Positions 1-64,000 of a stretch of DNA of 64,000 bases are shown piece after piece. Positions within the stretch are counted from its first letter, which is position 1. The number at the start of each line of letters is the position of its first letter. The notes under the pieces are model-generated. The model was given only the letters and a program-made list of their open reading frames with translations, was not told the origin of the DNA and made no database searches. Made by a program: the position numbers and the translations under genes. Source of the DNA: an uncultured archaeon (GTDB lineage: Archaea > Thermoproteota > Bathyarchaeia > Bathyarchaeales > Bathycorpusculaceae); NCBI GenBank assembly GCA_963810275.1, contig CAWENF010000018.1:24187-88186 (forward strand). Direction: 5' to 3'.

Positions 1-1056
1 TCGGCTGCTGATGCAATTCCTGTGCGAGTCAACTCGGGTTGGTATGATACTTCTAAACTCGGTGACCGCGTAGTCCCAGTTGAGGTTTGCCCAGTTATCC
101 GCTCAACCATCGGAGCCAAAATGATTGAACTCTCACCATTCCTTGAGCAAAGTGACGCTCTAATTAGCGTACTCACATGTGACGGCATGACTAAACTCAG
201 CGAAATCCTTGCCGACCAAAAACCCGTCTGGGGAATGAACGTGCCACGAATAAAGGACAGCAAGCAGAGTTTGCGGTTCTGGAACGACGAAATCAAACAC
301 ATGAAAACCCAAATCGAGCAGTTCACAGGAAACAAAATCGATCGCAAGAAACTAAAGGAAGCCATCGGAGTTAGCCACCAAGCCACCAAAGTCTTCCGAC
401 GGTTACAGGAACTACGAAAAGGTAACCCGGTGATTATGGGCAGAGATGCAATGCTTGTCAACCAAGCTTACAGTTGGGATGACAAGGTGCGGTGGACAGA
501 AAAAACTGAGAAACTATGTGAAGAGCTTGAAGCACGTGTCGCACGAAAGGATTGGGTGGTTTCGCCTGACACACCTCGGGTAATGGTTACAGGTACGCCT
601 ATGTTTTGGCCTGACAATTGGAAACTCCCCACACTGGTTGAGGAAGGGATGCCGCAGGGAATCATTGTTGCTGACGAGCAATGCAGCGGCGAACGCATCT
701 TAAACGACCCAATAGGAGTTGACGAGTGGTCAATGGACGATATGATTAACGCTATGAGCGAACGCTACCTCATGGCATCTACCTGTCCATGCTTTACCAG
801 CAAAGACGGCAACGAAGACCGTATCAACTGGCTGCTAAACAAGGTCAAAGAGTGGAACGTACAAGGCGTCGTCTACTACGTTGTACGTGGCTGCATGCTC
901 TACGCCATGGAGTACACACGAGTTAAGAGGGCTTTGGACAAAATTAATGTTCCAGTCTACTATTTGGATACGGAATATACAAGGGAAGATGTCGGGCAAA
1001 TGAAGACCCGCGTGGAAGCTTTCCTTGAAATGCTCTCGGCAAGAGTGGACATATAG
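1..1056 (+). CDS. 2-hydroxyacyl-CoA dehydratase / benzoyl-CoA reductase subunit (HgdB/FldC/BzdN-like), 5'-truncated by the window edge
   Basis: Frame open from base 1. Motifs EVCP, TCDG, RVMVTG, CSGER, CPCF and GQMKTRVEAFLEM are typical of the family; activase genes follow directly. Confidence 0.85.
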   Translation, partial: SAADAIPVRVNSGWYDTSKLGDRVVPVEVCPVIRSTIGAKMIELSPFLEQSDALISVLTCDGMTKLSEILADQKPVWGMNVPRIKDSKQSLRFWNDEIKHMKTQIEQFTGNKIDRKKLKEAIGVSHQATKVFRRLQELRKGNPVIMGRDAMLVNQAYSWDDKVRWTEKTEKLCEELEARVARKDWVVSPDTPRVMVTGTPMFWPDNWKLPTLVEEGMPQGIIVADEQCSGERILNDPIGVDEWSMDDMINAMSERYLMASTCPCFTSKDGNEDRINWLLNKVKEWNVQGVVYYVVRGCMLYAMEYTRVKRALDKINVPVYYLDTEYTREDVGQMKTRVEAFLEMLSARVDI

Positions 1057-1067
1057 GTGAAGTATGA

Positions 1068-1850
1068 GTGATTACTGTCGGAATGGACCTTGGTACGCAA
1101 CGTGTAAAAGCAGTTGTCCTCAAAGACGGCGCAGTCGCCGGACGAGGACAAAAATTATCTGGATTTGACCCAACCAAAGCAGCGGAGGAAGCAGTTGCAG
1201 ACGCCCTGAAAGAGGCGAACTTGCAACTTAGCGATGTGGCTCATTTCGCCGCTACAGGCTCAGCAGTTAGCATGGCACCCTACCAGAATAGCACAGTTAG
1301 CATGATGGGCGCAGACGCAAAAGCAGGTGTTCACCTAGTCCCAAATGCAAGAACAATCATAGATGTCGGTGCAGAGGAAGCCAGAGCGGTCAAATGTGAC
1401 GAACGGGGCATAATGACGGATTTTGTAGTCAACGAACGCTGTGCAGCTGGAGCTGGAGCGTTCATCGAAGCTATGGCACGCGCGCTGGAGGTCAAACTTG
1501 AAGACATGGGACCCCTCTCGCTTGAAGCGGAACGCGCCAGCCCAATCAACGCTTCATGCGTTATTTTCGGCGAGTCCGATGTTGTGTCACTTATTCACCG
1601 CCAAGAATCTAAACCCGAAATAGCAAGAGCAGTTTTTGATGCCATGGCAGACAGGGTCTCATCAATGATTCACCGTCTCGGCGTAAACCCCGAAGTGGTG
1701 CTGGTGGGCGGAGTCGCCAAAGACGTAGGCTTCGTAGCGTCACTTAACCGCAAACTCAGCTTAAACGTGATAATCCCTGACAACCCCGACTACTCAGGTG
1801 CATTGGGCGCAGCATTAATCGCAGCGACCCGCGTTAAAGGAAGCAAATAA
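1068..1850 (+). CDS. ASKHA-type ATP-dependent CoA-substrate activase (HgdC/BadG/BzdP-like)
   Basis: GMDLGT, IIDVGAEE, NERCAAGAG, CVIFGESDVVS, GGVAK; SD-like GGTGA upstream. Confidence 0.85.
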   Translation: MITVGMDLGTQRVKAVVLKDGAVAGRGQKLSGFDPTKAAEEAVADALKEANLQLSDVAHFAATGSAVSMAPYQNSTVSMMGADAKAGVHLVPNARTIIDVGAEEARAVKCDERGIMTDFVVNERCAAGAGAFIEAMARALEVKLEDMGPLSLEAERASPINASCVIFGESDVVSLIHRQESKPEIARAVFDAMADRVSSMIHRLGVNPEVVLVGGVAKDVGFVASLNRKLSLNVIIPDNPDYSGALGAALIAATRVKGSK

Positions 1851-1851
1851 A

Positions 1852-2745
1852 ATGGCAACCAAAGAAGAGTTTTGGCGCTGGAACGAATACCACCGCGTAG
1901 TCCCAGGCATCAAACCCACCGCTAACGACATCATAACAGCAGGCGTAGACGTTGGCTCAGTAGGCTCCAAAGCAGCAATCATGGTTAACGGGCAAGCATA
2001 CGCGTGGGGCATCACCCGCACCGGCAGCAACAGTCCCGAAAGCGCCATAAAAGCTCTAAACTTCGCCCTACAAGACACAGGCTTAAGTGTAGGCGACCTC
2101 AAATTCATCGTAGGTACAGGTTACGGACGCGTCAACGTACCCATGGCAAACAAGGCTTTAACCGAAATCGCCTGCCACGCCAAAGGCGCCAACTACATCT
2201 GGGGCCCCTCTGTCCGCACTGTACTCGACGTTGGAGGACAGGATATTAAAGCCATAAAAATCGACGAAACAGGCCGTGTCGTGTCGTTTTTGATGAACGA
2301 TAAATGCGCTGCTGGCACAGGCAGAGGCATGGAAGTCTTTGCTGACCTGCTCCAAATCCCAATCGAGCAAATCGGCGACATATCCTTAAAAGTCGAGACA
2401 GAACCCGACCCCGTCAGTTGCACATGTGTAGCGTTTGCAAAAACCGAAGCCATGGGGCTATTGCGTAAAGGCTGGTCCAAAGAGAAGGTTTTAGCGGCAT
2501 ACACCCGGGCTATGGCAGTACGTATGGCTAACCTCATCAAACGCGTCGGTTTGGAACCCGAATTAGTCGTCACGGGAGGACAATCCAAAAACAAAGGCAT
2601 AGTAACCCGAATCGAAACCATTCTGGACCTCAAATGCTTACCCTCTCCGAACTGGCGGCAAGACGGTTTAGATCCAATGGTTGCAGGTGCACTGGGCGCT
2701 GCATTATTCGGAAAAGCCCTCTATGAGAAAGCTCAGAGAAGCTAA
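1852..2745 (+). CDS. Benzoyl-CoA reductase ATP-binding subunit, bzd-type Q-like activase
   Basis: GVDVGSVGSKA, GTGYGRVNVP, EIACHAKGA, DVGGQD, MNDKCAAGTGRGMEV, plus an N-terminal FWRW extension as recalled for BzdQ-type subunits. Confidence 0.75.
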   Translation: MATKEEFWRWNEYHRVVPGIKPTANDIITAGVDVGSVGSKAAIMVNGQAYAWGITRTGSNSPESAIKALNFALQDTGLSVGDLKFIVGTGYGRVNVPMANKALTEIACHAKGANYIWGPSVRTVLDVGGQDIKAIKIDETGRVVSFLMNDKCAAGTGRGMEVFADLLQIPIEQIGDISLKVETEPDPVSCTCVAFAKTEAMGLLRKGWSKEKVLAAYTRAMAVRMANLIKRVGLEPELVVTGGQSKNKGIVTRIETILDLKCLPSPNWRQDGLDPMVAGALGAALFGKALYEKAQRS

Positions 2746-2757
2746 AGGTGAACAGAG

Positions 2758-3045
2758 ATAATTACACATCATGGCTACACGGACGGTTCAGGCGAATATT
2801 ACATAATCGTGGACTCCGACAAATGCAGCGGCTGCGCTAAATGTCTGGAGGTCTGCCCCGAATCAGCGCTTGAGTTGGTAACGGAGTTTATTGATTTAGA
2901 GGACAAAACCGTCGCCGCCGTAACCGAAGAGCACCGCAAAAAACTGCGATACACCTGCCAAGCCTGCAAGCCCGAATCAGGAAAATCGCCCTGCGTTGTG
3001 GCTTGCCCAACCCGTGCCATCCACCTCGTTTGGAACCCTTGTTAA
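2758..3045 (+). CDS. 4Fe-4S dicluster-type ferredoxin associated with the reductase operon
   Basis: CSGCAKCLEVCP and CxxC...CVVACP. The frame extends upstream of the GTG at 2809 as (M)ITHHGYTDGSGEYYIIVD from an ATA at 2758 preceded by AGGTGA. Confidence 0.8.
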   Translation: MITHHGYTDGSGEYYIIVDSDKCSGCAKCLEVCPESALELVTEFIDLEDKTVAAVTEEHRKKLRYTCQACKPESGKSPCVVACPTRAIHLVWNPC

Positions 3046-3218
3046 ATAAATTCTTATTTCTAAGAGGTTATTTTTTTCTAGTTGCCATACCATAAACCAA
3101 CCTCAAACCATTTGTATTTGTCTTCGTTTAGCATTGAAAATAGTTTTGCAGGGAACCGATTTTTTCACTACAAATAAATTAAAAATAAGAAAAAGTAAGG
3201 TACAGTTGGGAAGTACCT

Positions 3219-4190
3219 TTACATTTGGGGTTGTCTGCGCCTCAAGAGTATTAGCACTGCTACCAATACGACCGAGATAACAATCACAATGATAATGACT
3301 ATTGTCAATGTAGTGAGAAGATCATTGTCGGCTGGTGGAGTTGGCGTGGAGGTGGGAGCATGAGTAGGTATTGATGTGGGTGTAGGAGAAGGACTAGTAG
3401 GAATTGCTGTTGGTGCAGGAGTTGGAGTGGAGGATGGTGCAACGTAAACGGCCACTGTAAAGTTATAGCTATCTTCAGATACAACATAGTTGGTGGAAGT
3501 GTTGTATAGGCGTATGTTCCAATTGTAAGTTCCGTTGGAGCTAAATTTGTAGGAAATGGTATTTTCCTCGTCTGCTGTGATAGCGCTCTGGTTGTAACCT
3601 GCTAAAACTCCGTTGATAATTAGTGTGGCGCCTTCAAAAGAATCGCCGCCTATGGCGGTTGGTACGTACACGAAGCTGCAGTTTAAGTCATTGGTGACTG
3701 TGGTTCCGTTGTCGGGGGATTTGAGGCTGACAGCTACGCCGACGGGATTGGGGAGTTCAACTGTTAAGCTATAATCGTCAGGGGCATACACAGTGTTTGT
3801 GCTGTTTCGAAGACCAATATTCCAGGTACAGGTACTGTTTTCTGAAAATTTATAATAAAGGGTATTGCTTTCGTAGGGTTTCAACGCGGTGTGGTTGGAT
3901 GCAGCTATGCTTCCGTTTATAATAAGGTCTGCACCGAAGAATTTGTCGGTTCCATTAATTTTAGGCTCAAAGGTAAAGCTAACATTAAAGTCATCATCTA
4001 TTGTTTCGCCGTTGATTGGTGTAACCAGACTGACTGAGATGTTCTCCGGGTCTTGAACTTGCAGAGTAGAAATTGGACTGATTGCCTGTGCAGTCGCTGC
4101 TGGCTTGTCGTTTATTACAAATGGGACAAAGCAGAGGCTAACTAGTAATGTTAAGGCGATTATTGTAAAGTGGACTTGCTTGGTTATCAT
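3219..4190 (-). CDS. Secreted, C-terminally anchored surface glycoprotein with two Ig-like repeats
   Basis: Signal peptide; two ~100-aa repeats (VSLxxPxNG...WNI.L.N...DxYxxTV); many NxS/T sequons; Thr/Pro linker; TM helix followed by RRR. Confidence 0.75.
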   Translation of the reverse strand: MITKQVHFTIIALTLLVSLCFVPFVINDKPAATAQAISPISTLQVQDPENISVSLVTPINGETIDDDFNVSFTFEPKINGTDKFFGADLIINGSIAASNHTALKPYESNTLYYKFSENSTCTWNIGLRNSTNTVYAPDDYSLTVELPNPVGVAVSLKSPDNGTTVTNDLNCSFVYVPTAIGGDSFEGATLIINGVLAGYNQSAITADEENTISYKFSSNGTYNWNIRLYNTSTNYVVSEDSYNFTVAVYVAPSSTPTPAPTAIPTSPSPTPTSIPTHAPTSTPTPPADNDLLTTLTIVIIIVIVISVVLVAVLILLRRRQPQM

Positions 4191-4499
4191 ATGCGTAATT
4201 CAGCATATTTGGTATTTATAATTTTCTAACGGTAAATAAGGTCTTTTAGAGTAAAAGCGGCAAAATTTCGAGGCTATAGAAGCTATTGAGTTTTTTCTTG
4301 AGCATTTTACATGCTATGCTTAAATTTTAGCACAGCTTTACCGGTAAAAACAGCTAAGCACAGCCACTTTTATGTTTACTGCGTTTTTGTTGTACAGAAT
4401 CAAGAATAAGGTATAAAGATATTATTTGCAGATTCGCTAGCATTATATACACAAAACACTGTATTGAGTTGTCAGATATGTGGGGGTAGAATATTAAAA

Positions 4500-5058
4500 A
4501 TGGCAAAAAATCCTCAATCTAAAGATGAGGCTCTCGAAGCATTAGATTTCATAGTTAATGTATTGAAAGAGCATGAGCGTGACTTGGATAAACTCATAAG
4601 CGAATTAGCCACCGTAACCGAACAGATAGGCGAAACTGGAGAACTCGCAGGCAAAGTGGATAAAGTTGAAGAAAAAATCAGCAATTTGCAAAAAGAAATC
4701 GCAGGCTTAACAGGTGTTGTCTCAAATGCGCCCAAACAGCTGCCAGCAACATTTCCGCAGCCAGCTCAACCGCAAATGCCTCGACGCTACGCAGCTAATC
4801 TCCGCCTCTCCATCGGTTATGCTTAACTGCCAAAATTGGGAGGACTTCCAAAAGTTAGCTACAGGGACACAGACGGTTTCGTTTAACTACAAAGAAGACA
4901 CAAAAATTTTAGAAGCCTACGCAATCCGCGGAAAACAGATAGTTCGGTTCTCCGGTCCATTGCCCAAGTTTTCAGTTGTTCTAAAATCCTATTTGTCTAA
5001 AGAGTTAGGTGTCTCAGAGCAGTGTATCCTTGAAGGATCTCTTGCATTGGGGCAGTGA
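4500..5058 (+). CDS. Conserved hypothetical coiled-coil protein, split by one frameshift (~4770-4790)
   Basis: ORF 4464-4826 (EALEALDFIVNVLKEHERDLD, heptads) overlaps ORF 4714-5058; the halves join through a Q/P-rich linker. Confidence 0.55.
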
Positions 5059-5388
5059 TTCTTTAGACAGAATCCATATTTTAGGGTTGTATTCTCTCTT
5101 CATAAACGTTATAGCTTGGTCCGCATATACGTATGGCTGGTAGTGATTGGAGAGACCAGGTTAAGGTTGAAGGCTAAACTCTTAGCTAAATCAATCTTTT
5201 CCGTTTTCGAAGCCTTCTCCTTTCTCCTCGAACAACGGGTAGTTAAGAGCGCGCCAATACACTTAACCCGTCTCCACCACTACACAAAACTTCTGAAACC
5301 GAAAACAAAAAAGCACTTCACAAACCGGAGCCTATTGTTTGGCGGTATATATTTATCAGAGAGAACTAATTTGATATGAACATTCTAT

Positions 5389-5473
5389 GCAGGGGTCGCC
5401 AAGCCAGGTCAAAGGCGTAGGCTTCAGGAGCCTATCCCGCAGGGGTTCGTGGGTTCGAATCCCACCCCCTGCA
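5389..5473 (+). tRNA. tRNA-Leu(CAG)
   Basis: Acceptor GCAGGGG/CCCCTGC; anticodon arm TAGGC-TTCAGGA-GCCTA; long variable arm; GTGGG-TTCGAAT-CCCAC T arm; no encoded CCA. Confidence 0.97.
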
Positions 5474-6100
5474 CTTCATAGATAAGTCTATCTGCAACTT
5501 TGTGTAAGTCTAAACATTTCAGCAGATAGACCTTTTATTGGTGCTCTTGGCAGAATAAGGCGGCTACTGTGTACTGAAGCTCTCGAAAACACATAGCCAC
5601 TAAGGTCAGTAGTTGGATTTCCGAAGATTATGCAGCGTTTACGGTTAAGCCATCTTCTTCAAAGTTGCCGCCTCTTACTTGGAGAATTGGTCGCCACAAA
5701 TTTTTCGGAGATCTGGAATTAACGCTTCTTTTCGCAGAATCCGAAGATTTTGATAAACTAAGGTTCGTTGCTATCAGAAAAATTTTTGTAGCCTATTCTT
5801 CCGATTTGAATCTTATACCTCAATGATTCCATCCTTGATTACACCTAAAATTATCTTACAACAAAAAGTTAAAGGAATTCTGCCTATCATGGAAATTTTG
5901 CAATGACCACTCCAAAGAATTTACTAACAGAACCAAAACGGAAACTAATCAAAAATATCAAAGCTAAAGTTAATGACAGAGTATATTTCGGAAAAAGCCA
6001 TAACTAACAAGTAAAATACGGTATGTCCGATTTTGTACTGTTATTTTTACTTAAGTTTAAATGTAATTTTTTACCATTTAATTTACATAGAGGTTTTTTC

Positions 6101-7677
6101 TTGGCCGAGCCTAAAGATGTAGCACAAGAAGCGATCAGACTAAGCGAGGAACAATTTAGAAAAGCCATACAAGAAGCGCCCATTCCAACCATTATGCAGG
6201 CTGAAGATGGTCAGGTGCTTCAAATAAGCCGCTCTTGGACAGAATTAACCGGCTACAAACTTGCTGATATTCCTACATTTGATCGATGGCTAACAAGCGT
6301 TGTTTATGATGACACTCATGCTGTTAGAGATCAAATGAATGAACTTTTTAAGGGATCTAAGCGCTCAGTAAATGTAAATTTTTCTGTATGCACCCATGAT
6401 AAGGGTGTTAGGGATTGGAGTTTTAGCGCCTCTTCACCGGGCACTTTGATTGATGGCAGACGCTTCATAATTGGAATGGCAGTGGACATAACTGAACGCA
6501 AGAAAGCTGAAGAAGCCTTTCTAAAATCAAAAGAGCTAATTGAGGCTCAAAGAAAACGGTTAGAAACCATCTTAGAGACTTCTCCTTCGGCGATAGTCAT
6601 CCTCGAAGCACCAAACGGGAAAATCTCTTATATTAATAAACGAGCTTTGGAGCTTTATGGTTTTGACACAGTTAAATTAAATCTATTAGAACATATTGCC
6701 GCAGTTAAAGCAAGAAAACTCAATGGTTCAGAATACCCAGCTTGGGAAGTTCCTGCGGCTAAGGCATTAAAAGGTCAAGTAGTACGCAACGAAGAACTGA
6801 TAATAAAGCAGGCAAATGGAAAGGAAATACCAGTAGTTGTAAGCGCAGCACCAATATACAATAAGGACAATGTGGCATCAGCGATTGCAATATTTGAAGA
6901 TATTACAGAGCGCAAGAAAACTGAGCAGGTGCTTCGTAAAAGTGAGGAAAAAATCAAAGAGTATGCTAATAACCTTGAGAAGATTGTTGCAGAACGCACT
7001 AAAGAGCTCAAAGAGTCAGAAAGGTTAGCAGCCATCGGCGCCACGGCAGGCATGGTTGGGCATGATATTCGCAATCCCTTGCAGGCTATTGTTGGGGATA
7101 TCTATCTTCTAAGTGATGTCTTATTGGATTTGCCCGAGGGCAAAATGAAACAAGAAGTTCGTGAGAGTTTAGAAAATATCGGCGCAAATATCAACTACAT
7201 TAATAAGATTGTTGCTGACCTGCAGGACTACGCAAGACCCATAACTCCTGAAATAAAAACACTAAACCTCTACGAACTAGTTACTACTTGTTTTGGGCCA
7301 ATTGAAATTCCAGATGAAATCAAGCTATACCTTGATATTGATGTTTCTTTGTGGTTAAGAACAGATGAAACACTTCTTAGACGTATAATTTCTAATCTTG
7401 TAACTAATGCTTTACAAGCTATGCCAAATGAAGGTTCACTATCAATTAAAGCAAGTCAAAGTGAAGATGTGATTTTGGTTACTATCGAAGACACGGTATG
7501 GGTATACCTGAGTCGTTTAAGTCCAAGTTGTTTACACCTATGATGACTACTAAATCTAAAGGTCAAGGGTTAGGTTTGGCAGTTGTAAAAAGACTGGTTG
7601 AGGTACTAAAAGGCACAATCAGCTTTGAGAGCCAAGAGGGTAAAGGAACAAAATTCATAATCAAACTACCTGCTTAG
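6101..7677 (+). CDS. PAS-PAS sensor histidine kinase, frameshifted near 7495
   Basis: Two PAS/PAC units (DITERKK), H-box HDIRNPL, N-box NLVTNALQAM. The G-box continues in another frame: GMGIP...LFTPMMTTKSKGQGLGLAVVKR...GKGTKFIIKLPA*. Confidence 0.88.
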
Positions 7678-8265
7678 CAGTTCTCACTTCCACAGAATTA
7701 ACTGGCGCTAAAAGCAAAAAAGCCCTCTTCTTCTCAGAAGCCCCAGTTTTCAGAGCTGTTCAAGCAATTTATCGAATCTCCAGTACTAAATAATATAGAT
7801 TATTAAGTTGGGTAGAACAACAACAAGTAGAATTTTTTGGATGTTGTTGTTCTCTCACAAGCCCCAATTTTATAAGCTTTTGACGAATCGCCTCTTCCGT
7901 ATATTCCCCATCAAAACTAAACGCTAAAACACCAAAATCAATTATCCCCGAACTAAACCAATCCCTGAGTTTTCACTCATTATCATAGGCCAATGTTTAC
8001 CTTTCGTCAGGTCTTCTGCTCCATAAACAATCCAATTTCTGCGCCCCAATATCCTCAATAGAGGCAACGGCCAAGCATAATCCCCACCCATGCTTGCTTT
8101 AAACAGGCACGAGTAGATTTTGACTTTTTTTCGGAAGCTCTTAGAGAACCATTAACGAGACAACTGCCCAGACCAAAAAGTATGGAAAGAGGCAAAGGAA
8201 TAAGCTGATAAACCATAGCACAAGATGGATCTCAGTTTATTTAAAACCAAATAAACAACACTAAG

Positions 8266-9630
8266 TTAGACGCTACTTTTAACGGAAGAAGCTACCTTTT
8301 GCAAGTACCTCCTCATTTCAAATTTCCTCTCTAACCCAGCAAAATTCATATAACGCACCGTACCAAACACCGCCCGCTCACCCCATGGGCGGTCATGTTT
8401 GCCAAAACACCACGCTACACCCGCATACCCATTTGGGTCCCGCCCATCAAGCTCATACCGATTGTTTAGGTAAAGCGCCACCTCAAAAGCCTCCTCAGGG
8501 GTTTTGGTCCACTCCAAGATTTTCTTGCCCCAATACATCCGCATATACCCATTCATTTTGCCTGTGTGCACCATTTCGTTTTGGGCAGCGTTCCAGTAAG
8601 GGTCATCTGTCTGGGCCTTCTCCAATTGTTCTCGAGTGTAAATGTAGGGCCTTGGATCAGCAACGTGAAATTCAAGGGTTTTTCGTGCCCAGTCCGGCAA
8701 GCAAGCAAAAGAATCATAGTTTTTGTTATAGTAAACAAAGTTGATTGCAAGTTCTCTTCGCACTATCAACTCCTCCAAAAACCTGTGCTGAACAGCTACT
8801 TTAGCCGCTAAAACTTGGGCAGCGATGTAGATGGGTGAGATTTGCCCAAAATGCAGATACGGGCTTAGTTGTGAGGCACAGTCGTTGTCGGGTGTAGGGC
8901 CGCCGCTGCCGCCGTAAACCCAAAGGTTATCCTTAAGGAATTCCTGCAGTAGGCGTTTGGCGTTCCTAGTTCCGCCATGAAACACGGGCGATTTGTCTAC
9001 GGAGGGGCTGATTTTTAGCTGTGCAAGTGTTTTCTCGGGGGCATCCAAGAAAATGCTGTCCAATTTCAAGTACAGGGAAGGTTTATTGAGGGTTACTTGG
9101 GGTGGAAGCTCAAGGAAATCACAGATTTTTTTGTGCAGCTTGGGTCGCATTGTTGCGGCGGAAAATTCTTCTTTGTTTGAAGCTTCCTCAACTGGTACGA
9201 CGACGTTGTCTTCAAGTTGAACCAGCTGCACTCTGAGGTGTTGGACGGCGTATTGGTACCATTCCCTGTTCACCAGCAGATAACCACGGTCAACTACGAC
9301 ACAAGCTGCATGTTCTGAAAGCGTCACTGCACCCTGTGCGGGATTGACTGCTCTAACCACGAATTTTACGCCCAACTTCGCCAATTCGTCAGAGACCTCG
9401 CGCAGTCCTTCGAGCATAAACCAGTAGTGCCGGTAATTCGCCTCCGGAAACTCTGGCGTCAACCCAAAGTAAACAACCAAAGGCAAATCAAGACTGTTAG
9501 CGATTTGCACTGCGTATGTTAATGCCCAGTTTTCTTGGGTACGCTGGGAGGATTGCATCCAGTAGAGCACAAACTCGCCATTCTGTGTTGGTTTTTCGTT
9601 GAGATTTTTCATTCTAGCTGGCGGTAGCAT
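8266..9630 (-). CDS. phrB: Class II CPD DNA photolyase
   Basis: VLYWM..SQR..ENWAL, SQLSPYLHFGQISP, FLEELIVRREL, GKMNGYMRMYWGKKILEW, LDGRDPNGYAG, HDRPW. Confidence 0.93.
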   Translation of the reverse strand: MLPPARMKNLNEKPTQNGEFVLYWMQSSQRTQENWALTYAVQIANSLDLPLVVYFGLTPEFPEANYRHYWFMLEGLREVSDELAKLGVKFVVRAVNPAQGAVTLSEHAACVVVDRGYLLVNREWYQYAVQHLRVQLVQLEDNVVVPVEEASNKEEFSAATMRPKLHKKICDFLELPPQVTLNKPSLYLKLDSIFLDAPEKTLAQLKISPSVDKSPVFHGGTRNAKRLLQEFLKDNLWVYGGSGGPTPDNDCASQLSPYLHFGQISPIYIAAQVLAAKVAVQHRFLEELIVRRELAINFVYYNKNYDSFACLPDWARKTLEFHVADPRPYIYTREQLEKAQTDDPYWNAAQNEMVHTGKMNGYMRMYWGKKILEWTKTPEEAFEVALYLNNRYELDGRDPNGYAGVAWCFGKHDRPWGERAVFGTVRYMNFAGLERKFEMRRYLQKVASSVKSSV

Positions 9631-9641
9631 CTTTATCGCTT

Positions 9642-10115
9642 TTATGGTGATTTCAGCCCTTTAGTTGAGGTGACTTTGCCGAGTTTTAAAATCAAAATAG
9701 GCTGGTTAGGGGTAAAAGCAGACCAATCAACAGATTTTTCGAAGCCATGAGCACACAAAAAGTTAGGTGACAACTTGGCTTGCCCAGTTTCCTCCATCTG
9801 CTGAATAGCTTGCTTGCGTTCATCTTCGTTTGTGACTGGCTCTAAGGTTCCAGTTAGCGTCACAAATGCATATTCGCTGAAGTTGGGGGTATACGCTTCT
9901 ATTTCCACACAAACAGGATTACCGCCTTCTAAGAAAGCCATTTTGTCGCCGTAATCAGTAAAGTGAAAATACAGTTGCCCACCAAAGTATGCGTACTGGA
10001 AGGGAGCGATATAGGGACTGTGTTTTCCTTGAAAGGCGATTCTGCATAGAAACTGGTTTTGGATGGTGTGTCCTATTTCTTGTTGACTCATTGAGGGCAA
10101 CTTTAGTTTGTTCAA
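9642..10115 (-). CDS. Pyridoxamine 5'-phosphate oxidase-like (NimA-type) flavin-binding protein
   Basis: CRIAF...PYIAP..Y.....LYFH....G.K......NPVCVEI pattern. Confidence 0.75.
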   Translation of the reverse strand: MNKLKLPSMSQQEIGHTIQNQFLCRIAFQGKHSPYIAPFQYAYFGGQLYFHFTDYGDKMAFLEGGNPVCVEIEAYTPNFSEYAFVTLTGTLEPVTNEDERKQAIQQMEETGQAKLSPNFLCAHGFEKSVDWSAFTPNQPILILKLGKVTSTKGLKSP

Positions 10116-10183
10116 CTGACGTCACCTTAGAAGTCTAGGTAACGGATTTTAGCATTTAAAGCTTAAGAAACGGATATAAACCC

Positions 10184-10332
10184 GGTGCTAAAGGGTGTGT
10201 CAAACCAAGCCTGACCTTCGCCGGATCAAAAGCAGATTTTTTCCGGTGGGATCGCTTCAGGGAGAGCGTGGTCGTTTACAGCCAACCAAGGCATTGGCTT
10301 GGCACACCAAACTCAGGGGACTGAACAGCACC
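10184..10332 (+). ncRNA. Putative orphan structured non-coding RNA (~150 nt)
   Basis: Closing helix GGTGCT/AGCACC; long helix GGTGTGTCAAACCAAGCCT/AGGCATTGGCTTGGCACACC; GACC/GGTC junction with two hairpins; TCAG-GGGA-CTGA GNRA hairpin; TTTAAA box about 29 nt upstream. Confidence 0.6.
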
Positions 10333-10416
10333 CTTATTGGTAGCACGTTTTCTTAAAAAAGTATTACTTAAATATAAGCGTTACTTCCACAGAATAAAGT
10401 AATACCATATTGGAAG

Positions 10417-10659
10417 ATGCCAACAATGCAAAACAACCCACCCATAACAATCAACCATAAACAAAGAAAACTACAAAGAATCTTCCAAGAAACCCAAGAA
10501 GAAATCCTCCTCCTAACAGCAACCGCAAAATTCAATCACACCACCTGCAAAACAGACGACACCCAACTCAAATTAACCCTCGCATACATAGACGACACAA
10601 AAAAACTCATCCAAGTCCTACAAAACCGCATAAACCTCATAATAGAAGCAGCAAGCTAA
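10417..10659 (+). CDS. Small hypothetical helical protein
   Basis: 80-aa ORF with a TATA-like sequence upstream; strongly A/C-rich coding strand; no recognisable motif. Confidence 0.45.
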   Translation: MPTMQNNPPITINHKQRKLQRIFQETQEEILLLTATAKFNHTTCKTDDTQLKLTLAYIDDTKKLIQVLQNRINLIIEAAS

Positions 10660-10724
10660 AACAAAAAAACACTATGGCTCCGCCCAAAAGGGCAGAACCC
10701 CAGTGGCAGGTGTTGTTGGCAGAG

Positions 10725-11021
10725 TTATTCTGGAGGCGACTTTTTAGCTTTTAGCTGCGCCCGTTTTCCGCGCTCATAGCCGACGAAGTAGCCGATTATG
10801 ACTGCGCCGATGGCTGCTTGCACTGAGAACAGCAGACTTTCAATTTCACCACTTGGTGGCTCCCAGAAGGGGGTAATCCATGGTTCATAGCCTGAGGATT
10901 CGATTTCGTCTGCTGCGTTGCCGTCTGCGCCGCCAAATTCTGCGTGCGGCAAAATAATTAGCGGCAAAGCAAACAGAACCACCATTACAACTAGCAGGAT
11001 GGCATAGTGTTTTGCATTCAT
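10725..11021 (-). CDS. cbiN: Cobalt ECF transporter small subunit CbiN
   Basis: EFGGADG, GYEPW..PFWEPPSGEIESLLFSVQAAIGA..IGYF.G signature. Confidence 0.92.
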   Translation of the reverse strand: MNAKHYAILLVVMVVLFALPLIILPHAEFGGADGNAADEIESSGYEPWITPFWEPPSGEIESLLFSVQAAIGAVIIGYFVGYERGKRAQLKAKKSPPE

Positions 11022-11713
11022 TGTTCAGATGTCTCCTCGGCGGGTTTGATGCCTGGGATTTTGATGACTTTCAGCTTTGCGAGCACTGGAGCTTTGTATT
11101 TTACGAGAAAGTCAAAGACGATCACTGCGAGTATGCCTTCGCCGATTGCAATTGGTATCTGTGTCACTGCGAATATGGTTGCGAAGTTTGTGAATGCACC
11201 CATTACGCCGTTGACGTTGGGGAACACAAGTGCAAGCTGTAGTGATGTTACGACGTAGGTTGCGAGGTCTCCGAATACTGTGGCTAAGAAGATGCCTATG
11301 GGGTTTTTAAGTCCTAAGCCTCTGCAGGTCTTCCATATGGCGTATGCAACGATTGGACCGACTATGCCCATTGAGAAGACGTTTGCGCCAAGAGTAGTTA
11401 TGCCTCCGTGTGCGAGTAGCATGGCTTGGAATACGAGGACGATTAAGGCAAGAACTGAAGCAACTGCTGGGCCTGCAACGACTGCGGCTAAGCCTGTTCC
11501 AGTGGGGTGAGAGGTGCTGCCTGTTACTGAGGGGAGCTTGAGTGAGGAGAGAACGAATATGAATGCGCCGAGGACTGCGAGGATTGGTATGGCTTCGCGG
11601 TTTGTTTTGGTTATTTTTGTTAGTTTGTAGATGCCATATGCGATGAAGGGGATTGAGATTATGAACCATATTTCCCACCATGGGTGGGGTAGGAATCCTT
11701 CCATTATGTGCAT
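11018..11713 (-). CDS. cbiM: Cobalt ECF transporter substrate-binding subunit CbiM
   Basis: N-terminal MHIMEGFLP, LKLPSVTGSTSHPTG, AHGGITTLGAN, FAVTQIPIAIGEG. Confidence 0.93.
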   Translation of the reverse strand: MHIMEGFLPHPWWEIWFIISIPFIAYGIYKLTKITKTNREAIPILAVLGAFIFVLSSLKLPSVTGSTSHPTGTGLAAVVAGPAVASVLALIVLVFQAMLLAHGGITTLGANVFSMGIVGPIVAYAIWKTCRGLGLKNPIGIFLATVFGDLATYVVTSLQLALVFPNVNGVMGAFTNFATIFAVTQIPIAIGEGILAVIVFDFLVKYKAPVLAKLKVIKIPGIKPAEETSEQ

Positions 11714-11763
11714 GTTGTTTCTTCCTTTTGTTAGGGATTGGCAAAAGCAGCATATTAAACTTC

Positions 11764-11796
11764 AGTTAATCAAAGTTAACTTATGGTTGATTAACT
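11764..11796. promoter_or_regulatory. Inverted-repeat operator candidate upstream of cbiMN
   Basis: Perfect AGTTAATCAA-N13-TTGATTAACT with an inner AAGTTAACTT palindrome, ~50 bp upstream of the cbiM start. Confidence 0.5.
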
Positions 11797-11843
11797 TGGG
11801 TTGAGCGCAACCACCACAAACAAAAAAGAACTAAAACGGCAGC

Positions 11844-13100
11844 TTAAACATCAAGGACTTCATCCATCACAGGAATACAAACATCAGTCAAGTTACCAAT
11901 CCGCTCAGAAAGCAACTCTGCCTGCTCCAAATCCCCGTGAACCAAAACAGTCCGCTTAGGCTTAAGCTTAGTAATAGTCTTAACAAGCTCATTTTGGTCA
12001 GCATGCCCTGAAAGTTCGATTTGCCGAACTTCAGCGTGTACCTGCACAACTTCGTCCTCGGTCTTATAGAACCCCTCCTCTTTAGCTTGCTTAAGTGGAC
12101 TATTTGGAGGCAAATACCCCGAAGTCAAAATAACACAGTTTCGTTTATCCTCTGCCCATTCGCCCAGCAATCTTAAGCTGGCTCCTGCGTGTCCAAACCC
12201 AGAAGTACAGATAACAACTGCAGGGTCTTGAATTTGCATGGTCCTGTAGATGTGCTTCACATGGCGATAGCGGAAGGGGTGCTTCTGGCTTTTGATGTCT
12301 TTTGAGAAAATTTGCTTGCTTTTGTCAAAGTAGCCGTTAATTCGGTGTGCCAAATTCGAGATGGTATACACGTTGTATCGGGGTAGAATGCCCAATTCGA
12401 TGGCCGTGTCGATACGTTTAGCCATCTCCTGACTACGGTGAAAAGCAAACGTTGGAATCAACACGTTACCTTTGCGGTCCATAACTGTCTGCATTTGTTC
12501 CATAAACTCGTCCACCAACTGCCTGCGGGGCGGACGAACTTTTCCACCGTAAGTTGACTCCGTGATTAGTAAGTCGGGTTTTTTGGGGAGAGCTTCAAGG
12601 CGGCACCCACTTAGGATTTCGGTGTCGTGAAGACAGTAGTCACCTGTGTAGACGATGCGTTTGCCTTCGGCTTCGAGGCTGGTTATGCGTGCACCTGCAA
12701 CGTGTCCAGCGGGTTGCAGGTTAATCTTTACGCCAGGCATTGCAATGGAATCGCGGTTCCACCAGCAATCACCTACGTTTTCTGCGTGGCTGTCATTGAA
12801 TTCGGTGTTCCCTTTCTCGGTTTGGATTTTAACCATATCATGGAGCAAATCCACGGTTACTTCTCGGGTAATGTCTGAACCCACAATAGTGGGGTTATTA
12901 TTTTTGCATAAACTCAGCAAGCTTCCAGTGTGATCTAAGTGAGCGTGGCTAATTACGACGGCGTCGAAATCTTTGGGGAGCTTTTTTGGTTGCTCATCGA
13001 TTTTGGTGCCGTAGTCTAGCGCCACTTTGGCTGAGTCGGTTTCGACTGAAATACAAGAGCCGCCTACTTCTCTGGCTGCTCCTAGAACTTGAATTTTCAA
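11844..13100 (-). CDS. Metallo-beta-lactamase / beta-CASP ribonuclease (aCPSF2-like, no KH domain)
   Basis: LGAAREVGGS, SHAHLDHTG, AGHVAG, YTGD, ESTYG, LSGHAD, LVHGD. Confidence 0.88.
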   Translation of the reverse strand: MKIQVLGAAREVGGSCISVETDSAKVALDYGTKIDEQPKKLPKDFDAVVISHAHLDHTGSLLSLCKNNNPTIVGSDITREVTVDLLHDMVKIQTEKGNTEFNDSHAENVGDCWWNRDSIAMPGVKINLQPAGHVAGARITSLEAEGKRIVYTGDYCLHDTEILSGCRLEALPKKPDLLITESTYGGKVRPPRRQLVDEFMEQMQTVMDRKGNVLIPTFAFHRSQEMAKRIDTAIELGILPRYNVYTISNLAHRINGYFDKSKQIFSKDIKSQKHPFRYRHVKHIYRTMQIQDPAVVICTSGFGHAGASLRLLGEWAEDKRNCVILTSGYLPPNSPLKQAKEEGFYKTEDEVVQVHAEVRQIELSGHADQNELVKTITKLKPKRTVLVHGDLEQAELLSERIGNLTDVCIPVMDEVLDV

Positions 13101-13619
13101 ATTTTATGTGCCTCAATTGTTTGTTGCCATCCAAAAATTGGTTTAGCCAACTTGCAGATGGCAATCTGTATGTTAGTATGTTTTTACCGCAAAACACCCA
13201 TATGGGACAATATTAACGTATTGATTGATTAATGTAAATAGAATCATATAACGCCTTAAATCAAGTTTACAGCGTTTAAATGTAACCCACGTTTTCCATT
13301 AAGCAAGTTAGTCAAGAAGCTTCAAATTTAAGTTTGGCGCCCATCCTCAAAAAAGTGTATCAATAAAACTCGAATTATATTACTTTTGCATCTAACCTTT
13401 TGCTCTGAAAATATACTTTTTATCAGTACGGCAGGGATATCCAATAATTTTCTATCACATGCATTATTCCAATACCAAATTTACCCACATTAACAGGCTA
13501 GCTTTTGCAGCTACGAAGCACAGTAAATATGCTCTAACGACTACCAACACACGTTTGCAAACCTTTTCCGCCTTTTTTTATTTAAGCTTTAAAAGCTTAC
13601 ACCGCACACAGTCTCAAGC

Positions 13620-14285
13620 ATGAACCGCACGACCAAAGTGTTAACGGCAGCAATTATCGCGTTAATTCTTGTTGCAAGCACCGAGGGAGCCCTACTCGCA
13701 TCCACCAACATCAATCAAAATCAAACTCTACCAGTACGAGTAGCCTGCATAGGCGACAGCATCACTCGAGGCACCGAATACACGTTGGACTTGTGGGCTT
13801 TGATTGGAGCTGACTACGTAATTGGCGACTTTGGAGTCAGCGGAGCCACTGTATCGCTACATTCCGAAGCAGCGTACATGAACAAAACCGCCTTTACCAC
13901 AGCCAAAGAATTCGAGCCCGACATTGTACTTGTGATGCTTGGCACTAACGACGCCGACTCCACCCTAAACGAAACAACCCAGGAGTTCGTTTCCGACTAC
14001 ATCTCCTTACTGGACGCGTTTAAGGCATCACAAAAGGAGCCGCTAATCTACATTATACAGCCGCCACCCATATTCCCTAATAACTGCACACTAAGCCAAG
14101 CTCTGCTGATCGAACGAGTTACGCCGGGTATCATGAAAGTCTCGGCTCAAACAGGCATACAAGTAATCGACGCTCTTTCGCCGCTAGAAGGCAAACCTGA
14201 ACTCTTTGTTGACGGTGTGCATCCGACGGCTGAGGGAGCAAAGAAAATCGCTGAAGCCGTTTACGCTGCCGTTAGTTGGCAATAA
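13620..14285 (+). CDS. Secreted SGNH/GDSL-family esterase
   Basis: Signal/anchor helix; CIGDSIT, GVSGA, MLGTND, DGVHP. Confidence 0.88.
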   Translation: MNRTTKVLTAAIIALILVASTEGALLASTNINQNQTLPVRVACIGDSITRGTEYTLDLWALIGADYVIGDFGVSGATVSLHSEAAYMNKTAFTTAKEFEPDIVLVMLGTNDADSTLNETTQEFVSDYISLLDAFKASQKEPLIYIIQPPPIFPNNCTLSQALLIERVTPGIMKVSAQTGIQVIDALSPLEGKPELFVDGVHPTAEGAKKIAEAVYAAVSWQ

Positions 14286-14365
14286 CTGCCAGAATTAACC
14301 GAGCCAGCATCTGTGGGGAGAAGTTTTATTTCACCCTCAGCACAATAAAGCAGTGAGGGTTAACT

Positions 14366-14821
14366 ATGAAGTTAAACAAAAAATTAGCCTGCATCTGCGT
14401 AATCAGCATATTTTTAGCCTCATCCACAAGCATTGCACTAGCCGCTCCATCGATTAGTTTAAGCTGGTACAAAAACAACGGCTATGACGACTTTGGCAAC
14501 AGCATAGGCGGAGAATGGACAATAACCGCAAAGGTCTCCTCCGATGTAACCCGCGTCGAATTCTACGTTGACGACGCGCTGCAGCAAAACGTAACATCGG
14601 CGCCGTTTAAGTGGACGTTTAACACCGCCAACTTCAGCTTAGGCGATCACAATATAAAAGTCATAGCCTATGACGCTGCGGGAGAAACAGCAACTGCGCA
14701 GGCTAACCGCAACTTTGTCGAATATTCAGCATCAGACACTTTATGGATGACCATTGGCATAGTTGTGATTGTGATGGTGATTATTCTTGTTGCTGCACTC
14801 TATCGTGTAAGGAAGAAATGA
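14366..14821 (+). CDS. Membrane-anchored Ig-like (Big_7-type) domain protein
   Basis: Signal peptide; VTRVEFYVD...APFKWTFNT...GDHNIKVIAYDAAG; C-terminal TM helix plus RKK. Confidence 0.75.
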   Translation: MKLNKKLACICVISIFLASSTSIALAAPSISLSWYKNNGYDDFGNSIGGEWTITAKVSSDVTRVEFYVDDALQQNVTSAPFKWTFNTANFSLGDHNIKVIAYDAAGETATAQANRNFVEYSASDTLWMTIGIVVIVMVIILVAALYRVRKK

Positions 14822-15022
14822 GCTAAAACAGAAATAAGGCTTCTAAAAAAGCCTTCCAGTCGGCTTAGATCGTTGCCACCGTTTACTCTTAAACCATCAA
14901 CGTCATATAAATGCAATAAACAGAGCTACACCTAAAATTTATCGAACAATCAATCTTAACCAGTCGTCAATCAACATTTTTAAGCAATACCACTCAATCA
15001 TTACCCACCCAAGGGCACGGAA

Positions 15023-16237
15023 ATGCAGAAAAACACCAACTACACTCCAAATTTCCCAAGCCACATAATACAGGAAGGCAAAGTCCAAGTACTAGTGCCT
15101 GACCTTGACGCCTATGGTGTAACACCAAGTGACTATGCACCCAGCAAGGCACCTGTGTTCTACAACCCCGTAATGGAGTTCAACCGTGACCTCTCTGTCC
15201 TTGCAGTCACAGCGTTTCAGCGTATGGTTAACCATCCCGTCAGTATATGTGAGCCCTTAACAAGCCAAGGCATAAGGGGCATACGCTACGCCGCCGAAAC
15301 CCCCCAGGTTGAGCGGGTGCTGATTAGCGATATAAGTAGCGTAGCATGTCAAGTGGCAGAACACAACATCCAACTAAACAACCTCCAAGACAAAATCACC
15401 TTAAAACACAGCGACGCCAACCGCACCTTAAGTAACAATGCGTCCCCCAAAAAACGCTTTGACATAGTGGACATAGACCCTTTTGGCACTCCAGCTCCCT
15501 ACTTGGACGCTACAGTTAGGGCAGTAAAAAATCATGGGCTCGTAGCTGTAACAGCTACTGATTTGGCGCCCCTCTGCGGGGTTCATGCAAAAGCCTGTAT
15601 CAGAAAATACGGCGGAAAACCGCTACGCTCTGAGTACTGCCACGAGTTGGCGGTTCGATTGCTCTGTGGAGCCGTGGCAGCGACTGCTGCAAAACATGAC
15701 ATTGGTGTGCGGGTGCTGCTTAGCCATAGCAGCGACCACTACATCCGCGCTTATTTGCAAATCGCGTACGGCGCCAAAAAAGCCGATGCAGCGATCAAAA
15801 ATGTCGGGTATATCCTACACTGCTTTAGCTGCATGCACCGAGAAGTCATCCACCAACCGTTTAGCTGCCTAACATGCCCGGAATGCGATGCACACATGGA
15901 CTGGGCTGGACCACTCTGGACAGGCAGCATACAAGAAGCAGCATTCGTTGAGTCGGTGTTAACCGAAAACCTAACCGCAAACTTAAAGCTCAACACAAAA
16001 ATAAACAAGTTCCTTACGCAAATCCGAGCCGAAGCAAACTCGCCCATCACCTACTACGTTATAGACAAACTCAGCGGAAAACTCGACCTGCCAGCACCCT
16101 CCAACCACGCTTTCCTGGCCGAACTTCAAAAAGCAGGCTTCCAAGCAGTTCCTACACACTTCAACCCAAGAGGCATTAAAACGGATGCTTCGGCAAAAGC
16201 TATGGAAAAAACACTCAACCAACTCGTACACAAGTAG
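15023..16237 (+). CDS. trm1: tRNA (guanine26-N2)-dimethyltransferase Trm1
   Basis: APVFYNPVMEFNRD, GIRGIRY, DIDPFGTP, VTATD, zinc ribbon CxxC...CPEC, GPLWTG, THF...GIKTDA. Confidence 0.93.
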   Translation: MQKNTNYTPNFPSHIIQEGKVQVLVPDLDAYGVTPSDYAPSKAPVFYNPVMEFNRDLSVLAVTAFQRMVNHPVSICEPLTSQGIRGIRYAAETPQVERVLISDISSVACQVAEHNIQLNNLQDKITLKHSDANRTLSNNASPKKRFDIVDIDPFGTPAPYLDATVRAVKNHGLVAVTATDLAPLCGVHAKACIRKYGGKPLRSEYCHELAVRLLCGAVAATAAKHDIGVRVLLSHSSDHYIRAYLQIAYGAKKADAAIKNVGYILHCFSCMHREVIHQPFSCLTCPECDAHMDWAGPLWTGSIQEAAFVESVLTENLTANLKLNTKINKFLTQIRAEANSPITYYVIDKLSGKLDLPAPSNHAFLAELQKAGFQAVPTHFNPRGIKTDASAKAMEKTLNQLVHK

Positions 16238-16308
16238 CAATGCCAGATTCTGCAGCAACAAAGTTTAAAAAACAAAATCAATCATCTCTAAACAAGCAGT
16301 GAACTATT

Positions 16309-17118
16309 ATGACTCAGAAAATCACAGTAATCGGCACAGGAATGATGGGCAGTGCCATCATCAAAAGCCTTCTAAAAGGCAACGTAGAACCCGCATCAAT
16401 CACGGCGGTGGACATTTTTGAGGAGAAACTCAAAGAGTTCGAAGCGCTTGGAGTTAAAACCTGCCAAGACAACGTCAAATCTGCCGCCTCTGCAGATGTA
16501 GTCTTCGTCATAGTGAAGCCCTTCGATGTAGTCAAAGCCCTAAAAGAAATCAGCAAAGAAATCAAGAACAAAATCGTCATATCAGTCGCCGCAACTGTGC
16601 CACTTAGCTTCCTAAAAAAAAATGCGCCTGACAGCAAAGTTGTGCGCATAATGCCCAACCTCTGCGCCATGGTGCAAGCCAGCTACACCGCGTATTGCTG
16701 CACCGAAAACGTCACCCTCCAAGACAAAGAAATCATCAAAACCTTACTTAATATGATGGGCACATGCGACGAAGTGGACGAGAAATACATGGACGCCCTC
16801 ACAGCGATGAGCGGCAGTGGACCAGGCTATATGAGCATAATTATCGAAGCCTTAACCTACGCTGGGTTGAAAGTGGGTTTGCCGCGATACATCGCACTAA
16901 AATGTGCAGCCCAAACTACACTGGGTACAGCTAAACTTGTCACCGACATGCAAGAGGACCCTGCCAAAATCCGTGACATGACCACAACCCCTGGCGGAAC
17001 AACCATCGAAGCCATATACCAAATTGAACAAAGCCAAATTCGACCCGCCATGATGCGCGCGATCGAGGAAGCTACCAAAAAAGGTCAAGCCATCCGAGAA
17101 AAACTTAACCTTGAATAG
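16309..17118 (+). CDS. proC: Pyrroline-5-carboxylate reductase
   Basis: IGTGMMG, VKP, RIMPN, SGSGPGY, TPGGTTI. Confidence 0.93.
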   Translation: MTQKITVIGTGMMGSAIIKSLLKGNVEPASITAVDIFEEKLKEFEALGVKTCQDNVKSAASADVVFVIVKPFDVVKALKEISKEIKNKIVISVAATVPLSFLKKNAPDSKVVRIMPNLCAMVQASYTAYCCTENVTLQDKEIIKTLLNMMGTCDEVDEKYMDALTAMSGSGPGYMSIIIEALTYAGLKVGLPRYIALKCAAQTTLGTAKLVTDMQEDPAKIRDMTTTPGGTTIEAIYQIEQSQIRPAMMRAIEEATKKGQAIREKLNLE

Positions 17119-17127
17119 CGAACCAGA

Positions 17128-17787
17128 ATGCTACAAGCCGCGATTTTCGACTGGGACGGCACACTTGCCGACACCCGTCGAGCCATTGTTTTATCTTTTC
17201 AGCAGGTTTTATCAGAAATCAACCTCGAAGTCCCTGTTGTAAGCATTGAGCGAAGAATCGGTATAGGCGCAGCGGATACTTTCCGTGAAATACTCAAAGC
17301 CGCTAAAAGGCCTGTTGATGAGCAAGTTGTGAAGCAGCTCGTTGAGCGCAAAAGTCAATTGCAATGTCAACGTGCCAAGGAAGTAGCGCTTTTTGAGGGT
17401 TCAAAAGAGCTTTTGGAGTCGTTGCATTGCAAGGTGAAGGTGGGTTTGGCATCTATGAACAGCCGCCAAGTTGTTATGCACCTGCTTACGCTCAACAAGT
17501 TAGTGGACTGCTTTGATGTTGTTTTAACAGTTGAGACGGTTTCTCATTCTAAACCTGACCCAGAGATTTTCTTGAAAACCGCAAAGCGGCTTGACGTTAA
17601 AGTTGAGGCTTGCGTGGTGTTTGAAGACTCCATCTTCGGCGTTAAAGCCGCTAAAGCTGCGGGCATGCGCTGTATCGCTGTAACAACAGGTGCGTACAAA
17701 GCTAATGAGCTTCAGGCGGAAAGCCCTGATTTAGTAATTAAAAACTTATCTGAACCTACAATACTCCCATTCATATTTGACTCGTAG
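17128..17787 (+). CDS. HAD-superfamily phosphatase (beta-PGM/CbbY-like)
   Basis: FDWDGTLADT, KPDPEIF, FEDS..GVKAAKAAGM. Confidence 0.88.
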   Translation: MLQAAIFDWDGTLADTRRAIVLSFQQVLSEINLEVPVVSIERRIGIGAADTFREILKAAKRPVDEQVVKQLVERKSQLQCQRAKEVALFEGSKELLESLHCKVKVGLASMNSRQVVMHLLTLNKLVDCFDVVLTVETVSHSKPDPEIFLKTAKRLDVKVEACVVFEDSIFGVKAAKAAGMRCIAVTTGAYKANELQAESPDLVIKNLSEPTILPFIFDS

Positions 17788-17876
17788 TTGCGTGTTGTAA
17801 CTTACACGCAGTCACATAGCTTTAAACACATTTCGCATAAACAATAGATTAGTTAAAAGAGAAAGGAAGAAAGCTT

Positions 17877-18140
17877 TTGAATCAGTTATTTGAGAAAAAG
17901 AGTAAACCCTCAACGTATCAAGTTTTACTGCTCGAAAATGGCAAAAGAAACAATGTCAAAGTGCAGGAAGCAGAGCAAGTTGATTTCGGTGCAGTCAAAG
18001 AGCACCTCAGAAACGGCGGCTCCGTCTTCATAACCAGCCGTTCAGAACAAAAAATACTGCCCCCAAAAAGACACCTGCAACACAGCTATATTCAGGCACG
18101 GCGCAACATGGGTTTCCTTTTTCGTCAGCAACTAAGATAA
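17877..18140 (+). CDS. Small hypothetical protein
   Basis: 87-aa ORF with a TATA-like TTTAAA and a purine-rich leader upstream. Confidence 0.55.
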   Translation: MNQLFEKKSKPSTYQVLLLENGKRNNVKVQEAEQVDFGAVKEHLRNGGSVFITSRSEQKILPPKRHLQHSYIQARRNMGFLFRQQLR

Positions 18141-18155
18141 GCTGCTTTGTTTTGT

Positions 18156-18224
18156 GTAGCGTGCATCCATCAATTTCCCTTACCCCCTCTCTCTTCCCAG
18201 CGTTTCCCTTTGGGTGCACGCTAC
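18156..18224 (+). other. 14-bp stem enclosing a 41-nt pyrimidine-rich loop
   Basis: GTAGCGTGCATCCA pairs with TGGGTGCACGCTAC (one G-U on the + strand). Confidence 0.6.
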
Positions 18225-18659
18225 TCCCGCTAACATAAAAACAATGATACATAATCGAGTTGAGCACTTAGCGCTCCAAAACTTAAGCGTCTTTCTTTTA
18301 CTCCGTCTGCCATAATTTATGCTGCTTTAGGTTTCTGCTTTTTTATTTATAATTGAACTGCTTTTAGTCATCGATTTTCTAGCAGAGAATATCTGATTGC
18401 ATTTTATCACCAAAACATTACTCGTTAAACATTAGTGTCAGTATTGCTAACATCTTCACTCATCCAATTGACTAATTAATTGAGAATTAGATTCGGTCTA
18501 ATTCCAAAACTTTGTTTTAGATTAACTCATGAATCTTTGCCTCAGGATAATCTTTTTTTACTTTTGTTTGCAAGAGTGTTATGGCCTAATGATACTCACA
18601 ATCGCTTATATTTTTGCGTAATTCACTTTACTATAAGCATAATCAAGGACAGGAAAGTT

Positions 18660-21600
18660 ATGTTTTTTTTAGCGAATTTAAGGTGTACAAAGGCTATTTT
18701 GTTTACTATACTACTTGTCTCATTACTTCTCCCATTTTCCAGTTTTGAGGTTACTAATGCCGCTTCAACAGCACTAACTCAGAAGTGGGTTGGCTATGTT
18801 GGTGGTGGCGGAGAGGCGCTCTTAACTTATGATGCTTTGCCTCAGTATGGCGGTGAGGAGATCTTTCATGCGGGTGGTTCTGTTGCGCCCAATTCGGGTG
18901 GACGGGTTAGTTGTCTAAACGGGAGGACTGGTTCGGTAATTTGGACCAGAACTATTGCTAATGTTGGAGATACCTGTCAGATACATTTAGTTGATATGGA
19001 CAATGACGATACAATGGAGCTGGTAGTTCCACTCCAGATGCCTGCTGGTGTTTACATCTTAAACACTGAAGACGGCAGTACTGTTTTCTCTGCAACATCC
19101 CTTGGTGGCGGTCGTATCGATTCAAGTCCCGTATCTGGTGATGTAGATAATGATGGTTATCCAGATTTGTTCATCGGTGTCATGGCATATGAGGAGCAGC
19201 CATCTACTGGAAAGGTAATTCGTTATGAATGGAACCCCTCAACAAGAACAGTTGTTGAGCGAGATCGAGTTCAGGTTTGGCATCCTTGTGCTGGAGGTCT
19301 GGCACTTTGTGATACTGACAACGATGGACGTGTCGAGCTCTATATGAATGAGCGAGACGCCTATTTTGGTGATGGCAGTTGGGGCCGGGGCACTGTATCT
19401 TTTTGGGCAGACAATCTAGAAGTGCGGTGGCAACTCTATGGCTGGGGAGCTAGCAGCAACATACCCATGCTAGCAGACGTTAACAAAGATGGCATAGTAG
19501 ATGTGGTTACCACCGACCTGAGCGCTGGTGTTTGTGTTTTGGATTCAGCCACTGGGCAACCTTTGACAAACGATGATGGAAAAGTTCTTTATCAAACTAG
19601 TATTCCAGGCAGACACAATCACTATCAATCATCAATATACGACTTTGATGGGGATGGAAACCTAGAAGTTTTAAGCGGTGATGGATTTGAGGGAGAATTT
19701 GATTACATTTCGGTTTTCGATTTGTGGGATTGGACTTTAGACGCATCTATTGATACCACGATTGTTGGTCCAACTTTGACCCGGTCTTGGAAAGGTCCCA
19801 CTGTTGGTGAAGTTAGTGGTGATGGAGTTATGGATTTACTGGTCGTCACCTTCGATCCAAACACAGGTAACAACGGTCAACTTCAGGTCTATGATAGAAA
19901 TTATAACCTCCTGTATCTGAATACTGGCTTGCGTCATAGAGCCATTGATGCTGTTGTTCAGGATGTTGACCGAAATGACGGTGGTCTAAATGAAGTGCTT
20001 GTGCTAACGCAGGGTGGGGTTATCTATTGCTTTGATTCCCCAGGAATTGCTTCTCAGCCAAGGGCTAGAAGTGAGGTACAGTTCTATAGTGAAAGTAGAA
20101 ATGGTGCCTCAGAATACATCGCTTATGAGCGACAGGTTAGTTCCACGCCCCCCGTAGTTCCGCCGCCCGCGCCTAACGATGGGCCGACACAAACTCAGCC
20201 ATCTCTTACTGGAAGCACAAACTCAGATAATCTTGTTGCCACCCCTCAGGGAACCTATGATGCTGATGGTGATCGAGTAATTAATGTTTTTAATTGGCAA
20301 AAGAACGGTGTATCTTTAGCTAACATCAACCTACCTTTCGAATCAAAAACCAACTCTCAAGATGAATACAGCGGGTTAGCATCCATGAGGGATTATGCGT
20401 ATGGTGCTTACGGAACTGTTTTTGGAGCGACTTGGACTCCTAATGGTAAGGTTGGCGGCGCCTACTCTTTTGACGGAAATGATTTTATCAGAGTTGAGGA
20501 ATCGAGCAATCGCTATGATGGTGGCGGCTCTTGGTCTGAGATGTCGCTTGAATGTTGGGTAAAAGCGAGCTCTACATCTAATGAACGGTTGATTTTGAAA
20601 ACCGATCGATATGACACTAGAAACATAATCTCTTACAGACTTGATTGTCAAAATCAGGGTAGTCAACTCTTATTTACTTGGAATACAATTGGCGGAGCTC
20701 CCGCAATTACTGGCACCACATCTTTAGGAGTAAACGGTTGGCATCATGTAGTCTGTACATACAACTCTGGTGTCGGATCTAGAAATTTACATTGACGGAT
20801 TGCAAGCTAATAGTGCGTTGAGTTCCACTTATACTGGCAATGTATTGAATACTGATGGCCCATTCGAGATAGCCTTTGGCAGCGGTAGCGATTTTATCGG
20901 CTCAGTTGATGAAGTTCGGCTTTATCCATTTGAGGCCTCTGCTTCTATGGTGGCCCAGAGGTTTGCTGATACAAAAGACGGACTTAGCAGCAAAAGTACA
21001 ATAAATTCTGCCGATACATCAGTGGAAGATCAATGGCGATGTCAGGTCACACCCAACGACGGTAAAGTTGACGGTGCTACATCAAACACTGTAACCAGAA
21101 CAATAACTACTGATAACACAGTATATCTGCTAACTACAAACATTGTGGGCTCTGGCTCAGTAATTAGAAACCCAGATGCCGCCTCGTATGTTTCGGGCGT
21201 AATAGTTGGTTTAAATGCGGTTCCTGCTTCAGGTTGGAGCTTTACTGGATGGAACGGAGATTTGACAGGTTCCACAAATCCCATTTCGATAACGATGGAT
21301 TCAAACAAAGAGGTCACTGCAACATTCTCCCCAATTCCTCCATCAACCTACACTCTTACAACTAGCACCATCGGAAACGGAGCAGTAATAAAAAATCCCA
21401 ACCAAAATATATACAATTCCGGTGCTGTAGTCCAATTAGCTGCTTCTGCTGAATCTGGCTATGAGTTTGCTGGTTGGAGTGGAGACTTAACAGGAACAAC
21501 AAATCCAACAACAATAACTATGGATAGCAACAAAGCTGTGACCGCTACCTTCACTGAAATCTCCAGTGAAAGTCATTTTTTTGAAGATACCTTTGAATCA

Positions 21601-23251
21601 AACAACCTCTCCACATGGGATGGATTCGATGGTGGAGCTTCAACTTCAAGTGTAAGCCCTTATGCTGGAACCTATCATCTTAGCAGCAATTTGTATTCGG
21701 GTGCTAATAATGGCTGGAGTGGAGTATACAAGAGCATTGCAGGAACAAACCCTGTATATCTTAGTGCATCTGTACAGTTTAATGCACCACCAAACACTGA
21801 CAATGAGGACCAATGGGCTTTATGTTTTAGTCAAAACACTGCGGGCAATGCCTTAGCATATGCTGGAGTTCGCCAAGTTAGCGGCACTTTGTATTGGACT
21901 ATATGGTATATCTCTAGTGGTAATACTTTTAATTATCAAGTATCCACTACCACTTACAGTAGTGGGTGGCATAACCTAAAGCTTGGGATCTATCGAGGCA
22001 CCTCTACTGACGGATGGGTTGAACTCTATATTGACGGTGCGTTGACTTGCTCAGTCCACAACCTAGACAATGCGGCCAGATCGCTTAATTATGTTAGGGC
22101 TGGATTTAGTTACTCTGATGCCCCCGCCTCATCTTCGACGACCCTTTACATCGATAACTTAATAGTGGACTCAACACCTACAACACCAACACCAACTGAG
22201 CATAGTCTAACAGTAAATGTGGTTGGTAGCGGCTCAGTGACCAAGAACCCAAATCAAGCCACCTATCAAGACGGGCAAACAGTTTCACTGACAGCCTCTG
22301 CTGGATCCAGCTACCAATTTACGGGCTGGAGTGGGGATTTGAGTGGAACGACCAACCCTGCCACCATAACTATGAATAATGACAAAACAGTAACAGCAAC
22401 CTTTGCACCTGTTCAACCATCATCATACACTTTATCAACTAGGCATTGTAGGTAGTGGTTCGATTAACAAAAATCCCGACTTAAACGCCTATGCCTCTGG
22501 CGCCGTGGTTTATTTAACTGCGGTTCCTGCTTCAGGTTGGAGCTTTACTGGATGGAACGGAGATGCATCAGGAACCAATCCCTCAACATCTGTTACCATG
22601 ACAAGCAACAAAGCTGTAACTGCAACCTTCACCTCTAATGGCGGTTCATTTTTTGACGATTTTGAGTCTGGCAATCTAGCCGCTTGGGATGGAAGCGACG
22701 GCGGAGCAACAACTTCAACTATTAGTCCTTATACGGGAAGGTATCATCTTGTTAGCAGTCTATCATCTGGCTACAATAATGGGTGGAGCGGAGTTTACAA
22801 AAGTATCTCTGGAACTAATCCTATCTATTTGAGTGCACAAGTCCAATTCAATAACCCCCAAAACACCGACAATGAAGATCAATGGGCGCTATGTCTTAGC
22901 CAAAACAATGCCGGCAATGCTTTAGCCTATGCAGGAATTCGTCAAGTAAATGGAGTACTCTACTGGACTATCTGGTACATCTCTAGCGGAAACACCTTTA
23001 CTTATCAAGTATCAAGCACAACCTATTCCTCTGGTTGGCACAATCTTGAGCTTGGAGTAAATCGCGGATCATCTGGCAGCGGATGGGTTGAATTATACGT
23101 CGATGGCGTCTTAACTTGTTCAGCTCACAACTTAGATAATGGTGATAGATCTCTCAATTATGCTCGTGTTGGCTTTAGCTACTCTGATGCTCCTTCAATA
23201 TCTTCCACAACGCTATACATAGATAGTGTCTTCGTTACTGATTCATCTTAG
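18660..23251 (+). CDS. Large secreted multidomain surface protein (FG-GAP/VCBS propeller, LamG, four InlB-B/Listeria-Bacteroides-type repeats, two duplicated beta-sandwich domains), split by frameshifts near 20770 and 22440
   Basis: Signal peptide; repeated DxDxDG motifs; GAYSFDG...WHHVVCTY...LEIYIDG...DEVRLY LamG motif; GSGSV.KNP...FTGWSGDL...MDSNK.VTATF repeats. The three ORFs join in register. Confidence 0.8.
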
Positions 23252-23503
23252 AAAGAAACTAATTTTACTCATTTTTTGAATTTGAATTCATAAAAAGCCA
23301 ACTTTGCATTATTAATATATTTTACAAGAAATTAGGTTCGGCATCTAATGTTGGATAGTTGTACAGGTTATATCCAACAAAACCTAATATTTCAATCTAC
23401 TCCGACTTCCTTGTCAAATATTTAGCCCTACTCAAAGCTATGTTCATCTATAAGATTTGACTATACGCTCGAGGCTGTAAAAGCAGAATCACAACTTGTG
23501 AGG

Positions 23504-24583
23504 CTATTTTTTTTGTCTTAGCGCCTTTGGGATATAGGCGCACCTAAGGTCTGAACCAAAAATGTCACCGGTGTAAAATAACGCCGCAGAACGACAGCCA
23601 CCGCATATGTCAAGGTACTCGCAGACACCGCATTTACCTTTTAGATTTCTCTTGTCCTTTACTTTGCTAAAGAAATCCGAATTTTGCATTCGATTCCAGA
23701 TTTCTTTCACTGTTTTATTTTTAATATTTCCAACGCGATATGTGTCGTTGTAGCTGCATGGTATGACATCGCCGTTTTCAGCTATGCTCATGAACTTGCC
23801 AAAAAAGCACCTTCCAAGGAAGAAGTTGTTGTACCATTCGTCGAAGTTTTGTATGCCACGTTGTTTGGCGACTCTGGCATAGAAGGGGATATAAACGTTA
23901 ATGCCTGGGGTGCCGTTGTATTTTTGCGTTAAATCAAAGAGCTTGTTGCATACCCATTCGTATTGCGCAGGCGTCAAATCCGCTTTAAGACACTGGGGGT
24001 CCCCACTGTAGGGTACAAATCCGTGGAAAACCACCCACCGCGCACCGTATTTTTTGGCGAGCTCCAGCACATGCACTATGTCCTCTTCGTTTGCGTTGGT
24101 CACATCATCTCGATTGGCAAAAGTGTAAACTAAAACGTTAAGCAGACCCTCTTTAGAAAAGCGCTCAATAGCAGCGACCGCCGCATCGTATGCGCCTTCT
24201 CCCCGAATAAAATCATTGTTTTTCTTTGCACCGTCAATGCTCACAGAAATCTTGGTCTTATTCTTAATTATGTGCTCTATAGCTTTCTCGTCAAGCAATC
24301 TACCGTCGGTTATGATGCTGGTGTTTAAACCTTTACTGACTGCATAGTCCAAAACTTCAAAGAGATCTTTTCGCTGAAAAGGCTGTCCACCTGTTACACC
24401 AAAAAAGCTTGCGCCAAACTCGCTGACTTGGTCAACGATTTGCATTGCTCCTTGTGTGTCTACCTCGTCAAGGAAAGCGGCTTTACCGGCCGAAACGCAG
24501 TGGGCGCAGTTAGCCTCACAGGCAAACGTACATCGCCACGGAACAATCAATAGTGGTCCCTTACTTGTCAAGCTCGAAATCAC
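23504..24583 (-). CDS. Radical SAM protein with SPASM domain (AhbC/D/PqqE-like)
   Basis: CEANCAHC; C...GDVIPC; KGKCGVCEYLDICGGCRS...C SPASM motif. Confidence 0.88.
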   Translation of the reverse strand: MISSLTSKGPLLIVPWRCTFACEANCAHCVSAGKAAFLDEVDTQGAMQIVDQVSEFGASFFGVTGGQPFQRKDLFEVLDYAVSKGLNTSIITDGRLLDEKAIEHIIKNKTKISVSIDGAKKNNDFIRGEGAYDAAVAAIERFSKEGLLNVLVYTFANRDDVTNANEEDIVHVLELAKKYGARWVVFHGFVPYSGDPQCLKADLTPAQYEWVCNKLFDLTQKYNGTPGINVYIPFYARVAKQRGIQNFDEWYNNFFLGRCFFGKFMSIAENGDVIPCSYNDTYRVGNIKNKTVKEIWNRMQNSDFFSKVKDKRNLKGKCGVCEYLDICGGCRSAALFYTGDIFGSDLRCAYIPKALRQKK

Positions 24584-24722
24584 CAGGGTATAATGCCATA
24601 AAGCATGTTTTTGGTATTTAACATTTCACAATAGAAAGGCTATTTGCATGTACTGTTGTTGATTCCGAGAATCAGAAATTTTAAATCTCAAAAGGATGCT
24701 TCCGTAGAGAGATGTGTGTGTT

Positions 24723-25133
24723 ATGGTTAAAGGATCAGCTAAACTTGTCAAAAATCTTCAGTTAATAACAGAAAACGGCAGAGGGCATAGCGTAACCTGC
24801 GACCTACCCGAATCACAAGGCGGAACCAACACGGGCCCAACCCCGCTGGAGCTGGCCTTAATGGGGCTTGCAGGCTGCGGAGTAGCCATATATGCTGAAG
24901 TATGCAAAAACAGTAAAATAGACCCCGGCAGCATCCAAGTTGACGTGGAAGCAACAAAAACCCTCGGTTCTCCCATCATAAGCGATGTAACAATGAAAGT
25001 AAATATTAAATCAAAAGTTCGGAAAGGCTTAGTTGAGGCGGCATGGCGCAGAACTGAAGCAAGCTGTCCAGTGATCTTGATTTACAAAGAACCATTGCCA
25101 GTAAAAGTTGAAGTGGATATAAAAGCCGAGTAA
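24723..25133 (+). CDS. OsmC/Ohr-family protein
   Basis: GGTNTGPTPLEL...LAGC and CPV. Confidence 0.88.
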   Translation: MVKGSAKLVKNLQLITENGRGHSVTCDLPESQGGTNTGPTPLELALMGLAGCGVAIYAEVCKNSKIDPGSIQVDVEATKTLGSPIISDVTMKVNIKSKVRKGLVEAAWRRTEASCPVILIYKEPLPVKVEVDIKAE

Positions 25134-25281
25134 CCGGCTTTTCCACCACCTTGAATAAAGATACGTATTTGTTGGAGCAAAATTGCTGATCAATCAACGT
25201 GACTTTAAATTTAAAGCCCTTTATTTGAGTGAGTAGCGACTATCTTAAACCTGAACTTCTGAAGTAAACTATTTCCACTGC

Positions 25282-26632
25282 TCAATAGTACTTTTCCGCA
25301 ATTTTTTTTGCTTCTTCATAGCTGTTTTCTTCTTTCTTTGTCGAGGTGTGGTTTTCCTCTCTTTCTGTAGTTCCTTCTTCTTTGGAGGATTTCCTCACAT
25401 TTTCTCCAACTTTCTTTTTTGCCTTTTCAATATAGCTTGTGAGATCCATTTCCTTGAGTACTTTTTCAGGTAATGTTTCGGGAGCATAAAACAAGGGTAG
25501 AGTTGCCATGAACAAGAAGAAAGCTGCGAAAGAAAATACTGTTTGCTCGGAAATAAGATTATTCTGGGCTAAGAAAGTTCCCAATGAGTCTCCAGTGAAG
25601 GTTGATAATAGGTAAGGCAAGACACCTATGAGATAATATTTTTCAGCGTGATTATTTTGTGCAATATCACCCCAAAGTGTAGCTATGAAAAGCATCGTGA
25701 AAGCCCCCCAAGCGATTCCGTCTACACATACATAAAACCATGCAACACCGTAGTTTTCGGGGAAAAGACCCAAAGTTGCATAACCTATGCCTAATAGTGC
25801 AAATCCCACTAGCGCTAAGCGTTTTCTGCCTTTTTTGTCAGCTATAAAACCGAAGGCTATTGCACAAATTCCAGCTATAACATTTGAAAGAATTATGTAG
25901 TTTTGTGAAAAAAAATAAGGAAACTCTGAAAACGAGTTCTTGATAACTATTGAGGTTAACTCGTTGATAAGCGCAAACATTAGCCATGGTACAATGAAAA
26001 GTAGAAAGGTGCGATTTTGAAAAATGGATTTATAGGATATTTTTTTGTTTGGTTCAGCTTGACTTTCAGGGCCTTTATAATTTAGAAGGAACAAACCGAT
26101 TAATAGCCATGTTATTAAAACAATAGGGGCAAGATATGTTTGGGAGGCGCTTATTGTAGTAAGCACCGTGACTCCTGTCACTATTAGGAGAATCAATGCC
26201 CCACCGAATTTTGCTCTGTTCTTTGGTTCAGTGCAAGCTGCGAAGAAGCCTGCAGCAATTGGCATTCCTGATCCGAAATAAGCTCCGGTTAATATACTTA
26301 GGATTAGCAGGATTGAATAATTTGAAATGAAGATTAGTACAAATAATGCTGATACTAGAAGACCTGCAAGGAGCCAGTATTTTAGCCATTTTTTCCTATT
26401 TTCAATTTTTTCTATTATGAAAGAAGCACAAAAAGCTGAAAAGATAAATGCCAAGAAGTTTAAGCCTATTAATATTTGAAAAATGTCACTGGAGATACTC
26501 ATTGGTGAGGATTGCTTCCTTTAAAAAATTAAAGGCAGTTAGATACCAGACAAAGGCGTTAGCTAATAAAAAGGTGCCAACTATTGCGTTTTTTAGATTT
26601 TTTGGTATTTCTTTATTGTCACTGTCTAGCAT
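25282..26632 (-). CDS. MFS-type membrane transporter; N-terminus frameshifted near 26505
   Basis: About 12 TM helices and GFIADKKGRK motif A. A short upstream ORF from ATG 26632 (…AIVGTFLLANAFVWYLTAFNF…) supplies the missing first TM helix. Confidence 0.7.
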
Positions 26633-26856
26633 AGCTACCGCATGCTGTTATTCTACACTCTACACGTAATTAAGATTAAAGTATTACCAAGCAGTATTAC
26701 AAGTTAATATCGGCAATTAACTTGTAGATCTGTCCAACAACCGCTAACTTTTTATGCATAATTGTACTACAATAATACACAAGGAAGGATTGAGAAGGCT
26801 TGAATAACAAAAAACTAACTAGAACTTTCGGCGGCTGGTAAGCGCACTTTCTTTTG

Positions 26857-27855
26857 CTATATTTCCATAGATAGTGCTTTAAGTATTACTGCTGCCTCTC
26901 TTCCTTTTTCATTCTCATTCAGTAAGGGATTTTCTACTAATTCTTTCACACTCATTTCATGTAACTCAGCCTTAAGATTCTTAACTTCGATAGAGTTCAA
27001 AACTTCTCGAGTTATTGAGGATATTGTGTTCTTCGATAATTTGCCCTTTTCCACAATAGCTTGAAAGTTTGCCCTAAACTTCCTATTTTGAAATGCACAA
27101 ATAACAGGGTAAGGAGGCATTTCATTGGCAAGTCTGCTTTTAAACTCATAGAAATTTTCAGTATCTAAAAACTCGTCCTTCATTGTAGCCAATAATCCTA
27201 TTACTCTGCCATATCGACTTATATTTTCCAGATCAGTTTCGTCTGCACCTGCGATTATTCCTCCAATCACGCATTGAAGTTCCGCCACTGTTGCTTTATG
27301 AGTTATTACTTCCAAGTATTGATCGGGTGCAACACAGGCTTTTTTCCATAGCTGGGTTTCAGTCGCTTCGGCTTCTGCTAGTTCATACATGGATCTTGTC
27401 ATCAAATTCGAAATTGAACTTCTCTGTTTTGCTTGGAAATGTTCTAATCCATTTTGAAGCAGTTCCATTCCTTGCATTAATAAAGCATCTCCAGCGAGAA
27501 GTGCAATGTTTTTTCCGTACTTGCCGACAAGGGTAAGTCGTCGGAATTTGCTTTTTGACCTGTCTATAATATCGTCATGGATGTCTCCTGACGCGGTTAC
27601 TAAGAGCATGGCTGGGCCAAGCGGCTTTGTGCCTTCAGGATTTCCGCCGACTAATTCACATGAAAGGTGCATTAGTGCCGGAAAAATCGGCAAAACTCTT
27701 GGAAATATCATGCGCGCATAATAATTAAGCGCTTCAGAAATTACTCCATCTCCGTATTTGTTTTCCAAAATTTGCTTTGAGGCTTCATTAAGTGCCAATT
27801 GACCCCGTTTATCTATAATATCTATGGCCAAGGCAGTAAGCGATTCTGATTGCAT
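26857..27855 (-). CDS. Polyprenyl diphosphate synthase-like protein (divergent)
   Basis: HDDIID...RR first Asp-rich motif, ALLAGDAL, KAT; second motif reduced to MKDEFLD. Confidence 0.75.
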   Translation of the reverse strand: MQSESLTALAIDIIDKRGQLALNEASKQILENKYGDGVISEALNYYARMIFPRVLPIFPALMHLSCELVGGNPEGTKPLGPAMLLVTASGDIHDDIIDRSKSKFRRLTLVGKYGKNIALLAGDALLMQGMELLQNGLEHFQAKQRSSISNLMTRSMYELAEAEATETQLWKKACVAPDQYLEVITHKATVAELQCVIGGIIAGADETDLENISRYGRVIGLLATMKDEFLDTENFYEFKSRLANEMPPYPVICAFQNRKFRANFQAIVEKGKLSKNTISSITREVLNSIEVKNLKAELHEMSVKELVENPLLNENEKGREAAVILKALSMEI

Positions 27856-28010
27856 ATGCGATATTACATTTGAATTCGTATTTGTAATTTTAGGTTAAAT
27901 AAAATGAAGGAAAATGTTCGTTGCCACTTTTTGGCTTTGTGATTTACCATCCACCGAATGTAACTGGTTTTGCTCTTTTTTTGTCCATTTTCTTCACCTC
28001 GTTATCTTAA

Positions 28011-28868
28011 TTATTCATGCAGTAGATATCCGTAAATCCAACCAAGCACTTCAGGCGTATCTATCCTGGTATGGTAGCTGACTCCGTTGCAGTTACTACT
28101 TGAAACGAACGCATTAAGCCCAACCACAATATCATCGTAGATGACAGGTCCTCCAGAATCGCCGAAAGATACTGCGCCTTTGCCTTGGCTGGGATTAGCA
28201 GTCAACTTCAAATATTGTTCACTGCCGCAGAAATTCGAAGGCACAAATTCGACTTGCGCGCTTAATTGAGCTATTTCACCGAACCAAGATTTTTGGAGAC
28301 CACTGTTTTTGGGTGTGGTTTGGGCTTGCATACCGTAGCCGATGATTGTTAGGTCGGTTTTGGCTTGGAGACTGTCAGTGAAACCTGCGGGTGGCAGCGG
28401 AGCAAACTTTGTCACTTCTTCTACGGGGCGGTCGAGGATTATTGCGCCAATGTCGCTTGTTTGGAACTCTTGGTTGCCAACTAATGTTGGGTTGTAGGGA
28501 AATTGTTCAGAAGCAGGGACCCCATTGTAGAGGGCATCATCATCTCCGTTGTAGATGATTTGGGCGTTTTTCACAGTGAAGCTTGGAGCTTGGTCGAAGC
28601 AGACGCTCACAGCTACGACACCGATTAGGCTGTGACCAGCGGTTATCATAACTGTGGGTGAGATCAGAAAGCCACTACAGTAGCCCTTGGGTATTGTTCG
28701 GTCAATGTCGGTAAATAAGGCAACTACCCCAACATATGGGGTTTGGTCGACTGTAGGATTGCCAGTTATGGCGGTTGCTGACCCCGCAAATAGTGTAATT
28801 GGAATAAGTAGGGGCAAAAGTGTTAGTACTGCTATTCTGTTAACTTTCAAGTCATGATACCCCTGCAC
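28011..28868 (-). CDS. Secreted trypsin-like (S1) serine protease
   Basis: Signal peptide; catalytic triad motifs TAGH, DIG, GDSGGP. Confidence 0.88.
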   Translation of the reverse strand: MQGYHDLKVNRIAVLTLLPLLIPITLFAGSATAITGNPTVDQTPYVGVVALFTDIDRTIPKGYCSGFLISPTVMITAGHSLIGVVAVSVCFDQAPSFTVKNAQIIYNGDDDALYNGVPASEQFPYNPTLVGNQEFQTSDIGAIILDRPVEEVTKFAPLPPAGFTDSLQAKTDLTIIGYGMQAQTTPKNSGLQKSWFGEIAQLSAQVEFVPSNFCGSEQYLKLTANPSQGKGAVSFGDSGGPVIYDDIVVGLNAFVSSSNCNGVSYHTRIDTPEVLGWIYGYLLHE

Positions 28869-29003
28869 ACTACATTGTTTCGCATGTCTTAATATTTAAA
28901 GAATATGAATTTCTATTATAAATCAGTGAACTGTAGAACAAAAATGCACATTCTAAGCCAGCAAGCAAAACTCTTAATAGCCAAGCCTTAATCAGTGGGT
29001 TTC

Positions 29004-31887
29004 ATGAGCCAAACCAAGCAAATGGAGCAGAAATGGCAAAAGCAGTGGGAATCAGCCCACATCTTCGAAGCAGACCCCGACCCAGCACGCCAAAAAAAAC
29101 TCGTAACCTTCCCGTTTCCATATATGAACGGACCCCTACATGTTGGGCACACGTTCACCGCTGCCCGAGTCGACGCTTACGCTCGCTTCAAACGTATGCA
29201 GGGCTACAATGTGCTTTGGCCTTGGAGCTGGCACTGGACTGGACAACCACTTCTGGGCGCTTCCCAACGAGTGTCACGAGGTGACGAAGCATATATCAAG
29301 GTGCTTCGAGAAGTCGATGGCGTCCCCGAATCTGAACTTAAAAAATTTGTTGACCCTCTTTACATGGCTCAATACTACACTAACGAAGGTCGCAAGGCAG
29401 TCAAAAGCGTGGGATTTAGTGTCGACTGGCGACGTGAATTCACCACGGTTTGGCCAACCTTCCAGAAGTTTGTGGAGTGGCAATACAAAAACCTCAAAGA
29501 GAAAGGATACGTCACTCGAGGCACGCACCCAGTTGTTTGGTGCCCAAAAGACAAGTCACCAACAGGCGACCACGATCGCCAATCAGGCGAGGGCATAACC
29601 CCAGAGGAGTACACGCTCATAAAGTACCACCTTAGTGACGGAACCATTCTCCCGGCGGCAACTTTTCGCCCCGAAACCGTCTACGGCATCACCAACATCT
29701 GGATAAACCCAGACGCCACCTACGTCGAAGCAGACGTCAACGGCGAAACATGGATAATCAGTCAAGAAGCCGCTGAAAAACTGAAAGAACAAGAACGTAA
29801 AATCACTGTGAAACGAAACTTCAAAGGTGTCGAACTTATCGGCAAAGTTTTCACTAATCCCGTCACCAAGCTGAAATTCCCCATTTTGCCCGGTTGGTTT
29901 GTTGACCCTAAAACGGCCACGGGCGTAGTTTACAGTGTACCCGCACACGCACCTTACGACTATTTGGCTCTACGTGACCTCCAGCAGAAACCTGACGTGT
30001 TAGCTCAGTTTAGTGTGGATGCGGAGATGGTTAAGGCGATTAAGCCTGTTTCAATAATCAATGTTGAGGGCTTTGGTGAGTGCCCTGCGGGTGAAATTGT
30101 AGAGAAGATGGGTATAAAAGATCAAAATGACAGCCGAGCTGACGAAGCCACCAAGGAGCTTTACAGAAAGGAGTTCCATAGCGGCACGCTCAAAGCCAAT
30201 TGCGCCCAGTACGCTGGCAAAACCATCAGGGAAGCCAAAGATGTATTGACTGCGGATTTCAAGAAGTCGGGCGTCGCCGATTCAATGTATGACCTTTCGG
30301 AGCAGGTGGTTTGCCGTTGCATGACCCAATGCCACGTCAAGGTCCTCTCGGATCAATGGTTCCTTGACTATTCTGACCCAAAATGGAAAGAACTCGCCCA
30401 TCAAGTTATCTCACAACTCACCATTTACCCTGACACTGCGAAGCCATGGTTTAACACCGTCATCAACTGGTTAAGAGAGTGGGCATGCGCCCGCACTACC
30501 GGCTTCGGAACGCCGCTGCCATGGGGAAACGGCTGGATAATCGAAACACTTAGCGACAGCACAGTTTACATGTCCTTTTACACCATAAACAAACACATAC
30601 GACAAAACAAAATCAAACCCGAATCACTCACACCGGAAGTCTTTGACTACGTTTTTTATGGCAGAGGCAATGACGCCGAACTCTCAAGAGCAGTAGGAAT
30701 CCCTTCGAACCTGCTCAACGCAATGCGGTCTGAGTTTCTGTACTGGTACCCGTTCGACTTACGCAACTCTGCGAAGGAACTGGTGCCAAATCATCTCAGC
30801 TTCTGCATTTTTCACCATGCCGCCCTCTTCCCGCCTGAGCACTGGCCTAAAGCCATAGGTGTCAACGGAATGCTCATGGTCGAAGGGACAAGGGATGCAC
30901 AAAAGCAAGGGCAACTTTATCACGATGAAAGGTGCAGTGGAGAAGTACGGTGCAGACGCCACCCGATGCGGTTTGCTTTTAGGTGCGGAGGGCATGGATG
31001 ATCCTGACTGGAGAGCCGACAACATCAATGATTTAAAATCTAAATTCGACTCCGTCATGGGCTTCGCAGGCACAATAATCACTTCAGCCAAAAAAGCAGA
31101 AGACACAGCTCTGGAACGGTGGCTTACAAGTCGCATGCAACAGCGAACCCAAGAAGTCACCACGGCATTAGAAGAGCTTAAAACACGTACAGCACTTCAG
31201 ACGGCGCTTTTTGAAACCTGGAACGACCTACGCTGGTACATTCAACGAAAAGGAAACATCGAAACCATTGTCTTAAGTGAAGCAGTCAAGACTTGGCTTA
31301 AACTTTTGGCTCCGTTTGCTCCGTTTATATGCGAGGAACTTTGGAGCCAAACAGGCGAAGCAGACTTCATCAGCATCGCCAAATGGCCCGTTTTCAACTC
31401 CGCCAAAGTTGATGTTGCAGCTGAGGAGCAAGAAAAATTGGTCACAGACGTTATGAGTGACACTAATAACATCTTAAAAGCCATGAAAATAGCGCCGAAC
31501 CACATAGTGTACTACTCTGCCGCCGACTGGAAATGGCAGGTATACCTCAAAGTCTTAGAAAAAACAATAGCTGGCGAAGCTAAAATCAACGAGTTAATGA
31601 AGGAATTTTCCTCCGACCCCAATCTCAAGTCACACATGAAAGACATTGCTCCCATGGTGCCTCGAGTCATCAAAGCTCTCACCAAAATATCAGTTCAACA
31701 CAAGACGAACATGGCAAAAATCGGTGTAGTCAACGAAAAACAAATTCTTGACTGCACTGTAGCTTTCTACAGAGACCGCTTCAACGCAGAAATCAGCGTC
31801 TATAGCGAATCTGACGAGCAGCGCTTTGACCCCAAACGCCGAGCCGCCATGGCAATGCCATACCAACCCGCAATCTATATTGAATAA
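29004..31887 (+). CDS. leuS: Leucyl-tRNA synthetase (archaeal type), one-base insertion near 30885
   Basis: FPFPYMNGPLHVGH (HIGH), DWRREFTT, ATFRPET, SVPAHAPYD editing domain. The KMSKS-like GMHKSKGN lies in the second frame; C-terminus AMPYQPAIYIE. Confidence 0.95.
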
Positions 31888-32007
31888 AATTCTTTTTCTT
31901 CTCACGCATTTTAGCTCCTTCTTTTACTTTATTTAGCATAAAACTGGTGGGCTCTTCGAAGATGCCCTTATATGGCAGACGGCGTATGCAAAGTTAAGTG
32001 TGCGCAC

Positions 32008-32559
32008 ATGAATTTTTGGCGTGACATCCCAACAGGGGACAACCCACCCGAACAGTTGAACATGGTAATCGAAGTTGCATCTGGCAAACGCGACAAGTAC
32101 GAGTACAGCATCAAATGGGAAGCCTTCGTGCTGGACCGAATTATCCCTTCCTCAGTAGTATTCCCTGTCGAGTACGGTTTTGTACCGCAAACATGGTTTG
32201 ACGATAACGACCCACTTGACATTATGGTTTTTAGCTACACACCCTTAACAACTGGATGCATCGTTAAAGTCCGGGTTATAGGTGCTTTAATTATCGAAGA
32301 CGAGGAAGGTTTAGATGCTAAAATCCTCTCGGTGCTGGTTAACGATGCCCGATTTGAAGGTGTGCGGGACATACCGGACATGCATGAGCATAGGCTTGTG
32401 GAGATTCAGGAGTTCTTTGAAACCTACAAGCGCCTCGAACCACACAAATGGGTTAAGGTGCGAGAATGGAAAAACGCTAAGGACGCCAAAAAAATCGTTG
32501 AGTACTCCATGGAGAAGTATCGAGAGTTGACTGAGAAACCGCCTGCAAATCACAAGTAG
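32008..32559 (+). CDS. ppa: Soluble inorganic pyrophosphatase
   Basis: KYEY, LDR, YGFVPQT, DNDPLD, DEEGLDAK, FFETYK. Confidence 0.93.
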   Translation: MNFWRDIPTGDNPPEQLNMVIEVASGKRDKYEYSIKWEAFVLDRIIPSSVVFPVEYGFVPQTWFDDNDPLDIMVFSYTPLTTGCIVKVRVIGALIIEDEEGLDAKILSVLVNDARFEGVRDIPDMHEHRLVEIQEFFETYKRLEPHKWVKVREWKNAKDAKKIVEYSMEKYRELTEKPPANHK

Positions 32560-32651
32560 ACGACTTATCGTTTGCTACTAGGCGTTAAAGGTAGCAGTGG
32601 TTTTTGGCAGGACTTGTGATAACGCGGACTGTTTTTTAAGTTTAACCTGTA

Positions 32652-32706
32652 TCAAATGGTGCAAATAACACGTTTTTTGTTACAGGTTTGTCGCAAAACT
32701 TATAAT
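32652..32706 (+). promoter_or_regulatory. Promoter of ncRNA copy 1 (upstream box plus BRE/TATA)
   Basis: TCAAATGGTGCAAA 79 nt and CGCAAAA-CTTATAAT about 32 nt before the predicted 5' G; spacing identical in copy 2. Confidence 0.6.
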
Positions 32707-32730
32707 TTACGTTGTACTATGGTGTTTATT

Positions 32731-32964
32731 GCGGGACAGGGAGCAAGCTTTAGAAGCAATTCACCAAGCACAGAAGCGCACCAGTAAAAACAGCGAAAAA
32801 CTGGTATGCGACAAAAACTTTGCTTAGGTGGGCTGAACCATTGCTTAATGTTGAATCATCGAAACCCTGATGCTCTGGCTATTAAGCAGTATAAGTAGCC
32901 TGAAGCGACCAACACAAGGTTTAGGTGGGCTGTATTCAGCAATAAGGCTCAGACCTGCCACCGC
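32731..32964 (+). ncRNA. Putative novel structured ncRNA, copy 1 (234 nt)
   Basis: Paralogous to 33589-33823 with compensatory changes in several helices; 5' and 3' ends pair; own TATA box; no conserved ORF. Confidence 0.8.
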
Positions 32965-33509
32965 TCTCGTTAAGCATGTGGAAAAATATTGGTGCCATGA
33001 CACCGTTTACTTTCCACTTTTTTTGTTATCCAAAAAACTCTTGCCTGATATTTTTGTTTTTCTGCGCTAATTTCTATTTTCTCTATGTGCATTTGGCGGA
33101 GGTTAGAAATCATAAGACAACTAAACTGGACTTTTTGACAGGTGATTTTCATGATTCTGACGGAGTGTTGCTGACCGCGTCTCACATTTCAAGCTGCATG
33201 GAAACGTAGTTATATAACGTGGAAACTTTGAGTGTGCTTTTTCTGCACAAGAGAGAATAGTAATCTAACAAAGCGCAATGTAGATCCGAAATAGCATGGT
33301 TCACTAACCAGTCAATGCATAAGAAAATATGAGCCTAAGCTGTAAACTGCCCCGCAGTTCTTTGACGCGAATACAACAACATCCTGGCCAAAACAACAGC
33401 TATATCCACCGAAATATTCTTCTTTTTGAAGAGATTTTCGAGGTGCAGCAATTTACGACTAGCTAAAGCTGGCTGTTTAGTTGGTCTTTTTGTGACTTGG
33501 CAGTTTGTC

Positions 33510-33564
33510 TCAAATGGTGCAAACAGCTATAATTTTGTATCCATTGTGTCGGAAAATTTATAGT
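33510..33564 (+). promoter_or_regulatory. Promoter of ncRNA copy 2
   Basis: TCAAATGGTGCAAA at -79 and CGGAAAA-TTTATAGT at -32 relative to G33589. Confidence 0.6.
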
Positions 33565-33588
33565 TTACATCAAACTGTAGGATATATT

Positions 33589-33823
33589 GCGGGACAGGGA
33601 GTAAGCTTTAGAAGCAATGCACTAAGGCACAGAAGCGCACCAGTAAAAACAGCGAAAAACTGGCGTGCAACAAAGACTTTGCCTAAGTGGGCTGAAACAT
33701 TGCCTAATGCTGAAACACTTAGATCCTAAAGCGGAAGGTTAAAAGCAGCGAAATAACCTGAAGCGGCAAAAAAAATGGTTTAGGTGGGCTGTGTTCAGCA
33801 ATAAGGCTCAGACCTGATCCCGT
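33589..33823 (+). ncRNA. Putative novel structured ncRNA, copy 2 (235 nt)
   Basis: GCGGGACAGG pairs with CCTG(A)TCCCGT; same two-arm fold as copy 1; followed by a T-rich tract. Confidence 0.8.
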
Positions 33824-34167
33824 TTTCTTTCATCCAACTTTAAGTAAAACCATTTCTTCCTGGCATAGTTCCAAAAGAAGCGAAAATTAAAGTTTAAACA
33901 ATCTACCTAAACAAACCGCCGACTTAACTTTGAGGTTTTTTGGGCAAATCAAAGTTATGCTCACCTCTGCCTTGCACAATTCCTCAGATTGTTTTAACGG
34001 GGAAGGTTTGAAGGTTCGTGCAAACAAACAACACCGCATGCACCGCAGCGTCAGAAAGGAACTCCGCTGCTTCAGTAAGACCGTTTTCCATTTCTTGGAG
34101 TCCTCTCGATAACAATTTCCAAGTGTTCTCTTGAATAATGAATTGTAATATGTGAACCTTGTAGTGT

Positions 34168-34950
34168 TTATGAGAATTCTTTTTCAACCGTGCTGTTTGA
34201 GTAGGGAACAATAACGCCTAATCTTTTAATAAACAATAAAATCCTGAAGGAGAGATTTGTAATTTTAGGCTGTCCACTTCTGGGATTGCGTGTTTTGTTA
34301 CAAAACCATTTTCTGAAGAGGCATCGAAGCGTTTTAAGAACAGCTACACTGAAAAGTACAAGAAAAACAATATGAGCAATCGCTAACGTTGGCTCGGTGA
34401 AGAGCAAAGATTCACTAAAGGGGTATCCGACAGTGCTGGGCAAAAGTACGGTGATTATGGGGATTATGAGTACAAGATTTGTCAGGTCAGCTCTAAAGAA
34501 GACTTTCCAATCACTCGTTTTATACATGACTACCGCAGCGCACAGAAAAAGAAGCATCTCCAAAACAATATTTACTTTATTAAAGATGTCAATGAAGGGT
34601 CCTCCTAACTCATAGAGCCCAAACTGCTGAGTCGTAAAAGGCCACAGAAGCTCAAGCTGTCCCCCCACTATGAAGTCGCCGATGAAGGAGTGTGAAATCA
34701 ATGCTAAAAAGTAGGGCACAGCTTTTTTTCGGTAAACTATGAAAAACGGGATAAAAACAAGTAGTGCAAACACGATGGAGTGGGTTGGACCACGGTGGAT
34801 TTCTACACCTGTTAAGAAGCCATAGATTATATCTATGTCAGGTAAAATTGAAAGAACCAGCAGCGTAGGTATGTTTATGCTTGTATGTAGAGCCTTTGAA
34901 GAGCCCTTGCCTAGAAGATAGGCGATTGACATATGACCAACAGCAAACAA
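34168..34950 (-). CDS. Membrane-bound metal-dependent hydrolase (YdjM-like)
   Basis: GH, LPDID, HRGPTHS, SHSFIGD, LLWP. Confidence 0.85.
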   Translation of the reverse strand: MFAVGHMSIAYLLGKGSSKALHTSINIPTLLVLSILPDIDIIYGFLTGVEIHRGPTHSIVFALLVFIPFFIVYRKKAVPYFLALISHSFIGDFIVGGQLELLWPFTTQQFGLYELGGPFIDIFNKVNIVLEMLLFLCAAVVMYKTSDWKVFFRADLTNLVLIIPIITVLLPSTVGYPFSESLLFTEPTLAIAHIVFLVLFSVAVLKTLRCLFRKWFCNKTRNPRSGQPKITNLSFRILLFIKRLGVIVPYSNSTVEKEFS

Positions 34951-35314
34951 AGCAGCTTTTTCCAGTTAACTTTGATTTATTCCATACAACTTTTTAAAGA
35001 ATAAGTTTAGCAGATATTTTAGGTGAACGCTAGCCGCCAACAATTTTGGTTAACTGGAATAAACTAACGTGCACAAACTCTCTCGATTACAATAAAACAA
35101 ACTGCGTTTAACCCATAGCAATTGCTCCCATAATCGCCGTTACAAGGAAACCTAAACCGCAACCAATTGCCAGTAAACGAAATAGACGCTTATCCATTGG
35201 AATTCGAGATGCAATGCTAGGTGAAGCATATAGCAACTCATAGGTAACTAAAAGAACAAGGGCGGTGATAGCAAGTTAAAGACCGATATCAGAAACTGAA
35301 AGGGAAAATTCACG

Positions 35315-35650
35315 TCATCCACCTGCATAAAAATGAAGTTTAACAGAAACCGTACTCTGAGCAAAAGTCTTCATTTCAGCAAGAACCACAGCTTTACCCG
35401 AAGATTTAGCCAATGCAGACGCAACAGCCGAAACCAAGGGGCACCCATTATGCTGGCGCTTTTGGGCTTATGTTCATTGAAGAAGCTGAAATAGATACTG
35501 CCAGAAGCTTTGAAATCTGCTCCTTGAGGAGTTAGGGTCAAATTCCTCTTAAAACAAGTTGAGATTTAAAACCGCATCAATTAGCTAAGTTTTTGGAGTT
35601 ATTTAAGAGTGTGAGGATCAATTGCTCTATTTTTGATTAACATCGAGCAG
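35315..35650 (-). pseudogene. Degraded remnant of a conserved archaeal protein ending GCPLVSAVASALAKSSGKAVVL...
   Basis: Minus-strand translation gives ...SGSIYFSFF...KSASIMG/CPLVSAVASALAKSSGKAVVLAEMK...VKLHFYAGG* across frameshifts; upstream part has stops. The 5' boundary is approximate. Confidence 0.45.
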
Positions 35651-35875
35651 GTACTTCTGTATTTTTTTCGGTTTTTTTCTGGATATCCGGTTTATTTGAC
35701 ATAGAAAAAAACAGCTTTTTTATAGAAAAAACGAATTTAACCGCGCCATTTAATGATCGGGATTCAATGCAATGGAATTTATTGTGGATTAATAAACATT
35801 TAAACGAATTTACGGTTTAGGTTTGGGCGTTTAATGTTTAAATCCACCTGTGCGCATACTTTTTTGGGATATTTT

Positions 35876-37057
35876 ATGGCGTTATCTACAACTGTTAAAG
35901 AGATCTATTCCCAGCAATTCAACACCGTATTAGAAAACGAAGCAGCCTCAAGATGCCTTGAGGGATTTAAAAAAGGAATGCCGCCTGTGCTGGCGGTACT
36001 TGACGACCACGATCATTATGTAGGGATGGTTAGTCGCCGCTCAATTCTTAGAACTCGTGTGGATTTAAGCAGAATTAAGGTAAAAACTATAATGAATGTT
36101 GCACCAGAAGTTGATTTGGGCGACTCTATTAGCCGCGTTGCTAAATTGATGATTGGCAGCGGTGTACGGCAGCTTCCTGTTCTCGATAAAGGTAAAATTG
36201 TTGGTTTTGTAACTGATGAAGCAGTTATCCACACAGTTGTAGGCGACGCATGGGGAAATAACCTCGTCTCGCAGATAATGACTCGAGCTCCACAAACTAT
36301 GGATTCAAACCGTAGCGTCGGCGCAGTGCTTGGATTGATGCGTGAGCACGGAATCAGCCACCTGCCAATCATGAAAAATGGCAAACTTGTCGGTTTAATT
36401 AGCATCCAAGACATACTATCGAACCTGTATTTCCCGCCAAAGCGCATGGGCAACCAAGATGTTGCAGGCGAGCAAATTGACACGTTAGGTGTAGCTGCTA
36501 AAGGCATAATGAGCCAGCCAGTAATCACGGTGAATCCAGGTATGTCTCTGCTTGAATGTGAAAAACTAATGCATAAACATGACATTTCCTGCCTCTGCGT
36601 TGTGGAGGGCGAAAACCTTGTCGGCGTTGTTACTAAACTAGACTTCTTGGAACCCATTAGCGAGATGGAGACTCCAGAGCGTCACTTTTCCGTGCAGTTC
36701 GGTGTAAAAGACATCGAAATTAACCCTGAGCAACAGCAATTTATGATGGCAGAATTTGATTCCTTTACGCATCGTTTCAAAGAGGCTTTCCAGCAGGGGT
36801 CACTGTTTGTTTACATTAAAACCCACCGTAACACTAACATGCGCGGTACTCCGATGGTGCATTGCAGACTGCAGTTTAGAACTGTTAAGGGCAGCTTCTT
36901 TAGTTCCAGTGAAGGCTGGGGCGTTGAGCCCACTTTCAAAGTTGCTTTGGACCGTTTAGAGCGTAGATTAGATAGGAGTAAAGAGTTGTTGGCTTATAAT
37001 CCTAAGTATGCTAGGGATTACCTGCGTAAAATGGTACCTGAAGAAGGAATAAGTTAA
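35876..37057 (+). CDS. Four-CBS-domain protein with C-terminal HPF/RaiA-like domain (candidate ribosome hibernation factor)
   Basis: Two CBS pairs (LPVLDKGKIVGFVT, LPIMKNGKLVGLIS, VVEGENLVGVVT). C-terminus LFVYIK...CRLQFRT...FFSSSEGWG...FKVALDRLERRL fits the HPF topology. Confidence 0.7.
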   Translation: MALSTTVKEIYSQQFNTVLENEAASRCLEGFKKGMPPVLAVLDDHDHYVGMVSRRSILRTRVDLSRIKVKTIMNVAPEVDLGDSISRVAKLMIGSGVRQLPVLDKGKIVGFVTDEAVIHTVVGDAWGNNLVSQIMTRAPQTMDSNRSVGAVLGLMREHGISHLPIMKNGKLVGLISIQDILSNLYFPPKRMGNQDVAGEQIDTLGVAAKGIMSQPVITVNPGMSLLECEKLMHKHDISCLCVVEGENLVGVVTKLDFLEPISEMETPERHFSVQFGVKDIEINPEQQQFMMAEFDSFTHRFKEAFQQGSLFVYIKTHRNTNMRGTPMVHCRLQFRTVKGSFFSSSEGWGVEPTFKVALDRLERRLDRSKELLAYNPKYARDYLRKMVPEEGIS

Positions 37058-37156
37058 GCGTTTTTTTACGCTCTTTTTTTATTGCGCTAATTAGTAGCTC
37101 CGCCCATTATTTATAATAGAAGGGATTTACGTGGTAGAGCTTCAATGATTCTGATT

Positions 37157-38446
37157 CTAGGTTAAGTGGTAGGCTTCTTCGCCGTGCTGGCTCAAATCCA
37201 GTCCCTCATCTTCCTCTTTTGGAGTTACACGCAATGGGGAAAACACATCCACCAGCCGTAGCAGCAGATAAGAACCTGCAAACGCGAACGCTGCAACCAC
37301 CACAACGGCTAAAGCTTGAATGCCAAGTTGTGCAGGGTTGCCATCGAATAATCCAGACACTGCAGGGTTAATTGCGGCAGTAGCAAACAAACCAACCGCC
37401 ACTGCACCGATTATGCCGCCCACGCCATGGCAGGCAAAAACATCAAGAGTATCATCGATTCTCGAGCGTCCTGCACGCCAGTTAGCAATCAAATTCGATA
37501 TTATACCCGCCGCTAAGCCGATTATGACTGCCGCCATAAAGTTCACGTAGCCCGCTGCAGCGGTAACAGCTGCCATGCCACAAACAGCACCCACCGCTAT
37601 GCCTATTGCAGATGGCTTGCCTTTTAGTACCCAATCCAGCAGCATCCAGCTAACAGCTGCAGCTGCAGCCGACAAGTTTGTGGCGATAACCGCTGAAACC
37701 GCAATGTTGTCTGCCGCCAAAGCAGAGCCGCCGTTAAAGCCAAACCACCCAAACCAAAGTAGTCCAGCGCCTAAAATGACGTAGGGTATGTTAGTGGGTT
37801 TGAACTCAGTGCCCATTGGCGGCATGGAGATTTCTGATTGTTTGTTTAAAGATTTGAGTTGGTCTTTCCAGTAAACGCAGCCTTGACGCCGCCCTACGAT
37901 TAGTGCAGCCGCCAACGCTGACACGCCTGCAGCCACATGCACTACTATGCCTCCCGCGAAGTCGTAAGCGCCCAAAACATGTAGCCAACCGTCAGCGTTC
38001 CAGACCCAATGTGCAATGGGTGAGTAGATAAGCGTGGACCACAAAACAACAAAGATAAGTAGAGATTTGAAGCGGATGCGCTCAGCACATGCACCAATGA
38101 TTAATGCCGGAGTGATAGCGGCAAACTTCAGCTGGAACGCAAAGAAAAGTACTTCGGGGATTGCTGGAGCATAGACTGCGTTTATGTGGTTTATCGAGAG
38201 GTTATTTAAACCCACAAGGGAGAGGTTGCCGATTAAACCGCCGATACTATCGCTAAATACGAGGCTGTAACCCCAGAAAAACCAGACTAAACTGACAACT
38301 GCAAAGATTATTATGCACTGCACAAGAGTGGATACGAGATTTTTTCTACGAACCAGGCCACCGTAGAAGAACGCCAACGCTGGGGTCATAAGCATCACCA
38401 GAGCGGTTGACATGAGAAGCCATGCTATGTCGGCTGCGTTTTCCAT
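37157..38446 (-). CDS. amt: Ammonium transporter
   Basis: ALVMLMTPALAFFYGG, AERI, DFAGGIVVH, LWFGWFGFNGGS, DDTLDVFACHG, GLDLSQHGEEAY. Confidence 0.95.
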   Translation of the reverse strand: MENAADIAWLLMSTALVMLMTPALAFFYGGLVRRKNLVSTLVQCIIIFAVVSLVWFFWGYSLVFSDSIGGLIGNLSLVGLNNLSINHINAVYAPAIPEVLFFAFQLKFAAITPALIIGACAERIRFKSLLIFVVLWSTLIYSPIAHWVWNADGWLHVLGAYDFAGGIVVHVAAGVSALAAALIVGRRQGCVYWKDQLKSLNKQSEISMPPMGTEFKPTNIPYVILGAGLLWFGWFGFNGGSALAADNIAVSAVIATNLSAAAAAVSWMLLDWVLKGKPSAIGIAVGAVCGMAAVTAAAGYVNFMAAVIIGLAAGIISNLIANWRAGRSRIDDTLDVFACHGVGGIIGAVAVGLFATAAINPAVSGLFDGNPAQLGIQALAVVVVAAFAFAGSYLLLRLVDVFSPLRVTPKEEDEGLDLSQHGEEAYHLT

Positions 38447-38707
38447 TGTTTCCCCTTTTAGCTGTCGATTGTTCTTTTTTTCTGTTAAAACAGGTATTTA
38501 AACTATACATATGCAACGTTTAAAAAATTAAATTTAGACAAACGTCTATTAGATTAAAAATATTCAACACGATAACACAACAAACAATAGGTTTAAAAGC
38601 TATAAATGCAAAAACGTCCAAAAATCTACTTTAAAAAAAACACATGTGACCAATACAAAACATCAAAAGACCATTTAATAAAAAAGGGGTAGAAGAATTT
38701 AGCCAGC

Positions 38708-40009
38708 TTAATCTAACTGGTAAGCTTCTTCGCCGTGCTCGCTTAAGTCTAAGCCAGCATCTTCATCTTTCTCGCTAACACGCAAAGGCGAAAACACGTT
38801 CACGACCTTCAGCAACACATAGGAGCCGACGAACGCAAACGGCACTACAACAGCGACCGCTTCTAGTTGCGCGATGAACTGGCCTACGTTTCCGAAGATT
38901 AAGCCGTTAACGCCTCCAATAGCCGCCGACGCAAAGATACCTGTGGCGATAGAACCCCACAAGCCGCCGACTCCGTGGCATGCAAAAACGTCTAAACTGT
39001 CGTCGATTCTACTTCTGCCAGCTCTCCAGTTTGCAACCAAGTTCGAGATAACACCTGCAGCTAACCCGATTACCATAGCTGCTGGAACACTGACAAAGCC
39101 CGCTGCTGGTGTGATAGCGACTAAGCCAACGACTGCACCGATTGCAATGCCTACCGCTGATGGTTTGCCTTTGATGACCCAGTCTGAAAGCATCCAGCTG
39201 ACTGCTGCTCCCGCCGCCGCCAAGTTGGTGGTTACAAGCGCTGATACTGCAATGTCATTTGCTGCTAAGGAGCTGCCTGCGTTGAATCCAAACCAGCCAA
39301 ACCACAGCAACGCTGCGCCCAGCAGGACGTAGGGGATGTTGGTGGGTTTGAATGCTGGTGGAGGGGATACGTCGAGAGCTTTCATGTAACCTTTCCAGGG
39401 GATTTCTACTCCTCCGCCTTCTTTGGTGACGGGGCAGGATTCGCCTTTGCGTCTACCGACAACAAGTGCTGCTGCCAATGCAGATATGCCTGCAGCGACG
39501 TGGACGACTATGCCTCCTGCGAAGTCGATGGCGCCGATTCCTTTTAGCCAGCCGTCTGGGTTCCAGACCCAGTGTGCAATGGGCATGTAAATCAATGTAG
39601 ACCAAAGTACCATGAACACTAGAAGCGATTTGAAGCGGATGCGTTCTGCGCAGGCGCCGATGATGAGTGCGGGGGTGATTGCGGCGAATTTCAGCTGGAA
39701 AGCGAAGAACAGCAGTTCAGGTATTGCAGGCGCTAATGCGTCGTTGTAGTGAGTTATGCTCAAGTTGGCCATGCCAAGTAAGTCGGGGCTGAACCCGATT
39801 ATTCCGCCGAAGGATTGGCCAAACACAAGGCTGTAGCCCCAAAGAGCCCAGACTAAGCTAATGATAGCAAAGATGATAAAGCACTGCACTATGGTTGAAA
39901 GAAGGTTTTTTTTGCGGACAAGACCTCCATAGAAGAAGCCTAATGCGGGGGTCATTAACATGACTAATGCTGTTGCTACTATTACCCAAGCTATGTCTCC
40001 TGATGCCAA
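38708..40009 (-). CDS. amt: Ammonium transporter (tandem paralogue)
   Basis: Same Amt motifs, with both pore histidines; highly similar to the downstream copy. Confidence 0.95.
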   Translation of the reverse strand: MASGDIAWVIVATALVMLMTPALGFFYGGLVRKKNLLSTIVQCFIIFAIISLVWALWGYSLVFGQSFGGIIGFSPDLLGMANLSITHYNDALAPAIPELLFFAFQLKFAAITPALIIGACAERIRFKSLLVFMVLWSTLIYMPIAHWVWNPDGWLKGIGAIDFAGGIVVHVAAGISALAAALVVGRRKGESCPVTKEGGGVEIPWKGYMKALDVSPPPAFKPTNIPYVLLGAALLWFGWFGFNAGSSLAANDIAVSALVTTNLAAAGAAVSWMLSDWVIKGKPSAVGIAIGAVVGLVAITPAAGFVSVPAAMVIGLAAGVISNLVANWRAGRSRIDDSLDVFACHGVGGLWGSIATGIFASAAIGGVNGLIFGNVGQFIAQLEAVAVVVPFAFVGSYVLLKVVNVFSPLRVSEKDEDAGLDLSEHGEEAYQLD

Positions 40010-40240
40010 ATTGTTTCTCCTCTTTACATTTGTTTAGATATTTTTCTATTGTCTGCACAATTAACCCATCGCCATATTTAAGAGTATCCGTTTGGAAACA
40101 ATTAAAGCTCTTTAATGGATGAATGTTTCAAAATTAAGAATAACATACAGATTGTCTAACTTTTATGGATGTATTACGGGATAAAATAAATTATCCAGAC
40201 ATTTGTTCAAAATTCAAAAATTTCTGATTAAAAAGACTGT

Positions 40241-40650
40241 TTAAATCCTTAACGTAACGTTAGTCATGGTCTTTTTGATGTGGGCGTCACTAACAAATCC
40301 TTAATTAATTCATTAAAACTCTCAAGGTATTTTAGCTTCATCAATGCAGCAGTATCAAACTCGCCAGTAATTTCGTAAACCGCAGTAACGTTAGGCATCT
40401 GAGAAAGTTCATTAGCTAAATTCCTCAGGTAATAACCCGATTTGAATACAAATAATAACAGTTAAACTTCGTAAGATTTAACTGGGTCTAGCAATGTAGC
40501 GTACCCATTAAGAAGTCACCGTCCTCCAAGTTTTTAATTCGGACAGATGCTAATGCCTAGATTTGAATTCTTTGGCTAAGTTTTTTTCTCATGTAGACCA
40601 TCCATCGCGAACTCTATGGTGGGTCGGCAAACATGTAAGTTTAGATTCAT
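40241..40650 (-). pseudogene. Lrp/AsnC-family transcriptional regulator pseudogene
   Basis: Fragments across several frames: RIKNLED, GYATLLDP, LANELSQMPNVTAVYEITGEFD..ALMK....SFNELIKDLL, IKKTMTNVTL. Confidence 0.7.
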
Positions 40651-40888
40651 AGGGCCCATAGTCTTTCTTTCTATACGATTGTGAAGTTATTGTTGTTTTC
40701 TCTACACATACATAACGCTCACTGTATTTAAAACTACCCAAATGAACAATATTTAAACTTCGAATCACACAATTGTTAAAAGTTTTCACCATATTTTCAT
40801 CGAAAACCAAACACCCAACCTAAACCGCACCGGCCACAAAAACCTTATAACAACTCAGTCGCTTCTTTGCCCTCCATAGGCGAACAAA

Positions 40889-41803
40889 ATGAAATTCGGT
40901 TCCCTAACCTTCCAACCTCAAAAACCAAAAGGATTTGACATCCACATTTACCGCGTAAAACCCGAAACAGGACTACGCTTAACCCCCCAACCCGACATGG
41001 CAAGCAACATCGCAGTCTTCGCCGACACACAAACCGGCCAAGCCCACCCAGACTGGATTTCCCAATCCCCCCTTGGACAGGCAAAGTTTGGCAACAACAA
41101 CTACAATCTATACTGGAGCGTGCTTTGCCCCACTCAACCCGAATACTGCGAAGACCAACTCAAATACATCGCCGAAGTAGACCACCAATCAAAAGGTATT
41201 TGGCTAAACAGCCAGTATTTCGCTGACCATGGACATTGTACCTGTCCCCGCTGCCAAGAACTCTATCAGAAAAGTGGGTTAAGCTGGGTTAAGTGGCGAC
41301 GCAAAGTTGTATCAGACTATGTCGGAGCAAATCCGTGATGTTATGAAAGGTGAGTTGGTGCTGAGTTTGCAGCCTGACCCCGTGAGTTCGCTTGAGCGAT
41401 ACGGCGTCAACTTTGATGATTTCGCCAAATACGCCGATGTATCTAAACGTGGTGATGTTCAGTAAAAACTATGCGACACCATGGTACTGGGAGATGCTAA
41501 CACGGGGGTTCAAAAAAATTCTCAAAAAACCCATGTACGTAACGTTATACGTTTATGGTCCCGGCGACTGCACCCCAAGATGTACCCACACCCGCAGAAT
41601 TGCTCACAGTTACGACTCGCTGCGCAAGAGTAGGAGGAGTTGACGGCTTTGTCTATCTAAGCGACGGCGAAAAAGAAATGCAAGATTTCCAAAAAGCCGC
41701 CCTTGAAAAAACAGATTTGCGCAAGAAACTTCGAACATTTGGCGGACAACCAGTCACTGAATTCCTTGATTGGGTTGAGGGCTGGAAAAACATTATAAAA
41801 TAA
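40889..41803 (+). CDS. Hypothetical TIM-barrel/glycoside-hydrolase-like protein, split by about three one-base insertions
   Basis: LCPTQPEY, GHCTCPRC, WRRKVVSDYV continue through overlapping ORFs (QPDPV..LERYGVNFDD, NVVMFSKNY.TPWYWE, GVDGFVYL). Confidence 0.55.
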
Positions 41804-42153
41804 GAATAAAATTTACTGCAAATGAAATTGAGGATGGACAGTGCGAAAGGTTTGCCCGCCCAACGCGCTTGGTTCCTCTACCCGTTTCTTATCCTTTTGT
41901 TCTTAGGCTAACTCAAAATGACTTCACTACAAATTGTAAGAACAAAGTTTCCTTCTTGTGACATCTTAGGGATTAAACGCACAGACATAAAGAGAAAGTA
42001 GTGATCAGGCATAGCGAATTGAAGATTACCCGCTAAGTTAGTTTATTGTCTATCCCCCAGCGGTTTAGCATAGATTGAGCATTTTAACAGCGTTTTTAAG
42101 TGTAATATTTTTATTGATGCCTACGCACTTAATGGTTCGACTAGACCCACGGT

Positions 42154-42330
42154 GGGGTTGTAGTCTAGATCAGGTATGACGACGGGCTCCAGAAAGCAAA
42201 CACACACGGGTTTGCTGACTCCGCAAGGAGAATGACGAATCTCTGGAGCGGTCATAGAGAAACCCGTAAAGGGCGAATTTGCGTCGCTCTTGGGCAAAGG
42301 TCGTCGGTTCAAATCCGGCCAGCCCCACCA
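42154..42330 (+). tRNA. tRNA-Trp(CCA) with two introns (37/38: 42193-42261; 43/44: 42268-42297) and encoded CCA
   Basis: Acceptor GGGGTTG/CAGCCCC; anticodon arm ACGGG-CT-CCA-G|A-CCCGT; removing both inserts restores an AGGTC variable loop and the GTCGG-TTCAAAT-CCGGC T arm. Confidence 0.9.
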
Positions 42331-42409
42331 AACTTTTTGTGTTTTAGTTGGGTACTTTGTCTGTTTTGAGGAAAAAGGATATAGAATATCATTATATACC
42401 ATATAGACT

Positions 42410-43378
42410 ATGTCAGTGCAGCAAACTCAACCCGTTGATAAAGACGATTTTGATTCAGCACTATTACAACTTTACCCAAGCCTACTCATCCCGCAAAACG
42501 GCAGCAACCAACAAAGAAAACGTGCCCACCAAAGCCTGATCTGCCTAAAAACAGCTAGTTCAATGACTTGCACAGCGGAGGAGCTGGTACAAAAAACTGG
42601 GTTATCCCGCTTTCAAGTAATCAAAACAATGCAAACACTCATCACATTGGGGCTTGTCACCGCCCTAAAAACAGGCAGGAAAACGGCCTACATGATAACG
42701 ACCAAAGGCACAATTGCTATGATAGCTTTTGGGGGCTTCCGCAACTGGCAGAAAATAAAATCCTCCTTGACGACATCGCAGAAGAAAAACGACCCCTTAG
42801 CTTACGCACTACTCGTAGTCGGATACAGCTCAAACAAACCCGACGCCATACATCAAACGCTCCGAAACTACGCATCACAAGGCGCAACCATCGAAAACGC
42901 CTCTTCTGAAGCCGCAGCCGAATCGCTACTGAACTTCTACCGCCAACAACTCCGAGCCCAAAGCACCCTCCCGCCCACTTACTTAAGCGTTTTTAAGGAA
43001 TTCACAACCACAGGTTTCCAAGACTTCTTCAAAATGCTCCTCGTAGCCGTTAAACCCACAGCCGAAGATTACAATTGGCTGGTAGAGTTCTTCAACGAAA
43101 TCTCAGAGTTTCACTTCAATCCCGCTCGCGTCGCCTTTGTCAACCTACTACCTCAAACCCTAATGCTACAACAAAAGTTAGAGAACTTCAAGAAAAACCA
43201 AGACCAACAAATCAAAAAACAAGACGGCAACCTCGAAGTCACCTTCACAATTCCCGGCTCAGGGATCTCAAAAGTAGATGCTATGCCGCCTCATTTGCGC
43301 GCCATAGGAATGCGTTTGATTCTTGAACCAGCTAAATTCGTAAACGAGACGCTGGTCGAATATTTCTGGAGCAAATAG
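42410..43378 (+). CDS. Winged-helix (TrmB/MarR-like N-terminus) protein
   Basis: TAEELVQKTGLSRFQV...LITLGLV...YMITTKG wHTH; helical C-terminal domain unrecognised. Confidence 0.65.
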   Translation: MSVQQTQPVDKDDFDSALLQLYPSLLIPQNGSNQQRKRAHQSLICLKTASSMTCTAEELVQKTGLSRFQVIKTMQTLITLGLVTALKTGRKTAYMITTKGTIAMIAFGGFRNWQKIKSSLTTSQKKNDPLAYALLVVGYSSNKPDAIHQTLRNYASQGATIENASSEAAAESLLNFYRQQLRAQSTLPPTYLSVFKEFTTTGFQDFFKMLLVAVKPTAEDYNWLVEFFNEISEFHFNPARVAFVNLLPQTLMLQQKLENFKKNQDQQIKKQDGNLEVTFTIPGSGISKVDAMPPHLRAIGMRLILEPAKFVNETLVEYFWSK

Positions 43379-43399
43379 CCTACTTTCCTATTTTCTAAA

Positions 43400-43873
43400 C
43401 TATTTTTGGTTTTGAGGCCGCTGCTGTACTGCTTCAAGCAACTCTGCTGAGGGCGGGGTTGGAACAAATGTAATTTTTATGGTACTTGAAGCTTCGGGTT
43501 TATACGAGTAGGCGTTTTGGTATTTAGCGTCTACAAAGTTAGTTTTGAAAAGATAGTCGCTTCGACTTTTTAGGTTATTAGCGGTTTTTGTCTGCTGGTT
43601 TTTAGTCGTTGCCAATGCCGCTCGGATCTCGATAGTGCTGCTCTGTATGCTTAGGAGCGTGGGAACTACACCAAAAGCGAGGGCGGAACCTTTGATTTCA
43701 CATTTCTCGTTTTTGCCATTCAAAGTTTTTGTGTAGCCAAACGTAATGTCTTTTTCTGCAAGTTCTTTGATACCTTCAATAAACGCGTTGTTTGCCTCGT
43801 TTTGCGAAGTCACCATAGCGAGCAGCAAGTCGCGAATAACATCGCTTAATGTAGCGTTTTCACTCTCAGTCAT
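43400..43873 (-). CDS. DUF2589-like protein, paralogue of 44913-45446
   Basis: Shares IRxLLLxMVxxQNxAN, ALAFGxxPTLLxIQS.TI and VDAKY..xYSY..EASS.I.I...P.PP with 44913-45446. Confidence 0.65.
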   Translation of the reverse strand: MTESENATLSDVIRDLLLAMVTSQNEANNAFIEGIKELAEKDITFGYTKTLNGKNEKCEIKGSALAFGVVPTLLSIQSSTIEIRAALATTKNQQTKTANNLKSRSDYLFKTNFVDAKYQNAYSYKPEASSTIKITFVPTPPSAELLEAVQQRPQNQK

Positions 43874-43890
43874 AGTATTCGCCGTTAGGT

Positions 43891-44634
43891 TTAGGTTCTG
43901 CTTATCACTGTTTTAGCTGAAGTTACCCACCTGGTGGAGTCCTCAAGTGTTAACTTGTAGGTTTTAGGAACCCTCACTTTGCCAGACTGTAACGTATCTT
44001 TGAGAATTGCAACTACTTGTTCAGGCTCCAGTTCGGCGAGTTTCTCTTTGGAGTCAATTTTAGATGCCACAAGCAACTCTGCCACCTGCTCATCTACCCC
44101 GTCCACACCGGCAAGGTCGCTTTTTGCCATCAATTTTGCCATGCTAATGAATTCAGCGGCTTTCTTCTGGGGTACTCCCACTTGGTTTAGCTGCTCTTTT
44201 GATGCTACTGCCAAGTCGCTTACTGTTTCGATACCGATTCCCCGCAGTCGCTCCCCAATTATGGTTCCGATGCCTTCGATAACTTCTACTGGTTTTCTGC
44301 CGATTCCAGTTGATGCCTTAACTTCCAACGGTATGGGGCGAAGAGTGAGGTTTATAGTGCTCATTAGGTTGGGATCTAATTCACCCTGTTTGGTGGGCAA
44401 AGCGAAGAGGGTTTTTTCTCCTTCCTGTGTCACGACAGCCTTGAGTTGCATGGAAAAGTCCGCTAAAACAAACGTGGTTGAGCGATTCTGAGCCATAGCG
44501 TAGTCGTGGACCCGCAACAAATCTTTTTGAATAGAGTTAATTAGGGTCGCGGAGTCAATTTTTGTGGGGAACAAAACCTTGGTTTCTACTACTTTCTTCA
44601 CGTTTCCATCAATACTTGCCATATATTTTTCCAA
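43891..44634 (-). CDS. Trypco/DUF2589-like N-terminal module fused to tandem helix-hairpin-helix (DUF4332-like) domain
   Basis: IEGIGTIIGERLRGIGIETVSDLA and VDGVDEQVAELLVASKIDSKEKLA HhH repeats; N-terminus is helix + FVLADFSMQLKAVV + STINLTLRP. Confidence 0.65.
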   Translation of the reverse strand: MEKYMASIDGNVKKVVETKVLFPTKIDSATLINSIQKDLLRVHDYAMAQNRSTTFVLADFSMQLKAVVTQEGEKTLFALPTKQGELDPNLMSTINLTLRPIPLEVKASTGIGRKPVEVIEGIGTIIGERLRGIGIETVSDLAVASKEQLNQVGVPQKKAAEFISMAKLMAKSDLAGVDGVDEQVAELLVASKIDSKEKLAELEPEQVVAILKDTLQSGKVRVPKTYKLTLEDSTRWVTSAKTVISRT

Positions 44635-44637
44635 CCA

Positions 44638-44898
44638 TTAATGCTGTTGTTTTTGTTTGAGGGTTAGTTTAATTCGGCTTTCATTTCGAAGCCCATAGAG
44701 GTTTCTGGATGTAGGCTCCGAGGAAACAAAGCTCAAATCTGAATCGTAGACCACAGTGCCTTTTATTTCAGCCTCGATTTTTGGAACAGTGAACTGGCTA
44801 TCCTGGTCTTTGCTTGCTTCTGTTGCCTGCTCTAAACCTGTGTTAGCTTCCTGAATCAAGCCTGCAATGAGAGAAAAAAAGGAAAGATAGGCTGTCAT
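44638..44898 (-). CDS. Small Trypco2-like protein
   Basis: Amphipathic helix, then FTVPKIEAEIKGTV and ESRIKLTLK strands. Confidence 0.55.
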   Translation of the reverse strand: MTAYLSFFSLIAGLIQEANTGLEQATEASKDQDSQFTVPKIEAEIKGTVVYDSDLSFVSSEPTSRNLYGLRNESRIKLTLKQKQQH

Positions 44899-44912
44899 GT
44901 TGATTACTATTA

Positions 44913-45446
44913 TTAAGGTGTGCTTGACGATGACGACGAAGATGATGATTCTGCGGCTTTTGGTGTGGTGTCTTCGGTTATTTTCTCGATGGCTTTCATC
45001 AAAGGCGTCGGCGGGGGTGCTGGGGCGACTTTGATTTCTATGAAGCTTGAGGCTTCGACTGAGTATGAGTATTTGCTGGAGTACTTGGCGTCAACAGATG
45101 CCGAGAAGAATGCCCATCCGCCTTTGGCATGCATCTTGACTTCGGCTTCAGTGGTTTTCTGCATGGTAATGACCATTTTTATCTGGATGGTTCCGCTCTG
45201 GATTTGCAGTAGTGTGGGGAGTATGCCAAATGCTAGTGCATTGCCGCTAATGGTGGTTTTGGTGCTGGAGGAGTCGCCTGCTTTGGTGTAGCTAAGGTTG
45301 ACGGGGGTTTCAACGAGGTCTTGTACACCGGCGATGAAAGAAGCGTTTGCGTCGTTTTGGGCCGCAACCATCGATAACAGAAGGTTTCGTATCATTTGAT
45401 CGAATGGCACATTTGCTAGTTCAGTTCCTATTGAGAGGGCTGACAT
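44913..45446 (-). CDS. DUF2589-like protein, first gene of a four-gene operon
   Basis: ELANVPFDQMI...AQ, alternating beta-hairpin TTEAEVKMHAKGGWAFFSASV, YSYSVEASS, poly-Ser tail; SD GAGG upstream. Confidence 0.65.
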   Translation of the reverse strand: MSALSIGTELANVPFDQMIRNLLLSMVAAQNDANASFIAGVQDLVETPVNLSYTKAGDSSSTKTTISGNALAFGILPTLLQIQSGTIQIKMVITMQKTTEAEVKMHAKGGWAFFSASVDAKYSSKYSYSVEASSFIEIKVAPAPPPTPLMKAIEKITEDTTPKAAESSSSSSSSSTP

Positions 45447-45661
45447 GTTGTTTCCTCAAAAAACACTGCCTGTATTACTATTTAAGACTTAACATAAAAT
45501 GTTATTGTAGCCTAATTGTTCAACATACAGGCAAATCCCTCCAGAAAACACGTAAGCTAACGCTTAATGGCGGCTTGGCAGCCAATAACACCATTTTTCT
45601 TTTAAAATCAAGCCCATTAGTGAACAAAACAGTCAAGTATTAACAAAACTATATTATTTTT

Positions 45662-46525
45662 ATGGACTGTTTTTTCCGTGAAAACCACCATTTTTTTGCA
45701 CCATTTTACTCACACCCTTTTTCGGACGTCCTATCCCTGCGAATCTACCCAGATAACCAGCCACACAACCTAAAAATTGCCCCCTTACAAAAAGGCATAA
45801 TTCTATGCTTCGATTCAGTGGAGATTGTTGGGGAAGGCGCAGGGTTTGGAGTTCCTATAGCAAGATACAGTGATGAAACCTATTTTTCAGGCACCTCAAC
45901 CTTGAAGATCAACAAGACAGGCAGCGGCGTCGTTATCCAAAAAGAGTTCCTCTTTGATTTAGTGGCAAGAAACCACTTCCACGACCTAAAACTAGAAAAC
46001 GGAAAACTGCAAAGACAAATCAACGCTATTAACACACTCTACCAACACAGCAAACCCATAGCACATATCACGCTCAAACTAAAACCGATTCTGAACCCTT
46101 TATGCGCCCATTCTTATTATGTCAAAGTAACTCCCCGAGGCAAAGCAGTCGCAACCTACAAGATTAAAAACGGAAAAATCCACATTAATATATGCTTCAG
46201 CCAACTGCGCCGAAGTGGTCTGCAGCAACTGGTGGTTTTAAACGAGCAGGCAGCACATTTCTTCAGAAAATACCGCGACTCAAAGGGTTTGTTGTTAAAG
46301 GATGGGGCAATTGGAGTTTGGGACCCCGTGGATGCAGCATCAGCCGTTTTTTCGGAGCCTCAAAACCGCTGTTCTTTTTGCTTAAAAGCAGTGGAGGGCG
46401 CGAAGATGAGAAGGGGAAGAGAGGCTGCTGCGGGCTATCTGGATTGGGCTGGTTTAGACTACGAACTACCCCCAAAGACTAGCGGGTTTACCTATGATAT
46501 AACCGTTTCAGGATACGAACCATGA
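45662..46525 (+). CDS. Hypothetical protein coupled to a B12 radical SAM gene
   Basis: 287-aa ORF (GEGAGFGVP, NEQAA, RRGRE...LDWAGLDYE); ATGA overlap with the next gene. Confidence 0.65.
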   Translation: MDCFFRENHHFFAPFYSHPFSDVLSLRIYPDNQPHNLKIAPLQKGIILCFDSVEIVGEGAGFGVPIARYSDETYFSGTSTLKINKTGSGVVIQKEFLFDLVARNHFHDLKLENGKLQRQINAINTLYQHSKPIAHITLKLKPILNPLCAHSYYVKVTPRGKAVATYKIKNGKIHINICFSQLRRSGLQQLVVLNEQAAHFFRKYRDSKGLLLKDGAIGVWDPVDAASAVFSEPQNRCSFCLKAVEGAKMRRGREAAAGYLDWAGLDYELPPKTSGFTYDITVSGYEP

Positions 46526-47886
46526 CCAAAATAACCCTGATATACCCATACTTTCACCCTCGCTCCGACACCTCCATTTTCCGTTTCCCACCGCTTGGCC
46601 TAGGCTACATAGCAGCCTACCTAAAAAAACACGGCTTCCAAGCTGAAATTGTGGACTGCACCTTCCTATCCCAAACCTACGCGTTACAGAAGGCAAAGCG
46701 GTCAAAAGCACAGATAATCGGCATACAATCCATGTATTCCATGAAGAAAAAAGCTTTAGAACTAGCCGCACAGCTTCGAGGAGACTGTGATTTGCTGGTT
46801 GCTGGCGGTGCTTTGCCTACTACGGCCCCTGAAGGGTTTCTGGATGCGTTTGATTTGGCGGTGGTCGGCGAAGGGGAGCAGACAATGTTGGAAGTGGCAC
46901 AAACCTTTGAGGGAAACGGTGATTACTCCAAAGTGTCCGGCGTGTTCTACAAAGACAAAGCATCGGGGCAAATCTGCCGAACGCCGCCAAGACCACTTAT
47001 CTCCGACTTAGACACCCTGCCATTGCCTTTGCGCGACATGTTTGACAACCAAGCATACCGAAATTATTACCAGCGCAAATTTGGCTACAAAACCACCGCT
47101 GTTATGTCTTCGCGGGGGTGCCCTTTTAGCTGCGACTTCTGCAGTCGCCCCGTCTTTGGAAACAACTTTCGAGCGCACTCTGCAAAGAGAATTGTGAATG
47201 AAATGGAGGAGGTCGCTGCTTTGGGTTACGATCGGGTTTGGTTTGCCGATGACTGTTTCACGCTAAGCCGCCGAAACCTGTTTGCGGTCTGTGACGAAAT
47301 TTTGCAACGCAACCTGCGGATTGGGTGGGAGTGTCTCTCACGCGTTGACACTTTGGATTTTGAAGTAGCACAAAAGATGAAGACGGCAGGATGCATCAGG
47401 GCATTTTTCGGGCTAGAATCCGGCAACGATGAAGTCCTAAAGTACATGAACAAGCAGATAACTACAGCCCAGGCAAGGCGGGCGGTTGAGTCGTGTAGGG
47501 CGGCAGGTATAAAAACTGGGGCTTTCTTCATTTTGGGCTACCCAGGTGAAAATGCCCAGACCATTCTTGACACTATCAGGTTTGCGTCTTCTTTGCCACT
47601 TGATTACCTCTCCTTTACCTTACCATATCCCATTCCTGGTACGCCTCTTCATGCGCGATTAAACGGACGGCTCTTGTGTGATGAGTGGGAAGAGCCCAAA
47701 AACCTTCAGATGATCAAGCATAAATTACTGTTTGATTCGCAGGTAAGCGAAGCGAAAATGCAGTTCGCCATCGTTAAGGGTATGGGGCAGTTCTACATCC
47801 GAAAGTATCTGGGTAAGGTGGGCTATGCGGTTTTGGGGAGACCCTTGGAGGCGGTTTCGGATGTTGTTTACTGCAAAATGCCCTAA
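46522..47886 (+). CDS. Cobalamin-binding radical SAM protein
   Basis: PPLGLGYIAA, VAGG, VGEGE, SRGCPFSCDFC, DDCFT, GLESG, FILGYPGE, PIPGT. Confidence 0.9.
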   Translation: MTKITLIYPYFHPRSDTSIFRFPPLGLGYIAAYLKKHGFQAEIVDCTFLSQTYALQKAKRSKAQIIGIQSMYSMKKKALELAAQLRGDCDLLVAGGALPTTAPEGFLDAFDLAVVGEGEQTMLEVAQTFEGNGDYSKVSGVFYKDKASGQICRTPPRPLISDLDTLPLPLRDMFDNQAYRNYYQRKFGYKTTAVMSSRGCPFSCDFCSRPVFGNNFRAHSAKRIVNEMEEVAALGYDRVWFADDCFTLSRRNLFAVCDEILQRNLRIGWECLSRVDTLDFEVAQKMKTAGCIRAFFGLESGNDEVLKYMNKQITTAQARRAVESCRAAGIKTGAFFILGYPGENAQTILDTIRFASSLPLDYLSFTLPYPIPGTPLHARLNGRLLCDEWEEPKNLQMIKHKLLFDSQVSEAKMQFAIVKGMGQFYIRKYLGKVGYAVLGRPLEAVSDVVYCKMP

Positions 47887-47995
47887 CTCACTAGCCAATA
47901 TAGGTGTTATCTACTTACCGTACAGATGTCATTAAGGATATAATTGCGCTCGCCTTATTCTGTTACTGCAAAAATTGAGTAGGAGAGGAAAACCT

Positions 47996-48091
47996 ATGAG
48001 TATAACTACTAAAAATAAAGCAGTAGCCTGTTTGAGGCCTCTTTTGAATCTGCGTAAAAAGAAAATTCCTCAAAGGGAGCGTGGCGGTTAA
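47996..48091 (+). CDS. 31-aa leader ORF coupled to the SemiSWEET gene
   Basis: Strong SD AGGAGAGG; stop TAA overlaps the next ATG (TAATG). Confidence 0.35.
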   Translation: MSITTKNKAVACLRPLLNLRKKKIPQRERGG

Positions 48092-48355
48092 TGAGTGCTA
48101 TCGTTACTGAGATTGGGTTACTGGGTGCTTTTGTTTCAACGACTTCTATGTTTCCGCAATTACTAATGGGTTTGGAAGACGAAAGCTGCTAAGGACATTT
48201 CACTTGCTATGTTTCTGATTATGGTTGTTTCTGTTACGCTTTGGCTGACATATGGGTTGCTGTCTAAAGATTTGCCGATTGTAGCTTCAAACATTGTAGT
48301 TGTTGGTCAAGCGATTACGATGTTGACGTTTAAGTTAAGATATAGAGACATATAG
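48091..48355 (+). CDS. SemiSWEET/PQ-loop (MtN3) transporter, frameshifted near 48168; absent from the ORF track
   Basis: IGLLGAFVSTTSMFPQ, then WKTKAAKDISLAMF...LWLTYGLL.KDLPIVASN...FKLRY. Confidence 0.8.
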
Positions 48356-48556
48356 ATTTCGGCGGGTTTGTTTTCCGACTTGTATTTTTTTGTGTTCATT
48401 TTCTCTTTTTGGTTAAAATGGGAAAGATGCTAGCGTTAAATTACATATCAGCGTTAGCACCAATACGAGGATAGTAAAAAAACGTCCAAGTTTGGTTTTA
48501 GTATATAGTTGAGGTTAAATTGCTGATTAACCTTAGCTAAGGCGGATGGCTTTCAT

Positions 48557-49285
48557 TTGCACTTCAACTCCGCCAAACTTCGAAAATACGCTCCCTGGCT
48601 TATGGCCATAGCCGTCAGCATAGTCCTGATCGCCTACGTGGCTGTTGAAGTCTTTGAGTCGCAGCAACCAGGCGCATCAATAACTGGCACGGTCACCTCT
48701 TGGGGGTACGGCGGCGTTTTTTCGTTGATGGTGCTTGAAGCCAGCTCAATGCCTATACCTAGCGAAATTGTGTTACCGTTTGCAGGCTACCTCGTTTCCA
48801 CCGGAAACATAGAATTCACCTGCACTTTGGCTGTGGCTACCATTGGGGCGCTTGTGGGTTCCTTAATCGACTACTACATTGGGTTAAAAGGCGTTGAAAC
48901 CCTCGCTAAGTACAAGCTATTGGGCAGGTCAATTTTTTCTGAGCATCAACTAAAAGTAGCTGCTAACTACTTCGACCGATACGGCTCGGCAATGGTTTTT
49001 GCAGGCAGGTTAGTGCCTGTGCTGCGGACGCTGATTTCTTTCCCGGCGGGCGCCGTCAAAATGCCGCTTGCCAAGTTCTTAGGATACACCCTGGCTGGGT
49101 GCCTTATCTGGAACAGCCTACTAATCTATGTGGGATACTATTTGGGTGGAAACTGGCATGAAGTCGCAAATTACTCTCACTACATAGTCATAGCGGTGGC
49201 GGCGTGCATTGTGGCCGTGATGGGGTATTTTTTCCATAGAAGATATAATAGAAGAAAAAGCTCAAGCCGCAATATAGTATTTTAG
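48557..49285 (+). CDS. DedA-family membrane protein
   Basis: LEASSMPIPSEIVLPFAGY, GRLVPVLRTLISFPAG. Confidence 0.92.
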   Translation: MHFNSAKLRKYAPWLMAIAVSIVLIAYVAVEVFESQQPGASITGTVTSWGYGGVFSLMVLEASSMPIPSEIVLPFAGYLVSTGNIEFTCTLAVATIGALVGSLIDYYIGLKGVETLAKYKLLGRSIFSEHQLKVAANYFDRYGSAMVFAGRLVPVLRTLISFPAGAVKMPLAKFLGYTLAGCLIWNSLLIYVGYYLGGNWHEVANYSHYIVIAVAACIVAVMGYFFHRRYNRRKSSSRNIVF

Positions 49286-50323
49286 CTGAGCACTTCGACT
49301 TTCGGGTTTAATTCGCCTTGAAGTCCTAGCTTTTTGGCTTCGGAAGCCTGCACCATACAGTCCACCTCCGAAGCCCTGTTGAATAGTTCGACTTCGATGG
49401 CGTTTAAGAAGGCTGCGTCGATGCTCACAGCCGAATCTGAAGCAAACACGCCCACGTCCTTCTGCACTATGGCGCCGGGACCAGAGAGGCAGTCACAGCC
49501 CTCAGAAATGTCCTGGGCAAAACTCACGTAGGAAACCTTGCCTGGTTTGAAGGTTTGGAGCACGCCGTAGGCGGCAGAAGCCAGTGAGCGGCAAAGATCC
49601 TGTTTGTTGGTGAAGTGGATAGCATCCATTGGGCAGGCATCTATGCACACGGGACACCGCATGCACTTCTCGGAACGGTTATGTGCTTTACCCTCAATAA
49701 TATCAGGAATTCCAAATGGACAAGCTTCTTTACATTTTCCGCAACCCACACACTTTTCCAAGTCAATTTCAATGCCAATCGCACGATGCTGTTGTAGTTT
49801 GCCCGCCGCGGAGGTACAGCCCATACCCAAGTTTTTTATGGCGCCACCAAATCCGCTTAGCTCATGCCCTTTGCAGTGAGATATTACAATCATGGCATCA
49901 GCTTCTGCGATAGACGCCCGAAACCTCGACTTCACTGAGGAAGCCTTTTGTTTTTACAGTGCGGTAATTCTCGCTTTTCAACCCGTCCGCAACTATGAAC
50001 GGCGCCATGTGGAAGCCGTGCATCGAGGCGGTTTGCATGTGGTCGACCGCGTTATGACGGTTGGCAAGGTACAGTGTGTTGGAGTCTGTGATAAACGGCT
50101 TTCCGCCGCGCAAAGCAACTTGGCGGCAGATTTCGTGCACAAACACTGGCCGCACGTGGAAGGGGTTGCCAATTTCGCCGATATGAACTTTGATGGCAAC
50201 TAAATCGCCTTGCTCGATGCAATCCAATGTGCCTGCAGCGTCGTATAAGAGGTTAGCTTTCTCAAGCAAGTTGAGGCTGGTGTCCCATGGTAAAAGATGA
50301 ACAGACATATACAAATCCCACAT
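49282..50323 (-). CDS. DUF362 Fe-S protein with ferredoxin domain, frameshifted near 49930
   Basis: VAIKVHIGE, PFITDSNTLY, IVADGL; then ISHCKGH..GFGGAIKNLGMGC, CxxCxxCxxxCP twice, CDC, SAVSIDAA. Confidence 0.85.
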
Positions 50324-50408
50324 AAGTAGCTAGGCTGAAAATATAAAAGCAGTATCCCAAAAAATCTATCGTGCACCTTACGATTATAGCAAAATTATTA
50401 AGAAATTC

Positions 50409-51008
50409 TTAGGTTTGGAGGGTTTTTGCCCACTCCAACAGCGCCTCTTTAACTTTGGCAGGATTCTCAAAAACCCGCACGTCCTCAGTAGTCATCAACT
50501 TTCGCACTTGATCAGCTTCTTCTTTACGCACACGAAGTTTCATTTCTTTGCCGTTTGGCAGCTTGGTGTAGATGATGGCTTCCTTGTAGTCCACTGGCAT
50601 AATCCAGACTTGAACAAACGCTTTGAGAGCCATTAAGGCGGAGTTTGTGATTAGTGTGTCGCTTATGCTGTTGACGATTTTTGCAACGGTGTTGGATGAC
50701 GCAGGCATTATTAGCATGAATTTGTATTTGCCGCTTTGCACCAGCCCCGCTAGGAACGGGGAGTTAGAGTTAGCTTCTATCCAGACTTTAGGGAAGGATT
50801 TTTTGAGTTCTCCGTCGAGGCGGTAGAATTTGAGCATGGTGTCAGCGTTTTTGGAGACGTATACGTCAAACTCCACCTTGCCTTCAAGCTGCGCTTTCAC
50901 GTCTTTCATGGTTTCTATAACTTCAGCTATTTTGTCACCTGCGCCTGTTATGCCCCAAGCGACCTTGATTTTTTTAGCTTTAATTTCACTCATCACTTTC
51001 ACTATCAC
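50409..51008 (-). CDS. afpA: Archaeoflavoprotein AfpA-like (HFCD family)
   Basis: KVAWGITGAG, NSPFLAG, PASSNTVAKI...ISDTLITN, MPVD, TKLPNGK...LRVRKE. Confidence 0.82.
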   Translation of the reverse strand: MIVKVMSEIKAKKIKVAWGITGAGDKIAEVIETMKDVKAQLEGKVEFDVYVSKNADTMLKFYRLDGELKKSFPKVWIEANSNSPFLAGLVQSGKYKFMLIMPASSNTVAKIVNSISDTLITNSALMALKAFVQVWIMPVDYKEAIIYTKLPNGKEMKLRVRKEEADQVRKLMTTEDVRVFENPAKVKEALLEWAKTLQT

Positions 51009-51601
51009 TTTGTTTTGTTGCAGTACATGTTTAGGTACTCGTCGAAGCGTTTCACCGTTTTTTTCAAACTGCGAAAACCTTCTTCGTCGGCTTTTATGCC
51101 GTCCATTGTGTCTTTGCTCCAGAAGTTCGCACCCAAGTTTGCACCGAATGGTCCGCCTCCGACTGGTATCATGCCGTTAATGAGATAGAAAGCGTGGATT
51201 TGGAGCATTGCCATTTCTTGTCCTCCTGCGCGATCGCCGCCAGTGGTTAGTCCCATGCCGATTTTGCCTTTAAAGAAATTTATGTCTGCTGCTACGAGAC
51301 TTCGTGTGCGATCCATCACTGTCTTGCATTGTGCGCTTACGCCACCATTGTAGACTGGAGTGGCAAAAATAATGCCTTGCGCTTTTGCGAGCATTGCGTA
51401 GAGGTTTTCAAGGTCGTCTTGAAATGTGCAAACCTTGTTGACTAAGCAGAAGTCGCAATGGATGCAGAATTCCATGTATTTGTTTCGTACATCCCAGAGT
51501 TGGGTTTGGTGCCCTTTAGCATTGAGCATTTCGAGGGCTTTTTCGAGAGCGTATTGGGTGGCTTGTTTTCTTGGACTACAGGATATTCCTACGATATTCA
51601 T
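51005..51601 (-). CDS. Iron-sulfur flavoprotein (Isf/NADPH-dependent FMN reductase family)
   Basis: GISCSPR, CIHCDFC....C...DD, TPVYNG, GGDRAGGQE. Confidence 0.87.
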   Translation of the reverse strand: MNIVGISCSPRKQATQYALEKALEMLNAKGHQTQLWDVRNKYMEFCIHCDFCLVNKVCTFQDDLENLYAMLAKAQGIIFATPVYNGGVSAQCKTVMDRTRSLVAADINFFKGKIGMGLTTGGDRAGGQEMAMLQIHAFYLINGMIPVGGGPFGANLGANFWSKDTMDGIKADEEGFRSLKKTVKRFDEYLNMYCNKTK

Positions 51602-51823
51602 AAACAGACCAATAAAAACGATGGGGTTTTCTCAGATAAGGCTTCCCCCTAAAACGTAAATAGTCAAATATAAGATGATTACCACAAGCCGCCCTAAGTA
51701 GCAGATACGCAAACGCAAAATAGAATTGTGGCTTATTCTTGTTAAAAAAAGCTGGATCCACAGAAATAACTACAAATAAAATAATAATACAGCAAGAAAC
51801 AAAGAAATAAGAGAAGAGTTGGA

Positions 51824-54040
51824 TTACTCGTTCTCGAAGTATTCTTCCGGTTTTGGCGAGTTTGGAGGTAAGCCTCTGCGTTCCCGGATCTTCTTTACGG
51901 TTTCTGCCTGCATCTGTTCAGGAATGTAAGCCCATCTGCTAAACTGAGTAGCCCAGAAAGCTCTGCCTTGTGTGCTGCTGCGGAGTTCATCTGCTATACC
52001 AAAAGACTCTGACACTGGCATTTCTGCTTTGACGGTAATCATGTCTTCCTCGCTGGGCATATCGAGGATTTTACCTCTGCGTTTGTTAAGCAATGTGATG
52101 ACTGAACTGACGAATTCACTTGGAACTTTGCATTCGAAGCTCATGATTGGCTCAAGCAGCTTAGGGTCGGACAATAAGATAACGCAATAGATTGGTCTCC
52201 AAGTCATAGGGATAGCTTGAGCAGGACCGCGGTGAACTGGGTCTTCGTGAAGCGTAATATCTTCCAAGTTGATTTTGAGACCGTAAGCTGGTTCTTTAGC
52301 GAGTGGACTGGTGTGGACTGCTTCTCGGAACCCAGTCTTTATATGGTCGATGATTTCTTCCACGTATTGACGTCCGCGAATACGGTTACAGAGGATGTTG
52401 TTTTCTTCAACTGCCACTGCGCCTTTAGCGTCGTCTGGGTCCCAGCCGAGGTTACGCAGAGTCTTTGTGCGTTCATCTTTACTTTGCAAGTCAGTGATTT
52501 TCTCTGCTTTGATAGCTTCAATGACTTCATCGCTAAGTTTTTCGATAGTAATCCAGAGTTTGTTGTGTTTGTTTGGGCTTTTACCCATAACTGCGGGACC
52601 CTTGTAATCATGGCTTATGGTTTCACGGAAGATAACGATGGGTTTGCTTAGCTTGACTTTGAGGCCGGATTCTTGCATGCGATAAGCGGTGATTTCAAGG
52701 TGCAACTCGCCCATACCCGACAGAAGGAACTCGCCGGATTCTTTGTTCATAGTAAAGTGCAGATTGGGGTCTTCAGTGGTGAGTTTATGCATCACTTTAT
52801 CAAAGAGCGGTAAGTCTTTAACATCTTCAGGCTCGACAGCTACAGTGACAACTGGGTCAGACACATACTGTAAACCTTCGAAACTGTGGATTTCCATGCC
52901 TACTTCGCCGACAGTTTCACCCACGTGCAACGCTGGCAAGCCACTGATGGCACCAATGTTGCCTGCAGGGACACGATCAACAAACACACGGTCAGTTGCC
53001 ATCGACATGAAGACCTGCTGAATTGTACCCTTCGAGTTTGCACTGATCAACTGGACTTCTTTGCCTTTAGTGATAGCGCCGCTAAAGATTCTACCTATAG
53101 CAACGGTGCCGCTGTGGGGGTCAACTTCAATCGTTGAGATACACATCAACAGAGGCGCTTTGGGGTCAACTTTCGCCATGCCGATACCTACTGGGCTTTC
53201 TGGATCGCCTGGCCAAATCTGTGGTTGACGATAAGGCTGCGCAACTAATGGGTTCGGAAGATGGTAACAGAACATGTCAAGGATTGGTTCCGGCAATGGC
53301 GCTTTCTTGCTGAGAGCGTCAACTTTTCTGCCCACATCTGCGGGTTCGCCGCTGTATGCGTCAATGATATCTTGAAAACTGATTTTCTTAAGTTTCATAT
53401 GGTCGAGGTTTAAACCCCACTTGTGCAATGCAGAGCCGAATGCTACGCGGCTGTCTTCGATTTTTACCTGCCAGTCCTGTTTGTGTTCTGGAGGTGCATA
53501 CTTCTCGATTAATGTGTTAACCCGCAGGAGAATCTTCCCGAATTTTTTCTGAATTTCTGCAGGAGTCAATTTGATTTCTTTAATTAAGCGGTCAACTTTG
53601 TTGATGAATAAAAGTGGTTTAACACGTTCACGCAGCGCCTGCATCAAGACAGTTTCAGTCTGTGTCATAGGACCCTCTACTGCATCCACGACGACAAGTG
53701 CGCCATCGACTGCTCGCAAGCTTCTTGTAACTGCGCCTGAGAAGTCAATGTGTCCTGGAGTGTCGATAAGGTTGATGAGGTAATCTTGGTTGTTGTAGGT
53801 GTGGACTAAGCTGACGTTTGAGGCGAAAACGGTCATTTGACGTTTCTGCTCAAGATCCCATGAGTCAAGGAATAATTTTTGTCCTGCGGTTTGAGTACTG
53901 ATGATGCCTGCATGTGCAAGTAAGCTGTCTGAAAGAGTGGTTTTGCCGTGATCAACGTGGGCGATTATGCTCGTATTGCGGATAATGTTTGGGTTATCCA
54001 TTAGTTTAACGATTTCTTCGGTTTGTCTATATCGCGCCAT
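51824..54040 (-). CDS. fusA: Archaeal elongation factor 2 family GTPase (possibly the aEF-2 paralogue)
   Basis: AHVDHGKTT, DTPGHIDF, NKVD, GMGELHLE, SPNKHN, HEDPVHRGPAQ; switch I reads EQKRQMTV. Confidence 0.88.
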   Translation of the reverse strand: MARYRQTEEIVKLMDNPNIIRNTSIIAHVDHGKTTLSDSLLAHAGIISTQTAGQKLFLDSWDLEQKRQMTVFASNVSLVHTYNNQDYLINLIDTPGHIDFSGAVTRSLRAVDGALVVVDAVEGPMTQTETVLMQALRERVKPLLFINKVDRLIKEIKLTPAEIQKKFGKILLRVNTLIEKYAPPEHKQDWQVKIEDSRVAFGSALHKWGLNLDHMKLKKISFQDIIDAYSGEPADVGRKVDALSKKAPLPEPILDMFCYHLPNPLVAQPYRQPQIWPGDPESPVGIGMAKVDPKAPLLMCISTIEVDPHSGTVAIGRIFSGAITKGKEVQLISANSKGTIQQVFMSMATDRVFVDRVPAGNIGAISGLPALHVGETVGEVGMEIHSFEGLQYVSDPVVTVAVEPEDVKDLPLFDKVMHKLTTEDPNLHFTMNKESGEFLLSGMGELHLEITAYRMQESGLKVKLSKPIVIFRETISHDYKGPAVMGKSPNKHNKLWITIEKLSDEVIEAIKAEKITDLQSKDERTKTLRNLGWDPDDAKGAVAVEENNILCNRIRGRQYVEEIIDHIKTGFREAVHTSPLAKEPAYGLKINLEDITLHEDPVHRGPAQAIPMTWRPIYCVILLSDPKLLEPIMSFECKVPSEFVSSVITLLNKRRGKILDMPSEEDMITVKAEMPVSESFGIADELRSSTQGRAFWATQFSRWAYIPEQMQAETVKKIRERRGLPPNSPKPEEYFENE

Positions 54041-54674
54041 AACTAATTTTCTCCATTATGTATGAAATTTTACTTTGAAATGCCATCCTTTTGATTATTT
54101 GAAGCATTACTGTTATCTCTTAAACTGGTAAACTACAGGGAAATTGAGTTTGTAGCCTATTAACTTTATGGCATGATTCTTTCGAAACAATAAAAGTTGA
54201 AACAACCCAAAAAACAGCGGTAAATACACTCTAAAGCCAAAAAACTGACGCCAAAATACTCTTTTCTTAGTTATCAATTGCAGTTGTGACGAGGTAAAGG
54301 TAGATATACTTTATAAAATCGGCTAAATCCATTTCGCAAAAAGGAATATAGCTCCAGATTTTTCTCATAGAAAAAAGGGCATTAACATGAGGTAATATGC
54401 CTTAAATGACATAGTTGTCGGTTATATGCGATTCCTTTTTTACTATTATCATACCAATTGTTAGAAACTACTTCGCATCCGATTAGTTTAAATGCAACAT
54501 CAGCCACTACCGTTGAAATAAATCTTAAAAGTTGCGCGAAAAACGCTGAGGGTTCCCCAATACACGATAAAACAAAAGCATTTCAGAGTCAATCGGTAAA
54601 CTCTTATTCAGCAGTCGCCTTCATTTACCGTAAGGCTTTCAAGTAATAGGTTTCTTAGGTTTGGCGAGATAAAT

Positions 54675-57489
54675 TTGGAAAAAGCCACGTCTATGCCAGT
54701 TGAAAAGGTTTTCGAGGATCTACAGACTTCCTCAGAGGGTCTTAGCAGTGAAGAAGTGAAGCTGCGCCTTAAAAAAATACGGGCAAAACAAACTTTCTGA
54801 ACGAAAACAGCGCCCATTAATCTCTAAATTCATAAAACACCTCCGCGATCTCTTTGGCATTCTTCTAATTTTCGCAGCGGTCCTGTCTTTTCTCAGCGAC
54901 AGCCCGTCTTTGGGCTTTATCATTTTAGCCGTTGTGTTTGTCAACATTTTTGTCAGCCTATTCCAAGAGTCCCGCGCTGAGAAAGCTATGGAAACCCTTA
55001 AGAACTGGATGCCTGAGTACGCCAAAGTTATTCGTGATGGCGAACTGACTAAAACTTCTGTTAGTGAAATTGTTCCAGGAGACATAATTGCGCTCGAAGA
55101 AGGGGACCGAGTGCCAGCAGATGCCCGCTTAATCGAAGCTTTTGACTTGTGGACTAACAACGTTCCTTTGACTGGCGAGTCAGAACCACAGCCTCGTGTT
55201 GCGGACACAGTGGAAACTGTCGAAAAAGCGTATCTTTACTCGCCTAACTTGGTTTTCATGAGCACTAGCGTCGCTAAAGGGCAAGGCAAAGCAGTAGCCT
55301 ATGCCACGGGAATGGGCACCCAGTTTGGGAAAATAGCCAGCTTGACTCAAACCATCCAGGCTGAGGATAGCCCACTTCAAAAAGAAATAAGTGCCATGGC
55401 AAAAACTGACTTCATTATAGCAGTGATTGTGGGCATAGCGTTTTTCACAGCTAGTTCCTTGTATTTGCAGGTACCTACGGGAACTAGTTTTCTATTTATG
55501 ATTGGTGTTATGGTTGCCTGTGTCCCTGAGGGGTTACAAGTCACCGTTTCAAGTGCGCTTGCCATTAACGTGCTCAAAATGGTTAAACAGAACGTTCTCG
55601 TTAAGCGACTCTCCGCAGTCCAGACGCTGGGAAGTGTAACAGTTATTTGCACCGATAAAACAGGCACAATTACAAAGGGCGAGATGACTGTCAACAAGCT
55701 CTGGGTCATGGACAGAGTTATCGAAGTTTCAGGTTTAGGCTACATGCCTGTAGGAGATTTCACCGTTAATAGACAGCCGCTAAAAGAAAAAGACAAAACC
55801 TCGCTTGATAAGCTACTGGAAATCTCTTCACTATGTAATGGTGCAAAAGTTGAGCCGCCCAACGACCAAAACAAAACATGGAGCGTAATTGGAGACCCAA
55901 CTGACGGCGCACTTTACGTGGCTGCTTTGAAGTGGGGGCAAGTTATCGATGAGCTAGCTGAAAAGAAACCAACAGTTCACATCATGCCTTTCAGCTACGA
56001 ACGTAAACGCATGAGCACTATCCACGAAGTAGACGACAAAATGCTGGTTTACACGAAAGGCGCTCCCAGAATTCTGCTTGATCTATGCAGTAAAATCTAC
56101 GTGGACGGCAAAATCGAGGAATTAACTAAAGAAAAATTCGACTGGGTTGAAGCACGCATCCACGAATTCGCAAACGAAGGCTTACGCGTCATTGCCATGG
56201 GATACAAAGAGGTTCCTAAAACCCAATACAACAAAGAAGACGACTACGAAAAAGAACTTATATTTGTCGGGTTGGCAGCAATGCGTGACCCTCCACGGAT
56301 GGAAGTTAAAGGTGCAGTCGAAAAAGCTAAGGAAGCAGGCATAAAAACAGTCATAATCACAGGCGACTACGGTCCAACCGCTGAAGTCATAGCAAAAGAA
56401 GTCGGCATAGTCACCAAAGAGTGCTGTCAAGTTATCCGCGGCGTAGACCTAGAGAACTTAAGCGACCAAGCCGTCGTTGACGAAGTGAAGAAAGGCGACG
56501 TAATTTTTGCCCGTGTTTCTCCTGAACAAAAACTGCGAATCGTCAAGGTGCTTAAGAAGGGCGGCGCAATCGTCGCCGTTACTGGAGACGGAGCCAACGA
56601 CGCGCCATCGCTTAAAGAAGCCGACATCGGTGTCGCCATGGGCACTTCAGGGACCGATGTTGCCCGCGAAGCAGCAGACATAGTACTGTTAAACGACAGC
56701 TTCGCAAGCATAGTTCGTGCCATCGAGTCAGGACGCGCAATCTATGAGAACATTCGCAAATTCATCGTTTACGTCTTCTCCCACAACTGGGCAGAACTCA
56801 TTCCCTATGTGCTGTTTGCTGTTTTATCAACCAGCGTGTTTGCTATCCCGTTACCACTGCTGGTTGTACAGGTCTTGGTCATTGACCTTGCCATAGACGT
56901 TATTCCCTCACTGGCGTTGAGTCGTGAGCCACCTGAAGCGGGAATCATGCAGGAGCCACCCCGCAGCATTAAAGAACGGCTTTTCACCCGCAAAGTTCTG
57001 CTGCGTTCAGTATTCATAGGCGCCATAATAGCGGTCTTGTCTCTATATGGCTGCTTGAACGCTTGGGCTAATGCAGGCTGGCAAATTGGTATGCCCATAC
57101 CTAACGACTGGCAGTTCGGCGTTGAAGGCATAACACCTAACCCAGCTTACCTCAAAGGCGTAACAATGATGTTCGCAGGCATAGTTGTGGCACAGGCAGG
57201 CAACGTGTTAGCGTGCAGAACAAGCAAACAATCCATATTCAAAACCAGCTTGAGCAAGAACCGCTGGATTGTGTGGGGCATACTTGCCCAACTCAGCATC
57301 TTGGCTATACTGGTGTATGTGCCGATAATCCAGGAAGTGTTTGGGACAGTAGCGTTGGGTTTAATGGATTGGGCGTATCTGCTGTTATTGGCGTTGGCGG
57401 TTATTTTCGCTGAGGAAGTCCGCAAATTCATAATGCGGCATTTCTTCACAAAGAAAACTGAGGATCTAACCAAACACGACCACACCTAA
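54675..57489 (+). CDS. P-type (type II) cation-transporting ATPase; N-terminus frameshifted in the A-run at ~54771-54777
   Basis: TGES, PEGL, DKTGT, KGAP, DPPR, TGD, GDGAND. The N-terminal GLSSEEV..RLKKYG.N motif lies upstream in another frame. Confidence 0.92.
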
Positions 57490-57969
57490 ACCTTTGCCCC
57501 TATTTTGGGGCATTTGGGCATTTTTCTGCGGTTCTTAAAAAAATATGCTGCGCCCACGGCAATAAAGACAGCTAAAACAACTTAGCCAATAACTACCTCT
57601 AACGTAGGGAATTCTTCAGTTAATTGGATATTGAGCTAAGACGATCATTGCCAGTACAGTCGTGAAAATTTGGAAGGCTAATTTATTTGGGCTCATTTGC
57701 TTTCTTGCCTAAGGCTTGTTTGTTGGTTTATGATGTTTTTGTCAAGTTTTCTTGACTAAGTGCAGATAAAGAAATTTTGGACTGAACAGCAATGACTTTA
57801 GTGTTGTTGAAAATCTGAACGCATTATTTAATTTTTCAAGATAGCCCTTGGTGTTCTGTTTTTACTAGTTAAGTAGTGGTATTGGTTTCTGCTCGGTTTT
57901 TTCTAAAATTGAGGGCTAAGGTGCAATAATACATTAAATCTCAACTTTCCAATCCAAACATGAACATAG

Positions 57970-59095
57970 ATGTATCGGACTGGAACCGCAACTCTGCCTC
58001 TGCATGGCGGCAAAGCCCCAGCGTGGCTCACAGGACGCATGCGAGGTTTAGCACGACAAATAGCAAGCATAATGGTTGACGAATACGGCACCTCAGAGTT
58101 TATCCGCCGCTTAAGCGACCCTTACTGGTTCCAGGCACTGGGATGCGTGCTCGCCTACGACTGGCACAGCAGCGGCGTAACCACCGTTATAACAGGCATA
58201 CTCAAAACCGCACTAATACCCAAAGAGCACGGTATAGCGGTATGTGGGGGGAAAGGTAAGACTAGCCGAAAAGCCCCAACCGACATCCAAGAAGTTGGTG
58301 AAAAGTGGGGTTTCTGCCAGCAATCCATCGACGATTTAGTTTACGCCAGCCGCATGGCAGCCAAAGTCGACAACACATGCCGTACAGGCTGGCTACCAGC
58401 TCTACCACCACGCCTTTTTAGTCACCGAGGACGGGAAGTGGGCGGTGATTCAGCAGGGACTCTGCGACTCTGAGCATTCTGCACGCCGCTACCACTGGCT
58501 AAGCGAAAACGTGCACGGTTTTGTTGAAAACCCACAGAGTGCGGTTGCATGCGACACAAAACGAGCCAAGGCGCTTAATATGACCACTAAAGCCAGCGAA
58601 GACGCTCGAAAAACCAGCTTAGACCTCGCCAAAGAGCCACCAAAGAAACTAATGGGGCTAATACAATCCGCAAACCGTCCACAGAACCAGGCGTCGATGC
58701 AAAGCTGGCTCCCAAATGTGACAGATGAACCTTCGTTTAAAACCCAAGCCTCACTAAACATGCCAAGAAACATCAACTGGGACACATTAAGCCGCCTATA
58801 CGAGTTCCAACCAAGCAACTACGAGGAATTTCTAAGCGTCAGGGGCGTGGGACCCGCAACCGTGCGTGGATTGGCGCTGGTAGCTAAATTGATTTACGGT
58901 GATGATCCAAGCTGGGAAGACCCAGTAAAATTTAGTTTTGCTTACGGCGGCAAAGATGGCGTGCCATTTCCAGTAAACCGAGTTGCGATGGATGAATCCA
59001 TCATGGTGCTGCGGAAGGCTGTTGAGGACGCAAAAATCGGCGAGAAAGAGCGTTTACGTTCTCTTGAAGGGTTACAGCGGTTTGTGCCGTTATAG
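57970..59095 (+). CDS. DUF763-domain protein, frameshifted near 58377
   Basis: LPLHGGKAPAWL, LSDPYWFQALG...DWHSSG, GGKG, AKVDN/AVQAGYQLYHH, IQQG...ARRYHW, GVGPATVRGLAL, FSFAYGGKDGVPFPV. Confidence 0.88.
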
Positions 59096-59139
59096 GGAAA
59101 TTCTTAAACCACCACTCGTTATACCAATACTTGACTGCT

Positions 59140-59757
59140 ATGTTGACTCTTAGAAAGGTGGGTGCCGCCGCTGGATTAGCCGCTCCAGTCCTCGCGTTTT
59201 TCTGCATATCCGTTGCCATCCTCTCCTACCCTGCGTTTAGCTGGACAGACAACGCGCTTAGCGACTTAGGCGTAGTTGAAGGCCCAACGATGACGGTTTT
59301 CAACTTAGGGTTATCCTCAACAGGCATATTGGCGGTTGTTTTTGCTGCTGGAGTGTTCAGCTATTTTGAAGGCAACGCCTCTGGCAAAGTGGGTTCAACG
59401 GTTTTCGCCGCAGCATGCGTGGCGCTTTTATGCATCGGCATCTTCAACGAGCACTACAGCCCTACTCATTACATCGTGTCAGTGGCGTTTTTCAGTTTAG
59501 CCCCCATCGCCTTTTTCATTTTAACTGGCGCATTCTACCTAAAAGGCAAAAGGTGGCTGGCGCTCTTCTCGGTGGCACTTGGCACAGCGGCTGCTATACC
59601 GTGGATTTTGCAGTTTACAATTCACTATGTTCCAAACGTAGCAATTCCTGAAGCAATCTCAGCAGCTGCGATTGGGGCTTGGGCGGTTGCCGTCTCAGCA
59701 ACAATCTTCGACACAAAAGTTAGCCAGATTTACTTGACTAAGTCAAAGGCGATTTGA
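59140..59757 (+). CDS. DUF998 membrane protein
   Basis: FSWTDNALSDLG, FN, IGIF....HY..S..FF, AIPE; about 6 TM helices. Confidence 0.78.
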   Translation: MLTLRKVGAAAGLAAPVLAFFCISVAILSYPAFSWTDNALSDLGVVEGPTMTVFNLGLSSTGILAVVFAAGVFSYFEGNASGKVGSTVFAAACVALLCIGIFNEHYSPTHYIVSVAFFSLAPIAFFILTGAFYLKGKRWLALFSVALGTAAAIPWILQFTIHYVPNVAIPEAISAAAIGAWAVAVSATIFDTKVSQIYLTKSKAI

Positions 59758-60728
59758 GCACAGCAAAACGGCGAAAAAACCGTTCTGTATCCCTCAGCTT
59801 TAGCATACTCCACTGCTTCGAGGCTCGGAAACGCAACTGCATCCACTCCCGCCTTCAATGCAAGCACATCAATTTCTCCACGGATTTTACCCTTTGGGCG
59901 CATACATCCAAGCGTTATGGGTGTGGCGGGAAACAGTTGGCGTGCAATGGCAGCGACTTTGGCGATGTCAAGCGGAAGCGGCGGCGAAGTAGTCGCCATC
60001 GCTGTGTTTCGTAGGGGCATAAATGCTATGATAACAATGGCTGAGGGGTTCGAGTACTTTTTTATGATTTGGAGGGCTTCAAATTCGCCGCCTAATTTGC
60101 CGTCTTCTAACCCTACTATTACGTGTGGTACTATTTTGAGCCCTGCCGCATCAAGAGCCCTAAGCGAATCGGCATAGTATTGCAAGTTAACGTTTAGGTT
60201 AAAGGTCTTCTGCAAAGTTTCCTCAGAACCCACAACGTCAATTAAGGCTGCGTCGACTCCGGTTCTTTTGAGCAACAAGGCACTTTCAGGACTAATTATG
60301 CCCGTGTGGACAAAAACCGTTAGTTCCAACTCATGCTTGAGTTTTCCTAAAACTTCGCGGTAACCGTCGAATGGCACGGACCCATCAGGCAGGCATCCGC
60401 CGCTAACTAGCAGTCCCAACGCGCAGTTCTGCTTAAACTTTGAGCCCAACTCGTAGAGGCGTTCAGGCGTAGTTGCGGGATACATGGTTTTAAGCACTTG
60501 ACCGCCGCAGTGACGGCAGTTCAGTGCACAGTTGTTACCAGTTATCGAGACTGTAAGGAAGGCGGGGCTTTGACCGCTAAATTGGGGGTTTTTCGGGTCT
60601 CCGAAGCTGGGTGCGTAAAAGTGGACCATGTTGTTTTTAGGTTTGATTTGCCTTGAGTTAAGCAGAGTTTGGAGTTCTTTGTTGTTTAGTTGCCAGATTT
60701 GATCAGAGATGTGTGACATTGCTTTCAC
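59730..60728 (-). CDS. Radical SAM protein (biotin synthase-related)
   Basis: ITGNNCALNCRHC, LVSGG, VHTG, PHVIVGL, LGCMRPKG, C-terminal CC. Confidence 0.85.
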   Translation of the reverse strand: MKAMSHISDQIWQLNNKELQTLLNSRQIKPKNNMVHFYAPSFGDPKNPQFSGQSPAFLTVSITGNNCALNCRHCGGQVLKTMYPATTPERLYELGSKFKQNCALGLLVSGGCLPDGSVPFDGYREVLGKLKHELELTVFVHTGIISPESALLLKRTGVDAALIDVVGSEETLQKTFNLNVNLQYYADSLRALDAAGLKIVPHVIVGLEDGKLGGEFEALQIIKKYSNPSAIVIIAFMPLRNTAMATTSPPLPLDIAKVAAIARQLFPATPITLGCMRPKGKIRGEIDVLALKAGVDAVAFPSLEAVEYAKAEGYRTVFSPFCCAQIAFDLVK

Positions 60729-61037
60729 AGAAAAAAATGTGTCATAGTATTTATTTTAGATCCAAATCTTTTTCGAGAAAGCATTAAAGATAAAAATGAA
60801 CCTGTTTTGCGTATTCAGCAAAGGTTAGAGCTGTCCTCTGTCACATAAAATAGAGATTACTGGGCAAGCAGTGGCTCAATAAGAGTTAGTCTATTCTACC
60901 TTACTCAGCTACAATCGTTGTAGTTGCTTTGACCCTTTCCCAGTTCTGGTTTGTCCCGAAGCAAAAATAAAGTTCTTTTTTTATTGCAAAAATTCTATTT
61001 TCATGGCCAGCGGCTGGACAGGGAAAAAACGGGGCAG

Positions 61038-61472
61038 TTACTTTCGCCAGTTTCGGCCCTGAGACCACTTATAAAAGGTCGTTGGGGTGATTTTAATTAT
61101 GGGCAGGTCACCCTCTTTCCAGCCGCCCGCTTCAGTTCGGTACTCTGGGAATTTTTCTTTGAGCAGTTCATGTGCATATTGGTATTCTTTGCCGTTCCAC
61201 ATGATTTCTGCTTCCCCTTGGATGCGTATGCCCTTGTAACTCGACCAGTTGTTGGGGTCGTAGTCGTCAATTACCAGTGAAACCTGAGGGTTGGCATCAA
61301 TGTGCTCTAATTTGGGTGTGTCGGGGTCAGTGGCGATGTAAAAGTATACTCCATCAAAGACCGGCCAAACAGGCCGAACCACGGGCTCACAGTCCTCAGT
61401 TGCTGTTGCTAAACGTCCAATCGGTAAATCTGCAATGAATGCTCTATCGGATTTTGAAAGTTTAATACCCAT
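61038..61472 (-). CDS. PPOX-class (F420/FMN) split-barrel oxidoreductase
   Basis: GRLATA...P.VRPVW, KLEHIDANPQVSLVID, GIRIQGEA. Confidence 0.8.
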   Translation of the reverse strand: MGIKLSKSDRAFIADLPIGRLATATEDCEPVVRPVWPVFDGVYFYIATDPDTPKLEHIDANPQVSLVIDDYDPNNWSSYKGIRIQGEAEIMWNGKEYQYAHELLKEKFPEYRTEAGGWKEGDLPIIKITPTTFYKWSQGRNWRK

Positions 61473-61778
61473 ACTGCTTTCAACTCAAGCGTAAATGCTA
61501 ATTGTGAATACTCTATTTTTCACCCTTTTAAAACTTAATGCTTCTAAGCACATTTTCAATTATTGTCCCAGAATCTATGATTCAGGCAACTCTCTACTCA
61601 TTTTTAGCCACTCAATGGTTATTGTTTGGTTCTGCTATCTATATGGTTTGACCCCTCTAACTCAAGCGTTACTAAATAAGACAAAACTAAGCCTATAACG
61701 GGCGTAAGCTTTTAGCGTAACAGAGGCAACTGTCAGCCTATGACTCGAACAACCCGAAAAGGAATTCCAACTAATTTT

Positions 61779-62158
61779 ATGGACAAAACCCTTGGCAAAG
61801 TTGTCCTTGTGGGTTTGCAGCTGTTAATCGGTGTAATACACCTGTTCGCTGGGCTGTTTCTTTGGCTTACGAGAACTTTTCTGCTTTACCCTCTATGGCA
61901 GCCTATGATTTTTATACACTTGTGTTCGGGTTGCTAGTGATCACTTTCGCCTATGGGCTTTGGCAGGGGAGAAAGTGGGGTTGGGTAGGCACAGTTGTAG
62001 TCTCAGTTTTTGTTATCATCGCGGATTCCACAGCAGTGCTTGGTGCGCCTTTTGTTGCGGGTACTCCTCCGGGTCCAGCAGCTGTTGAAATCACGTACAG
62101 CCTAATCCTGATCAGCTACTTGCTTTTGCGTAGAGTGAGAGGACAATTTGGGTTTTGA
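61779..62158 (+). CDS. Small multi-TM membrane protein, frameshifted near 61862
   Basis: Hydrophobic ORF 61740-61937 joins ORF 61862-62158 (YGLWQGRKWGW...YLLLRRVRGQF). Confidence 0.55.
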
Positions 62159-62223
62159 TTTTTTTATTACTATCTCTGAATAATGGAGTTTAGCATGCGT
62201 TTCGTTATATCAAGAAATTGCTT

Positions 62224-62279
62224 ATGGCGCGGGATGGGGGATTTGAACCCACGTGGCCTTTCGACCACAGACTTAGCAG
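62224..62279 (-). repeat. 56-bp direct repeat of the 3' part of tRNA-Ser (att site)
   Basis: Matches 63645-63700 except at two positions (62237 G vs 63658 T; 62251 A vs 63672 C). Confidence 0.92.
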
Positions 62280-62518
62280 AACCCCAGATGGTCTATGTTT
62301 AGCTGAATACACAAAGTTTCTAAAAGGCAAATACAGCAAAGTTTGCAATGGAAGGTATCCAAAGGAGGTCATGTCAGCTGGCTGGAGTTTGCCCTCATCC
62401 CTCCCTTTAAGAAACAAGAACACAATAAGAAAAAGGCGCAGACAGACACTATACAGCTAAGTCTTTAGCATTTGTTATAGAATGTATAGTCTAAGCTAAT
62501 CTAGGATTTTCTGAATAT

Positions 62519-63262
62519 TTAACGCATGTTGGATATTCTATTGCTTACTTGCTTCTTTCTAACCATAAGTGCAACAGCTAGAACTGATAGCAGTAAGGGA
62601 ATAACTAAGAGAAAGGGAAACTCTGGAACTGTAGGGGATGGAATAGGGGTTGCTGAGGTTGAAGGATTTGACAGGGTTAAAGTCTGAGTTTCACTCCAAC
62701 CACTTGATTGCCCCACAAATATGTTGTTAGAATCATAGTAACCAATTAATGCTTCAACCTGAAAGCCTATCTCAACTGCATTTGGGTCTAAGAGTTGCAT
62801 ACTGCCGCCCTTAATTTCCTTAAAACCAATTGAAATCACATACCCTTCACCATAGGTATCCCATGGGTCCATACTATCATGGAAATACTTCTCTTCACTT
62901 GGAAAACTCTGCCAAGAATTATCAAGATTACTTTGCCATCTGACATTATAATAAAGTAACACACGATAACCTTCAGAATTATTATATTCCCAAAAAGGTT
63001 GCCCCCAAGTCCTAACACTTACCCATTTGTATAGCTCCTCATAACCTTCCTTAACAATCACTGCCTTTCCAGTAGCTGGGTCAACACCATAAGTTGGTGG
63101 AACATAATCTGTAAAACCACTTAATGACACATCAAATCTTGGTATAACAGGTTGAGTTACACCTGTTTGAGCATATGCAGATTCAGCCATACTCATGGTA
63201 GATAATGCAACGATTACGATTATACCAAAAGCAAATATTTTAGATACTCTAGCCATAATCAA
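62519..63262 (-). CDS. Secreted protein with PEF-type C-terminal sorting signal
   Basis: Signal peptide; FQVEALIGY...GQSSGWS.TQT; SPTVPEF + TM helix + RKK. Confidence 0.8.
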   Translation of the reverse strand: MIMARVSKIFAFGIIVIVALSTMSMAESAYAQTGVTQPVIPRFDVSLSGFTDYVPPTYGVDPATGKAVIVKEGYEELYKWVSVRTWGQPFWEYNNSEGYRVLLYYNVRWQSNLDNSWQSFPSEEKYFHDSMDPWDTYGEGYVISIGFKEIKGGSMQLLDPNAVEIGFQVEALIGYYDSNNIFVGQSSGWSETQTLTLSNPSTSATPIPSPTVPEFPFLLVIPLLLSVLAVALMVRKKQVSNRISNMR

Positions 63263-63382
63263 ACTTAGTATTTGTGATGTTATATAATTTACTCAATCAC
63301 CATACGCTCCAAAAATAATTCTGGAGAGGTCAATAAATACAACTTAGCGCATCAGGGGTCAAAAAGCTAGTGAGAGTATTAA

Positions 63383-63533
63383 GATTAAATGTGTAAAAGC
63401 AGAGTGCGAAGTTTGTGGTAAAGTTTCTACTATCCTATTACTCTTTAGACGTAATAGAGACTTAGCGTATGGTAGAGCTAGACAATACATTGGAAGAGTT
63501 ACTGGTAAGCCACAGTTTGAGTATCACCAGTAG
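63383..63533 (+). pseudogene. Decayed small zinc-ribbon protein
   Basis: IKCVKAECEVCGK...YGRARQY...KPQFEYHQ* with no clear in-frame start codon; boundaries approximate. Confidence 0.45.
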
Positions 63534-63645
63534 ACTTTGCGGCATATTCAAACTCATCTTTTGGAAGTGGGTCAACTGGGTCAAAATAGTTATAGTAATA
63601 ATGTTGACCTAGAAAAGCCCAAATTAACCTCTAAAAGTGAATTAA

Positions 63646-63732
63646 TGGCGCGGGATGTGGGATTTGAACCCCCGTGGCCTTTCGACCACAGACTTAGCAG
63701 GCCTGCCCCATACCAGGCTTGGGGAATCCCGC
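63646..63732 (-). tRNA. tRNA-Ser(GCT) with encoded CCA
   Basis: Acceptor GCGGGAT/ATCCCGC; CAGGC-CT-GCT-AA-GTCTG; long variable arm GGTC-GAAA-GGCC; T stem with one G-A mismatch. Confidence 0.95.
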
Positions 63733-64000
63733 ACAAGAAATCTCAATGCTAAGCCCGTTTCAGCCAATCCATTATGCTGTTGTCAAATTAAACCTTTCTG
63801 GCAATTAAAAGTAGCGGGGGCAACCCAATGGTTCTTTTGTTGGCTGAGTTTTTTCCTAACCGGTAAAAGTGTGTATATTACCTTTTACATGAAAAGAGTA
63901 ATCCGATGGACCCAGTATTAAAATGAAAATAAATATGCTGGAGGCATAGCCGTTGCATACTGGGTGCAATTATAAAAGACAACTGGACCGTTTACGAGAA

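Follow-up and report, generated by a model that had tools for sequence, protein, structure and literature searches.

A gene in the window (the whole 64,000-nt stretch of archaeal DNA that was analyzed) gives rise to a circular RNA. This gene, copy 1 of two in the window, carries a canonical bulge-helix-bulge (BHB) motif, and the mature product is a circle of 206 nt at 32747..32952 (+ strand), seen in contigs of four RNA runs. Comparison with homologues shows a secondary structure with two look-alike arms, and shows that the apical loop of each arm pairs with a GCUG strand of the same arm. The explanation of the whole that we regard as probable is a circle released at the BHB motif, the arms of which would fold back on themselves and be locked by pseudoknots. 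Circles made through BHB motifs are known already, whereas a stand-alone gene family for a modular pseudoknotted circle is, as far as we could find, previously undescribed.

Excision and circularization at a bulge-helix-bulge motif

The precursor of copy 1, taken from P1 to P1, occupies 32728..32965 (+ strand) and scores 197.6 bits in a cmsearch with the two-arm covariance model R1. P1 is the outer helix of the BHB motif and is absent from the mature RNA; its 5′ strand (32731..32740, +) pairs with 32954-32964, and in 74 sequences its 10 pairs are 98.5% paired, 9 of them having changed on both sides. The 5′ half of the motif (32741..32747, +) consists of GAGC (32741-32744) and the bulge AAG (32745-32747), with a predicted cut at 32746/32747. 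The 3′ half (32943..32953, +) comprises the P2 3′ strand UAAGGC (32943-32948), GCUC (32947-32950), and AGA (32951-32953), with a predicted cut at 32952/32953. The 4-bp central helix (GAGC/GCUC type) is paired in 74/74 sequences, and its first pair (columns 14-249) is GC in 40, GU in 27, and AU in 7. The 5′ bulge reads A-N-G in 73/74, and the 3′ bulge reads AGA in 68, AGG in 5, and AGU in 1. The inner flank of 3 bp is 95% paired.

Eight salt-marsh metatranscriptome runs contained 63% or more of the words sampled from copy 1. In contigs of 4/4 RNA runs, position 32952 is joined back to 32747 with no shared letters; the contigs of these four runs cover 32747-32952 only, and those of 236 nt correspond to 206 + 30. 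This evidence for a circle consists of assembled contigs of copy 1 only, from four salt-marsh runs of one year and maybe of one campaign. Both ends of the circle fall between the second and third bases of a bulge (AAG on the 5′ side, AGA on the 3′ side), the positions at which the BHB geometry described for pre-tRNA in PMC4090602 places the cuts. Since the contigs are joined back exactly at the two predicted cut sites, mature copy 1 is a 206-nt circle. As a correction to the first-pass annotation, the ends of the RNA are not free; the RNA is excised at the BHB motif and circularized, which that annotation had not noticed.

Pairing in the excised RNA differs from that in the precursor. The P2 register and the BHB helix are in competition, and only excision makes the former available; P2 has compensatory changes in this register, pair 23-244 being UA in 58 sequences and CG in 11. 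Once the ends are ligated, UCAG caps P2. The genome encodes a splicing endonuclease of PF01974 twice (92.1 and 71.9 bits) together with RtcB (590.8 bits).

The precursor of copy 2 (33586..33824, +) scores 212.1 bits with R1 in cmsearch. Its BHB motif is intact (GAGU/GCUC, bulges AAG and AGA), and a circle of 207 nt is predicted at 33605-33811. The contigs of the four runs reach neither copy 2 nor the flanks, a gap that says nothing about absence. By homology, the other members of the family are also predicted to be circular.

Secondary structure and arm architecture

Both copies were originally proposed to fold as a Y with two arms of one design, and this fold is confirmed, as are the motif positions placed in both copies: P2, P3a, and P3b form a three-way junction that bears two look-alike arms. 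The proposed arm design stands for the outer helix, the inner helix, and the A-rich loop, but not for GGCUG, which had been placed as a bulge inside the arm and is instead the long 3′ strand of an internal loop between the arm and a short closing helix, P3. In each arm, an asymmetric internal loop separates the outer helix from an inner helix of ∼11 bp, which ends in a loop of 13 to 14 nt.

Module 1 is closed by P3a, the 5′ strand of which (AAGCAAU, 32754..32760, +) pairs with 32840-32846. Within it, arm 1 (32762..32830, +) is composed of an outer helix (32762-32770 with 32821-32830), internal-loop strands at 32771-32775 and 32810-32820, and an inner helix (32776-32785 with 32800-32809), all on the + strand; its helices are 86.9 to 96.2% paired, and both sides have changed in 16/19 pairs. 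The apical loop (32786-32799) presents CAGC at 32791..32794 (+), the partner of which is the GCUG at 32832-32835 in GGCUG (32831..32835, +), on the strand between arm 1 and P3a. Module 2 is closed by P3b, with UGUUGAA (32849..32855, +) as the 5′ strand pairing with 32935-32941. Arm 2 (32857..32927, +) has an outer helix (32857-32866 with 32918-32927, +) and an inner helix (32872-32881 with 32896-32906, +), which are 89.6 to 99.3% paired with both sides changed in 17/18 pairs. Its loop carries CAGU (32887..32890, +), whose partner is 32929-32932, the pairing part of GGCUG at 32928..32932 (+). The corresponding motifs of copy 2 (+) are CAGC loops at 33650-33653 and 33746-33749 and GCUG at 33691-33694 and 33789-33792.

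The duplex energy of P3a is −5.26 kcal/mol for matched strands versus −3.49 ± 0.21 for permuted partners, and that of P3b is −6.19 versus −4.00 ± 0.22 kcal/mol (0/200 in each case); three control pairings in the same test gave no signal. A tight three-way junction P2/P3a/P3b is indicated because these matched-partner energies support both closing helices.

Folding of single sequences was unconvincing. The minimum free energy of copy 1 alone has a z-score of −1.05, with 31/200 shuffles folding equally well, which is not significant, and that of copy 2 alone has a z-score of −2.45 against shuffles. The structural case therefore rests on the relatives. In 74 distinct sequences, the nested two-arm structure is 94.0% paired versus 80.3% when shuffled, and 45/53 pairs have changed on both sides. 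A one-arm structure, derived from a structure-blind MAFFT alignment of 36 sequences, is 87.5% paired versus 72.5%, with 42/50 pairs changed on both sides; of 40 sequences, 36 entered the alignment (L214 was set aside as nearly identical to L213, and L255, L256, and L258 for their atypical lengths), and the outlier L257 was kept in the pair counts. RNAalifold was run on 27 of 30 sequences; L018 has three arms, L027 is partial, and L012 is a duplicate, and these were left out. Its pairs 30-112, 32-111, and 34-109, between the GCUG region and the 5′ linker, were rejected, as they clash with the pseudoknot and have no two-sided changes.

Conservation is high in the internal loop and in the strand surrounding GCUG. 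Few insertions and deletions occur in the two helices of arm 1, and more of them in arm 2. By eye, the hinge of the two-arm RNAs (GAAGC/GCGAC) does not fit a simple K-turn, and that of the one-arm RNAs has GA/GA beside the inner helix but a 9-nt insertion in the other strand. A K-turn hinge, an H/ACA-like pocket with an ACA box, C/D-like boxes, and a T-loop in arm 2 were each considered by eye, and the alignments upheld none of them.

Covariation between apical loops and GCUG strands

The suggestion that CAGC-type loops pair with GCUG strands is borne out by covariation within the same arm across 74 distinct two-arm homologues. The eight same-arm pairs are of standard type in 97.6% of cases versus 90.3 ± 0.5% in shuffles, 42 cells have changed on both sides versus 8.6, and the covariation score is 0.323 versus 0.182, with 0/500 shuffles as good, although the homologues are related and not independent, so that these shuffle counts overstate the significance. 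When the register is slid by 1 to 3 columns, 16 to 40% remain paired. Two-sided changes are found at all four positions of arm 2 and at two of arm 1, and compensatory examples include CGGC/GCCG, CGGU/ACCG, AGGC/GCCU, AGAC/GUCU, CGAC/GUCG, and UGGC/GCCA. The first-pass annotation had named independent variation of loop and bulge in homologue alignments as evidence against its proposal; the two covary. The CAGU of loop 2 in copy 1 pairs with GCUG through one G-U, also as anticipated. As a side observation, a 4-nt complement inside a 13-nt loop is no rarity by chance.

Arm 1 uses 8 combinations of loop and GCUG strand, fully paired in 71/74 sequences, and CAGC/GCUG accounts for 56/74. Arm 2 is more varied, with 19 combinations that are fully paired in 68/74. 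Nine arm cells of the two-arm set fall short of full pairing, and at least three of these are misalignments by 1 nt. The one-arm set has 10 combinations, fully paired in 29/36, with six paralogues that form 3/4 pairs only (AGGC/GCCA), and a three-arm RNA (genome G013) has a matching loop/GCUG pair in every arm.

Pairing across the arms behaves differently. Between loop 1 and GCUG 2 and between loop 2 and GCUG 1, 82.1% of pairs form versus 82.2% when shuffled, and the covariation score is 0.152 in both cases. The count of same-arm pairs exceeds that of cross-arm pairs in 60/74 sequences and falls below it in 0/74. The covariation within arms and this null cross-arm control together indicate that the pairing is real and arm specific. 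The docking of the two arms on each other, which had been part of the original proposal, is rejected, as cross-arm pairing equals that of shuffles and one-arm relatives keep the pairing. Since one-arm and three-arm relatives both retain it, each arm is a self-contained module.

Gene organization and distribution of the RNA family

Copies 1 and 2 are 83% identical across 229 nt, and a third copy, on another contig of the same genome, has 78% identity. A putative promoter of copy 1, read from the sequence at 32692..32707 (+), combines a BRE-like purine-rich stretch with a TTATAATT box, the A/T box lying ∼25 nt 5′ of the first paired base. This promoter-like block, which may represent BRE and TATA elements, recurs 5′ of copy 2, of the third copy, and of relatives in the genus. 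A strict search of the genome for the promoter palindrome found copy 1 only, and no motif shared with the region 5′ of the protein gene described below was seen by eye. Downstream, a hairpin GUGGAAA...UUUCCAC followed by T7 was read at 32978..33024 (+), outside the RNA contig cover; it likely marks where the primary transcript of copy 1 ends and is a putative terminator.

In the searches made, the RNA family is confined to Bathyarchaeia. A gapped motif found 32 loci in species-representative genomes, all in metagenome-assembled genomes of Bathyarchaeia or Bathyarchaeota or in entries labelled "uncultured archaeon," and a scan of genome contigs with a 14-nt motif returned only chance matches in unrelated bacteria. 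BLAST detected the RNA in 26/61 related genomes. The two-arm model R1 found it in 74/151 genomes sampled from the order and in 25/151 sampled from the class, and the one-arm model R2 found it in 31/151 genomes sampled from the class. The two-arm matches number 84, of which 74 are distinct. Many relatives are single armed and about 137 to 140 nt long, and one is three armed and ∼320 nt long.

No known RNA family accounts for these genes. Rfam models at gathering scores gave no match to them in the window, where the only tRNAs lie at 5389-5473 and 63649-63732, and a permissive scan of 32500-34000 gave four matches at chance level. The best of these, the hairpin ribozyme (RF00173), was dismissed at 19.5 bits against a gathering score of 65 (E value of 0.82, 32766-32806 only). 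A disguised signal recognition particle (SRP) RNA or RNase P RNA was likewise set aside, the true copies lying elsewhere in the genome above the cutoffs (C2:50736-51051 and C1:69324-69617). So was a tRNA intron, as no tRNA is formed by the flanks, which consist of a leader of 18 nt and a trailer. No description of the RNA was found in the literature on Bathyarchaeia noncoding RNAs and on archaeal circular or BHB RNAs, although supplementary tables may list unnamed circles.

A nuclease-fold protein that co-occurs with the RNA

In many lineages, the gene of a protein of ∼215 amino acids stands head-to-head with the RNA. This association was drawn from the neighborhoods of 34 loci chosen for diversity, in which 63 of 68 flanking reading frames were scanned (the remaining five had 80 to 107 amino acids). 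The protein matched no Pfam family at E values up to 1e−5. The 1158 relatives found are all unnamed and nearly all labelled Bathyarchaeia, and the protein is single copy and ∼60% identical across orders. The predicted model (pLDDT of 90.4) has an N-terminal helical hairpin and a domain resembling PD-(D/E)xK nucleases. For residues 50-205, VIA gave a Z score of 9.6 to the XisH-family structure 2okf (111 residues aligned, rmsd of 3.0), followed by Z scores of 9.2 and 8.5 (AF1548) and 7.5 (NucS). The best Foldseek matches are of the same fold class with E values of about 1e−3, and there is a weak match to YraN (E value of 0.0047). By this similarity of the predicted fold, the core domain is assigned to a PD-(D/E)xK nuclease-like fold.

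The protein occurs in 74/151 genomes of the class and in 29/31 of the RNA-positive ones, the two exceptions being 85% and 68% complete. Its gene is divergent from the RNA and at most ∼520 nt away in 17/29. Of 20 further regions searched upstream of the protein gene, 6 contain a more distantly related RNA with the same P1/BHB/P2 core and a different interior; the other 14, among them that of this genome and all five from family f24, yielded no RNA within ∼1 kb upstream. The RNA and the protein gene are unlinked in this genome, being on separate contigs, and in one family the protein is present in 27/27 genomes with a detectable RNA in 1 only. The protein is the best candidate partner of the RNA, a proposal that we hold to be about evenly balanced. 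The RNA may also act as a protein sponge, an idea from the first-pass annotation that the arm numbers of 1, 2, or 3 and the co-occurring conserved protein keep alive.

A proposed model for the circle and its alternatives

In the explanation that we favor, each gene would be transcribed from its own archaeal promoter into a short precursor, the ends of which would pair as P1 and thereby form the canonical BHB motif. The tRNA-splicing endonuclease would then cut each 3-nt bulge between its second and third bases, and the ligase RtcB would close the excised middle into a circle, that of copy 1 being 206 nt; we infer that these are the acting enzymes. The circle would adopt the three-way junction P2/P3a/P3b with two near-identical modules. 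The conserved asymmetric internal loop would be the hinge at which each arm bends, bringing the inner helix back alongside the outer one, and the middle four bases of the apical loop would pair with the GCUG at the base of their own arm in a pseudoknot that would lock a compact module. The modules are autonomous units and likely offer a fixed surface to a partner.

That the loop pairs with GCUG by folding back within one molecule seems to us a reasonably good bet. Fold-back is favored because every arm has a P3 of its own to close it, because the module works as a single copy, because the codes usually differ between the arms of one RNA, and because the inner helix is just longer than the outer one, so that a U-turned loop would reach the start of GCUG. 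The outer helix has ∼10 bp, the inner helix has 11 bp plus up to 3 noncanonical pairs, and GCUG lies one base past the last pair; from these lengths, the U-turned loop would fall just beyond the base of the outer helix. Against fold-back, a 4-bp contact over an arm of ∼21 bp requires a bend of ∼180°. Covariation alone fits pairing within and between molecules equally.

The covariation would accordingly suit just as well an arm that stays extended and a loop that pairs with the GCUG of the same-numbered arm in another circle, a narrowed form of the self-assembly in trans that the first-pass annotation had entertained, which we regard as unlikely, if worth serious attention. One-arm RNAs would then form antiparallel dimers, in which the distance from loop to GCUG matches by itself, and two- and three-arm RNAs would assemble into larger homo- or hetero-oligomers that might scaffold the nuclease-fold protein. 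All three copies in this genome share the code (CAGC or CAGU with GCUG), so the paralogues could mix, and there is a precedent in the pRNA of phage phi29, whose covarying loops turned out to pair between molecules. Weighing against assembly in trans, the helix lengths would let a U-turned loop reach its own GCUG, and arms mostly differ in code (more cis pairs in 60/74 sequences), which would limit contacts to like arms and is also expected of independent modules. The monomer-length circle in the contigs is silent on noncovalent assembly. A bolder version, which we consider a long shot, makes the circles blocks of programmed RNA assembly, with arm-specific 4-bp codes acting in trans to build defined dimers or lattices that organize or restrain the nuclease-fold protein; if true, this would be an RNA-scaffolded ribonucleoprotein of a kind unknown in archaea, made from covalently closed RNA.

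Other readings change the role of the pairing or of the circle. The loop-GCUG helix could alternate with part of the arm or P3 helices in a regulatory switch shifted by a ligand or protein, and the BHB region already has two mutually exclusive registers, in the precursor and in the circle, and the internal loop and the strand flanking GCUG are highly conserved. This seems improbable, since the pseudoknot columns overlap no covarying nested helix, no alternative partner for CAGC or GCUG was seen, and the RNAalifold pairs between GCUG and the 5′ linker lack two-sided changes. Hardly credible is an accidental complementarity of CAGC and GGCUG as separate protein or ligand motifs: both are strongly conserved, and arm 1 does vary little (CAGC/GCUG in 56/74), but arm 2 has 19 combinations with 68/74 paired, two-sided cells number 42 versus 8.6, and slid registers pair at 16 to 40%. 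It is also very improbable that the circle is a discarded intron and that the product is the ligated leader-trailer or the linear precursor. BHB excision normally joins exons, and the 3′ trailer of copy 1 has a conserved GUGGAA hairpin; however, conservation of sequence and tertiary covariation are concentrated in the circle, the P1 "exons" keep their pairing and not their sequence, and the flanks form no tRNA or other known RNA. The contigs also cover the circle and not the flanks, although contigs are weak evidence for absence.

Relation to known RNAs

The BHB-made circles known from archaea are excised tRNA introns, circular precursors of the 16S and 23S rRNAs, and the permuted SRP RNA of Thermoproteus (PMC4731332, PMC12558985, PMC4090602, PMC3326292), and the circular noncoding RNAs described in PMC3326292 are mostly C/D box RNAs of 26 to 68 nt. 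The RNA reported here resembles them in its 4-bp helix, two 3-nt bulges, cuts following the second bulge base, joined ends, and the endonuclease and RtcB genes of its genome. It differs in being no intron or intermediate of a tRNA, rRNA, or mRNA, its promoter-driven gene seemingly serving just the circle, and in being a conserved RNA, 140 to 320 nt long, whose tertiary contacts covary and whose modules vary in number.

The covariation of short complementary unpaired segments is shared with phi29 pRNA. Unlike pRNA, this RNA is chromosomal, archaeal, and circular, and its loop pairs not with a second hairpin loop but with one strand of the internal loop that lies at the base of the arm itself. 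Membership in the pRNA family was rejected, there being no Rfam match and no phage packaging context among the neighbors examined, which are housekeeping genes. In the SAM-I riboswitch, the P2 loop contacts J3/4 through a K-turn, and in group I introns, P5abc docks within the P4-P6 domain. If the arms fold back, they would be like SAM-I and P5abc in that a hairpin bends at an internal loop and its apical loop contacts its own base, and like SAM-I in using a 4-bp Watson-Crick contact. They are unlike both in having no sequence or Rfam relation, no simple K-turn fit, a module that occurs 1 to 3 times on a circle, and no adjoining regulated gene.

Repeated, pseudoknotted units are also found in ToxI RNAs of type III toxin-antitoxin systems, and RNAs of the CsrB/RsmZ type are protein sponges. 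The family is similar to both in its repeated structured units of varying number and in a genome-linked protein of nuclease fold. It differs in that its units are ∼95 nt long, the RNA is divergent from the protein gene and often unlinked, the protein is single copy, conserved, and not like mobile defense genes, and the loop motif is used for RNA-RNA pairing instead of staying open to a protein. A type III toxin-antitoxin system was rejected, as orientation, linkage, and protein conservation all misfit.

Circular RNAs of archaea have mainly been known as by-products or intermediates (introns and pre-rRNA) or as small guide RNAs. In Bathyarchaeia, a dedicated gene family, with a promoter and without a host gene, seems to exist just to release a structured circle via the tRNA-splicing machinery. 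Its tertiary contacts are visible from covariation alone, and its modules have been gained by duplication and lost in evolution. As a natural compact circular scaffold with a programmable 4-bp lock, the RNA may be of interest for work on RNA structure and for circular-RNA engineering. It also provides a first family-specific structured RNA for these uncultured archaea, one that is tied to an uncharacterized and strongly conserved protein of nuclease fold.

Sequences flanking the RNA genes

In both copies of the two-arm RNA gene, the TATA-like box is immediately preceded by repeated TGTnnCAAA-like words (TGTATCAAA, TGGTGCAAA, and TGTCGCAAA) and a palindrome-like TTTGTnnCA...TGTCnCAAA (window 32644 to 32699 and 33503 to 33560). 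These elements are conserved between the copies and within the genus and may constitute a regulator site. Downstream of the RNA lies another conserved word, AAGUGGAA (window 32978 to 33024; approximately 10 to 15 nt past the outer helix, P1, in genus relatives). A hairpin begins with this word in copy 1 and is followed by T7, whereas copy 2 has a T-rich run directly after P1. The gene directly upstream of copy 1 encodes an inorganic pyrophosphatase (window 31972 to 32559); the same neighbor is found in two relatives (L004 and L017), where an ELP3-like radical SAM gene lies downstream.

A probable circle variant and one-arm paralogues

A second contig, with similar depth, was recovered from salt-marsh metatranscriptome runs X3 and X4 at window 32782 to 32925, differing by 7 bases and a 1-nt deletion. 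A variant of the same circle, stemming from another strain or a paralogue, is the probable explanation. Some Bathyarchaeia genomes (G052, which is one complete chromosome, G123, and G119) encode the two-arm RNA plus up to three one-arm paralogues. The match between apical loop and GCUG strand within an arm is weakened in these one-arm paralogues (AGGC/GCCA, 3 of 4 pairs).

Splicing endonuclease, nuclease-fold protein, and distant relatives

The window's own genome encodes two splicing-endonuclease paralogues of 186 amino acids (aa) each, separated by 12 kb (contig C20, 23437 to 23670 and 35495 to 35749), which suggests a heteromeric enzyme of the type with relaxed bulge-helix-bulge (BHB) specificity. 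Outside the window, this genome also carries the gene of a conserved, Bathyarchaeia-only protein of ∼215 aa (contig C7, 20450 to 21079; in relatives, L237, 771 to 1427, and L270, 788 to 1423). The protein has a PD-(D/E)xK nuclease-like fold, lacks a Pfam family, and co-occurs with the RNA, the genes often being head-to-head.

The P1/BHB/P2 core is kept in distant relatives of ∼166 nt (L281, L282, L283, and L285), ∼156 nt (L298, L299, L306, L307, and L308), and 146 nt (L304), the rod-like interiors of which are quite different. Searches starting from the protein side placed L298, L299, L304, and L306 to L308 upstream of the protein gene, and coordinates place L281 to L285 likewise. Collectively, the shared core, differing interiors, and position upstream of the protein gene suggest that BHB-excised RNAs form a wider class with exchangeable cargo.
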